Source: Sarea resinae
Lineage: Eukaryota
Direction: 5' to 3'
NCBI GenBank assembly: GCA_026026165.1
Contig: JAPEUD010000043.1
Span: 124,001-188,000 of the forward strand
DNA length: 64,000 nucleotides
Shown: positions 1 to 64,000 of the stretch, piece by piece
Layout: each line of letters starts with the position of its first letter
Numbering within the stretch: position 1 is the stretch's first letter
Made by a program: the position numbers and the translations under genes
The notes under the pieces: generated by a model
What the model was told of the DNA's origin: nothing
The model's input: the letters and a program-made list of their open reading frames with translations, nothing else
The model's database searches: none

Positions 1-287
1 ACCGAGAAAGGCAATGTCGTATTTCACGTCGTCGCTTGCAAGGCACGGGTGGTACGGAAGTCGTCCAAACGTCGAGATGCCCGAAAACACGGAGTCGGCC
101 TGCGGCACACATGAGCAAATAAAAGAAAAGGGCAATGGCAGCATACTTGAGTGCCTCCATCCCCCGGAAGCGTATTGTACCACAAGCTCTTGTGTGGCCC
201 CGCAATGGGTTCCTGGTCGTGGTCGTGGTCGGCATGAGCGATTGCGCCTGCCACGAGGCCGGCAGCGAAGAAGAAATTCGTGAGCAT
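1..287 (-). CDS. Agmatinase/guanidinobutyrase-like ureohydrolase (arginase family) with N-terminal signal peptide; 5' part only, runs off the left edge
   Basis: Exon 1 147-287 (MLTNFFFAAGLVAGAIAHADHDHDQEPIAGPHKSLWYNTLPGDGGTQ). Intron 100-146 (GTATGC...CAG). Exon 2 1-99 (ADSVFSGISTFGRLPYHPCLASDDVKYDIAFLG). FSGISTFGRLP...YDIAFLG is the typical N-terminus of fungal agmatinase-family proteins. Confidence 0.85.
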
Positions 288-364
288 CTTGAATTGATCT
301 GTTCTGTTCCGAGCGGAGGATGGATGAAGTGAAAGCTGGAGAAAGGGACCGAGGAGAGGTCTGG

Positions 365-397
365 TTAAGATGGCAGCAAGGACATTAGGGCATGCAT
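365..397 (-). promoter_or_regulatory. Candidate uORF M(HALM)SLLPS* upstream of the agmatinase
   Basis: ATG TCC TTG CTG CCA TCT TAA at 385-365, with a further in-frame ATG at 397. The stop is 77 nt before the main ATG at 287. Confidence 0.5.
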
Positions 398-565
398 AGC
401 TGCAGCATGGGGCCACCAGGCACACTGTGGCCTCGGTCAGGTCAAGCGCCCCGGGACCCAACGGCCGGCATGAATGGATCTGGAGCTGACCTGTTCCTGT
501 TAGGTAAACGACCTGTCCGGGGCAGGTCGTAGGAGGTCCGGCAAGGTAGAGTAAGTAGTATCGCG

Positions 566-566
566 A

Positions 567-598
<32 letters not shown>

Positions 599-610
599 AT
601 GATGATGATG
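566..610. repeat. (GCT)n/(GAT)n trinucleotide microsatellite
   Basis: gctgctgct... followed by gatgatgat..., read directly. Confidence 0.9.
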
Positions 611-778
611 CACTATATCAATCGATTGCTTATCCTACGCTTCCCGTCTCCGGATCGGGCATGTGGGTGTGCGTGCAGCGGTGCCTGGCTGGCCATTGCG
701 TCCCTTGATCCAGGGTCGAATTCGTGATTGCTGCTGTCACCGCCTATCTATCGATGAGGACTCATGGACTACCAGAGG

Positions 779-805
779 ACTCCGTACACTCCGTACACTC
801 CGTAC
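779..805. repeat. (ACTCCGTAC)x3 tandem repeat
   Basis: Three perfect 9-mers read directly. Confidence 0.9.
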
Positions 806-1512
806 AGACCGTCCTTCTCCGGCAGATGCACGGATGGATGGTGACGATCAGTAAGAGGAATGTGTCTGGAGAGCAACAGAGTCCGAGTGACGAATGCGAT
901 GGAGCTGCCCCTGCCAAAGCCGATCACTTGTCGGCGTGTTGGCGTGTTACCTAATGAGCGTCCGTCGACTGGCGGTCCGAGGGTCCTTATCGCCCGAAGC
1001 TCGAATCCATTATCGATACCAATGAACAAAACAAACCTTCCACTGCCGCCGTGCTCGAGAGAGCAGACTGAACGATCATGGCAGTCGGTCAGCTCATTGT
1101 CTGCCGTCATACGGCTGCAATGATGCATGCGTGCAGACGGCCACTACATGGGATCAATATGGGATCAATGGATCATCGATATGCATTGTTGCAATCTTCT
1201 GCCCGCCAACGGCACAGCACGCAATCATGATGATACCACGTACTATGTAATGGCCGATACTGCCGCTGCACTGCACTGCACTGCAATGCATTACACTGCG
1301 GCCTCCTCTGGATGCCGATATCTATGTACCGCTACTTTCACTGGGACCCTTTCCAACTCTACTCAATATGGAGTACATGGATCATGCATGCGCTGGGGAA
1401 GCGGAACCGTCGCTTGCTTGGACCCGGCACGACCATTTGTCGATTCTATTGAAATATTTATGAGATCCTAGCCCGACACAGATACACAGACAAACACGCA
1501 CAATCGTGGCCG

Positions 1513-3198
1513 TCATGGCTCCGCCGTCGCAACGCCATCGACAGTCTCCTCGTCACCGTGATCAACACCGGCATCGGCATCGACATCAATGCCAAGCTCC
1601 GCCCGCTCATCCTGGTCCATGCGCTCAAACGCCTTCTGGACCTGGTGTTCCCAATCGCTGAACGCGACAATCGCCCACTCGAGGAAGCCGACCAGATATA
1701 ACGCGATGCATTGACCGACCCAGAGCCCCTCGAGTCCCCAGCCGTGGAATGCGAGCCAGATGCCCAGCGGTAGCGCACCGCAGTAGTAGCTGACGATATT
1801 GACGGCAGCGCCAACGTGCTGCCGGCCCATGCCTCGCAGACTTCCTCCGCAGCTTCCATTGAGCCCGTCGGCGATTTGGAAGAGAGCCACAAACGGCATG
1901 ACGATGGCAGTGAGACGGATGACACGCTCGTCGTCGTTGAAGATCTTGGCGTAAAAGTCTTTGACCCCCATCAGGACGGCAAGGACGATAGCACCGAGCA
2001 GCATGCTTAACCAGGCGGCCGTGTTGGCCGCTCTCGCGGCGCCCTTGGCGTTGCGCGACCCCAAGAGATTGCCAACTCGCGCGCTGGTCGCCACGCCGAC
2101 GCCAAAGGGAATCGTATTCATGACTTGGTCGGTTGTCATGATGACGCTTTGAGCGGCAAGAGGGATAGTCCCCAGCCTTCCGGCAGCCAGAGCGACGATC
2201 TCAAATGCCCACCATTCCGTGCCAACGTGGATCACACCGAGGAAGGCGAGGCGCGAGAAGATGCCTAGATGTTGTAGACATTTCCGTGTCCATCCTCCCC
2301 AGGTATCCCAGCCAGCCACGAATCGGGCATATGCTAGAAGAAATAGGAATGAGAGCCAGTAGCAGATCCCCGTGGCGACTGGAGCGCCGAGAAGTCCCAT
2401 CTTGAACGTGTATACAAAAAGATAGTTCAAGCCCGCATTGATTGGCGACGTTATGAGCAGAACGTAGGTACCCGGCCTCATGATTTCTGCACCGAGGTTA
2501 GCTCAGAGAGAGTTCAAAGTAATCAAGCACATACCTTGAGCTTGTAGATATTTCTTCAGAGCCTCAAAGTATATGTAGCCCAACCCCCCTGGAATGAGGC
2601 AGCTGAGGAATTTGGCGCTGCTTCTCGATAGATCGGCCTCCTGTCCGAGTAATCTGAAGACCGGCTCGGAAAAGAACCACAAGATGGCCACCGGAATATA
2701 AAACAGCCCAAGGACAATGAATGCCCGCTGCAATAAGATACCAAGTTCGTGCGGATTTTTGCTGCCGGTGAAGCTGGTCGAGCAGAGCGTATCCAATGCC
2801 GTCGTGCCACCAAGCGCAATCAACCAGGCCGTCGACATGGCAAACATGTACGAGAAAGCAGCCGTGGCCAGGTCTTCAGGTGAGAGGCGGCCTACCACGA
2901 GCACTGAGACGGTTTGCAACGAATTTTGAAGCATATAGGCGAGGATCACTGGAATAGAGCTCTTCAAGAGGATCGAGAACTCCGCCAGCACAAGCTTCGT
3001 CTTCGAGGCACCCTCGTCTTCCAGATCGAACACCTCGCCATTCTCGTGAATTTCTTCTGGTTCGTTTCCATCGAGCGGTTTGGGCAGGAGACCGGTTCGC
3101 TCGTTCGGGGCCGAGTCGAGGGGCGAAGTCTTGTTAGAAGTTCCCTTGCGCAGAAAGTTAGGAAGCCACGATTGAGCGCTGTTAGCTTCATCCATCAT
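1513..3198 (-). CDS. MATE-family multidrug/toxin efflux transporter
   Basis: Two exons, 2535-3198 and 1513-2486; intron 2487-2534 (GTATGT...CTAAC...CAG). MATE motifs: ALDTLCS, EWWAFEI, SARVGNLLG, FQIADGL..SCGGSLRGMGRQ. Confidence 0.93.
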
Positions 3199-4685
3199 TG
3201 GGACTACTGAATTGGTGGATGTCCAAAGATGTCGAAAATGCAATTGAAGAGGCCTCTGGCTTTTGAGTCTCTAGTCCTCCGTAATCAAGTCGCCATGGAG
3301 AAAGAAACAGGCCCACCCAGGAATGAGTGAACAAGATAGAAAAGCAGCCTAAGATCCGTGGTATCGATATATCAGGGAACAACAATCCATAACAAATGTA
3401 CAGCATAGATGGCGTCGTCTCAATGCAATGAGATTGGCCCAGCATCCGAATAGAAAATCGCAAGTAGCAAGCAGCAAGCAGCAAGTAGCATGCATCGGCA
3501 TGAATAACGGACAAGCATCATCGCTTTCGGATAGGGTAATACGGTCAGTAAAAAGCAGCAATGGCCGTGGCTACGTGTGCGACGGCACGAAAGAAGGCAG
3601 CCAGAGCCAGACAAGAGACCCCTCAAATCCACAGACCGGGCCATCAGGTCAGCCAGGATCTCTTATCTCGTTGCCGAGATGCACGATGCAGCTGCCGAAT
3701 GCACCATCAGGGAAGGCCGATGGAGACGAGGACAGAAGACCGAGGAGGACGGTGAAGGTGAAGGCGAAGGTGCACCGTGCAAGCTCTGAGTCGCTGGCCA
3801 GCCGCTGACACAGAGCATTTGAGTAACGGTTACGTACGAGGTTACTGGGTAGGGTGCGAACAGCTTCAAGTACCGCGACTTGTCCCCGCAAGATCCAATA
3901 GTAAGAGGTAATGAGCTCTCTCGCCTCTATCGGGTGCTACTACGTAGTAGACATGCATGCCGGCATGAAGTCCGTGCTGCCGTTGCCGTGGGCTTGGATC
4001 TTAGAGAGCCTTAGACTCGCAAAGGATGAAAATCAGTAGTCATAGTCGATGCTCATATCGATAAGATGCGCCATGACCGTGGAGATGATTGTAGTCCGGA
4101 TGCGTCATGGCGAGATGCCTTCATCGTCCCTGATGAGATGATAGATGCGCTCGAGGAATCGATATCGTGACGAGATGGGTATCAGTGATCCGCTGAGGCT
4201 GTAATCTGGAGTCGACGCTGACCGCGGCAGACGCTTGTCAGAGGGCGTGGTCAGAGCTTTGTCTTTTCTTTTGCCGACGACTTCTACCTATCTCGCCATG
4301 GCACACCAACACGGCCACCACCACGGCTTGGGACGAGACAGGGAGTACAGACGCTGGAGATAAGACTCCTTTCCTCAATCCAATCAGGGAAATCGATTCG
4401 CTGGGATCCCCGTCCATTCCCACCTGCCGTCGGGCTCGAAGAAGCTTCTTTCGTGGCTCATTGCTCGACTGCATGCAGGACAGACATGTTGAAGACGACG
4501 CGTTCCCCGGCTTTGATTGAACTGTATCCCTGAGCCAGGCGTGCAATAAGTGCAACAACTTCTGAAGCGTCTTCTTCCGCCATCATTGCTACTATCGATT
4601 GCGTCGCTGTGAGAGATTTGCTCGCTCATGACGGCTTCACTGTCTCTCTCCTCTCTCGGCGTCGATCGCCTCGCGTACACTGGCA

Positions 4686-6710
4686 ATGGATATTGAATCC
4701 AACGAAAAATCTCGGCCACCTGCTGGCGCAAAGATGGAGGACGAAGAGCCTTCGGGTCTGGAGGACAAGGAAGCCGGAGAGGTGCTCGAGACCGGCTTGA
4801 CAAAGGATGGCATGATGCTTCATCCCCAACCTACGGCAGATCCACTGGATCCGCTGAATTGGTCTAGCTTCAGAAAGCACTCGATATTAGGCATTGTCAT
4901 GTGGATGTAAGTCCTCAACGACTCTAATTGCATTTCGCGATCTGTTGTTCTTGATACTGTGGTGTCCTGTTGCGAAGGCGACTGACATTAGGATTAGGTA
5001 TTTTCTGTTTACTTATATTACTACGACGACAGTTCCCTCCTTTCCCCAAATCCAAACGAAACTGGATATCTCTGCTTCTCAGGTCAATTGGACCGTCGCC
5101 ATACCCGCCTTGGGGCTTGCCGTGGGACCTCTTTTCTGGTCTTCGTTTGCAGACATCTATGGTCGTCGTATCATATTTATCCTCGGGACCATCGTCGGCA
5201 TGGTAGCAACTATCGGTGCAGCTGTCGCGAAATCCTATAGCGGCTACATGGCGGCAAGGTTCTTTCAGGGCTTTGGTGTCAGTCCCGGCGCAACTGTAGG
5301 GATGGCAATCGTCGGAGAGTGAGTAAACCATTGGGCGTTCCTTCTCATGGCTGGAGGCTAAGAATACTCAGTTTGTTTTTCGAATACCAACGAGGCCAAA
5401 AGCTCGGTTTTTGGGTATTGGCAATTGATACTGGTCTCCTAGTAGGCCCTATCAGTAAATTTGTCCATTTCGAGATCTTCTCGATAGACAGCTAACGTAT
5501 CGCAGTCGGCGGCTTCATGGACCTCGTCAGCCAGGAGTGGATCGACTGGCTAACCGCAATCCTCTTCGGTGCCCTTCTCATCGTCGAGATCCTCTTCCTC
5601 CCAGAGACGCTCTATCCACGCAACCAAATGCTCTCGCGAATGCCGCTTGCCATCGAAAGTGGAGGAACGACCGACTTTGACGCGCTCGAGAAAACCGGTC
5701 GCACCCTCAACAACGCCGCCGACGTCGACCTCAAGCGTACCAAGAAGCTCTTCTTCATCAATATTCGGCCGGTGCCAGGCATGCGGCATCCAAAGCCCTG
5801 GGACTCGGTGATGCGCTTCCTACAGACCCTACGTTTCCCTGTTGTCGTTATCGCGGTCCTCATCTATTGCTTTGCGTGGTACTGGTGGATCTTATCTATC
5901 ATCACGGAAATCCCGTACGCCTACATCCAGTACAGGCCTCAGATCCAGGGGCTACTTTTCATCGGCCTCTTGCTCGGCACGTTGTTTTCCGAGTTGTTCT
6001 GCTCGGGGCGTCTGAGCGATTGGCTTATTTTACGGCTCACGAAGAGAAATAAGGGTGTTCGAGTCGCGGAGATGCGGCTTTGGCTGGCGTATCCCGCGGC
6101 CCTAATTAGTGCTAGTCAGTAACGTCGCTCCCAAGTTCATCAACGGATAGTCATACTCACTGTTTTAGTTGGCCTTATCGTATGGGGCATCAGCATTGAC
6201 AAGCACTACCATTGGATTGTGGGCCAAATCGCCTTCTTCCTCTGTAAGACTCCCTCCACCCACGTAGACGCTCACTACTTACCTGGTCCTTAGTCGCGGC
6301 CGGCATTCAAATGGGTAATACGGTCATCTCGAGCTACATCGTCGACTGCTACCCGCTGCAATCAATGAGCGTGATCACCTTCTACTCTGTCTTTTTAAAC
6401 CTCAGCGCATTCATCGATCCCGTGAGTTCCCCTACATCTCGTTTATTGCGCCTGTCTTCTAATTCTTATGATTCTGCCCGCTTCCCTCTCTCCGCCCCGT
6501 TTATCATTCCCACTGACAGACGTCTCTCAGTTCTTTATTGGTCCTTGGGTCGCCCGTGACGGCTACACCTGGTCCTTTGCCGCGCAGGGCATAATCACGT
6601 TCTTTGTCTCCGTGCCTGCGATCGCGGCTCTTCATTATTACGGCGCAGCGATTCGCGCCTGGTCCGGGGAACCAGGGTGGGTGAATCCGGAGTACGATGT
6701 CGAGGTCTGA
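4686..6710 (+). CDS. MFS transporter, DHA1/HOL1-like
   Basis: Multi-exon; first exon 4686-4906 with GTAAGT donor; stop TGA at 6710. Motifs: PQPTADPLDPLNWS, ADIYGRR (MFS motif A), ARFFQGFG, LFLPETLY, GRLSD, AEMRLWL, SYIVDCYP. Internal exon boundaries not all fixed. Confidence 0.9.
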
Positions 6711-8529
6711 ATAATGCGTTTGAACGACGCGTCTGAGCAACTCGTCCAGCATTACGCTCGAATGTTGCGATAGCGAATTGCATAAGCAGCTCGTCCCATG
6801 GAAAGCCCACAAACAAGGCATAACAGGTCTTCAGGCACCCCGTTCTCAGTTTACTCGGGCGTTTGGCTGGCCTTGGCCTCTGCCTTTGTTTTACATTACT
6901 ATAACCCTTGTTCTGTTGCATTTACGCGCGCACGTACGTTAGACTCGCCTTATTCTTCTGCCGACCACACCTATGGCTTGATAGAAATCTGCTAGCATCG
7001 GCATTGGCATAGATATCCGCGTGGCCACGCTCGAGCATGTACCTATCTTTGGGTCTTGGTCGCGTCTGGGTGCTCCTGGTTGAGTTCTGGATTTCTGGAA
7101 CGGGCCTGGGCGCTACTGTATGTTTTTCTGTTTCAGGATCCTCACGGAGATTAGGCGCGGTTTTCAGACCACATGTATTACTCTCTTGGGAGTTGGGAAT
7201 CCGGAATGTTAGAACGCTAGGAGGAAGGAAGGCATCTGGACATCTCTCTGCTCTCGGGCCGGTTCTTGCTTCAAGTCCTCGGCGCCCCTCTTTCCAGAAC
7301 GTCTCTCCGTGTTTCTCAGACCATGCTACCGTACATTGGATGTTCAGTTTTTTACCTGTCTTAGATAGCCCATGTTTTCTGTATAGCAGTATACCTTTTG
7401 CGAGACGATGGAAAAGGGCGATAGAAAGAATTGTTCACATATATTGGATATATATTGGATGCCTCGCTGCTCACACACCAGACAACTTCTACTCCATGAG
7501 TCTCGTACAGTCTCTTCTCTGCTCTCTCGCTCAGTAGCTCTTGACATAGACCTGCCACACGCAGTACGCAGGACGGAGTGATAAAGCTGACAAATATTAG
7601 AAGAGCTTCTTGAAGTAGATCTGTACTCTAGAGATTTCCTCGTCCGGCAAAAAAAATGTGATTGTATCCCTATTTACCTTGGCAGGGCAGCTCTCATAGC
7701 ACGCTGTCCGTGCCATGCTATGTCGTGCTGTGCCGGCGTAGAGTAGGACTGTAAGGAGTACGGGATATAGAGTATCTTATACCCCGCCTTTTGCGTATGC
7801 TCTATACTGTAAATGGTACTGAGTACTTAGCGCAATGTATAAGATTCTGAGGTAGGGTTGAGTCATGGTTTGGTCTTAGCTTACTTAAGTAGCCCAACTC
7901 AGCTTGTCGATCTATTTATTTCATTCCCCCGCCCCTCTCCCCGCCTCGTCCGTCCGTCGTTCTGTCTGTCGTCCTCCTTTATTTCCCCGACGCCCCTGAT
8001 TGATTGTTGTTCACGCTCCCCACGCACGATTTGAGAAGAGGGTACGAGATACACATGAATGAATGAATGAATGAATGCTTCTTGCTCGCTTGCTGTCCAT
8101 TGATTCGGCCATTGACCTGTGCTGACCGGGTCTCTGCTCCTATACCTCCTTATCCCCATTTGGGGGGTTACTGGTGTTCGTGTTTCCCGTTTTCTCGTCT
8201 TTTGATTTCTTTGTAGCTTGTTGTTTGTTGGTGAACTGGGCTGGTTCAATTGGCTACGGGCTCCTGATTTTTCCTCTCAGCTTGAGTGGTTGAGGGAAAG
8301 AGAAAGAGAAAGAGAAAGACAGGTTGCGCATTGAAGCCTTGCGAGTCGTCGGTTAGGCAACGACGTTGAGAGACATACTTGTCTCGCCCCGCTGTTGCAT
8401 CCCTCACGACTGCTCCTCGACCTCCTCTCAGCCCAGCATACCCCTATCCGGCCACATCGGGCGTGCCGCATCCACTCGCAACCAATCCCGGAGAATAACA
8501 CGACCGCTTCCAACCACCAACCCCACAGA

Positions 8530-9576
8530 ATGAAGCTCTACCCGACCATCACGCCCTCGCTCGCCGAATGGGCGCTCTCGCAGCCGCTCTTCTTCACCGC
8601 CTCGGCGCCCCTGCACTCAGCCAACTCGCACGTCAACCTCAGCCCGAAAGGCCTGCCCTCATCGACCCTCACCATCTTTTCGGGCGGCACCCAATGCGCG
8701 TACATCGACTACACGGGCTCGGGGGCGGAGACGATCGCGCACGTGTACGAGAACGGCCGGGTGACGCTCATGTTCTGCTCGTTCGGGCCGAGCCCGCGCA
8801 TCCTGCGGTTCTTCTGCCGGGGCAGCGTGGTCGAGGCCGACGTCGTGGGCGTGCGGGGCTCGGGCGACGACGGCTACGAGCGCAGCGCTGACGACGAGGA
8901 GCATCGCAGGGTGCCGAACCCGGCGTTTGATCGTCTGCTGCGCCGCATGGGACATGTGCGGGGGAGGGAGGACGTCGAGGGCGCGAGGGCCGTGGTCGTG
9001 CTCGAGGTGCTTCGCGTGCAGACGTCGTGCGGCTTCGGCGTGCCGTTATCTTCCTCTGCGTGTGTGGATTCCCCACCAGACCCAAGCACCACTAGCACCA
9101 ACACCTCTTCCTCTCCTGTTCCTCAAAAACACTCCACCACCTCCCAAACCACAACGCCCTTCCAGCCCCGCCCCACGATGCAAGCCTGGGCGCACAAAAA
9201 AGCCAGCACCTCGACCCTGCTGCCGTACCAAACCGTCAACAACGCCCACAGCATCGACGGGCTGCCGGGGCTCAAGAGCGCGCGGCGCGCGCGCGGCGAG
9301 TGGCTCGTCTTGGGCGATCTGCGCGCGTGGCTGGCACGGCTGTGGTGCATGCGCGTCGCTGTGCTGGTGGGGTTCGTGCTGGGGTTTTTGACGGCGGTGG
9401 TGGTGACATCGGTTGGGGTTGGTTGTGGTGGGGATGGTCTTGGTGTCAGTGGTGGTGTCGGTGGCGGTGGTGGGCATGGGGTCACTAGGACTTTCCTTTT
9501 CGGAGACTCATACTCGTTCAGAGACGGACTCGTTCGCTGGCTCGGGGGCGTGGGACCAGCATCAAGAGAGAACTGA
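8530..9576 (+). CDS. Pyridoxamine 5'-phosphate oxidase-like FMN-binding protein (YLR456W/YPR172W-like) with C-terminal transmembrane segment
   Basis: Intronless, starts MKLYPTIT. Motifs: FFTASAP, HVNLSPKG, YIDYTGSGAETIAHVYENGRVTLMFCSF, VQTSCGFGVP, NAHSIDGLPGL. Confidence 0.88.
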   Translation: MKLYPTITPSLAEWALSQPLFFTASAPLHSANSHVNLSPKGLPSSTLTIFSGGTQCAYIDYTGSGAETIAHVYENGRVTLMFCSFGPSPRILRFFCRGSVVEADVVGVRGSGDDGYERSADDEEHRRVPNPAFDRLLRRMGHVRGREDVEGARAVVVLEVLRVQTSCGFGVPLSSSACVDSPPDPSTTSTNTSSSPVPQKHSTTSQTTTPFQPRPTMQAWAHKKASTSTLLPYQTVNNAHSIDGLPGLKSARRARGEWLVLGDLRAWLARLWCMRVAVLVGFVLGFLTAVVVTSVGVGCGGDGLGVSGGVGGGGGHGVTRTFLFGDSYSFRDGLVRWLGGVGPASREN

Positions 9577-9689
9577 ATCGGAAGTGAGTTACCTAAAGCA
9601 AAGTAAGACATGGAGGGCGAAAAGGGGGAACAGAACTGCAGGCATTGGTGCAAGGAAGACAGAAAGAAAGAAAGGGTTTAGTGGTCTTG

Positions 9690-10780
9690 TTCTACTTTAA
9701 CCCTATCGGCTGTTTTTGTTCTTATTTTTCCTATTTCACTTGGTTTTCTCTTGCAAGGAAGTTATAAAGATAGATAGATAGATAGGTGGTGATAGTTTAA
9801 AAATCACTATCTTGTCTTAGCTTGTCTTATCCTGTCTTATCCTATCTTACCTCTCTTATTCTCTTCTCTAGATAGGTTCTATCTACTTCTACTACCTTTC
9901 TCTAAGCTCTAGCACTACTCTTAAATCACACCTCTATAAACACAAACACATAAAAAAAACCTGTTTAACTCTAAAACAACATTTTTATTGTTCTTCTGAC
10001 TATAAGGCGCACTACTATATACCTAGTAGGCAAATAGGTATAACCTAGACTTAGCTAGGTTATAGAAGTGTTTCTAGATAGCTTATATACCTAGGAACAG
10101 GTTTCCTTATTTGCTAGTGCTTACAGATAGAATCAGAAATAGTAGATAAGGTAGATAAGAAAGAAGCGAGATTCAACTATATCTACTAGATTAATTGTAT
10201 ATTTTTAAAGGGATAGTTAGTTTTCTATCCGTAGAGAGACTCTCTAAATTTAAACCCAACTTTCGAATTAAGATGGTCTCTTCTTTCTTTCTTTCTTCTT
10301 AGGTGTGTTCGCTCTAGGTCTTTTTCTTTTTAGGGTAAGTAGGTGTGTATTTAGAAGTCTAGCTTACCTATCTGATAGACCTTTACAGACCTTATAGATC
10401 TACCTACCTACCTACCTAGAAACTTATAAATCTAACTTTAATAGAACCTACTTGGCTACCTACCTACCTACCTTAGTCAAGGAAGGTCAAGCTACTAAGG
10501 TAGATATTTAGTAACCTACCTACCTCAAGTAAAGTTCTGCTTCCCTACCTTACAGGAATAGATCCGTATACCTTTCGTAGGTAGGTGATTCAGATCCCCC
10601 TTTCTACAAAAACTGCTGGCTCGAGATTGCGATTTCCAGCAGGTCGAGGTCGAGATCCAGGTGTGAATTGCAGTTGGAGTGGGTTGTTCGATGGATCGAT
10701 GTTCTGGTTCCGACTTACTTACTTTCTTTCTATCTATCTATCTAGGGTAGGGTACCTACCTTAGGTGCCTCAGTAGGCTA
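9690..10780. other. AT-rich, TpA-enriched island with RIP-like signature
   Basis: Sharp GC drop relative to flanking genes; dense TAG/CTA/TATA; few CpG and reduced CpA/TpG by eye; no ORF of 60 aa or more in the ORF track. Confidence 0.6.
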
Positions 10781-11217
10781 AGTGGAGGTGAAGTGAGGGG
10801 AATTGGAGGTGAGTTGAGTGGAGGGGAGGTGATAAGGTACCTACGGCGGCTCCCCGAATCGCTCCGTGTCTGTCTGCAAGCTTTGATTTAGGCGGCCATG
10901 TATATCCACATCCTCATCCGCACGCATCCTCATCACATCGTCGAGGTCATCCACTCATCAAAACTAAAATCATCTTCATATCCATATCCATATCCATATC
11001 CATATCCACATCCACGTCATTATCCACATCCACATCATTATCATTTAATCCCATCCCCCAGACAGATTCATAGATCATCAAGATCCTTCCTCCCTCCCTC
11101 CCTCTCAAACACTCCACTCCCTTTTATTGAGAAAGAAAAAGAAAAGAAAAGACAAAGGAAATGGACTCTATGGCGAAAGCAACGCTTGCTGGGGGGAACA
11201 AAAGAAGGGAATTTTGT

Positions 11218-14049
11218 TTAGATCATGATATAATCGCCATCCACCCCCTCCATAGCCCTCCGCCATCTGAACGCCTGCTGCCTTCCTGCCGATTCAATAC
11301 TGTGCCCGACGCCCCCGCCACGCACCGTCTCCATGCCCTCGCCATTCCCGTTCCCATTTCCATTCCCGCCAGGCTCACCCCGCCAGACCCTCTCCAAGAC
11401 CCCCAATCCCGCCCCATTGTTCCCAAAACCACTCTCAATCATGATGCCCATACATCTGCGCCTGACGATATCGCGATGGCTCTCCGCCACGCACTCTGTG
11501 CCGGTGAGAAACAGCGGCCAGAGGAGGAACTTATCCACAGGACTCGGAGTCTCGGGCGTCGTGGCAGCGATAGAAGTGATGTGATACAGAGCCTGAGCGA
11601 CGAGGTTTTGAAGATTGGGCCGGCTGGACGGAAGGGACGGGTAGGCGAGACGTTCGGTGTAGAGAAGGGCAGCATAGCGGAATGCTTCGGAGGCGTGGAG
11701 GAGGTCGCGTTGGTGACTGGGCGAGTAGCTGTGATGGTGGTGGTGGGAATGCTGGGAACGATGATGGTGGTGATTATGGGGAAGATGCGGCGAGGGCTGT
11801 GGCGTTGGAGGCGCCTCGAAGGTCCAGTCTTGTAGCGCTTGCCGAACGGCATGCCACTCTTCCCAGAAGCGGAAGCGACTGTCTTCTCCACTGGTGGCGT
11901 TGATATCATCGTCATCATCGAGCGGCGTATTCCAGCCGTTCCCGTCGAGACGACTGTAATTGGGACTATAGCAGCTGCGGGAGCGGGGACCTGCAAGGTT
12001 TTCCGATGCGTTCATGGTAGTGGGAGTAGAAGAATCGCGAGCATAAGAAAAGATGGGACGATTCTGGCTCAGGACATTGAGTCGACCAAGTTTGGCGATG
12101 GTGTTAAAGAGACGGCCATCGCAACCCGTGAGGTGAGCGACTCCTCCTTCAAGATCAAGGAAGCTGACCAGGTCAAGGTAGCCCTTGCGGAGTTCCGGTT
12201 CACGGTCATTGACGGCAGCGGTCATGACCTCTACCCACGTAAAGAAGAACTCGACCCAGCTTCGGAAGCCAGATCGCGGGCCGTCGTCGTCGCTCATATC
12301 TAAAAGCTTCCGAACACCGGCGAACTGAGTTTTGAATTGCGCAATGCCAGTCTCGCAGGTGTGGAACAAACAGAGGATGAGGATGGTCGCGAGGACAGAG
12401 TCGTCCATGGCTAAGGAAGGGTTGGCTAGCTGCTGGTTGAGTAACTGGATTGATGTAGCTTTAAGGTGAGACTCCTCTTGGGCGGAGTCGTCTGAAGCTG
12501 GCGGAGGAGCTTCGACGGCCGCAGCAGCCGCCAGCAACGAGGCCATCTCATCTCCGAGGATCCCAGAAGCGGGAGCATACAGCTTGGACGGCGAAGACAT
12601 GGCATTTTGGTAACGAGCTCCAGTGTTGATCGAAGGTGCGGCCGACATGTTTCCTTCCTCCTGTCGCAGTCTCATTCGGAGATTATTTGCAGCGAGCGCC
12701 CCAATCGCATTTTGAAGGGTCTTGCTCTGCATCGCCAAAGGCAAAACATACATACGATACGGATTTGTCAACCCATCGGAGGAGACCAGGACTGGACAGA
12801 TGGCCTTGTCGTAATAGTCAATGAGATACTGCATGCGAGGCGATCTGCTAGTAATCGACAACGAAGGAAGAAGCTGGGCTATTTGAGTTTCCGCGCTGGA
12901 GGAAGAAGTAGTCGAGGCTGTCGTCTCAGGAGGGTCTTCGTCAGTTAAAGTAGGCTTTGAGGAAGATTGCTTGACAGAGGAATCCCACCCGTAACCAAGT
13001 TGTTCAACATCGTGCGGACTTGGAGCACCCCCGGAAACCTCGTCTTCGAACACTTCACGAGAGAAGTTGTACGAACCTCTCGAATCGGCAGCAGCGAGAT
13101 GATTATGTGGAACATATCCGTAGCTGCTCTGGTCCGAAGCCGCACTCGAAGCCATGCTTCCGCGGGTGATGGGGCAAGACGTTGGCGTCCGACCATGGAA
13201 GACAAGACTATCATTGGGACTCGTCGCCATAGCGTGCGCGGCGTAATACTCATGGTACCCGGGCATGGGGATGTCCATTGGGGGAACGTCGTCAGGTGTG
13301 TGTGGATATTCCACGGGCGAAGGATAGTCGCTGTCACTATAGCCACCTATCGAAGTAGCGGACCCGGCAGAGGAAAGTTCCTCATAGGATCCAGCAATGG
13401 AGGTATGCAGACGTTGCAGTCCATGCCCATGCCAATCGTGGGCTTGCCTTGGGGCCATGACTGGACCGTACCGCGCGGACTGATCGGCCACACCATATGT
13501 TTGCCAATCTGGTGCTGAGTTCGACAGTTGAACAGCGTTAGGCGAAGATGTCGGGTCCATGTTGACAAAGTCATAATTCGTATAAGGTGCGACGGGTGAA
13601 TCCATCTTGATCGGTATGGGGCGAGCTGCCTGTGGCGATAGAGCATTGCCTCCCGACCTCGCATCGGCGGGCTTGGAGGAGCTCGTGGCCGGATTTCTGA
13701 TTTTCTGACTCGGAGCACTGGTTGATGAGGATGTCTTTTTCGGCGCAGCGATGGGCAATGCCATTCCCCGTAACTTTCCACGGCTTGCCACGCCAACGCC
13801 CCACGTCAATTGGGTCTTGTAACCACTGCAGCTCGCCTCGCCCTGGTCAAGGCATTGGGAACAATATGGCCTCCGTCGATCACACTTCCGTCGCTGTTTG
13901 CGGCACGTAAAGCAATCATCGGCAGCACCCGTCGTCGGAGCTCTTCTCCGTCGCTTTCGCGGTGGAGCAGCCGCAACGGCCGCGGCGACAGCAGCATCTC
14001 CCGAAGTCGTCGTTGCAAGGTCAGCCATCTTCGCTGGTGGCGACGGCAT
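11218..14049 (-). CDS. Zn(II)2Cys6 transcription factor with C-terminal fungal-specific TF domain (Acr-2-like type)
   Basis: 943-aa intronless ORF. CFTCRKQRRKCDRRRPYCSQCLDQGEASC binuclear cluster followed by SGYKTQLTWGVGVASRGKLRG. C-terminal YLIDYYDKAICPVLV, SEAFRYAALLY and LLWPLFLTGTEC motifs. Confidence 0.92.
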   Translation of the reverse strand: MPSPPAKMADLATTTSGDAAVAAAVAAAPPRKRRRRAPTTGAADDCFTCRKQRRKCDRRRPYCSQCLDQGEASCSGYKTQLTWGVGVASRGKLRGMALPIAAPKKTSSSTSAPSQKIRNPATSSSKPADARSGGNALSPQAARPIPIKMDSPVAPYTNYDFVNMDPTSSPNAVQLSNSAPDWQTYGVADQSARYGPVMAPRQAHDWHGHGLQRLHTSIAGSYEELSSAGSATSIGGYSDSDYPSPVEYPHTPDDVPPMDIPMPGYHEYYAAHAMATSPNDSLVFHGRTPTSCPITRGSMASSAASDQSSYGYVPHNHLAAADSRGSYNFSREVFEDEVSGGAPSPHDVEQLGYGWDSSVKQSSSKPTLTDEDPPETTASTTSSSSAETQIAQLLPSLSITSRSPRMQYLIDYYDKAICPVLVSSDGLTNPYRMYVLPLAMQSKTLQNAIGALAANNLRMRLRQEEGNMSAAPSINTGARYQNAMSSPSKLYAPASGILGDEMASLLAAAAAVEAPPPASDDSAQEESHLKATSIQLLNQQLANPSLAMDDSVLATILILCLFHTCETGIAQFKTQFAGVRKLLDMSDDDGPRSGFRSWVEFFFTWVEVMTAAVNDREPELRKGYLDLVSFLDLEGGVAHLTGCDGRLFNTIAKLGRLNVLSQNRPIFSYARDSSTPTTMNASENLAGPRSRSCYSPNYSRLDGNGWNTPLDDDDDINATSGEDSRFRFWEEWHAVRQALQDWTFEAPPTPQPSPHLPHNHHHHRSQHSHHHHHSYSPSHQRDLLHASEAFRYAALLYTERLAYPSLPSSRPNLQNLVAQALYHITSIAATTPETPSPVDKFLLWPLFLTGTECVAESHRDIVRRRCMGIMIESGFGNNGAGLGVLERVWRGEPGGNGNGNGNGEGMETVRGGGVGHSIESAGRQQAFRWRRAMEGVDGDYIMI

Positions 14050-14064
14050 TGTGTCTTGTAGCTA

Positions 14065-14082
14065 TCAAGACGGCAGATGCAT
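14065..14082 (-). promoter_or_regulatory. Candidate uORF MHLPS* upstream of the Zn2Cys6 gene
   Basis: ATG CAT CTG CCG TCT TGA at 14082-14065, ending 15 nt before the main ATG at 14049. Confidence 0.55.
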
Positions 14083-14145
14083 GCGCAGGGTAAAAAAACA
14101 GGTCAAGTTGCGGCGCAGGGAAACAGTGGCTATTGGGGCAGCTTT

Positions 14146-14419
14146 CTAGAAGGGATGAGAGAATCGAAGATGGAACAGCAGCTGGTTAGAAATAAGCTTG
14201 GAGAGGTCTGGGCCAGAGACAGTAGATAAGATCAACAGTAGCACCTGCATAGAATCTGCCTGGAAGCTTTTTCGATGATGCGAACCTGGGAGAGAAGGAG
14301 GCAGGGGATCCCATGATCGACATGGAGGCTGCACTTGGCGGACTGAGCACCCTGGAGCCATTTGACTGGAGGGAGGGACCCTAGAACCCTAGGACCCTAG
14401 ATTAGGAAGATAGTCTCAC
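14146..14419 (-). other. Putative 5'-UTR intron of the Zn2Cys6 gene
   Basis: AAG|GTGAGA donor at 14419; TCTAAC branch point; pyrimidine tract; TTCTAG acceptor at 14146. Confidence 0.5.
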
Positions 14420-14530
14420 CTTAGCAGGCACGGTAATGGTTGGACCCGAAGATAGCTCGAGAGAAAGCGCAGAGACCTTGCAACTTGCCGCCAAACTATT
14501 TGGGGGGTTAGGGTACGGGTTGGGACTGGG

Positions 14531-14533
<3 letters not shown>

Positions 14534-14570
<37 letters not shown>
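14534..14570. repeat. Poly-G homopolymer (about 37 nt)
   Basis: Read directly. Confidence 0.9.
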
Positions 14571-14571
<1 letters not shown>

Positions 14572-17500
14572 TGGTGGTGGATAGAGGAAGTGGAGAAGAG
14601 GTTGGTCAGGGTGGGATGGAGATGGGGGAGGAAGAAGGAAGAGACGAAGAGACGAAGAGACGAAGAGACGGCGACAGCAGGGGCGATGGATGGGAGGTGC
14701 TAGAGCGACTTCGTAGTAGAGCTAGAGCCAGAGCCAGGGCCAGGGCCAGGGCCGTGGCCCCGGCCAATAATGCCAGTGCCAATGCCAGTGCCAGCGGGTG
14801 GCAGAGTCGACAGTAGGTAGCTATCGAATCTCCTCTCCTCTCCTCTCCTCTGCCCTCCCCTCCTCCTCTCCTCTGTTCTTGCCTACCGACCTATTCGGCG
14901 ACTAGACTGTACCGGGCCATAGTTCGTGATAAAGGTACGGTCACAGGTTACATTCTTGCGCGGCGGACCTAAGAGATAGGGCCAGTACCAACCAGCCGAG
15001 ACCGATTCGATGTACGATGTAATACCGTATCTCAGCTGGACGCTCTAACGATTGGGATGCATGAGTTGCATCTGGGATGGGGATGCCTTAGAGTGGCCCT
15101 TCCATTTCGCTTTCGAGCTCTAGCTCTCGACCGCATCGACGACTCCGTATGTACTCGATCCCTCATGCTCGACCGTTTTGCTTTCCCTCTCGCCGTTCTT
15201 TGCGGCGGCTTCGCCCTCGCGGTCCGGCGGGCATGCCAGCCCATCTTACGACCATCTAGAATAGGCTGTCGTCCCGGCCTTCTTCAGCTGGGTGCATGGT
15301 CCGTGGGCTCGTATCCAATCACCACGGGGGTGATAACGCTTAGCAACGGACACTGCAGACATCGTACATACGGACGACCACAACGGTCGCACACCGCCAG
15401 CGGGGAGGCAAGGGGGAGGAGGGGTGGACAACGATGATGGCGGCAGCGGTAGTGAGAAGTACCTGAGATGACCGACGACCTCTGTAGAGTAGTGGATAGC
15501 ATTACTAGGAGGGAGGTCGTTGAGTGGTGGTGATAGTATGTCGTAGTCGCCGTGGTAAGGGTGGTGGTCTTTGGGCCTGGCCGACGTGGTGGCTTGATTG
15601 ACTCTCGGAGTTTGCCTCCTCAGATTTCGGGAATGAGAGGGGGGGCAGGGGAGAGGAAGGAACTGGATTGAATGGGAGGGATGACGGATGGACGTTGCGC
15701 GCTACGCAGAGGTATCAAAGGTATCAGAGGTATCAACCAAAGGCATCCGTGCTTGCATCTGAATCGAACTACTCTCGAAGAAGGGCGTGCACTGTGTGAG
15801 TTGGCGTGCCATGGAAGAACGATGCGATTCCCGATGACACTGTACGCATAGTAGGCAGGCAGGCAGGCACTCAGGGCTGCTGATGAGCATCCGCGGCAGA
15901 AACGGTCACGGCCAAGGTACCGAGACGTCGTATGTTCTACGAATAGCAATCTCAATCATAACCTCCATCGACCGCTTCCAAGGAGAACCGCAGAGGAGAC
16001 TGGGGACGAGGGATCGGGCACTGGGGACTGCGGACTGGGGACTGCGGGCTGGGGAAATCATGCGCTCGTTCTACCACGTCTAAGATCATGGATTGCTCCA
16101 CTCGCATTGGATTGATCCATCGTTACTGCCACCACCACCACCGACGGCCCCTGCATCTCGCCTTGACTGCTACCTGGTCTTGATCGCAGTCTAAGTGAGC
16201 CTGTGGCTCTCCCGCCGCAGGCGAATCGTCGAACTTCGTACGAGTACCCGTGATGGGAGGCCTCCTATGGGCTGAGCTGCCTCTGTGTCGCGGGCGGCGA
16301 AGATGCATCATCCATGCTTCTGTCCATGGTTGCTGGTCGGAGCCGACCGATAACACATTGGATCGCAGCGATGATGCTCGTATACCTACATGACTGATGA
16401 CAAGGTACGAAGTAGGTGGTATGTAGTACTAAGGTAGGTAGGTAGGTAGGTAGGTATGAAGTATGTAGGTATTGACGGACCAGACAACGAGACACGTCCA
16501 CTGCACCTCCGCCCGTCACGATCCCACTGCTTCGGGATCAATCCATGGATGGATGAAATGTTACCTCTTTCAATACCGTGGGTACCGTACGGAGTAAAGT
16601 AAGGTACCTTGCCTTACTCTTCATATGATGCTGACCAACTCACCTATCCACCTCGGTACCTCATCCCTCATCTCTCATCCCATCCCTCACCCACCTACTG
16701 CAGTACAGCCGACGGTCATGGTCGGCAGAGGTGCTCCGGCTGTACTTCAGTAGGTAGTTTCTTACTCGGGAGTCTCGTCCGTAAGACTTCCAATTCATGT
16801 TCCAGGTCATACGTCGTAGATGCCTTGCCTTAGTGTTCGAGGACAGGTAGCACTCCAGTATTGGTAGCGTCGAATGGAGATGAGATATCGCCATACGTGC
16901 TTGGACATGCCGGACACTTACTCCCTAACCTGCTGGACATGCCTGCCTTGCTGCGCAGTGAGAGCTTCGCTATCCGACAGGGGCCCCGGTCCGGCGACGA
17001 GGGGGGAGGGGGCCAGCGAAGGAGGACGACGCAGGTTCAGGGGTCTCAGGTGGCTCAGTCGTCGGCTGCATCGAACGTACGAAGGTAGTGGCAGCATTGG
17101 AAGCTTGCATCGAAGATTGCATCGAAGAATTCTGGGACTTCTTAGTCTCTTCTCTGCGGCTTCTGTTCGCCTTCGCTTCTGCAAGGGCTGAAATCCTAAT
17201 CTTCCGTCCACGCAGCGCAGAGACGCCCCGCCCGCCCCGGCGGCCTGCTGTACCGCCCACACCCACGACGCATTCGATTGCCCGTCGCATTCCTTGCCTT
17301 GCCTGACTCTAGAATGCGTCTAGAAGGAATCATCCTTCTGCAATGCTGTCGCCTGGCCGGCTTGGCGTTTTCCTTTTTCGAACCCACTCTCCTACGAGCA
17401 ATGCTTTTCGGTCCTCATCCTGCGGTCCACATACATCATTCGACGTCCGGACCGCAGCCTCCGTCATCCTCCGTCCCGAGGGGAGAAGAGACAAAAGAGA

Positions 17501-19288
17501 GACCGAGGCAGCGCTAACGCCTTGCCATCCCACGCTTGCTCGTGTCGTCTTGCTGCTTCCCAGAGGATTCCCTCCGAGATAGCCCATCGTGGTACCATGA
17601 CCTATGAATCGATGATCCACTCTGAGGAAAGATCCGGATCGAGCAATACGGTAAGGTCGGCAAAGTGGTCTGGTAGAACCGGTTCGCTTTGCCTTCGATG
17701 CGCTTATTTAGGGTGCCTTGCTGTCAGGTCGGCCTAGCGATTATGATTGGTGTTTGCGGGGAAGGGAGCAGCGGACGGGTATGCATCGAAGGCGCTTCGA
17801 GACGGTCGCCAAATCGGGCTTCTTTGGGATAGATAGCCGTGTGATCTCTCGGACGATATGGCAAGAAAAGGGATAAGTTGATGATCAGGACATCTCGATC
17901 GACTACGGGGGCAGGGGAGGACAGGGCAGGGCAGGGCAGGGTAGGGTAGGGGAAGGTAGGGGAGGAGGGCAACAGTGCGCAGGCAGGGAATATTATTGCA
18001 CCTATGGACATGCCATCGAGTAACTTAAAGTAACTTCGTACATCACGGGGGGGGTGGTAACCTTGGCCACGGTACGGTGGAGGATGGAAGGATGGAAGGA
18101 TGGAAGGAAAGAAGGCCTGGAGGATGGATGGATAAGCCGTTGGTCAGGGTCGGCGGTCGGACCACACTGACAGGAGACTTCGCCTTGTCAGTGGTCACGG
18201 CGGTCACCGTGGTCACAGCGGCCACCGTCTGGCAGGGCCAGCACCCTAAATGGCCGTCCCCTAGAGACCATTGAGGAGTAGTCTGGATCCTTAGCCTAGG
18301 GAGACATGCATGGCTGACGGCTGCTCCCTTTGCACTTTCGCGAACACTGGCTCATTTTGGATGTTTTGGATGATGCCGGGCCCAGGCTCTGATATCTTCG
18401 TATTCCGTAACGAGGGCACGAAGTACGAAGGACGAATTACGAAGTACCTCGGGCGGCGCACGACAACGACGACGACCATGACAACGACCGATCGTCATCA
18501 TCAACACCAACGACCACGACCGCAACGACGATACCAACACCAGGAAATGACGCTCGGCTGAAGGGATGCCAACTATCTCCTCGACTGCAGAACAATACGA
18601 GGGCGATGACGGTAGTGGTCTGTTGCATCTGCAGTGTCCGAGTAAGTCGGTGGGGTGTGTTCGGTAAAGCGCAAAGTGAGCAAGTAAAGTACCTACAGCG
18701 TACTGCGTACGGTAGGTAAGGTGCCGGGATTCTACCCCAGTGGGCTGCTGGACTACTACATACATAGTACTCTACTGTGAGTAGAGTACAGCCAGCTGCA
18801 CCTTCACCCCTGATGGTTCACGACCGAGTCTATCCTATCCATGACTAGCCAAAGCTTATCAGCCGCCGCGCGAGACCAAGGAGACGGACAATTGGACGAA
18901 GAAGAGGAAGCATTACTCTAGCAGCAGCAGCAGCAGCAGCAGCCGTAGGAGAAAGCGTTGTGGCTTGAACGGAATGCATCGTCCTAGAGCATGTACGGAG
19001 TAGAGTCAGCGAGGTAAAGACAGCGGCCGAGTGTGGGGGCCGATCAGGGGACCTTCCTCGCCAGTCGAGACGCTTCACCAATCAATCCTGCGAAATTGGC
19101 GGGATGAGGTCGTCGGCGGCTAAGCCCAACGGCCAATAACGACGCCTCTCCCGCACGACTCTCCAAGCCTTTCTAACGAGATCAATTGCGGTTGCGTAAT
19201 ATAAAGAGGTCAAGCCGGTGCTACGGTGGGTGACGGTCGGTGTTCTGGCATGTGAGCGTGTCTGGAAGGGAATGGGTACGCATGAGAT

Positions 19289-19350
19289 GATGCTCACGAT
19301 GCTCACGATGCTCACGATGCTCACGATGCTCATGATGCTCATGATGCTCC
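19289..19350. repeat. (GATGCTCAY)n 9-bp tandem repeat, about 7 copies
   Basis: gatgctcac x4, gatgctcat x2, then a partial copy. Confidence 0.9.
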
Positions 19351-20849
19351 TCTCCTCCCCTCCACTCCAGATTCTCCAGGTTCTTCTTTAGTCCGAGCCC
19401 CGAATCGTGTCCCACTCGGCCCGCTGCTGGCTACCATCCATCTCCATACCTTACCCACATCGATACGACGTACTCTACCTTCATGTACGATACTCTACAC
19501 CTACTCCAGCACTAGGTCAGTAGTGCTGCTGAGGCTCTCGCTCCTGCAGCCAACCAAGCCGACCAACTAACTCCCCAATCCATCACGCCGGCCGAGAACA
19601 AGAAACCAGAGTTGATCCTCCAATCTCAAATAAGCTTGCCTTGGCTGGTCTTGGCTGGCCACGGCTTGTGTGCTCCGAGCTCCTCCCACTCTATTTGCGG
19701 TACGTGCGGAGCATTAGACTCCACCAACTGCCATCCTCCTCCTCCTCGTCTGCATCCATGGTCTCGCACGGGCTCAGGGCTCAGGCACAGGCACAGGCAC
19801 AGGCACGGGCACAGGGACGACTTCCCATTCGGGTTAATGATTCTCAGCTTCGTCCGTCATATCATCCAGACTTGTCAAGACGAAGACGAAGACGAGATCT
19901 CGTCATTCCAGTCGTGCCGGCCGGAGACATCTCCAAAGCCATCACGAACCCCCTCTATCCGAGGCGGTGGTAGCCTAGGCAAGCTCAACACTTTTCTTAT
20001 CGAAGATTGGCATGCCGCCGTCGCCCTCCCAAGACCCACATCGCCAATCCTACCGTCGGGCTTCCGAGAGCAGTCTACTGCGCATGCCAGTCTACTTGCT
20101 CAGCAGAGCATAGCACTTCGTTTGTTTTACGCAGCCACAGAACAAGCTTCGCTTTAGCTACAGTCGTTTTGGTCTCCGTCGATAGCCTCTCCTCTTCCTT
20201 ACTGTCTATCTAGCCGGCTCCTTCATCAGCCCCAGGGTCTGGAAATGGCCGTCCCTACCAGCCTGCCGATGTGAGTCCGGCCAAAAAAAAAAGCAACCGG
20301 CCAACTTTATTTCCCGAGGTCCACAAGGGAACGCATCCCTACCTGTCCCGAATGGACGAGCTGCCAATCCAGCCTCAGCCGCAGCATCTTGTGCCTGTTC
20401 GGCGTGTTTTTTGAAGATTCTTCGTGAAGTCGTGATCCCCCCCCCCCTCTCAGATGTAGTTGTCATTGTTCAAAGTCGGATGTGACCTTGCTTCCTCAAC
20501 AGCCATAACGAGCTACCTTGGGTCTTCACCGATTTCTTCTCATCAATCTCGGACTGACTCTCTGTCAACAGCTTTACTCAGCAACACGGCAACTTCCACT
20601 CTTCTCGTTCAATTCATGGGGTGCCATGGCATGCCATGCCATAAGATAGTACATATATATATATATATAATATAATTCTATACACCATGTCGCATAGATA
20701 GATAGATACCTAGTCTTGTCGTAGCCAACCCCCCAAAGAACCATATATACACAGACATGTACAGACATCAGCAAATCTCCTTGACCGATCAATCAGACGG
20801 CGGGAGAGATATAGATCGTGAGACCGACATGCCAATGCATAAGCGTAAG

Positions 20850-21065
20850 AAAGAAGAGATGAGATGAGATGAGATGAAATGAGAAAAGAGTAAGAAAGAA
20901 GAGAGAAGAGAAGAGAAGAGAAGAGAAGAGAGAAAGAGAGAGAAAGAGAGAAAGAGAAAGAAAGAAAGAGGAAATCTATACCAGAACCCCCAAGGCCCCC
21001 TAATCCAAGGCCCCAACCCACCAAAGAAAACAAAAGCAGACAGACAGACAGACAGACAGACAGGA
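20850..21065. repeat. Purine-rich compound microsatellite: (GAGAT)n, (AAGAG)n, (CAGA)n
   Basis: Read directly. Confidence 0.85.
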
Positions 21066-21438
21066 AAAGAGAACTGGAGGGATGGGATAGGTAAATAGGT
21101 AAGGCGCGCCCTGATCTGGAGATCTAATTCCCTTGGAGCCTGCCCCTGGGGTTTAGAAAAAAAAAAGAATGAAGAGGATGGATGGATGGATGGGTGGATG
21201 GATGAGTGCTGGTGCCTTTTTCTTTCCCTGCTCTGTTGTGGTGTGGTGTGGTGTTGTCTGCTTGTAGGGGATATAGGGGGTGTAGGGGGTGGAGACCGAG
21301 AAGGAGAGGAAGAAACGGGACAAAGAAAGAGAGGAAGAGAGGAAGAGAGACAAAACCCTCAATGGGCGCCGCCGGCCCAGCCCAGCCTAACTAGAGCACG
21401 CACGCACGCATGCAAACCCGACCTTTAAAAAAAAACCC

Positions 21439-21885
21439 CTAAAACCCACACCCGGCCCCACTGCTCCCACTCCCATTCCCATCCCAGCCGAGCAGGCGAT
21501 TGGCAACATCACTGACATACTTGGGCGTGCTGCCCAGCCCATCACTAAGGTTGCTCAGATCAATACTGCCCGAATTGTAGCCGCGCGCGACATTATACGG
21601 GTTCCCGGCCGTGTTGCCGTTGACGGTGCTGTCGGAGTTGAACCAGTTGACGAGGCCGGGACCGCCCGATGTGCCTTGGGTGCCGTCGATGATCATCTGT
21701 TGGATCGAGGAGGCGGCGTTGGAGGCGTCGAAGGAGACGGAGCCGGCCGAGGCTTGCATGATGCCGCAGTTCTCGACGCCGTTGTTTGTGCATGCGACGT
21801 TGACGTTGCCGGTGGACTGGAAGGAAGGGGAGGGGGAATTAGTCTTTGTGTGAGTCTTTTGTGCGGGGGGCGGATGCAGAGACGG

Positions 21886-21921
<36 letters not shown>

Positions 21922-22593
21922 GGGGGGGGGGGGGGTGGGGGGGGGGGGGGGGAGGATGGAGAAGAGATGGAGAGGGGGTTTTAGAGAGGTAGGACGGGAA
22001 ACCGACGCAGGCGCGCGAGAGAAGGAAAAAAAAGGGGGACGGGGGAATGTCGAGGGTCAAGAAAAGAGAAACCAAAAGAAAAACACACCTCCTGCATGAT
22101 GACGGCCAAGATCAAGCGCGCATCGACCTGGGCCGACGCAGACACGCTATTGATCGAGTTGAGCATGTCGTCGTAGTCGGTGCTGTCCTCCTCGACCGAG
22201 AGCGAGTTCTGCACGTTCAGGTTCCACATGGCCGTGAAGTCCATCCACTGGTCAAAGGCCGGGAAGTTCGAGGCCGCGCCCGAGTAGCACGTGTATGCCG
22301 TCGGCGAGCTGTAGCCTGCCACGCCCGTGTTCGGGTTGCTGGCGAACCAGGCCAGAGCGTTGCTGTTGGTCACGACGCTGCCGGCGCCGTTGCGCGCCTG
22401 GAGTGGTGAGGAGGAGGACGATTGGAGGGGTTGTGGGAGCGGCGCCGCGGCTGCCAGAGCCGCGAGCGAGAGTGTGCTAAGGAACTGTGGTGGTGCGGTT
22501 GGTGTTAGGATCTTGAGGATAGCTTGATAGCCCTTTTTGGTCCTTTTTGGGCTAGACGTTGGGGTTTGGAAGACGTACTGTTTGGGTCAACAT
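21439..22593 (-). CDS. Secreted lysozyme-like/lytic transglycosylase (SLT/GH23-like) protein, about 262 aa
   Basis: Three exons: 22579-22593 (MLTQT), 22089-22484, 21439-21816. Signal peptide MLTQTFLSTLSLAALAAAAP. Motifs: VDARLILAVIMQE|STGNV (catalytic-Glu helix), GIMQ, ARGYNSGS, YVSDVANRLLGW. Confidence 0.85.
21887..21952. repeat. Near-pure G tract (about 66 nt) inside intron 2 of the lysozyme-like gene
   Basis: G run with single A and T interruptions. Confidence 0.9.
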
Positions 22594-25500
22594 GTTGACG
22601 GTATATACAGCAAAGGCTCTGAAGAGAGAGTGTGGTTGAAAGACGAGAAGCAAAAAGAATGAATGACTTCAAGTCTTCAGGAAAACAAGGAATGACGACA
22701 ACAGAGTGAACGAAGGCTGCTTGCTGCTTGCTGGTGAGTATCCTCCCATCTTTGCAACGGAATGTCAGCATTTTATAGAAGATGGGGTTTGCAGTTCTAG
22801 AACGTCAGTCCTAGGGAGTCCAACGCCTCCTATCGTAGCGGAAAGCCCACGGTGAGGGGGAGAGGGGGAGATAGAACTGGAATGTAACTTGATAGGGTAC
22901 CATGCAAAGATGCTACCGCGCGAAGCCAGAGCTCCATCCATCATCGTAAAGGGAAGAGGGGCGCGCGCCCCGCGCATAGGGCATCAAGATGTGGAGCGAA
23001 AAGAAAACATAGCATGGCTACTGTATCGCGGATAAAGTACGAGTCCAACAAGTCCTCGAGGGTCCGACGGGCTTCATGAACAGCAGCCGTCTTGGGCCTA
23101 GGTGGTCAATGGAAGAGTGAGAAGACACGAAATGGCGAGGAGGAATTGGACGAGTGCACAGTACGCTAGTCCAGCGGACTCACGCGTAGAGTGGTGGTCT
23201 CTTCCATTGCGACCTGAGAAGCAAGAGAGGACGAACAGAGGTTTGGTTCGTTCAGCGACTCAGAGGGCGAGGCCAGGTCATGCGAATTGACGCTATGGCT
23301 TTAGGGACGCCACAGTGACCTCGGGACCCCTTTTGGTGGCCCCCAGCCCCTTCTGGACCTGACAGGCAAGACCCTAGGGATCATCAAACAGGACCTGAAG
23401 TAGTAGTGGTAGTAGTAGTAGTAGTCTTCTTTCAGGAAGAGTCGTGCTTCATGAAGATGAGATGAAATACGCCATGTCACCTTCGCGAAGGAACTCTATG
23501 GCTTCTGTAACTCTGCCGTCAATGCTTTGAGTGCACGTTCCCAGATATCTGTCCAGCCGACTCTGCATCCTCTGTCAGAGAGAGAAGCTCGCTGATACAG
23601 TAGGGTAGTGGCGCTGCGGGGGGCGGTATTGGTAGCCGAGCTGTCACCGATACGCCTCCTCTTGTCACGGCACGGACAAGGGAGGCAGGGAGGCGAACGG
23701 TAGAATGCCTTTCGAGGTGACATCGCGACCTCCAACGGCATGATCCCCTTCTCGCATGCAAAGGCAACTCCGAGTCGTAGAGAATCTTACCCCGGTTGGT
23801 CCGTCCGTTGCGAAGCTAAGGCCCTCGGAATCAGTAGACCACGACATCGATCATCGGCATTGGAGCTTTCGCTTCTAGCGAATTGTTGTTATGTAGAAGT
23901 GTCGCCATTCTTCAGGCACTCAAGAGGGATCCACTATCACTCAGGATCAGCCTTATCACACCGAGATATGGCTCCGGCATTGTGATTGGCGAGCTGCGAT
24001 CACCTGAAGGCTGAAGCGCTCGCCCCAACAACGACCAAGTATCTCCGACGATCCACAACCGCTCGAGGGCGCCGTCTCGATCGTCAACTCAGAGCAGCTT
24101 TACGCCGACCAGAAAACCCGTACCCAGGAGCGTGTAGCTGGGATACCTCGAGATTGGACGAACAATGAACGATAGGACACTCCGATGGCTAGGGTTTCCT
24201 CGTAGTGTGCGGCCGTAGAGCCTTAGAGAGAGCTGAAACGCGGTTCCGCCCTCAACCTTAATCCAAGCACAGGTGGTGCCGCTCAAGGATGTCCGAGGCT
24301 TGGTGTGTTCGATCAGCCTTCTAAATGGCGAGCGTCTCCTCCAGTCCATGCCATTAATTCGGCCGTCATATGCCACGATGGAAAGCCAACCTGGGTTGAA
24401 GTCGATTGACCCAATTCTACCTGAAACGCTTTCGCTTTCGCGCGAGTGGCGTGCCCGTGCCGTCGTCCGGGATGCCTTCCAGGTTGGCCATCCAAGCATC
24501 GAAGCTGTACCTGCGTCAGCCGTCTTTGCCCACGGACCGCTGCTTTCCTAATCCGGTCTATCTTCACTTCTGACCCGTTTCTTCTCCGTCACGAACAAGC
24601 TCAGACAAGGACCGGTAGGCGCATTGGCCCGCCACTTCTGACTTCACCCTTGACCTTGAACCCTGACCTTGTCCCTGGTCGTCGTGACCAGGGAAGACCG
24701 CAAGTGTCCTGCCTCTGTACCAGACAGTCTCCACAGAGGATCCCCTTCGCGATGTCACCCTTCAGTAATGATCAGCGAAGCCTATCCAGAGTTGCGTGCA
24801 GCAGCAGACCTGATAAGGCGGGTCAGCATCAGTTGCATCCAACAACATGGGATAGAACGTGAACTAATGTGAACATGCAGATAATAGCGATAGTATAGGG
24901 CAGGCATAACATATCTGGAGGGATCGAGGATCATGATCCTTTTTGTGGTCCTTACCTGATGACCCTGTGCAGTAGTAGACGTTGATGGCAATATGCATCC
25001 CACGACGGCATCACCACTCGCTCGGCACAAGCAGCCGATCGATGCTTTGCAGGCAGTGTACGTAAATCTGCCTGATGGTGAGCATCGCTGTTCGGGTCCA
25101 AGTCGATATCGACGCGCCGAATGAGTTCGACTACAGCGGACTTTTTTTGCAACGCCCCCGCCCCCACCGATGCTGCAGGAACAAAGACATGCTTGTTGCA
25201 AGAACTGCTTCTCCGATTGACTTTCTCTGCTGGCTCTATCGCAGATCTATCTCAAGGGAGATAGACGATCATCTTCTGAATTTCTCTTACAAACATGAAT
25301 GCTGTTGCGTTCGATTTGGTCTATCGCGTCATCTATGCATCTTCATTGCTGATTGTATGCTACTGCAACTCATCGGCCTCATCTCGAGTCTCTGGTAGCT
25401 TCTTCACGTACAGACCTTAGTCCCATGGGCCCCATCTTCTCGCAATTCGTGGCATGCTGTCTTGTTGGATAGTAGTGAGGCGACGAAGAATCCGCAAAGG

Positions 25501-26942
25501 AGCGCACGCAAACTGCGAAATCCAAGTATGAGCTGTTGAGATGGGTGGGCTATCTGCCACCTCAAGGCTTACTCGGAGTCAATTCCCTCCCCCTTTTTTT
25601 CGCCCCTCTACCGTCCCAACACAGGAGTGTAATCAAATCCGCCCAAGTTTCTGGCCCTCGGCAGCTTTCCATTGCGGGCTCTTGCCATCATTGTTTCCGC
25701 ACCCCGTCTTTCCCTTTTTCTGGACAAGCCCTTTTTCTAGACAGCCCCTTTCTCTTCCAAAGAGATGCCCCTTTTCTGCCACTCATCTCCAGAGAAGAGC
25801 AGGAAGACTGAAAACTCCTCATGGAAGTAGTTCTAGAGAGATCATATCAATCATATCAAATAGAAAATAGAAAATAGATTACTTTTTACGCTCCAGTTCC
25901 AAACATCATGCCTATAGAGAGTTAAAAGCTCAATCAATCCCACCACAAAGGCCCCGTAGGCCTTCCCCCAAAAAGGGAGCATGTCCACACTGCACGTAGT
26001 AAACACCACAGTGGGGAATCAGCTGGACATGGCACCTCAGCTAGAGAGTTAAAAAGATAAATTCCTTCGTTATAAATCACCTACACTGATTGGAAGAGAG
26101 AAACTATAGGAGTCCCATGATTTGATTTGCTCCAATATTCTTTCAATACTGAAGCCTCCAATCTCCTCACATTCAGATGGAGATTCAGTTCAGTTCAGAT
26201 TGATATCTAAATCACGCTGTTTGATGCAGGAATGCACACGGTACATCACCCATCCACACACCAGCGAAGGAGAAAGGGGGGGAGATATTCAAAGAAACAC
26301 CTAAAAGTTTAAACACACGACAGAGACAGAAGCCTAAGCCAGCAAGATAGAGAAAGAAAAGGGGGGACAGGTGCTCTGATGATAAGAAACAAGGCTGGAT
26401 ATTCCACGGGTCTATCTATGTACAGACCGCATTGTAGATTTCATGTCTGCTTCTGTGAACTACTTAATGTCCTGGGCGGTTCTTTTGATTTTGAATCATC
26501 TTCAAGCTGAAATCATTATCCGACTACTGGTGCGACCATTACTACAACTATCTACAGCCTGACCTACCTGTTGTCGAACTTCGGCCAGAAGGCCGATATG
26601 GGTTCTTGGGCCTCGGCACTTGACACCGTGGATTGTGGGTTGCTGAGATTACTGAGCGTTGGAGAGAAGGATGAATCATGTACGTCTACGTCCATGTTGG
26701 TGTGTATCCATCCCAGCATTCCGGGCGATGAAAGGGAAAAACAGGTTTGACTATTGTTTCGCATTTATTTATGCCACACACTGAATACACGGGTAAAGAC
26801 AGAAAGACACGTTATTGGTTTCAAGGCCATACCAATCAATTAAAACCTAGACCTCCCTATCGAAGCTGAAGATAAGCTAGAACGGAACGTTGGAGTAAGA
26901 AACGATAAGTATGGGGAGGCTACTCTCCCAAGGCCAGCAGGC

Positions 26943-28226
26943 CTACACGACCTCCTGCTCATGCTTTCGAGCCCCAGCTCCATTAGACTCGTAATCGCCA
27001 CTGGCGCTGTGACCCTGAAACATGCTCGTCGTCCCTTGCTCCATCATGCCAGGCTGCAGCATGCCTGCCTTAGAAAGATGCCTCTCCAGCCCCTCGGGCC
27101 CGGCTTCGTGTACAGCATGGCCTCTGCCGATCTTCGAAAGGCTGTCGCGCATCAGAAGCTCATAGTAGGCCGTGGCGAAGAACGTGGCCGGTACATTGAC
27201 CAGGATACCTATCCAGCTGTAGTGTTTGTATGAGAAGGCGTCGCCGCCGAAGAAGATCGCTGCTACTATTCTGGTTCCCAGATCCCTGGCCAGGTTGGTG
27301 GCAATAGTGTCGTAGCCGAAACCCCAGACCATGTTCCCGTATGCAAAGCCGATGACGAATGGAGCAGAGGCAGGGCTGACAAAAGGGTTTGCAGGGTCAA
27401 GAGCGGCCCATATCATGATTCCCTTTCACTTCCGGTCAGTACGAAGCACAGGTTAACAGGAATAGGGGTCGGAGAGAGCTCACAATGTAAGAGTCGGCAA
27501 AGAATTCTATCAAGAAGAGATATCCCAAGTTATCCTGCAGCGGACCGGGAAAGGTACAGAGGATGCCCGCAGGTGCAGCATTGCCTACCAGTGGCTTGCC
27601 GGCTGCTAGAGTCTCTGCCTTGAAGGCTGCAATTTGTTGATGATACTGGCCCATCAGGATCAAGCCAGCCATGAAAGCTCCGAAGATCTGAGAGAATATA
27701 TAATAAGGTACTTTCTTCCATGGAAAGCCTTGCCAGAATGCGAAGCACAGGGTCACGGCCGGATTGAAATGGCCACCAGATGTGGAGGCACAGGAAATGA
27801 TGGCGAAAGCAATTCCAATGGCGTAAGCAAATCCGATCTGCAGGAATGAGCTGTATGACGCGCTGCCGCCATTGAGTAGAAATGCTGCGGTGGAAGCGAT
27901 TCCCGGATACCTGGTTCAAAAGAAAGAAAATTAGAAAAGGATCACACCAGCAACGGGATCCAAAACATTAAAACTTTCTCGTGGAAATGGTGTGTGCAAC
28001 ACAGAGCTACTTACACGTAGAAGAACACACCAGTGGCTTCAGCCATGCATTCCCTCAGCCATCTTGGACGAGCATACTCGAAATCAAGCTTCTTCTGCGA
28101 GACAGGCCTGGGTTGTACCACATGTCTGGTAATATGTCTTTGGATTGCGTCGGTTGTACCGATCTCAAGCTCATGGGTCTGCAGGCGATGCAAATGGCCC
28201 ATCTGTTCATGGTCGACTCCAGCCAT
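26943..28226 (-). CDS. Aquaglyceroporin (MIP family)
   Basis: Three exons: 28015-28226, 27484-27910, 26943-27422. Motifs: ECMAEATGVFFYV, SGGHFNPAVT, TNLARDLGTR. Confidence 0.93.
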
Positions 28227-31200
28227 TGTCGATCTAACTGTTGCGATCCAAATTCAGAAAGCTCTGGTTTAGTATGCAAAGACGAGCATTGATATCCTTA
28301 ATAGCGGGCAGGATGAGTTTGGGATGAGCATCCAAAAGCCACGACAAGAGACGTGGATGCGAGGGAGACTACTTAAGAGCTCCGTCCTCCTTTCAGCTAC
28401 GCGGAGTTGAGATGCCCCTCATCCCGAGAGCAGCGGGACTGTATCACCCGCGGCTTCATCCTCAGGTGGCGCCTCAAGCAATGGCATATATTCCACTATT
28501 AGCAACCAGTCGCGGGCTTTGACAGCTTGAATTTCCGGCAAGAATGGTATCCAGGGAGGTACGGCCAGTCACCTTCTTGGTCGATGGGCTGTGCAACGTG
28601 GCGTGCCCGATGCCGAAGCTAGCCCAGGACAATGGCCATTCGGGCCACCAATTGCGCTGGACGGAGAAGAATGCTTGAACCATCTGTATAACGACACGGT
28701 GAGACCGTGAAAGTTAGCACACCCATTCCGCTCAGGGCAGGAAGCGGCTTGGTTGAGCTTGAGGGATCTAATGAGATGCGTGGAATTGCCGCGGCAACTC
28801 CTCGAACTGTCTTGCAAAGTGGCTTTGGCTGAAGCTTATTGTGAAAGAAAGACGTCTATTACTAAGAAATCAACGGAAGCAGATTCGTTGATGATAGGTG
28901 GGCCGTGGCCGAGGCCGCGATGGGTAATGCATGAACGGGGTGGCGTCCAGAAGGTAGGGTAGCGCCAAATGCAATGCGGGGAATGGAGATTCGAGGTGCG
29001 CAAAGGCCGTCGATGGATGTATGCTGCGCGCGAGGATACTCAAAGAATCAGCCGCTAGGCCTCGCATTCTGGGTAGGCTGTCGACACTACCCCGGATTTT
29101 CCAGATTCCCCCACAGCAATCAAAGACAGTAGTGTCAGAGCTAAAGCGTTAGTGTCGGGCTTTGCTTGGTACCGTGACTGCCAATCCATATCAAGCTTCT
29201 CGAGCTTTCTCGAGGTAGGAGGAAGGTTTGCGCTCTCCAGACATGGCATTTCACATTCTCCTGCTCCCAACTCCGCAAAGAAGCACGGACGACAATAGCT
29301 CGGCTCTTGCTATCGGGTAACCAGCCAACAATTGCCTCATGCAAGCAGCCATTAGTTCGCGGATGGAGTTCCCCCTGTCACCCTTCAGGTCCATTGGACA
29401 CAGAGGTGGTTGAGGCTGGAGACTCAGTAGGGTAGGGTACGTCAAGACTCCTCTTGATGATAGAGGATGGATGATGGATGATGGATGACGGATGATGGAT
29501 GATTGATGATGGACGACATGACGGATGCAACCCCACCTGGCTTGCCGAAGCAGCTGCAAGCCTGTCACCTCGGTCTTTCGAGGAAACAGGCGGTGCTTTG
29601 TAGGCAACCATCGATGGGAGAGACGAGAGAAATGAGAGAACAATAATTACCCGTCCTGGATTGAATATCGTATGGACAGTCTCCGTAGTGGGGCGTACGG
29701 GGTGCCAGTGACCGGGAATCCTGGGAGTCTTTGACAATTGGAAGGTGAGAATGTCTGACGTCACTCCTCTTTGTCTTCGCTTCCGCCCTCAATCGGGGCG
29801 CGCTTCAAATTACCTGAGCCACCATGACCATCGCTTTGTCTTGCCCCCTTGACTAGACCTGAGGTGACTCTCTCTCGACTTCCAATTCCACTCGGTTTTG
29901 TCGTCACGTCACTAATTCCGCGTTCCCAATTGTCGTGCATCCCTGCGCATCCATGGATGATACCGTTACGAAACAATTGAAGTCTTTCCCAGGCCGTACG
30001 TTGGTATCAATCTACCTTCTGATATACCAGAGGCAAACCCCGTATCTCAATGGGCATTAGAATTAGAAGTGGACCTCGACCAAGTAGACCGAGTTTCTGA
30101 CGTGAAGACTACGAGAGATCAATCAAAGGTAGGTAATCTAATTGGATCTGGTCGGTTTTAAAGCCTCGGATTTATCATGTTGTAATTTGCAACTCGCGAA
30201 TGTCTTTGTAGTCATTGTCAAATGGCGTCTGTCCTCGCTGAAAGCTGCTATTGGTATCGTTCAGGTACATTCCCGCCGGCAAGGGACATTGTATCTTGAT
30301 TTGAGTCGACCAAGGCTGAGCGGAAAGATTGCCGACCATCAAGAGCAAGATCTAGAGTTCGAGAAGCTGCATCCTTTTAAGACCTCGTTCTTGCGAAGGA
30401 AATATGACCTTGCGTTTATTTCATTTCTTTTCAAATGAGCAATATAATGGGCTTTGCTGCTTAACGAGGAGGCACACCGCTTAATACCGTTGTAAGCCTG
30501 TGGCATATCGCCGTCACGGACACCGGCAGCTTGCTCGAGCCACAACTAGGCAACTCTCTGCAAAGTTCATTGTGCTGAGGATGTGATTCGTGACAACGTC
30601 GACGAGGTCTACAGGTGCGAAAACCATGATTAGTGGCGTTACTCAGAGTGTGATTGGAGCTTTGCCGGCTTATCGAAGTTGTACAATCACAAGATCTAGA
30701 CAATTGAAGATCTTCCCGAGGAAACTTGGAGATGGGGATCGTATCTCGTATAGCCATGAAAGAGGCCACTGAGATGAGCCCAAATGGGGAGCCTTTCTGC
30801 CACATCTGAACGAACACACAGAGTTCAAACCCAAGGGGACATTCAAGGAATAATCGAGCCTAGAAAAATCGACAAAAATAAAAAGGATATATCACACGTA
30901 TCAAAAAATTGTGTCAGGAAAGTAAGATCCATGTGTGTGGTTCGCACACTTAGGTTGCTTCTGATCAGAAGGTTCCATATCCTCTCGGTGTCATGCATTC
31001 ATATACCTCGGGCTGGCTCTGGCTCGATTCCCCTGCCAGCTTCTCTGGTCATACAGGAGTGATCCTCTTGAATTGACTTTTTCTCTCAAGGTTCACCATT
31101 CAAACGGCTCGCGCACTCCGTCTTAGGTTGTCATTTACTAAATGTGGCAAATCATGCATCCACCATTTCCACACCCTGCTAAATCGCGATGATGTGCTAG

Positions 31201-32828
31201 ATTGCTTCGGTCCCTGTCCTCTTCATGTTTGTCTGCGGCTCCAGCCATAACTGCAATCCCAATATTTTGATTGCTCATCAGTGACAGTACGATACCGAGT
31301 GTCTTGCCTTCGTCGGTAAGGAGCACGGCCTGGGGTATGGCTTTCAGCAATCCGCGTATGTTTGGGAGCCAAAAGAGAAGACCTGTGAGTTGTCGTAGAG
31401 ATGAGTCGAAGACTAGAAAAAGATGTATGGGCACGGAGACAATAGACAAGGATTCAGGTCTAAAAATGGAAGGATCCAAACGATTGCATCATGAGCTCTC
31501 CCTAAGTTCGATGCGAGTTCGATACTCGAGAATTGAACGAGCGTATCGATAAGACTTGAAAAACACTTAAACCTCGCCTCTTGCGATTGGTTCTAGTTTT
31601 CTTGCAGATGTCGGCTTCTAAACATTCCGAGAACATTCTCGATAGAAAAATCAATGGACCGAATCGATCAAATATTTTCCTGAAAAGCAATTGATGGCAA
31701 GTCATTCGATCTTGACTAGACCTCCCTTGCTGGGTATAGCTTCTCCCGTGTAAGCCACTTCTGGTATTTTTATACAGCAAAGTCAGAGCAAATAGCATAC
31801 GACCATCCCTTGATAAAGAAGAAATATATGTCAGTCTGCAATATCGGTGGACTGAAGAACTTGTCTACGATAGAAGACAAAAGAATTCGAAGATTCGTCG
31901 GAAATCTGCTAGAGGATGTACAGTTTACTATAGAAGCCTATTTTGCTCTCCAATCCGCCAATGGCGCAAATCTACCGTAGCCATCGATCAACAATCCGCT
32001 AATCAAATGCCGACCTCAACCTCCTGCGTTTTCAATCTTCATCAACGTCTCGAAGCCAACAAGTGTTTGCTGTGGAAATAAGTTGTTTTTACTGTGAATG
32101 TAAGTCGATAATTGTTTGCAATGGGATGCTGAGATTTGCAGGCTGGAATGGTATGCTGATACTCCATGGACAGTGTCTCGGACTCGGGAGTCAAGACGGC
32201 GAACATTCATCGTCCCAGCCCACCACGTTGCAGAATGAGTGCACGAGCTGTGATGAACCTCCGGCCCTAGACTATCTCATATCTTTTCGCACTTTTTCAT
32301 CTATGCGTGTACTGCATATCAAGTCTGTTTTGTTCATCATGTGTGGTATTCTCGGTTGGTAGGGCTGGTGGGGTTGTCAGCCACGCGTGGAATGTTGCCC
32401 ATGCGCATGCCTCATGCCGTTGCCACATTTTCTTATCGAGTGCTGACTTCTACCTGGAATTGATTGCCTCTCTATTTTTTGTTGGCTTGTGCTTGCGCTC
32501 CTGAGGTCATCTTTCTAGAATTCGATATCAGCCATGTGCATACCGAGGCTGGCGGTCTGCATACGCATCAGCGCTGCACGAAAATATCAGCCATCATTGT
32601 CGAGCGCATTCTCTGCGCTCTCTGAGTCTCAGCTCGCTCCGTGGCGGCTGGATAATATTCGCCTTAGTTTGAAAGTGGCTTTATATATTGCTAAGGGCCT
32701 TTGAGGTCGGTTTTTTCAAAGATAGCCTCTTGGTCAACGGTTTTTTACTGCTAATGATCTTAATCTTATGAATTTACGAACTATACTCTAATATAACGAC
32801 ATTAATGACGGCTATGATGAAACAGAAC

Positions 32829-35165
32829 ATGATCTCACGAAACTTGCTTTGCGCCTTTTTCTTCGCATCTTTCGCATCCTCTCATATGGAAATGAGCTAT
32901 CCATACCCCATTCGCAGCAAGTTTGATCCTGAGAATAGTCACATTAACATCGACCACAATATGGTGTCTCCTCTTAAAGCGGACGGTTCCGACTTTCCCT
33001 GCAAAGGCCATCACAAACATGTCTCAAAGCATACGACAGCGACCTATCAAGCTGGATCATCGTACAACATGACCGTCGCCGGAGACGCTATATACGACGT
33101 TCGATCCTGCCAGCTCTCATTATCCTACGACCACGGCGCAACTTGGAATGTCATCCAGTCTTATATCGGCGACTGTCCCAGTCCCTCAAAGTACGACTTC
33201 GCAATTCCGTCTTTCGCGCCTAGTGGGACCGCATTGCTGGCGTGGTCGCGGGTCAGCTTGGCCGCTAGTGATGGGAATTTCTACATGAATTGCGCCCAGG
33301 TCGACATCGTCGCGTCGCCTCCACCAGGTCGGTATCGGAGGAGGGCTGCCGTCGGATCGTCGGCGAATTCTATGGCTGAGCTGCCGAACATGTTCACGGC
33401 GAATCTTGAGAAGAAGAGCACGTGTAGAATGCTCGAGAGAAAGGGCTCAGACGTTGTGAATCCTTCTGCGGCAGCGCCTGTGGACTATGGTTCCGAAAAG
33501 ATGTCGAGTATGCCTGTTGGCATGGAGCTCTGCGTCGGCGACGTGATGGAAGACCCAGCAAGTCTATCGCCGGGGACGGCGACAGCTAGCAGTAGCTTCT
33601 CAACGGCTATAGCTAACACAACAGCAACCTCTTCATCCTCTCCATCTAATCTTCCTATCATCACATCTGGCGCAGTATCTGTAGCCGCTTCCTCCAGCCC
33701 AGGCACCTGGACAAACACAACTACGACCACAGCGACATCGACACTCTACGACGACCCGAACGACGGCGGCGGTGCAGACAATTACGAGAACCTGACCATG
33801 ACATCCACAACCACGGTCGTCGAAACAGTGTACGGGCCCAGTCCAACAGCACCTGCAATCTCCCCCACCACTACCGATCTCATGGATCCCGACTGCGAAT
33901 GCGATCCCCACGCTGACCCTGTAACCATACCGGTCTATACCACCTTCCTCGAGAATCCCGCACAGGCGGCAGACGGAGCCGCTCCCACGCAAACCGTGAC
34001 CATCTCTCTCTTGCTCTCTGATCCGAACCAATCGGCCGAGCTCGAATGGCTTTCGGAAATTGGCATGGCACAGCCGTCATTCTACACCACGAGGTACGAA
34101 ACAGAGACCGAAAACCCCGAGTCCGCTGTTCCCTCATACTCTACCTCGACTTCCTCTTCCGTAGCCTCTGCCACGCCATCGATCGAACACCCCCAAAGGC
34201 TCTACGCGCTGCATTTCGGTGCGTCATCTCCATTGGCTTCCTCGAAGACACCCGCAACAAGCTCTTCATCCTCGCATCTCCGAACAGTATCCGAGACGCG
34301 CACGGTAGTCCACACGGTCACAGAGACGCGAATCAGTACGAGGACGCGATTGTCGAGCTCAGAGACGAAGGTGCCCACAGCCACATCCGTGTCCCACACG
34401 ACCGTCCCGTGGACAGTGCTCGTCCAACCGCTGCCTTCTCTGCCGACATCGTCTCGAAGCCCCACTTCCATCGAAAGAAGCAGCACCAGCTCCCTAGCCT
34501 CGGGGCGATTACCAGCAACGACATCGACGCACCCGCATCCGATGACCACGTCGCGCGGGGTTTCATGGTCGAACTCTTCCTCTTTGTCTTCAATTCATAT
34601 AGCCTTGACAACGGCCTCGCGGTCGGACTCACACCTGAATACGACTAGGAATAGCACGGCAGCATCCACGGCTCATTCGTTCTCAATTCAGCGATCCATA
34701 TCGCCGCCACCGCAGTCAGCGATATCGTCACTGTCGTCACCGTCAAGCAAACCATCCACATCCACACTCACGTCCACATCGACGCCGCCGACCCTGGACC
34801 GCCAAGACGACACTCTTACTACAGCCGACACGGACACCGATACCATCACCGAGACCACGGACACGGACACAATCTCTGATACAGACACCAGTAAAGCCGC
34901 CTCCATCACCACCTCCGATCAACAAGAGACATGCACAGTTGAAGGCGCGCTCCGATGGCGAGCCGACACGGCATCCGTCTCCAGCTCCATTTCGACTCCA
35001 GCGTTTAACGCTTCCTCCAACAACGCTTCCGCCGGCGCATCCACCGCGATAACGCCCAGCCCCAACATCGACACAGACGCCGACACAGCGACAGACACAG
35101 ACACACAAAGCATCACCAACAGAGAATGGCAGCAGTGCTTGCACGGGATCTGGACAGCAATTTGA
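32829..35165 (+). CDS. Secreted AA11-LPMO-like protein (degenerate active site) with long Ser/Thr-rich tail
   Basis: Signal peptide followed by mature N-terminal HMEMSYPYPIRS; SPL..DGSDFPCKG, SCQLSLSYD, FYMNCAQV. More than 500 aa of S/T/P-rich low complexity follows. In-frame ATGs from 32805 are alternative starts. Confidence 0.78.
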   Translation: MISRNLLCAFFFASFASSHMEMSYPYPIRSKFDPENSHINIDHNMVSPLKADGSDFPCKGHHKHVSKHTTATYQAGSSYNMTVAGDAIYDVRSCQLSLSYDHGATWNVIQSYIGDCPSPSKYDFAIPSFAPSGTALLAWSRVSLAASDGNFYMNCAQVDIVASPPPGRYRRRAAVGSSANSMAELPNMFTANLEKKSTCRMLERKGSDVVNPSAAAPVDYGSEKMSSMPVGMELCVGDVMEDPASLSPGTATASSSFSTAIANTTATSSSSPSNLPIITSGAVSVAASSSPGTWTNTTTTTATSTLYDDPNDGGGADNYENLTMTSTTTVVETVYGPSPTAPAISPTTTDLMDPDCECDPHADPVTIPVYTTFLENPAQAADGAAPTQTVTISLLLSDPNQSAELEWLSEIGMAQPSFYTTRYETETENPESAVPSYSTSTSSSVASATPSIEHPQRLYALHFGASSPLASSKTPATSSSSSHLRTVSETRTVVHTVTETRISTRTRLSSSETKVPTATSVSHTTVPWTVLVQPLPSLPTSSRSPTSIERSSTSSLASGRLPATTSTHPHPMTTSRGVSWSNSSSLSSIHIALTTASRSDSHLNTTRNSTAASTAHSFSIQRSISPPPQSAISSLSSPSSKPSTSTLTSTSTPPTLDRQDDTLTTADTDTDTITETTDTDTISDTDTSKAASITTSDQQETCTVEGALRWRADTASVSSSISTPAFNASSNNASAGASTAITPSPNIDTDADTATDTDTQSITNREWQQCLHGIWTAI

Positions 35166-37058
35166 CTTTGACGCTGCTGCTTCCTTCCCTCGTCACTTAC
35201 AGCTTTGCCTTTGGTGTTTGTTTGTTCCTCTTGTCTTTGGTGCTCATTCCTCTTGTCTTTGGTATCCGTTCATTCCTCTTGGGTTCCTCTTGGGTTCCTC
35301 TTCGGTCTCTGTTGGGTTAGTGTTTAGGTTGGTGTTTAGGTTCAAGCTTTATTTACGGTGTTTAGGGGCGTTCAGAGGGCAGAAACGACGGAAAGGCAAA
35401 ACGACGGAGAGGTAAAAAGGTAAAAAGGCAGGCAGGCAGGAAGGGAGAAATGGTGGCAGACAGTGTGGCAGGAAGGGTGGGTGAGTGGGTGTACAAAGAT
35501 AAGGTAGATAGTTAGAATAGATAGACTAGATAGATAAGAAGGATTTATGGGATGAATTCCAACCTCCAACCTCCAATGCCATACACAACCCATACACGAC
35601 TTCTCCCCACATATAAATAGAGAGATAGATTGACATACAAGCCAAACCAAACCAAGCTAAGTACCAGTAATTCGAACAATGAGAGCAAGATATTCGGAAT
35701 CGATTTTAATCAGCTCCAGATTCAGATGCAGATGCAGATTTAGATGACTATCCCAAGTTCCGTCCGTCCATCCGTCCATCCGTTCGTCCATTCGTCCGTC
35801 CATGGCCTATGCGTATCGAATGAAATCGAATCAAATCACGTCACGCCGAATTGTAGACCGAAGATGAAAACTTAAAAAATAGAAAAATGAATGGTGCCGT
35901 CACCGCGAGTATGTGTGAAAAGAGTGAGAGAAGGGGAAGGAGTGAGAGAGAGATGGATTCTATATAGAGCCTCTCCTATCCTAGCCTATGTCATCAGTGT
36001 CATATTAATCCCCATCGCACCATCTCTCTCTCTCCCTCTTATTGAGTGACCGACTTCCGATATCCCCCTATCCTATCCACTACTATCCTTTATACTATCC
36101 ACCAACCTGACTACCCCAACCTGACCTATTAACCACCACCGCGTCATCCCTTCCCCCCGTCGCCTCTTCCCTACTCTACCCTACCAGACTAGATCGACAA
36201 AAGAAACAAAGAAAAGAAAAAGAAAAGAAAGAAAAGCAAGAATGAATGGAGGAAGAGGAAGAAGGCTAAAGCCCGTATTTCAGGCAGACCTGTAACGGCC
36301 GGGACCTATCCGACCATCCATCCGACCGTCCGTCCGTCCAGCCGGGAAGGGCTGGTTTTGAAGTCCCAAGAAGAAAAGAAGAAGAAAAGAAAAAAAAGGG
36401 GCCGAAGTGAAAGAAATCGGGATTAGAAAGACGGGATTTTAGGCTTTTTGTCCTGGCCTTTCCTTGTTCCTGTGTCCTCCGTCTCAACCTAGCCGGGTTT
36501 GTTTGCCTTCCTGCCGATGCCTTGGTTCCTGCCTGGGTTCCTTTCCTTGAACCCTTATGTCCCTTTCCTTGAACCGTTTCCTGAAATCCTTCCAATCCAG
36601 CCCAAGTGAAGAGAGAGAGAAAATCGATTACTCAAGAACAGAAAATAAATTAAAAATAAGAAAAAGGAAGCAAACAAAAGGAATCGGGGTTCGCCAATTT
36701 GATAATAAGAGTTTTGATTTCCTGTTGTCGCTTGCTGATGCTGTTGATTTCATTGGTTTTGCTGTCTGTCTGTTTCTCTGTTTGTTGGTTTGTTTCATTT
36801 TGTTTGTGTTGCTTGTTTTGCCTGTGCCGTACTGCCCTGCTCGTCTGATCGTGGCTGTCGTAAATTTCATCGTGACTCGCTGTCTGCTTGTCGTGGATTC
36901 GTTATGGATTCGTTATTTGTAGCGAGTTGGCCAGCCTTCATCCGATCTCATAAGTTTCATCAATCTTATCCAGTCTCATCCAGCCATCAGTCTCATCAGT
37001 CTCGTCCCAACCTCGTCCAGTCTCAACCCCTATTCACCCACCACTTAATCAACTCAAT

Positions 37059-40000
37059 CTACTCCCACCGTTTCCACTCCTCAATGATCCGCATCATCTC
37101 CCTCTCCCGATCAGCCTCGTCTTCAACAACAGACTGCGACGCAGGCAGTGAGCGCCTCGAAGGCGATTCTCTCGAAGCCCTTGCCTCACTCCTGCCCACA
37201 GCAGCACGAGACATCAGACTCGCATACTGTGCCTGCAGCTTCATCTCCGCATTCTTCCGCCTGCGTGCCTCCGCGGCCAGGAAATCCAGATCTTCATCCC
37301 GGACCGCGTCTGCGAACACGCGGCGCATGCGTCGCGAATAGAGCTGGCAGCTGACCCCCTGATGCGCCAGGCCGACGGGCTCCAGGTTCCGACTGAAGAG
37401 CCCCGCGAGCGCGGAGCCGGATTCGATGGCCGGCACGACCACGTCGGCGTAGCATTCTTCACAGACGGTGAGGTCGGGCAATTGCGGGATGACGTGCCAG
37501 CCTTGGCCTAGCACGAGGTCGTCGCGGGAACATTGGCGCATCGCGGCCCGGTGGCGGACGAAGCGGGCGAGTTCGCGCATGTCGGGCGGACGGCGCATCG
37601 ATTGTGATTTGGAGGCTGTGGAGTCGAGCAGAGAGGCATAGGCTTGGAAGCGAGCCGGAGAGACGCGCATGGCGCAGATGCGGTCAGCGAATGGATTGGA
37701 GAGGTGCTGGGCCCGGGCGAATATGCCTCGTAAGGGCGGGAAGAGCACTTCGGTGCCACGGACGCAAAAGGGGCAGACGTCAAAGTTGGGCACTGGTGTG
37801 CCTGTGCTGTCAAGAAGATGGTACCAGGGGCGGACAGCGCCGGTGGGGCCGGGACAGGGTTGCTCCGTTGCGGAGATGCGTGAGATGGCCCTTATAAGGT
37901 CGAGGTGAGGCAGACGCTGTTTGAGGGTCAGAACCCATGCTAGACGCATCCAAGAAAGGCTAAAGTCGCATTTGGTTTCGCGGCCGGCGCGGGACGGGGA
38001 TGGCTTGAAGAAAGGTCGGAAAGGCGAGGAGTCGACGATGTCGTGAAGACAGGTCGGGCAGATGGAGAGTGTTGAACAGCCATCAAGGGTGTACCAGTCG
38101 TCATGTCGGCTTGATAGGGTCGAGCGAGGACACGGAGGAATCGAATCGAGCTGTGTCTTGACCGAGTGCGATGATTCCAGCCTGAGAGAATTCGCCAAGG
38201 AAGCTGCCAAAGGCTCGATCGGAGTCTGAGGTGTGCTCGATGGTGGCATGAGAGCTTGTTGGGAAGATGGTGCTGCATGACGATCTCCATCGAAAGCATA
38301 TGAAGCAGCTTTATGATACGTTGGCCGAGCAGAAGAGCCGGCGCCGCGGGTTTCAGGCTCCATTGCTGGCAGCGTCCGTTCGGGCGGAAGATACGGCTGC
38401 TCTACTGCCGGCCTTTGAAAATCGTCATCAGGATATGGAGGCGTCAGCCTTCGATCTGCTGCAAAAGGTGGCCGGAACTCATTGCGAGGCGGCGCCCTTG
38501 GCTTCACAACCTGTCCAAATTGCAATGGTGACGGGGACGGGGGTCTCGTGCTGTGGCTGCTAGGAGTTCGGTGGTGCTCAGGACCCGAATAACTGGCCTC
38601 GAGCCCTGGAGACCAAGATGAGCTAGAATGAATGCTTCCCTCTTGCGGTGAAGCCGCTGTAGGCCCGCCATATGAACTATGCCGAACAAAATGGGGACTG
38701 GGAGGTCCTAGCATCTCAACGGGTTTACTTGACTGGACGCCCGGCGACCTTGGAGGAGAAGGGATCGCCGTTGGAATTGGAGCAGGTATCTTCACCGTCT
38801 GTGACTGCGGCTTCCTTGCGGTCCTGAAAGTGGATGCATCGGCAGTGGAGTAGCGTGTCGGCGCCGGACGGGAAGCTGGCGGCACTTTGTACTTCAGATG
38901 CATCATGATTTCTGGCTCAGAGCTGCCGGAATATCTAGCGGACCGAGGTTGGGGTGGCGAATCAGTCCTTCGTCTTGCTTCCCTGTCACTCCCTTCTCGG
39001 TCGGATACGCTTCTTTCATGATCAGAGATACTTCTTTCGACTCTTTCGCGTCTTCTGTCCTCCGCCAGTGATATCGTCGATCCTTCTCGACTAATGTGAG
39101 GACGTTCCACCAGCGTGGATGAGTACCGGGATGATCTTCTTTTAGTCGATGAACTGTCTGATGAATCACCTGGCCCCAATTTGGATTTTTCATTGGACAC
39201 TTTACGATCCTCCCGTCGACCTGGATAGGCGTCCGGCTTGGGCTCGGCCTTTGGCACAGACTCGGCTGGAGACATGGTCAAAGAGGACATAAAGTAGCCA
39301 CCAGAGGAAGGACGTCTCTTGGTTGATGTATGAGGCTTGCTTGGATAAGTATATGCATATGGCGACGATTCCCTTGGTGTTAGAAGACTTGGATCATCTT
39401 GGGAGAAGTCGGTCTCCAACTTGGCTGGATTTTTTCTGCCACGACGAGCCCCATCTGGATTTTTCTCTTTCACCGTACGGACCGAGTCCCTTCTGGATGG
39501 ACCCTTTGCCATTTCGAAATAATCCCCGTCGTCCTTCTCGTCAGCTGTAGTTGACGATATATCAGACTGAAAGACCAATTGTCAGCGACAATATTGATCA
39601 ATTATATCCATCGACTTACTGAAGTGTCCGGATAGTGTCGGATCTTCTTAGAATCGTTTTGAACTTTGTTTTCACGCCGACCCTCTTTACTAATAGGAAG
39701 GCTTCTCCGCTCCCGTTGATCATCCGTCCACGAATGCTTTTGGTTGATCGATGCCCTAGCCGGCACCGATTTTGGTGTTGTGCCACGCTTAGCAGGGGTG
39801 GCTGCAGAGGAAACCACTTCGAGTATGATCGGCTGCTGATCGACAGCCCCACGTGTGGTACCTTCACCGCTCCTTTCATCGGCCGATTGTGAAACAGCCG
39901 TAGCGACCAATTCCTTGGCCAAAGCTTCCGGCTCGTCCTCGACCGATGGCGGTGGTGGCCATTGGCATCTTCGACGCCGAGAAGATCGTGAGTCTTTCGA

Positions 40001-40243
40001 GGGCTTTGGATCCTTTGCTCGTGAATGATGACCGGAATCGTGGTGTGGTCGAACGTCTTTAGCTGGGCTGGTCGCATGGCTTAGATGTGGCGGTATGGCG
40101 AAGACGCACAGAAGCGGGACTTACTTAGTGGTATTCGATCTTATCCCGAGCTTGCCTAACCAACTTGGAGGTCCAGCAGTGCGTTTGGATGAGTCTCGAT
40201 CGTCCACCGAAGACGACCGGCGGCGAGAGCGAACATCAGGCAT
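37059..40243 (-). CDS. Conserved fungal protein with Ser/Arg/Pro-rich N-terminal region and Cys-rich C-terminal domain; function unknown
   Basis: Predicted exons 40125-40243, about 39620-40067 and 37059-39566 (GTAAGT donors). PPPSVEDE and RGAVDQQPII blocks; C-terminal ICPTC, CDFSLSWMRLAW, VCPFC, VCEECY, SCQLYSRRMR. Confidence 0.75.
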
Positions 40244-41569
40244 GCCCCCGATATTTCCTCTCCACAATTCTTTGAGTTAGTTGAGAGATGAGAGATGAGA
40301 GATGAGAGATGAGATTTGGGCATGTAGAGGTCAAAGGTAGATAAAGAAGGGTTTCGAGACAATTGAAGAGCAAAAAGGAAGCGGCCATATCGACTCCGTA
40401 TGAAATCTCCTTCTCCTCACATGTCTTCCATGCATTTCAGGCCATCACTGTTCGGTCCAGATACATACCGTTACGTTGCGTGTCAGCAGTGAACCCCTGT
40501 AGCTCTCATGTACTGACGGCGGAAGGAATACTGAAAGTAGGAGACGAGCGTTTCCCGAAGCCGCATAGCAGGTGATGATGTCCGTGGCGTCGAGATGCAT
40601 ATGGCCGATGCATTTCGCATGCGTCGCCCATAGGTGCCCACAAAAAAGGTACGATGACCCCTCCATTGGATCGTTGACTTGCTGGGGCTTTCTTCACGAA
40701 TGAAAATGGAAGTACTCGTACTGTCCGTCAAATCAGAACCACGGTAAAGCGATAGTCAGTAACGGTATAGGCCGGCCATGTTCTCAATAGGATTGTCTCC
40801 ACCCAATTGTGCTTGGATCCATAATGGCATTCCTTGTGTAGCGCATCGTGGTGGCAACTCGCAACCAAACAATGCCATGCAATGCAAGCAAGCTGTCAGA
40901 ATGGCAGGCGGACAATCGATCCAGCACTCCTTCTTCTGACATGTTGAAATACTATCGACGGACGGCGCAGAAGTATTACAAGGTCAGAATTGTAGGTGCA
41001 GAAGATAGTACAATTCGTTGTACGGCACCGTTCAACGTGTTTTGTGGAGTACCGCATTGGATCCCGTTAGTGAAGACGCAGGAAAGTCTTGAAATGTCAG
41101 TCTGAACTTCGTTCTTTTTGAAATCGAATGCATTAGATATGGAGAATGAAACGACGTTTTCTCTGCTATGTCCGAAGTAGAAGATGCTGCGCAAGGCATT
41201 GTGCATTGAATCCCGTTATCCACACGTAGTTCAGCGAATGGGAGGCGGACAAAACAGAAAACATCGGGCTACGGTTTGTCCGTGACCTCTGTCTGGCATC
41301 GTGGATCGGTGCATTTCTGACAGCTGTTGGCAGCAAATGACTCGATGCGAATGTCGGAACCCCTTCACGATCCACTCATTTCGATGCACGCAATGAGGCG
41401 CCTTACCAGTTGGATTCCAACGGAGCAGCTCCCCGGCAGCCGCCATCCACCATAGACACCCATATTGTCTCTGCGCATAGACTATACCTGGGCACGTGCC
41501 CAATGGCCTTCGAAGTCGTTGATATTTTGGGTTGTAGAATGCTTCCTAAAATATACAGTCTGGTGCTTG

Positions 41570-42064
41570 CTAGTCCTTGACTAAAAACTCTTCAATGTCT
41601 TTGTCCGAATCCGCTTCGGCCTCCTCAGCTAGCCGTTTCTCTTCGGCGGCTAGAATGTTCTTAATCATCTGCCGTTGTCTCCGTCTAGCCTTCTTGCCCC
41701 AATCTGCACCGGTGCCCAAGGCCACTTCGTCGTCTTCGTCGTCGCTTTCTTGCAGCTGCACCTGGCCGCGCAGCGAGTTGGGTGACACGGCTGCGGCCGA
41801 GCTCATCTCATCGGGGTCGAGTTCGCGCTCGTGGTCCTTGGCTTGGAATCGGGCGCCCAATTTGATGAGGTAGGGCCGAAGTAGGCAGTAGGCACCGACG
41901 ATGATGACGAGGCGGAGATAGTCATGGATGGTCATCTTTTTCACAGTATACTGGACCTGATTCTGGAAATTCGACCTCCAGGTGCCGATGCTGCCCAGGA
42001 TGTTCTGGGGAGAGAATCTTTCCTTCATGGCATCGGGGCCGTAGGACTCCATGAAGGAATCCAT
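41570..42064 (-). CDS. PGA2: Pga2-like ER trafficking protein
   Basis: DYLRLVIIVGAYCLLRPYL transmembrane segment; WGKKARRRQR; acidic DSDKDIEEFL end. Confidence 0.8.
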   Translation of the reverse strand: MDSFMESYGPDAMKERFSPQNILGSIGTWRSNFQNQVQYTVKKMTIHDYLRLVIIVGAYCLLRPYLIKLGARFQAKDHERELDPDEMSSAAAVSPNSLRGQVQLQESDDEDDEVALGTGADWGKKARRRQRQMIKNILAAEEKRLAEEAEADSDKDIEEFLVKD

Positions 42065-42759
42065 GATTGAGGCTACATCTGTAAGCAAACTACGATAACC
42101 CGCAAGGCTCGTGGAAGTGGTACCTTGAGTGCGCAAACGCTCTGATGAGATGGAAGACGGATTCTGCCCTTTCGCGACTAGGCCCGGTCTAGGCTGTTGA
42201 TGCAGAGACAGAGGGCAACTCGATAGAAAGCCGTTGTCCAGGATTCAGCAGGTCGAGAAATCGGCGAGTCTTGTCGAAAGAGTGAAGAGACAGACTATCG
42301 CGCAAAAGAGTGAGCCCGTCAGAAGTATAACATCCAATGTGGAAGAAAAGGGCAGGAACAATGTCCATCTGCTAGCTAGAGATGTTCATTTCGACTTTTT
42401 TCCCCGACACTTCTCCCTCATCTCCCGCTTGACAGGACGGCCCAGAACCAAATTCGGCAATCTCCCAATCTCGGCCTCCTCCCCAAAGTTCAAAACGACT
42501 TAGCGCGTCGCCCACAACCACCACGCCAAAAGGCAGCAAAAATAATACCTCGGGCTACCTTACCTACCGACCTACTCGGAGTAGTTCTGTAGTACCATAG
42601 TAGTAATGTCCGTACCCTCACCACCATAATTCCAGCGCGTCGCGCGCGCGATACCATATCCATTTGATATCTACTGTAAAGGCGCCCTTGCACAACAACA
42701 CCAACGAGCCAACTGCAAACCCTGCCATCACCACGACCACACTTACCCACAGAACGAAA

Positions 42760-43332
42760 ATGTCAATGACACAAGAGGAAGAACAGCATGCCCTGGAGGA
42801 GGTTTGCAACCAACCCTGGGCCCCTTTACAAAGCCTTCCCCGCATTAACGAAGTCCACTATCGCAGCGTCTCAAAAGCGCCCTCTGGTATTCCCTCGGCA
42901 AGATCGTCGATGAGGAGTCCCTCAAGCTCAACGTGAACGCGACGCCACAATTCATCGGGGCCTTGATGGAAGTGGTGTGGGCGCAGATAGGTCCGTCCGC
43001 CGACCTGTCCCGCAAGATAAAGCATCTTCCGTGCTGATTGGGCCCGCTCTGGCAATGTAGAAAATATATCTCAAGACCTCTCGTCTTTCGCAAAGTGTGT
43101 TTCTCGTCTACAAATCTATCTCCTCACGCAACAATGATCAAATATTATCTGGTTGATTGGGTGCTAAGGTGTCTCTTGTGATAGACACGCGGGACGAACG
43201 ACCGTAAACACAGACGACGTCTTGCTGCTGGCTCGACGAAATGATGGGCTAGAAGGTATATTGCGGACTTTCATCCAGGAGCAGGCGGCAGAGAAGCGTC
43301 AGGCGAGGGAGAGGGAGAGGGGAAGAAGATGA
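42760..43332 (+). CDS. MHF1: CENP-S / MHF1 histone-fold protein (FANCM-MHF, kinetochore)
   Basis: Four exons (42760-42801, 42867-42990, 43061-43094, 43185-43332) splice to MSMTQEEEQHALEERLKSALWYSLGKIVDEESLKLNVNATPQFIGALMEVVWAQIENISQDLSSFAKHAGRTTVNTDDVLLLARRNDGLEGILRTF...; not in the ORF track. Confidence 0.9.
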
Positions 43333-43645
43333 GTGGTTGGCCATATTGTCGGGACTAGACCTGGAGTTGGAAATGGGGTGTTCTGGTGAGGGCCCAAAAG
43401 GCATTTTATGGGTGTGGCTTGTTGCAATATCATGCAGCGTGAACATAGCGGGGGCATCGTTGATTCATATTAGATTAATTGGGGCTGCTATAACAGCATG
43501 TGCACTACCTAAGGTGTCTGTTGTTCAATGGTATCATGTTGTACAGTTGCCCTCCTTCTCAACCGTGCACTTTTCTCCTTCATATGCAAAAAGCCAACAA
43601 AAGAAATTCGTGAAACGATTGATCTTGTGCTTAGTGATTGAAAGC

Positions 43646-44626
43646 TTAAAAGTTTCCAGTCTTGGTATCGCCGTAAGGGTTGTATGCCGGATTGGTCTCG
43701 TAAGTGGGAGCTGGAGTCGTATAGTAGCCATTGTGTTGCGGGATAGCAGGATCCTGCGCATACTTGTTCGTACCGTTACCATAGCCGCTGTCAGGTCCCG
43801 CAACCGTAGAGCCAGTATATCGAGTGTCGCTAGACTGCTTTTCTCCAGCAAGGACGCCAGCTCCGGCTGTAAGACCTGTTGTGCCTGACCCAATGGTTCC
43901 AAGCTCTGCATCGTTGGTGCCATATGCCTCGTTTGCCGGCTTCGGGCCACGCTTGGTTCGCCAGAACGTACGACGTCCGGTGCCAGACGTGTAATTGTTT
44001 GCTGGAGAAGGTCCGAAACGCTTTTCCTTCTGGTGATGTCTTGCGAGCGCGAGCTGTAGGAGAGCAGAGACGATGAAGAGGACACTGTAACAGTATTAAC
44101 ACCTGCAGAACTCCTACTTTTTCACAAACGGCTGGACTTATACTCACATGTTGATGATTGCAACGGCAAACACGGCCTTCTCCAATCTGCAGGTAAGCTT
44201 GTAATTCGGGTGCCAGTTGTTGATGTAGACGTTTCCATGGTTGTGGAAGAGAGCTCCTTTTCCGGGATTAGGTCCATATCCTAGAGGAGTATCCACGTAG
44301 CCGTGACAGCTGTCCGTTCCCTTGCGCGTCATGACAGCGATCGCGACGAAAGCGCCAACAAAGCAGACGTCAAGGACGATGCCGAGGAAAGCGAAGAAAG
44401 CCAGGCCGCCAAGGAAGCAGGTCAAGAGCATTGCGAAAATACCGTAGAGTGCGGCGGCTCCCGATAGACCTTCAGTGGCTTTAATCCATCGCGCAATAGG
44501 TGCGTTGTGGTCATGCAAGGCAGCCAGAAAGTAGGAGAAGATACCGAGGATTAGGATGGATGCGAGGAACTGGATGCACCGCAAGGTGGTCTGACCGACC
44601 TTGAGGGCGACTCCACCGAACGACAT
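43646..44626 (-). CDS. MARVEL-domain tetraspan membrane protein
   Basis: MSFGGVALKVGQTTLRCIQF... with four hydrophobic helices; one intron near 44086-44147; second exon VLFIVSALLQLALARHHQKEKRFGPSPANNYTSG...YGDTKTGNF*. Confidence 0.8.
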
Positions 44627-46008
44627 GGTGATAAGGTAGCTGGGCTCGTGGGAGCGGAAAGAAGATGACAGACAGTTGAGAGGATAAGAGTTGAGAGAAA
44701 GGTGGCAAGGAAGAGGAAAGAAAGATGAAGCTTCAAAGGACGAGACGATACGTCTAAAGAAGACTGCCTGCCAAGTGGAATATCCTTGGAAGAACTGGGT
44801 GATCCAAGCAAGGAATGAGAAAGTTTGGTTGCCAACGAGACCAAGGTAGACCAAACCAGAACGCCAAGGTACGACTTGTAGCTTGTTCTTATGAGTCGGT
44901 GAGCGTCACCAGAGAATGAGAAAATAAGAGGGAGAAGAGAGACTTTGATTCGCCCTCCACCACAAGGCTCTTCGCGATTGTCCCTGTCTGGTGGAGTGGT
45001 GGAGTGGTGGAGTGGTGGAGCAGTCCATTCATCATAGTGCATTCGATATCATCGAATGTAGCTATGTCGAGCAACAACGACAGTGGAGGTACGCAATGGG
45101 AGAGCAATGACGCAAGAAACACTGGACCTAGGTATCCAGTACCCGCTATATTGCGGGTCGAGTCGCACGATGCTCGGTACATCAGTACCTCTCATAGTCT
45201 TCCTTCTGTCCCGCCAAGCCGCCCTGACTGAGCACGGCGAAGACGAGGGCATCAGATCAAATACGGTAGGGCGTGTGTGGAGAGGAGGTCACAGCCCGCT
45301 GCTGAGGCAGTAGAGTACTCTGCCTCCAGGGGCTGTCTACCAAGTTTTACCGCAGTCAGTACGAGGACGACCTTGACGCTTTAGATCCATCCCTGCTCCT
45401 GTCCAACTTCTCGAGTTGTTCTCGTGATCCAATATGATGTAACATATCCCAGCCTCCAGTCTCCCCGTCTTCGAACATCTCAAACGCCTTCATAAGGTAT
45501 GTACGAAGTACAGAGTAGAGTACAACAGCATCGCAATCTCCATGATCGATTTAGCCTTCTCTGTCGAAAGATTGAAACAGCCCTGAGATGTGGAGGTTTC
45601 TGGTGGAGATTAGCCCGAGGGGCCCTCTCCTGCTAGCGACGGATGCCCTGTGCGCTTCTCCGCCATGCCGCTGTCGACTACCTCGAGCCGACTTACCTAA
45701 CTTTCTGCCTTAGCTCGCCGCTTCTGACCCCGGCCGCGTCAGCTTCCAAATGATCGCAGATCTGTAGCCCTATGTAGCTCACGCAAGAAAGATCTTGCCC
45801 TCCGAAAGAGACATTCTCATATTAGAGCGTCCTTGGATTGTTTACTTGTCTGAGTCGCAAAATATCCCTTGGCACATAGGCCAGCGAAGTCATCTTTGAT
45901 GAGAAATGTTCATTAATCTATTACTGCCGTCCCAAGAATTTCGCTCAGTAGAAAAGACGGCTTTTACGCAAAAGAATATCTTACACGCGCGCGCGCTCGA
46001 CCGGAATC

Positions 46009-47297
46009 CTACGGATGCACCTCGACCAGGATCTTGACGTGACTGCCCTTGTCGTTGACCAGAGTTTTGAACCCTTTCTCCTCGATCTCGTCCATCTTGA
46101 TCTTCCGCGTGATCATCATCTCGGGCTGGATCTTGCCTGAAGCGATGGCGTCGATGACATTCGCAAAGTCGCCTCGGACATATGTCGCGACTCCAAGATA
46201 TGTCCTCTCCTTGTAGACAAGATCGTTGGGGTTGATCTTGACAGGGTTCTTCCACACGGCAATATTCACGATCGTCCCTCTCGCCCTCGTAGCGTGGATA
46301 GCTACATCAAGCCCGGCTTGCGCACCGGCGGCGTCGAAGACGACGTGGACGCCACCACCCGGGGAGATCTCCCGACATTTCTCGACAATGTCATCGTGTC
46401 TTGGGTCGAAGACGTAATGTGCTCCAAATGACTTGGCGAATTCCTTCCGTGTCTCTGCGACCTCTGAGACAATGATCTTCTCGACGCCTCGTGCTTTGAG
46501 ACATTGAATCACAGCCAAACCGATCGGACCGCCGCCAAGTACTAAGACCGCGTCGCCGGGCTTGAGGGGGCTCATGTCGACCGCATGCCAGGCAACGGCC
46601 AGTGGCTCAACAAGTGCTGGGACGCCATGTTAGCTTTGAAAGCCTACTTATGGTCGGAGAAGAGACTTACCTCCAATTTCCAAAGACACCGAGTCTGGAA
46701 GCTTGAATATAGTATCGCGGGGAGCAACACAGTGATCGGACAAACCACCACCCCAACCTGGAATCGTCTTGTTAGCTATTTCATCCCTAGGACATCCTCG
46801 AGCTAACGTACCACTTAAGCCAATGAATCCATTGCTAAAACAGCAATTTATGTATCCGTCTTCGCAGGCACCGCACGTCTTGTCGTAGATGATCGGCTGG
46901 ACCACCACCCGATCTCCGATTTTGATATCCGTCACATTCTCGCCCACCTCCTCGATCGTCCCACTGAATTCGTGGCCGAGGGTCAGGGGAACCTTTTCGA
47001 GAGTGATAGGGTGAGGTGTCACGGGTATGAGATTGGGGCCGCCAGTGTATTCATGAAGGTCTTTGCAGCAGCAAGAGTTAGTATAGGGTACCGATTTAGG
47101 TCCTCATGATTACATACCAGTCCCGCAGATGCCGACGTAAGCTGGTCTAATCTGCCCGATGAATACCCGTCAGCGTTGGCTTCGATGTGCATCTCATCTT
47201 GGTTGCTGCGCACCTTGACTTGGTCTTTGCCACACACGGGCTCTGGTAGGTCTTCCAGCCGCAGGTCCTCCTTGCCGTAAAATCGAAGTGCTTTCAT
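46009..47297 (-). CDS. Zn-dependent medium-chain dehydrogenase, (R,R)-butanediol dehydrogenase-like
   Basis: Multi-exon. MKALRFYGKEDLR, GICGTDLHEY, LGHEFSG, VEPLAVAWHAV, Rossmann VLGGGPIG, KILV end. Confidence 0.9.
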
Positions 47298-50192
47298 CTT
47301 CAGGACTGCGAATGTGATTTAGAAAGTACTCCGGAGTATATGAGGTCAGTGTTGATGGAATGCTGGTGTTCTTTGGGATTAAGGTAGTTGGAGGTGAAGG
47401 GTAGTAATTAATGGTAGGTAGGTGGGTAATTGAACAGGTGTATATATATATAGTGTCACAGAATGAAGTGTTGGATAGAGGGGTCAATGGGGAATTATGC
47501 GGTGGATTGGGGATCAATATATAATCAAGGTCCATAGAGACCGTCCCGTGATGCACGTTGTTCCCCATGCATGGGCGGGGTACTGTCGAAGCCATCATGG
47601 TTGATACGGTACATAGACTCGGACAAGAATGGCTCAAGCATCCAGGCCGGGAGATCAGAAAAGACAGGCAAGCCAAGAAGCCACGCGTGCTCCGAATGAG
47701 CTGATTCGCTCTCCAGATCCATCATGGGAACGGAGTGCCAACAAGCACTGGGGGTTCTCTACCATTGAGAGGTAGGGGAGGTAGGGGAGGGATGGAGGGA
47801 TGGATGGTGTGGAATTTGGCTTCTTCCGTGGAAGCCGCACCGGTGATGCCGTCGGGCCTCGTTTCATTGGCAACAAGTGATGGTATCGGCGGCAAAGGGA
47901 GACGAGCCACGGCACCGAGGGTCTCCAGCTGTCCTCTCTGTCACTACCTGGGCTTACTGCTAGCATTACTATGTAGTTGGGGGGGTGGTTAATGGAGGTG
48001 GCAAGTGTGTGTTCGCGGCTTCCTCGATCTGGAAAGTCCTGAGGATGGGATTGCCAGAATAACTTGGTTCCACGAGAAGTGACAGTGTGGGTGAGGCAGC
48101 CAGAGGACAGCCAGCGAGAGCCAGAGAGAGCCAGCGAGAGCCAGGGAGAAAGAGCCAGAGTGAGATCGAATGAAAGCGGGATGGCGGGCCCTGGCGTTTG
48201 TTGGGCACGTGCGCCATGAGAATAGTTCCAAGCTGATGGTTCAGACCTTCCTTCGGAGTACTGTCTCCCAAGCTGCCTGCCCACCTTACTCGACCAGGCC
48301 GTAGTGTCCTCCGCCACAGCCGAAGCAGAGGAATGCGGAGATCAAACCAAAGAGTACATCCCGCTTATGTGCGACTACCGCGCCGACCACTGCATCACTA
48401 ACGACCAAGGCAAGACTAACGACTCACTCGCGATTACACGATTGCCATACCCCAACAATTGCAGCATTTCCTGACTTACTGATTCCAGGAACCCGGTCAG
48501 CCCATGGCCGGACCGGAGAAGTCAATTGAGGAGTGGAAGGCCACCTGCCACCCTGTCCTGATTGTTGTTCAGCAGGTGTGATGTCTTGACCTTTTTTCTT
48601 TTCTTCTGCCCGCTGTGTTCCGCGTCCTCTCGGCCCTTCGGTCTCTCGTGCCCCCTCAGCAGACTTCCAGACCGGTGTGTCGTGCATGTTTGTTTGGGGC
48701 TATCGACCTACTCGAGCACCCAACGATGAGGTAGGTTTGTACGGAGTACTCCGTACTCCCCGAGGCGTCCAGAATGCCAGGGCACAAGGGAAAGGATACA
48801 TCAGGGCAGGTACGCAGTCGAGTGGTACATCTAGATCAGCCGTCAAAAGTATACAAGGATCAAGTCTCTAGCTTCTTACATGGGTATCAATCGATACTCT
48901 TCGTTTCGCAACTGGTAAATGGTTTCCTTCTGGAGCAGGCACTGACAAGTTACAGAGTACAGCACAGCAACCTACGATGTCGGGCATCACCACTATTGAC
49001 AGTCGCCGCCGAACGAAGGAGGGTTTAGGTAAGCGTCCACGAGGCTTACGGATACACACTTTTGACAGTCGTGATCCAATCGAGGCATCCGACATTCATC
49101 ACGATCTCTGGCTCGAATAGCCATATGTGGGTTGGGCCCACGCCGTGGGATGGAACGTACTTCGGAGTAGCGGTCGAGATACCGACGACAGCAGACAGAG
49201 AGATGGCCGATCAAGAAAAAAAAGGGCCCCTGGCCATCCGGTTCCCCTATCCCCTTGGCCTAGTTTAGTGCCGTCCAGTATTCTTAGACACGCCTTAGTC
49301 AATCGTTCGCCCATAGTGCCGGCGTCGAAGCATTACGCGTGATTGTCGATCTATTTGGCCGATGGGTTGACCTCCAGGGCTCCCCCGTTGACTTCAGGTT
49401 GTTGACCCCCGCGGCTGCCCGTCGCTTAACGTACGGATAGATGGAGTTATGATTATCCGTTCCATTTACCTAAGCCACCTCCACTGCACCTCCAGCTACA
49501 CCCGGCTCACCAGGGAACTCCCCGAATTCTCTAATCTCCATGCCCGCTCTGGATGCCGATTCTCCCAAAATAGCGAATCCGATGTTCCCGGGGACAGCAG
49601 CTTTGCCGACATCAGATCAAAACTGACGGAAGGACGGGCATCAATATAATTTGACGGGAACCTCGGAAACGTGTCACTAAAATGCAAAGTCGTCATGGAC
49701 ATCTCACAGGATACAACATTTGAGAAATACAGTACTCTCGCCGATGCTCATCATTTCATCATGACAGGCACATAGAGTCGGAACATGGAGGGTATGCATA
49801 CTCGGAGTACTCCGATACTTTCCCACCTATCCTCCCAGCACACTACCATTCCAACGTTATTTCTAAAGGCGTCTTTTTTGTACCATCGAGGTCAAACTCC
49901 CGGAAGAACAATAGGCTATATTATCGCGGCTTATTTGTTCTCGCTGGCCACCGGGAAGGAGCTAGAACACTGCTTGTTTTCTAATATGGAATGCATGGAT
50001 CGCAAAGACAAAATCACAAAGGGCGAGGCAAATTCGCTTTGTTGTCTGAGCTACCCAAGAGACCGATGTCTATCTAATCAGATAAGCCCCAACCTGCATC
50101 GATGCCAGTGGCGCCCTTCTTCCCCTTTTTCCCTTTCCTCTTGCAGTGCGCAACAGCGTCATTTTTTCCAGGCCTTTCACCGATGTCTGAGG

Positions 50193-52362
50193 TCACTCCT
50201 GGCCATTAGCATGAATGCGATTGCTGGGTCTGGTTTGTGCAAACACACCCGTGGACACTCTGGAAGCATACGCCTTGCACGTAGCGTCGCTCTGATGGAG
50301 TATTTCAAGCTTCTTCTGGAGGTCTTCTCGCTGGTTTTGCCTCTCTTCAGACTCCCCTGCGACCTTCGCTACAAGTTCGGCGTCCATATTGAGGACCCCC
50401 GTTGGGTCGAACACAGAGGAAAGACCGTTGATGAACTCAGACTCAAGGACTTGAATGGGAACGTTATCGATGAAGACCTTCATCGAAACCTAGCATATTT
50501 TGTCAGCGCAGGCAACAGAGGATTACAAGCTTTTCAACCTTATAATAAGCATTCATGTGATTGAGTGTAGCCTTGGCAGCGATACGGTCCATATCAGGAT
50601 CCTCTCCCGGTACAAGGAGACTCGTAATCCAGTCAGTATCCACTTCCGTTAACTTTCCACGTTGGAATGCAATTTTCAGCTTGCGTCTTATCTCTATTCT
50701 GCGATCTTCGTTCTCTTGCTTCCTCACATTGTCGGTGAGGTAATGGTTATAAGTAATTGGATGGCCGCTGAGGTCCTTCATCAGACTGGCCAGCTTTTCG
50801 TTGGCCTTCTCTATCCTCAGATCCCATATCGGATCAATGATAAATTGAAACAAGGCATCGCAAACGTATCCGTCTGCAAGGTAGCGCACAGCCAACTCAA
50901 GAAACGCATGTACTTTCTTCCACACCGTGACGACATGCTCTTTTGCAATTCCTTCCCAAGGAGAGGCGTACTCGCGAAAGAGCTCCCCAACTAACAGTGG
51001 ATTCAAGGTTCCTGGAAGTTCCTTTCCTCGACTGCGTTGGATTAGAAGAATGACCCTCTCAATGGCGCGTGCTCTAGTCAGGCACCGAGGCCCTGTTGGC
51101 TCTTCAACAATCTGCCACCGGCTCCCCTCGACGCGAAGTCTTTTCTCAAAAGATGTGCTATCATTCTGGACAAAGGCACGAACTCGCTTCAGCGAATTGT
51201 CTGGATCCATGGCATCGCCAAAAAAAGCTTCCTTATAATTCCCTTCGGACGCTGCGTCGCAAAGAGATTTGAAACGCTGACTCAAGTCAATCAAGAATAG
51301 TCTTTGCTCCGCTTCGGTTTTGCGGCTTCTCCCTAATCTGTCCAGGTCTGCCTGAGCCTTTTCAATGCTGGCCTGAATATCTTGAACAAGGTGGGGCAGT
51401 TCCTTGCCGATTTGGTCGAACAGTACAGAACTCAAACGGTCCCGGAGCGCTCTAATTCCCACAGTCGATGGCTCTATTAAACTCCAATTGCTGTGGGTGA
51501 AGAACTCCTCTTCCTTCTTGTCTCGCAGAGAGATGTCGCCGCTCTGCTCGTCGTAGCCGAGGTTCCTGACGACATGCCATCCCAACTTGAAATGAACATC
51601 TTGGTTTCGAGCAAGATTCAAGAAGGCGGTTTCACTGTCGGAGTTGTGGTGCAGCGTGTCCGGCTTGGTAATGATACCTAGAGTGCGACATCCCTCCGTA
51701 TCAATCATGCGAGCTCGCTTCAGTATAATCTGATTTGCGTAGTCGTTCCTTGCTGACACTACGGCTAGGATGATGCTTCTTGACTTTTTCATGTAAGACT
51801 GGACCAGCTTCTTCACAAGCTCGACGTCTGCCTCTGTTTGCAGCTTGTTTTCCGAATGGATCAATCCGGGGAGGTCCACGATAGTCAGCTGCGGCATCTT
51901 TGGTCCTGTGACTTCTATTCGGAGGATATCGGTAGAGAAAGCATTGCCAGTTGGCCCCAGGCCCATTGCCTCTTTGGCCTGAGTTATAAGATCTGCCAAG
52001 GTCTCAAGAGTGTCCAAACTATGTCTGAAGTTGAGAAGTAGTAGACGGTCAGAGTCAGATCTGCCTTGGCCAGGAATGATTGAGACCGTTGCCTCAATGC
52101 CGCCATCTCGTCGAAGGATCACCTCTGTCGCAAATCGAGTACAGAGATGATCTTTCTTGGGAAATGGGATCCCAGAAATAGCCTCGAGGACGGAGCTTTT
52201 TCCGCTGGACTGATCGCCGCAGACGACGAGCTGGGGGAGAGGTAACAGAGCGCTGAGACCCTGAGCTCTCAAGGCGTCGACGACATTAAGTAATTCTTGC
52301 TGTTTGGAAGATTGCAGAGATTTGAGATTTTCCAGACTATAATCGTGCGCAGTTGACCCCAT
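50193..52362 (-). CDS. Mx/dynamin-related large GTPase (about 706 aa)
   Basis: Exons 50539-52362 and 50193-50489. G1 GDQSSGKS, G2 CTRF, G3 DLPG, G4 TKPD, LGWHVVRN, RGKELPG. Splicing restores the GED-like AYYK|VSMKVFIDNV. Confidence 0.92.
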
Positions 52363-53138
52363 AGTGGAGGAGATAATGGAAAATACTTGGTGTGATTAAG
52401 GGGATCAGCTTAGGTTGAAAAAGCGTCTGCGAACATCTCCCTCTTAAACAGCAGAGGGCTCTATGAGTACTATTTCATCTTCGCTACCATAAATTTCTCC
52501 GCATCGATTCAAGGGAGCTTCCTAGTGGCAAGCCAACATTGGAAGGCTTGTGATTACCAGTCAATTGGTCTATATCTGTCAACTTCAGAGAACTCGCCCT
52601 ACATTCAGAGTCTCTGCTATGATACCGCATCCCAAGGTATTACTGATGATAGCTGTCAGAGCTCTATTCCTATTTGGGTGCTATCAACATCGCTATGTCG
52701 TAAGTCCTTGATATGGAATAGCGTGGCCCAAATTCGTGCCAGGGCGGGGAATCAAGGTACAACTTGAGGCATTTGCATGGCTACCGGGCCTTTTCAAGAT
52801 GCAGATCCATGGATGCAGGATACACCTGCAGGGCCGCACCGCCACGATCGCGCAGATATCAATTGTTTCCTAACCATTATTATCTGGTCGTCGCCGTCTT
52901 TTGAAATCTGTAGGTAGGCATCATAGCGCACTTCAGATCCTCTGTCTTGCAACGTTAGATCATATCCAGCATGTGACATGACGTCCAGCTCAAAGTCAGA
53001 AGAACAAAACAGATCCGGCCCTCCACTGCCCCAGGTCATTTGAGGTTACGTTTTACAATCTGAGGATTATTTGTCCACTACAGCATGAGAAAAAGAGGGT
53101 ATACGTGAATTATCAACGAGTGAGGAAAGGGTTGCGCA

Positions 53139-55451
53139 ATGGCGACAGCAGAACACCTTCGTCATGTGCAAGAGATCGTCCGCTACACTTTTGTCGAGCC
53201 TGGATACTTGAAGCAAGCGCTCACCGCTGCTGGTGCGGAGGAAGAGAATCATGACGGCAACAGAAAACTGGCTCAAGTGGGAGATCTCTTGATCAAACTG
53301 GTTTTGCTCATCAAATCATTCTTTGCAGGCGCTTCACGAGGTAGGCATCCATCTATACCGAAGAGCTGCATCTTCGCTTACTTATCACTCCGCAGGGGAC
53401 GCCAATGATATATTGCAAACTGCTGCCAGCCGGAAGCGCCGCGCCACAGTAGCAAAGGCCACTCATATTGATGCCTGCATCAGATGTAGTCCGTGGCAAA
53501 GTGGCCAATCTACGCCGCCTCTTGCAGTGCTGAATCTGGCAATATCCGCTATCGTTGGCGCTGCATGGCATGATTCCGGACAAAGCTTTGCCATAGTGAG
53601 CCAGGTCGTCCAGCAGCTAGGGTGAGTCCGAACCAGTAGGTCTATCACTGTCTGTCTAGGCTATTAATTCAATAGACTAGTCTCGATCCGCAGGATCATA
53701 CTTATGTGGACCCTAACGTGATATCTCCTAATCAAAATATACCTGTTCCTTCTGACCAGTCGATTTCTTTCGACGAACGAGAAACTACTCCAAGCTGCGC
53801 AGTCCGTGCTCCCATTTCACCGTTTACCTGGAATGCTGGACTCTTTAGTCAAAGTTCTTCCGATGACGCGACCTTGTTCAACAGGAATGGTTCCCCTGGT
53901 GTTCAAAGGGTGGATATCATTTCCTCCCAGGAACTAAACAGCGACACAACAGGTGCTACGGACCTTGAAATTTTGGAATTGACGCCCAATCTGGAAGTGC
54001 CACTCCGAGAAGTTTCCTTTCCTACAAGCGAAGAGCACTTTCCTAGTAGTGTCGTGTGGCAACGGGAAACAGGAGATGATCAAGGCGTTTATTCTGACAA
54101 GTTTGGTGGAGCTTTGTTAGAGAATGAGCATCTAGAGGATATCGTTGGTATCCAAAGTGATCCTATACTGGCTTCTCATCTAGCACACCGCCGGTCAAAC
54201 AAGCAGTCGGATCTAAACCAGATCAGGCCCGAAGAAACAACCCTTGATTATAATATTGGCAGTAACGCGATCGACGAAGTAATCGACCGAGCATTGAGTG
54301 GAATCGAAGAAATAGGGGTCCCCGCTGCTCCTTGCCCTCAGAACGCGATAGCGATGACCAGAGGTTGTGCGGTCAAGAGAAAACCGAGTTCAAATTCAAG
54401 CACTGGTTCGAAGAGGGCACGTCGTCGCAATTACCGTACGGGTTTGCGTGAGGAGACAGACGCTTTGCTTGGAAAACATTGTTTTCTCGAGAGTGTGAAA
54501 TGCCAGAATCTAGGACTACCCTGCCCAGAACAGACCTTCAACCTTTCAAGAATGAGAAATTTTCTCTCAGATCCTTGTGTCGAGGGATACAAGCTTGCAC
54601 TTACTGACTTCTCTCTCGAGATCGCCAGCTCAGGGTCTCTGGCCCTTCTACAAGACATCATCCAGGCGTCTCGACACAGCCCAATGAGCTACTCACGGGA
54701 TACTGGATTCGCCGTTTCGAATGTCGAAAGGCTGAAGGCGATTGGGCGTCTTGACAAAGGCATTGCTTACTCTGGTCTTCTGCGGAGATATCATGTTTTG
54801 CAACTATACAGGGATAGCCGGGGTTCCTCATCAAGAGTAGTCGATGGCTTTGTCATGGACACAAATGACATCATCTCAAGAACGGCTAAGAGAAGCAATG
54901 GTAATCCTTTGAACAACAGCCATGCCGAAATCACGAAGTCGTTAATGCAGGAGGTTCATCCTGAACTTCAGGGCGGAACATCTGTATATGAACAGAAGTA
55001 TCGTAAAATTAAAGGCCTGCAAAAGCTGGGGCAGCGCCTCGACTTGCTGACAACTAGGTTTGGAGATGGCATAATTGGTCTATTACCACCAAACACTAAT
55101 CTGGTCTCTGGAAGCCTAGCATATGTACTCGCAGACAATACGTATGTTGAGTCTACGGGCGCCTTCGTTCCAGAGCTAATTATTTCTAGAATCTCGCCGC
55201 TACCAGACAATATTTTCACTGAATTCATCAAACTGCTCGACCAGTGCCAGGGCGACATGCTACGTAAATTCAGTGACGCTGCCAGAGTTATTCTAGACTA
55301 CATTTTCTACGGTCAAGTCGACGGCCCTAGACACTTTCCTATCGAGCAGATTGAACGAGCGCAAATCGAAAATCAGCCAAAAGGGTCTCCAAGGCTACTA
55401 GAGCTTCTAGCTCCTATTACCAGCAACGACCCATACTCAGCAACGAGTTGA
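53139..55451 (+). CDS. RNase III-like domain fused to a linker and an uncharacterised helical C-terminal domain (about 716 aa)
   Basis: Exons 53139-53340, 53396-53621, 53681-55141 and 55190-55451 join in frame. N-terminal VQEIVRYTF...LKQALTAAG...DGNRKLAQVGD...AIVGAAWHDS matches the RNase III fold pattern. Confidence 0.72.
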
Positions 55452-56731
55452 TAGTGGTATCGAAGCTCGTCAATGACCTCGAATGGTATACGGCATACAA
55501 TGATCTCGCCGACTAGGTCTGGGACAGCGAAAGCAACGATCAAAGGTCAGTCCAGTCGATCAGGAATCCTCGCATACGGCCTAGAGATTAGCGACGTGCT
55601 ATGACCAACGAACTGTACTGCATCGAAGACTTGTCCGAAGAGCACAATCTCGATGATATCCCTAATAGTACCACGGGTTATGGCTCCTCAATTATATGGT
55701 TGAACATAATAATAAATTCCTGCATACGCGGAAACACTTTGATCAGGGTTTTCAAATTGGATTCGCAGGCCTAATTAGTATAGCATGCCACCCCTTCCAA
55801 TGTATTTGGACAACACGGGACTAAGGAGTCCAGACTGTTCAGCCAATCAAGGACCTAATGCCCACGCAATCATCGAACGGATAAGGCCGAGATCACTACT
55901 AATCCTCGAAATGATCACTCGGATCAAAAGTTAGATCGCACGTGGCAAGCGACCCTGGGATATAATGCAACGTCCACAAGATATCAGCGCTCAAGAACTT
56001 CATGGAACTCGACGGCTATTCGATTCGCCAAGGAAGAAGGCACGTGTACCAGTGTTACCCTCAGTAGGCAGCAGTGTGATGGCTGGTGGTGAGGTTCACG
56101 CGCAATAAGTGGTTCATGCGGAAAAGGATATGGATACAAAGGCTGTAGTAGATGATGCGACGCTTGCCTCATATATGCTCTTGATCTATCACTTATCAAG
56201 AAATAAGCCAGCTCCGGCAGGATCTGAAGCTTCTGGAATCAAACGCAATAATCATATGAAGCTTGAAGATACGTAATAATGTTGTACAAGTCCAATTTGA
56301 AAGCAGCAAAGCACACGAAACACAAATAGTCGAACATTGATTGTCGTCAATGTAAGGCCGATATAGACCGAGTCTAAGCCATACATTAATAATTGTTGAC
56401 AGTCGCTGTGGAAGTCAAAGTAGTAACGTCATCATTCTCGCGAACATCTTGACAGCCCAAGCAATATAAACAATAGCCCATCTGCATATGTTATCATATT
56501 CAACAATTCCATCGTGCAGCTCCTTCTTTGAAGAAATTAAAGCAATTGCGTTCAAAGCCCGTATAATTACGGACATCCATGATATTGATGACATAGCTAG
56601 CAACCTCTGCTTGCGTGCTTGCCTTGCGCACGGCGCGAGAACCCCACAGCTCGCGCTTGCTTCCTTATCAGGTCCCCGCCCCTCACCCCCCTCCTCAATC
56701 TCCAGGCTCCGCGGCACAAATAGGCAAGAAG

Positions 56732-58224
56732 ATGGGCGCGGCCAACTCAAGCACAGCTGCTGGAGCAGTCGAAGCCAGCGCCACGGCGCCGCCGGACCGC
56801 TTTGAAGGATTCATGATCGAGTCGCAGGAGCAATGGAGCACGTTTACGAGAAAACAGGTGCGCACGCTTCTCAATCCCTCTCTCTGTACCTCTTCAAATA
56901 AACACCCCGGCACTCACCATTCAAAACCTAGTTCAAAGTCAAGCCATTCGGCGACCACGACATCGACGTCCGCATCGACACCTGCGGCGTCTGCGGCAGC
57001 GACATCCACACCATCACCGGCGGCTGGGGCGATTGCCACCTGCCGCTGTGCCCCGGCCACGAGGTCATCGGACATGCGATTCGCGTGGGCCCGAAGGTGA
57101 AGACGGTCAAGGTCGGCGATCGCGTCGGCGTCGGGGCCCAGATCTGGTCGTGTCTCGAGTGCCGGAATTGCAAGTCCGATAACGAGAATTATTGCCCGCA
57201 TCAAGTCGGTGGGTTCATTTTGTTCGCATGTTTATCTGCTTGCTGTCCAACACCCTCACCCTACCTACCCCTGCCCACCCCCGTGGGTTTCTTTGATTAC
57301 TATTCTCATGGCGGGGAAGAAGTAGCCATCGTAGTAAAACCCCAGTAGTGACTCCGCCCCCAAGTTCAAAGACTCTATCTACGCAAGTCTAGCTAATCAA
57401 CCAGCACTTCCGAATATCCAGCCACCTACAACTCGCCCTACCCAGACGGCACGATCTCGCAAGGCGGGTACGCCAGCCACATGCGCGCGCACGAATACTT
57501 CACATTCCCGATCCCGGCCGCGCTCTCGTCGACGACCGCGGCGCCGCTGCTCTGCGCGGGCATCACGGTCTACAGCCCCCTCGTGCGGGCGGGAGTCGGG
57601 CCCGGCAAGAAGGTGGCCGTGGTCGGCATCGGCGGGCTGGGCCACTACGCGCTGCTGCTCTCAAAGGCGCTGGGCGCGGACACGTACGCGATCAGCCATA
57701 CGGCGGACAAGGAGGCGCTGGCGCTGTCGCTGGGCGCCAAGGCTTTCATCTGCACGGCCACCGACGACGACGGCAAGGACGGCGACGATGAGGACAAGGA
57801 CGGCGAGGACGGCAGCAAGAGGACGCCCAAGTGGCAGGAGCCGTGGGCCGGCACCTTCGATCTGGTCCTCAACGCCTCGGACGCCAACCCGGCCCTCGAC
57901 GTCCCCGCCTACCTTTCCACGCTGGTCGTGAACGGCACCTTCCACCACGTCGGCATCCCGGACCAGGCGGCTCGGCCGGCCCCACTGGGCGCGGGCGCGT
58001 ACATGGGCGGCGGCTGGAAGGTCGGCGCGAGCCATATCGGCAGCCGGAGGGAGATGCTCGAGATGCTGCAGCTGGTGAGCCGGAAGGGCATCGAGGGCTT
58101 GGTGGAAGAGGTGGCGGTCGGCGAGGACGGGTGCAGGGAGGCTGTCGAGAGGGTCAGGCGGGGCGATGCGAGGTTCCGGGTCGTGCTTACGGGCTTTGCG
58201 GATGCGTTTCCTGATCGGAAATGA
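56732..58224 (+). CDS. NADP-dependent cinnamyl-alcohol-dehydrogenase-like Zn ADH (Adh6/Adh7-like)
   Basis: Exons 56732-56857, 56932-about 57208, 57422-58224. Motifs: CGVCGSDIH, GHE, GDRVGVGAQ, CLECRNC..DNENYC, APLLCAGITVYSPL, GIGGLGH. Confidence 0.93.
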
Positions 58225-58537
58225 GGCTGGCTTTTTTGGTTTTTTCTTTTGGTTTACTATGCATAGAGAGAGAGGGAGAAAGGGGTAGGGAGGTAGACAG
58301 GCAGACAACCACTCGGCAGACAGACAAGCAGATCTTGAACATGACTTAGACTTGATTAGTTGGTAAATTCCAAGTGGATCAAATGCAGACAGCTTCATTC
58401 TCAACATCACAGGTCCGATGGACAGATGGACAGATAGGGCAAAGCGACCAGTGCCCAGTAGCCAACAATCAGTAGCCTTCCTCCAGCGCCCACCCAGCCC
58501 AGAGACCGTAGAGCCCCCCCTCACCACCAGGATCTAG

Positions 58538-60449
58538 CTAGTATTTCACGACGACCGTCTTCGTCTGCGTATACTCGGCCAGCACGGCCCTGCCATTCTC
58601 GCGTCCGCCCCCGCTGCCCTTCCAGCCGCCAAACGGCACGCTCGGATGCATGAAGAAGCCATTATTCACCGTGACGGTGCCGGCCTCGAGGCGATCGGCC
58701 ACGCGCATGGCGACGCCGAGATCGCGCGTGTACACGGAGGCGCCGAGGCCGTACTCGGAGTCGTTGGCGCGGCGCACGACGTCGGCCTCGGCGACGAACG
58801 TGTCGACGACGGCCACGGGCCCGAAGATCTCGCGAGCCAGCACGGGCGCGTCGGGCCGCGGCCGGAAGAACAGCGTCGGCTGCACGTAGCAGCCGCGGGT
58901 TTTTCCGGCCACCAGGTGCGGCGGCGGCGGGGCGGCGCCGCCGGTGATGAGTTCGGCCTCGGCTTTGCCGGCTTCGATGTGCGCGAGGACCGCGTCGCGC
59001 TGGCGGGCGTGGTAGAGTGGGGATGAGGCGGTGGTGGGGTCCAAGGGGTCGGCGCCGAGGTTCGCAGAGTGGGTTTCCAGGACGGCCTTGAGGCGCGCGA
59101 GGAATGCGGCGGCAATGGTCTCGTGCACGAAGATGCGCGTTCCGAGGACGCAGCCCTGGCCGTTGAGCACGAGGAAGGCCGAGGCGTTGGCGATGGCGAG
59201 GTCGAGGTCGGCGTCCGGGAAGACGATGATGGGGGTTTTGCCGCCGAGCTCGAGCGTCACGCTCTTGACGTTGCTCTGGGTGGCGGCGATCTGGATTTTC
59301 TTGCCCACGGCGACGGAGCCCGTGAAGGAGATCTTGCGGATCTTAGGGTGGGAGGAGAGGGCAGCGCCAGCGGAGGCGGTGCCGACGAGGATGTTGAGGA
59401 CGCCCGGGGGGATGCCGGCGGCCGTGGCGAGGGAGCCGAGGAGAAGGGTCGAAAAGGGGTTGGTTTCGGCGGCTTTGGAGATCATCACGTTGCCTGTTGC
59501 TAGGGCGGGGGCGGCTTTCATGGCAAAGGTTATCATGGGGCTGTTGTAAGCGTTGATGCCGGCGCAGATGCCGTAGGGGTAGTGTTTGACCATCTGTTGC
59601 GTACGCGGTTAGTTGGAATTTGAGACTCTTGCCTGGGAAAAGGAGTAATAGGTGGCGGCGCGAGCGGAATGTTGGATTATTTACCCGGAGTATGCCATCT
59701 TCGGATGGAGTCACGTCGCCCTCAAACTTGTCGATATAGCCCGCAAAGTCTGGACGGCGACATCAGTACATTTGCCTGTTGGGTTTCAAGTAATAGGTGA
59801 GATGGCCTGGCCTACATGTAAAGAGATCCGCCGCAGTCTTCGGCTCATACATGCCCGAGAATGTAATCTCTTTTCCCACGAGAATTGACTCGAGATAGCC
59901 CAGTTGCTGCGCATTTTCCAGGATGAGCTGTGCATAACGGAGAAGAAGATCACGTCGCTCGTCCTGGGTGGTGATTCAGTATAGAAGCTTGCAAAGTATG
60001 GGCTGAAGATGATATACAAGCGGCAAGCCTTTCCAGACAGGCAACGCTTTCTCAGCAGACTGAACGGCGACATCAACGTCTTCAGCATTTGCGCACTGGA
60101 CCTCTGACACGGTATAAAGTCAATCATTTCTTGCATCTCAAACGCGGTATACGGCTGGCTGGCTGTGCTCACCATCAGAGATAAGAGAGTCATCCACAGC
60201 CGAGCGTAAAGTCAGACGCTCGCGACCCTTCGAATCGACAAATTGACCGTGGATATATGGCTTTGTGGGCAGAGGATATTTAAAGGTTCGATCGGAGGAA
60301 TGCCGCGATTGGGACGATAGAGCACCGCTAATCAGGTGGGGCCATTGGGATGGGCCATGAATGATTGACCGTGGCGGGGTGAAAAACGACCTGGCCGGTC
60401 TTCGTAAAAACGAGGTAGAGGTTCGGACTCGTTCCAATGAAGTGGCCAT
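58538..60449 (-). CDS. NAD(P)-dependent aldehyde dehydrogenase, possibly mitochondrially targeted
   Basis: Five exons splice in frame. ISFTGS, LELGGK (general-base Glu), NGQGC (catalytic Cys), EIFGPV, PFGGWKGSG. Arg/Ser-rich N-terminus. Confidence 0.92.
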
Positions 60450-62028
60450 CTTACTAGTGAACAATGCTCAGACAAGAATAGAGTAGAAATGATTCAATTA
60501 CACGTTTCTTCTGGCAGTACATGCATACAGCCATAGCACCAACTGAAAGATACAAAAGCAAAATAGACTTGTAGAAACAGATCAGAAACGCATCAAGAAC
60601 AGCCCGAAATGGCAACGGCTTCGGGAGAAGAACACATCCGGGATCGTTAGAAGGTATGATGGTATAGCTGTCCTGATCTCTGCTTCGGTGCAATCAGCCT
60701 TCTTGTTCCGGGGCAACGAACAAGAGGGTGGGTCATTCCTGGCATATGGCACAGCATTCAGGCCTGCAGGAGGTGACACAAGCCACGTCTAGCGGCCAGA
60801 TAGATAATGCCAATCAGCCTCGTTATGTGCATGGGCATAGGTATTGGATTTGACATGAGCGCCTCCAAGTCTCATGAAGCAAGAATTGTCGACGATCCAC
60901 GTACCAAAGGTCGAGGTATGCTGGGGTCTGGAATATCACCAACTACATATCAGACGACTGTGCCGTCTAAGTCGGGAGCGGTTTGTGGAGTAGTAAGTAC
61001 AGTACTGCCACCCTTGAGCTATGATCAGCAACATGGCTACCCCGCAATTTCAGGGAGAATGGTGCGGAGAAGACGCCTGGATGGCTGGACGGCCTTTCTC
61101 GATTGAGCTGTCGATTTGGCCACGACCGGGTGCGGCACTTGAAGAGACATGTCCGAGGTAGGAAGTCGGCAGCGGAAGTGAAGGGCATCCGAGGGCATTT
61201 TCCGTCAATGTGCGCGGGACGAGTCAGCCATGCCCCTTCGTAGTCAGCAGGAGATCGACCACAATCCCTGGATCTCGACGGTGACGATCGTCAGCTCTCT
61301 GCACCCTTACTCTGTGTACTCCGGAGTAGTCCAGGAAGACCAACATCACGAATGTCAGGTTCCGCCTACGATGATTACTCCGTACTCTTCGATCAGCGCT
61401 CCCAGTCGACAACTTCTGACTTGCTATCATGACGACCTTCCACATGTCCTGGCTCCGACCCACGGCGTACCTACGCTGCACGACTTGTGACGTGGTAGGT
61501 GGTGTGGTGTGGTCTGTTCGCGCGATTGAATGCCCCAAGGAGTGCCAGTTTGGCGACCAAGTCAATACTAGATCGTATGTAGTACTACCGCAAACGACTT
61601 TCTCTCCCCTTCAGGGCCTCCCTAGGGAAGTTTATCCTGCCCTTGAGAAACGTATGGATTCGACGGCATCTGTACTCTAGATGCACATCGCATTGGATTT
61701 CCCGTAGGTCAACGCCGTCAAAACCAATTCGTCTGTTACCCGGGCAGGGCGCCACTTTCTTCTACTCGTAGTATGTATGTACCTTGCGAGCAACGAGCGG
61801 GTTTCTTGCTTCCCTGACCTTGAACGGCTCAAATGGCATGATCATCCTGCCTCACCCTCAATCTTCGATCCCACTGTAGTATGCTAGTACAAGTAGCCGT
61901 GATACCCCCACTCGAGGCCTATTGCTTGTGATACTGATCAGAGACAACCCTTCATTTGAATTGCAGTCTTAGTATTCATCTTCAAAAGTCTCAGCCTGTC
62001 AACCCCTCCGGCCTCGACCTCGGACAAG

Positions 62029-62868
62029 ATGACTTCATTGGAAGGCAGAGTCTACGCAGTGACTGGCGGTGCCTCGGGCATGGGAGCAGCCACCGTAAAG
62101 CTTCTTGCCAGGAGAGGTGCCGCCGCTGTCGCCGTAGGGGACTACAACGAGCAAAACTTCGAAGCCATCAAAGAAGAGGTCAAGCAGATCAATGGCACGA
62201 CCGAGGTGACAACGACGAAAATTGACGTGGCCGAGTCCGCCAGTGTCAAGGCATGGATCGAGGAGACGGTCAAGGCATTTGGGCGACTGGACGGCTGTGC
62301 CAATGTGGCTGGTGTCCCGCAGAAGGTGGGCGTCCGGAAATCCCCGACCATTCTGGAAGAGACGGATGAAACATGGAGAAGGACCATGGCGGTCAACATT
62401 GACGGCATCATGTATTCGACGCGAGAGGAGGTCAGGGCCATGGTCGCGCTGCCCAAGGAGAAAAGATGCATTGTGAACGTCTCCAGCATGGCATCGGTGA
62501 TGCATGGACCCGATACGTACGCATATACTGCTTCGAAAACAGCCTGTGTCTCGTTTTCGAGCAGCGTTGCCAAGGACGTGATGCCATTTGGCATCCGAGT
62601 GAACACGGTTTCTCCTGGTACGCCTTCATGAACGAGAGTGTTTTCTTTAATGCTGCCAACGCACTAAATTATGATCGTAGGTGCCACCATGACGCCCATG
62701 CTGGCTCAATTCTTCGCCGACAATGAGACGGCAACGCATGCCACTGCTGCGGTCGGTCTCAATATGCTGCAACCAGAGGACATTGCGCGAAGCATTGTAT
62801 ATTTGCTTTGCGAGGATTCAGATCAAGTCATGGGAGTGAATCTTATTGTCGGCTCTGGGGCACCTTGA
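62029..62868 (+). CDS. Classical short-chain dehydrogenase/reductase
   Basis: Exons 62029-62617 and 62681-62868. TGGASGMG, NVAG, VNVSS, YTASK, IRVNTVSPG. Confidence 0.92.
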
Positions 62869-64000
62869 AAACCTTTAAAGTGTTTGGTATACCAATCTTA
62901 CTCGGCTTTTGTATGTGCATGACTGGATTCGTGAGCCGTCATAGGCGTACATAGCTAGATTTTTGGGAGTAATTCGACAGTAGTGTCGAGGTAATTTGGG
63001 AAAAACCATCGGTCTTTATCGGATTGACAATGACGAGGAGTGTATATACTACTACGTATGCTTCCTGAGAGAGGGAGAGAGTATGTGTGTGATCTGTTAC
63101 CATCAATCTCGTCAAGATATTTCTCGACGAATATGGTTGTCACCATTAGAGAAAAATAAAATCAAAAGAAAATGGAATCAAAAAAGTTGACAATCAGCCC
63201 AACTTTACCGTCCCATCCCGAACGAGTTCGTAATCCGGTACCGCCACTCGATGGTGAAGATGCCTCTGCAGAATTGCTTCCCTCAAGGGTCATCTCCATT
63301 GCTTAAGGCTTTACAAGCGATCGTGGGTTACCCACACGAGTTGAAAACCACCACGGAGTTCGAACCGGGCGACCTGCGTCCGTTTTTAGAGTGAATTGGG
63401 AAAGTCCCGTTGGGATACGACCATCTTCTCACTTTATGACCACTACAGCCGAAGTAAAATGCGCCCTTAACCGACATATAAGGGTATCCCCCGACAGTCA
63501 CATGCTCACGGCACCACTCCCTAATCCATGTGATGACTACAAGCAATACCGTACTCATTTCCATGCACACCCATAACACGAGGAAAAAAGGAGTCACGCA
63601 ATGAATAATATCACCCATCTGTGATAATGAAAATGCAATTCAAGATTTGTATCTGCAACAGATCGACTCGACCAGATGCCCAACTATAGTACATATCGAA
63701 CGGATATCTAACACGAAACACGCCCAACGCCGAGATGCAACGCGCGAGATGCATCAGGTGCCCTACTTGCACCCACACGCATTGAGCATCCATCCCACAC
63801 ATGAGTATGCAACAGTCACCCCGCAAATCTGCAAGACACCCGATGTGTGCACCTTTTCCCCCGAAAATTCAAGAGAAAAGGGATAATTCGTTTCGAAAAA
63901 GTCATCATCATTGCTCATGTCCACATCACAAGAAATACTCGCCTCGGCCCCCTCGGCCGGCTGGGACGGCTCTCTGGTTATCGGGCACGGCGCTGAATAT

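Follow-up and report, generated by a model that had tools for sequence, protein, structure and literature searches.

A divergent gene pair in Sarea resinae

The window, a 64,000-nucleotide stretch of the Sarea resinae genome, holds two real, intact genes that diverge across a 776-bp spacer (52363-53138), exactly where a preliminary description of this DNA had placed it. The minus-strand gene (50193-52362) encodes a predicted MxF-type dynamin GTPase of 707 aa and runs from an ATG at 52362 through exon 1 (52362-50539), an intron (50538-50490) and exon 2 (50489-50193). Its C-terminal end is unsettled, because the NCBI model (P0161, 733 aa) diverges from ours at the intron and the C-terminus. The plus-strand gene, hereafter the partner, comprises four exons (53139-53340, 53396-53621, 53681-55141 and 55190-55451), and its 716-aa product is identical to a database protein labelled Sarea resinae (P0006). 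Exons 1-2 (53139-53621, with an intron at 53341-53395) encode an RNase III-fold domain (aa 1-143) that is predicted to be catalytically dead; an acidic linker (53681-54374, ~aa 144-370; net charge -24, pLDDT <50), a basic NLS-like patch (54375-54437, ~aa 375-395) and an all-helical C-terminal domain (54411-55451, with an intron at 55142-55189 and the precomputed assignment PF28402) follow. At the predicted acceptor of intron 2 the AG nearest the branch site would break the reading frame, and the next one has to be used; this splicing is backed by the recurrence of the RNase III-helical fusion in 44 of 155 proteins scanned.

Base composition bears out the earlier remark that both genes are weaker in GC3 than the nearby ADH and ALDH exons (0.535 in GTPase exon 1 and 0.449 in partner exon 3, against 0.89 and 0.88). 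The two genes are among the three lowest of 14 ORFs measured, though ADH and ALDH are themselves outliers and the remaining 10 ORFs span 0.46-0.77. The block had also been said to lack microsatellites and, by eye, terminal repeats. Accordingly, 50137-57112 is the longest array-free gap among the tandem arrays listed, and a repeat search around the pair gave chance-level matches only, none of them convincing. The spacer and the DNA on either side of the pair each occur once in the genome, and the spacer may act as a shared promoter.

The GTPase as a fungal Mx-like dynamin

By its sequence, the GTPase is assigned to the Mx-like dynamins of fungi (MxF), of which the Sarea genome has about seven. 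All four G motifs are intact (G1 GDQSSGKS at aa 49, G2 CTRF at aa 74, G3 DLPG at aa 163 and G4 TKPD at aa 232), Pfam Dynamin_N and Dynamin_M are matched, the stalk is present, and no PH or transmembrane family was matched in Pfam. The architecture first proposed therefore stands for the G domain, the stalk and the missing PH and transmembrane segments; its GED was not reached at E 0.01 by the Pfam family, and exon 2 is probably the GED by position and conservation. An Effector_1 match to the same exon (E 0.02) was dismissed as coiled-coil noise.

Ranked by sequence against the PDB, the GTPase places Mx2/Mx1 at the top (E 2e-42 to 4e-30), 16 orders of E ahead of Vps1 (3e-26), with others below. 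A tree built with animal Mx left out sets it outside the Mgm1/Vps1/Dnm1-like group, whose three housekeeping-like loci probably deserve these labels, which were given by motif. Ranking and tree agree with the initial judgement that the protein is Mx-like and unlike Vps1/Dnm1. The genome has 10 dynamin loci, 7 of which lie outside the housekeeping group, one of these (C53) on an unsure long branch. MxF genes at large are very numerous, with at least 4990 homologs. They form a described group, closest to animal Mx, for which the available part of the report gives no function or partner (Langley et al. 2025, PMC11789081).

A predicted pseudo-RNase III family

Relatives of the partner make up a large family in ascomycetes, with 552 clusters at 50% identity, of which our literature searches found no description. 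Its first 143 residues superpose on bacterial RNase III (TM to target ~0.8, rmsd 2.1-2.4 A; model pLDDT ~90-98 over aa 1-140), which, with the recurrent fusion, vindicates its first reading as an RNase III-like fusion gene. The preliminary description had overlooked the loss of catalytic acids in this domain. The four catalytic columns read A45, D49, L115 and S118, so that one of four acids is kept (D49), and family members carry acids there in 0/38, 10/38, 0/45 and 1/45 rows, never two per row; among complete rows, 27 of 36 have no catalytic acid and 9 have one. Partner exon 1 has a dN/dS of 0.11-0.17 in four pairs. By these alignments, the catalytic acids are lost family-wide, yet the domain is under purifying selection.

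No dsrm match was found in the partner, and its linker is disordered. Active RNase III classes other than Mini-III have a dsRBD; because the partner's domain comes without one, its dsRNA binding is only putative. PDB titles include RNase III E110K/E110Q mutants complexed with dsRNA. Searched against the PDB (37 sequences, E up to 1), the family profile found Drosha, bacterial RNase III and Dicer, and no mitoribosomal chains. The mitochondrial ribosome contains inactive RNase III folds, mL44 and mL57; an origin from these, raised by a weak RM44 match in one member (P0007), is disfavoured by profile matches to Drosha, RNase III and Dicer only. Relatives were found in none of 58 candidate stretches in viral_contigs and none of 54 candidates in prokaryotic genomes, and PADLOC and NCBIfam searches gave weak P-loop and RNase III matches only. 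The A. fumigatus family member P0020 is present in many strain assemblies, and no tie to the family was found for AFUA_3G03050 ('RNAse III').

Of 125 family proteins scored, 97 have a similar basic cluster where the NLS-like patch lies, and it may serve as a nuclear localization signal. The C-terminal domain bears the motifs GNP and FGxGILGLLP, has a net charge of +14 over aa 371-610 and is modelled confidently (pTM 0.82). A fold search among 48,161 chains gave a best Z of 4.2 over 40 residues, Foldseek gave no match at E 0.001 in viral and PDB libraries, and the ESM Atlas gave no feature match; together these results prove neither a new fold nor absence. Elsewhere the same domain is fused to JmjC, whose H-x-E...H motif is intact (the HHalign comparison gave a probability of 97.8 over 241 columns).

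Recurrent, loose linkage to dynamins and other neighbours

Neighbourhoods of the partner family were compared at 11 metagenome loci, which represent 4 independent groups. An MxF gene stands tail-to-tail with the family gene, 0.4-1.2 kb downstream, at 4 of the 11, where about 0.16% would be expected within 3 kb from the MxF density of the Sarea resinae genome. These four loci make up one of the independent groups, with copies 88-95% alike and differing, partly AT-rich flanks, and their MxF genes belong to two subclades other than that of the Sarea GTPase. The other three groups have no dynamin (two of them on short contigs), and none of the 9 other dynamin loci of the Sarea genome has a partner within ~9 kb. 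Other neighbours include a Dicer-like gene (L025), a DEDDh exonuclease, a deaminase and an RBR ligase, with the domains OTT_1508, IBR and DUF3638/DUF6606 and the JmjC fusion.

The linkage between MxF and the partner is thus recurrent, loose and non-orthologous. Much of the original proposal of an accessory defence pair holds: the family is patchy, with multi-copy relatives by AT-rich DNA, MxF genes recur near it, and the neighbourhood is defence-like. A fixed, co-regulated head-to-head pair is not supported by the comparison, since neither orientation nor dynamin clade is conserved across the metagenome loci, most groups have no dynamin, and the dynamin can degenerate next to a partner that remains open, as at L030, where it is riddled with stops beside an open long exon of the family gene.

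Starship cargo offers a similar assortment. In the available part of Table S5 of PMC12153272, ~24 kb of the A. fumigatus Starship Janus-h2 hold a dynamin, DUF6606/3638, an Upf1-like helicase, an RdRP and an RNase III-domain gene, and the element also carries NLRs and BTB; the available part of the main text makes no mention of RNAi, RdRP or NLR. Among the rows listed, 0/6 accessions for the Janus-h2 RNase III gene matched the partner family, to which it is likened by annotation only. The Sarea genome has 5 DUF3435 captain matches (C28, C35, C104), none on the contig of the locus (C82). Mobility can only be inferred here, because captain and terminal repeats are missing and the flanks are single copy.

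A captain-less relic of an RNA-defence gene pool?

The reading we favour, with roughly even credence, is that the pair is a two-gene, captain-less relic of a shuffled, Starship-type pool of RNA-defence genes, in which a dsRNA binder that does not cut and an effector of Mx type serve one defence without being an obligate pair. Such a pool would reshuffle MxF dynamins, the pseudo-RNase III family, extra Dicer and RdRP genes, DUF3638, RBR ligases and deaminases. The GTPase would oligomerise GTP-dependently on viral nucleoprotein or replication membranes, like animal Mx; the partner would dimerise via its RNase III fold and bind but not cleave dsRNA, and its helical domain, which is basic and probably nuclear, might pass either this RNA or the corresponding locus on to the silencing machinery. 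Both proteins would act in parallel in one defence, with no need for contact. Against this counts that one A. flavus dynamin fell, rather than rose, with a partitivirus. We put forward as a speculation, on balance improbable, that filamentous fungi possess mobile antiviral islands of bacterial kind, in which a family of dead RNase III dsRNA sensors can be combined with interchangeable Mx-type GTPases, Dicer or RdRP, giving an Mx pathway without interferon.

A serious rival, although we think it unlikely, is selfish anti-silencing: the dead RNase III would hide dsRNA from Dicer and thereby shield the mobile element that carries it, with the dynamin as a passenger. Because the C-terminal domain is also fused to JmjC, the module may carry heads that counter silencing at the chromatin and RNA levels, and the widespread NLS-like patch is consistent with this, as is an A. 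parasiticus Starship in which the captain is directly followed by an RNase III family gene, likened by annotation in the available rows (PMC11162782 Table S7). However, the Dicer-like gene of L025 and the RdRP of Janus-h2 are pro-silencing neighbours, the Sarea gene is single copy, intact and far from any captain, and DNA or chromatin binding is only putative.

Distinctly unlikely is a dedicated pair transcribed from one bidirectional promoter, with the dead RNase III as the sensor of viral dsRNA and the direct activator of the neighbouring MxF. The head-to-head arrangement in Sarea suits it, the family adjoins three different MxF subclades, and a fourth may exist, as P0037 and P0200 both lie on 14,279-bp Logan contigs (1 match in 123 x 62 lengths against 0.11 expected); at L022 the 3' end of the family gene (400 bp) is duplicated, and a second dynamin stands behind this copy. 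The variable orientation and dynamin clade, the decayed dynamin of L030, the lack of any dynamin within 10 kb at L023/L024 and the NLS-like patch on the partner all speak against it. Least credible is that these are unrelated accessory genes meeting only in shared plastic genome regions: MxF genes are abundant, tables of Starship cargo contain many dynamin rows (102 and 283 word occurrences), neighbours differ between loci and the nearest Halenospora dynamin and family member lie on separate contigs, but two unrelated fungi each have the family gene directly beside a different dynamin, less than 1.2 kb away, and this and the recurrence of RNA-silencing neighbours argue otherwise.

MxF proteins have been proposed as ancient antiviral factors in the available part of the report (Langley et al. 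2025, PMC11789081), and the literature accessible to us reports no fungal MxF with a tested antiviral function. A pseudo-RNase III family beside MxF, Dicer and RdRP offers a guilt-by-association handle, comparable to bacterial defence islands, and makes two questions testable: do fungi restrict viruses through Mx-type proteins, and does Starship cargo include genes for RNA defence or for countering it?

Comparison with known systems

With animal MxA/MxB, the GTPase aligns through the G domain and the start of the stalk over ~360 aa (E 2e-42), whereas its C-terminal half has no sequence match and its host, a fungus, has no interferon system. The partner family resembles mL44/mL57 in keeping an RNase III fold without nuclease chemistry and differs in being patchy and accessory, not core. 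It shares fold and dimer-helix signature with bacterial RNase III, the Drosha/Dicer domains and Cryptococcus Cai1, an antiviral protein that, in the available part of its description, carries a dsRBD and cleaves dsRNA (bioRxiv 10.64898/2026.09.15.751652); in contrast to these, it has lost its catalytic acids family-wide, has no dsRBD and is fused to an unrelated helical domain. As in the accessible part of PMC11789081, the dynamin is nearest animal Mx, has no PH domain and is multi-copy within a genome that has its Vps1/Dnm1/Mgm1-like genes once each; that part reports no RNase III-like linkage, and our GTPase is not placed in MxF1 or MxF2. Unlike Janus-h2, the Sarea locus has no captain or element boundary, yet the listed cargo of that Starship (PMC12153272) draws on the same pool of neighbours as the partner family.

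Genomic setting of the gene pair

The MxF-type (fungal Mx-like) dynamin gene (52362-50193, minus strand, one intron, 707 aa) and its partner, the pseudo-RNase III fusion gene (53139-55451, plus strand, three introns, 716 aa), lie where the preliminary description placed them, separated by a 776-bp spacer, and the pair is real, not an artefact. The partner protein matches P0006, a database entry labelled Sarea resinae, exactly; this record probably comes from the same genome and adds no independent support. The block had been called microsatellite-poor, and 50137-57112 is indeed the longest stretch free of the tandem arrays listed; no terminal repeats had been seen by eye, and checking around the pair revealed none that were convincing. 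The flanks are single-copy, with zinc-binding dehydrogenases and an aldehyde dehydrogenase as neighbours, and no DUF3435 captain gene of Starship elements was found on this contig. The proposed weak GC3 bias survives in part: the two genes (0.535 and 0.449) are two of the three lowest among 14 ORFs, but the contrasting ADH (0.89) and ALDH (0.88) are themselves outliers among the window ORFs.

Three further features were recorded. ADH and ALDH (56732-59608), whose GC3 of ~0.88-0.89 is far higher than that of the remaining window, are possibly a separately acquired cluster. A 797-aa ORF at 32772-35165 (minus strand; GC3 low, 0.46) begins with a signal-like segment, is Cys-rich in its N-terminal part and ends in a long Ser/Thr-rich tail. 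Elsewhere in the Sarea resinae genome, captain matches with internal stops, reflecting introns or decay, occur at five loci (L033-L037) on contigs C28, C35 and C104.

The GTPase belongs with fungal Mx-like dynamins

The GTPase matches Dynamin_N and Dynamin_M with intact G1-G4 motifs, and its supposed dissimilarity to Vps1 and Dnm1 held up: Mx2 and Mx1 fill the top 9 places among 43 matched solved sequences (E 2e-42 to 4e-30), followed by Vps1 (3e-26). The Sarea resinae genome contains 10 dynamin loci. In a tree of 35 rows (11 loci and 24 of the 120 listed homologs), three loci group as Mgm1-, Vps1- and Dnm1-like, labels assigned in this analysis, and the window GTPase falls in a separate, well-supported clade apart from them; the locus on contig C53 sits on an unsure long branch. 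This placement is consistent with the MxF group, reported at zero to five copies and called uncharacterised (PMC11789081). The GTPase has at least 4990 homologs at E 1e-50 or better and, taken alone, is a further member of an already known group. Another MxF gene, at L047:3765-9899 (contig C100 of the same genome), is tail-to-tail with an F-box-like gene and a large BTB-containing gene, which we take to be sacsin-like.

The partner family retains an RNase III fold

At 50% identity the partner family falls into 552 clusters, the best 150 of which were examined; named members are from Aspergillus, Penicillium, Paecilomyces, Botrytis, Halenospora, Pseudogymnoascus, Peltula, Sarcosagium and Glonium. 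Both domains are present in 44 of 155 scanned proteins, many of the others being partial gene calls. The N domain model (pLDDT about 90-98) matches bacterial RNase III with a TM to target of 0.8. An alignment to Campylobacter RNase III (47 rows, gaps set aside) shows acids at the four catalytic columns in 0/38, 10/38, 0/45 and 1/45 rows; 27 of the 36 complete rows lack them entirely, and two never occur in one row. Despite the missing acids, exon 1 gives dN/dS of 0.11-0.17 (4 pairs, 68 codons), with 0.03-0.60 in 5 pairs for the C domain and 0-0.77 for the linker, values from small samples that RIP may distort. Alignment and model together show a conserved RNase III fold predicted to be without catalysis.

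With a median pI of 8.8 over 35 rows, the N domain is mildly basic, and no dsRBD was found in the partner. Beyond the N domain come an acidic, disordered linker, a basic patch (97/125 proteins) and an all-helical, basic C-terminal domain (precomputed PF28402, not in local Pfam; pTM 0.82). At metagenome locus L023 the latter domain is fused to JmjC (probability 97.8; 11899-14415, minus strand, intact H-x-E...H motif), tail-to-tail with the pseudo-RNase III gene; none of the 4 JmjC matches in the Sarea resinae genome carries this fusion.

Linkage at other loci is loose and recurrent

A metagenome scan yielded 11 loci of the family in four independent groups. Group 1 (L022, L029, L030, L031) carries cassette copies 88-95% alike, in the order IBR ligase, AAA-HAD-UPRTase, small gene, family gene and MxF gene, the last being tail-to-tail with the family gene at 0.4-1.2 kb. 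The preliminary expectation of co-occurring homologs is thus borne out as adjacency, but not as orientation, and the slot holds two different dynamins, both outside the clade of the window GTPase. At L030 many stops interrupt the dynamin, and the long exon of the family gene is open. L022:10844-20523 has two different MxF genes, each after a copy of the family gene 3' end (404 bp, 84% alike), which looks like cassette exchange by recombination. The IBR/RING ligase, AAA-HAD-UPRTase fusion and small unknown gene form a multi-copy block (L022:1642-8218; L029:2-835; L030:3-1433), at whose edge a DEDDh exonuclease or OTT_1508 deaminase was seen.

Group 2 (L023, L024) combines DUF6606/DUF3638 and the JmjC fusion; a dynamin is absent from the surrounding 10 kb, and the divergent neighbour in this group is a homolog of a gene lying between the two L022 dynamins. 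Group 3 (L025, L026, L032) consists of short contigs and includes, at L025:4302-5908 (minus strand), a Dicer-like gene that has two RNase III domains and spans several frames or introns; it is tail-to-tail with the family gene, about 1.2 kb downstream. The group 4 loci (L027, L028) are short and have an AT-rich flank. One more dynamin and family member both lie on 14,279-bp contigs (0.11 matches expected), which is suggestive only. Together these loci show a loose, recurrent association of the family with MxF and RNA-silencing genes.

A candidate RNA-defence island

Both genes are intact and of accessory type, one an Mx-like GTPase, and we give an even chance to their acting in parallel within a mobile RNA-defence island. 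Both would derive from the Starship gene pool; the GTPase would act by GTP-driven Mx-type restriction, and the partner, probably targeted to the nucleus, may bind dsRNA as a dimer without cleavage, by analogy with E110K/E110Q dsRNA complexes. The partner might instead be an anti-silencing factor and the dynamin a passenger, which we consider unlikely. The dedicated sensor/effector pair originally proposed has the group 1 adjacency in its favour, but no copy of the partner lies within about 9 kb of the other 9 Sarea resinae dynamin loci, and in Halenospora the closest dynamin is on a different contig from the closest family member; a fixed pair is not supported, and this reading is quite improbable. 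Mere co-residence of two genes, set against the recurrent linkage, is very improbable.

What appears new is a dead RNase III fusion family repeatedly paired with MxF and Dicer genes, and possibly with those for RdRP, candidate accessory immune cargo that is directly testable. The literature searched, mostly outside subscription journals, preprint supplements and full Starship tables, yielded no publication on this family or its MxF pairing.

Comparison with Starship cargo and known antiviral genes

A segment of about 24 kb in the A. fumigatus Starship Janus-h2 includes genes for an RdRP and an Upf1-like helicase alongside a dynamin, DUF6606/DUF3638, an AAA protein and an RNase III-domain gene; NLRs and a patatin occur elsewhere on the element (PMC12153272 Table S5, 53 of 67 rows). 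RdRP recurs, with the 19 listed of its 22 rows all from Janus-h2, and a Janus variant has Dicer fragments; the main text does not discuss this RNA-gene cluster (PMC12153272). P0020 is a clear family member from A. fumigatus, but 0/6 accessions tried matched among the table rows listed, so the Janus-h2 RNase III-domain gene is a candidate member only. Supplement rows of PMC11162782 name 'dynamin' at least 102 times and 'Ribonuclease III' at least twice.

With partitivirus, the A. flavus dynamin AFLA_042270 and its neighbours fall, not rise, the dynamin 15- to 990-fold; it lies a few locus tags from two candidates in the authors' loose 18-gene 'Dicer' list (PMC10372822). The surrounding cluster AFLA_042240-042300 (dynamin, P-loop protein), adjoining these two candidates, is strongly lowered in partitivirus-carrying isolates (PMC10372822 Tables S5-S7). 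A fungal RNase III reported to restrict a mycovirus is active and bears a dsRBD (bioRxiv 10.64898/2026.09.15.751652), whereas the partner family has lost its catalytic acids and lacks that domain.
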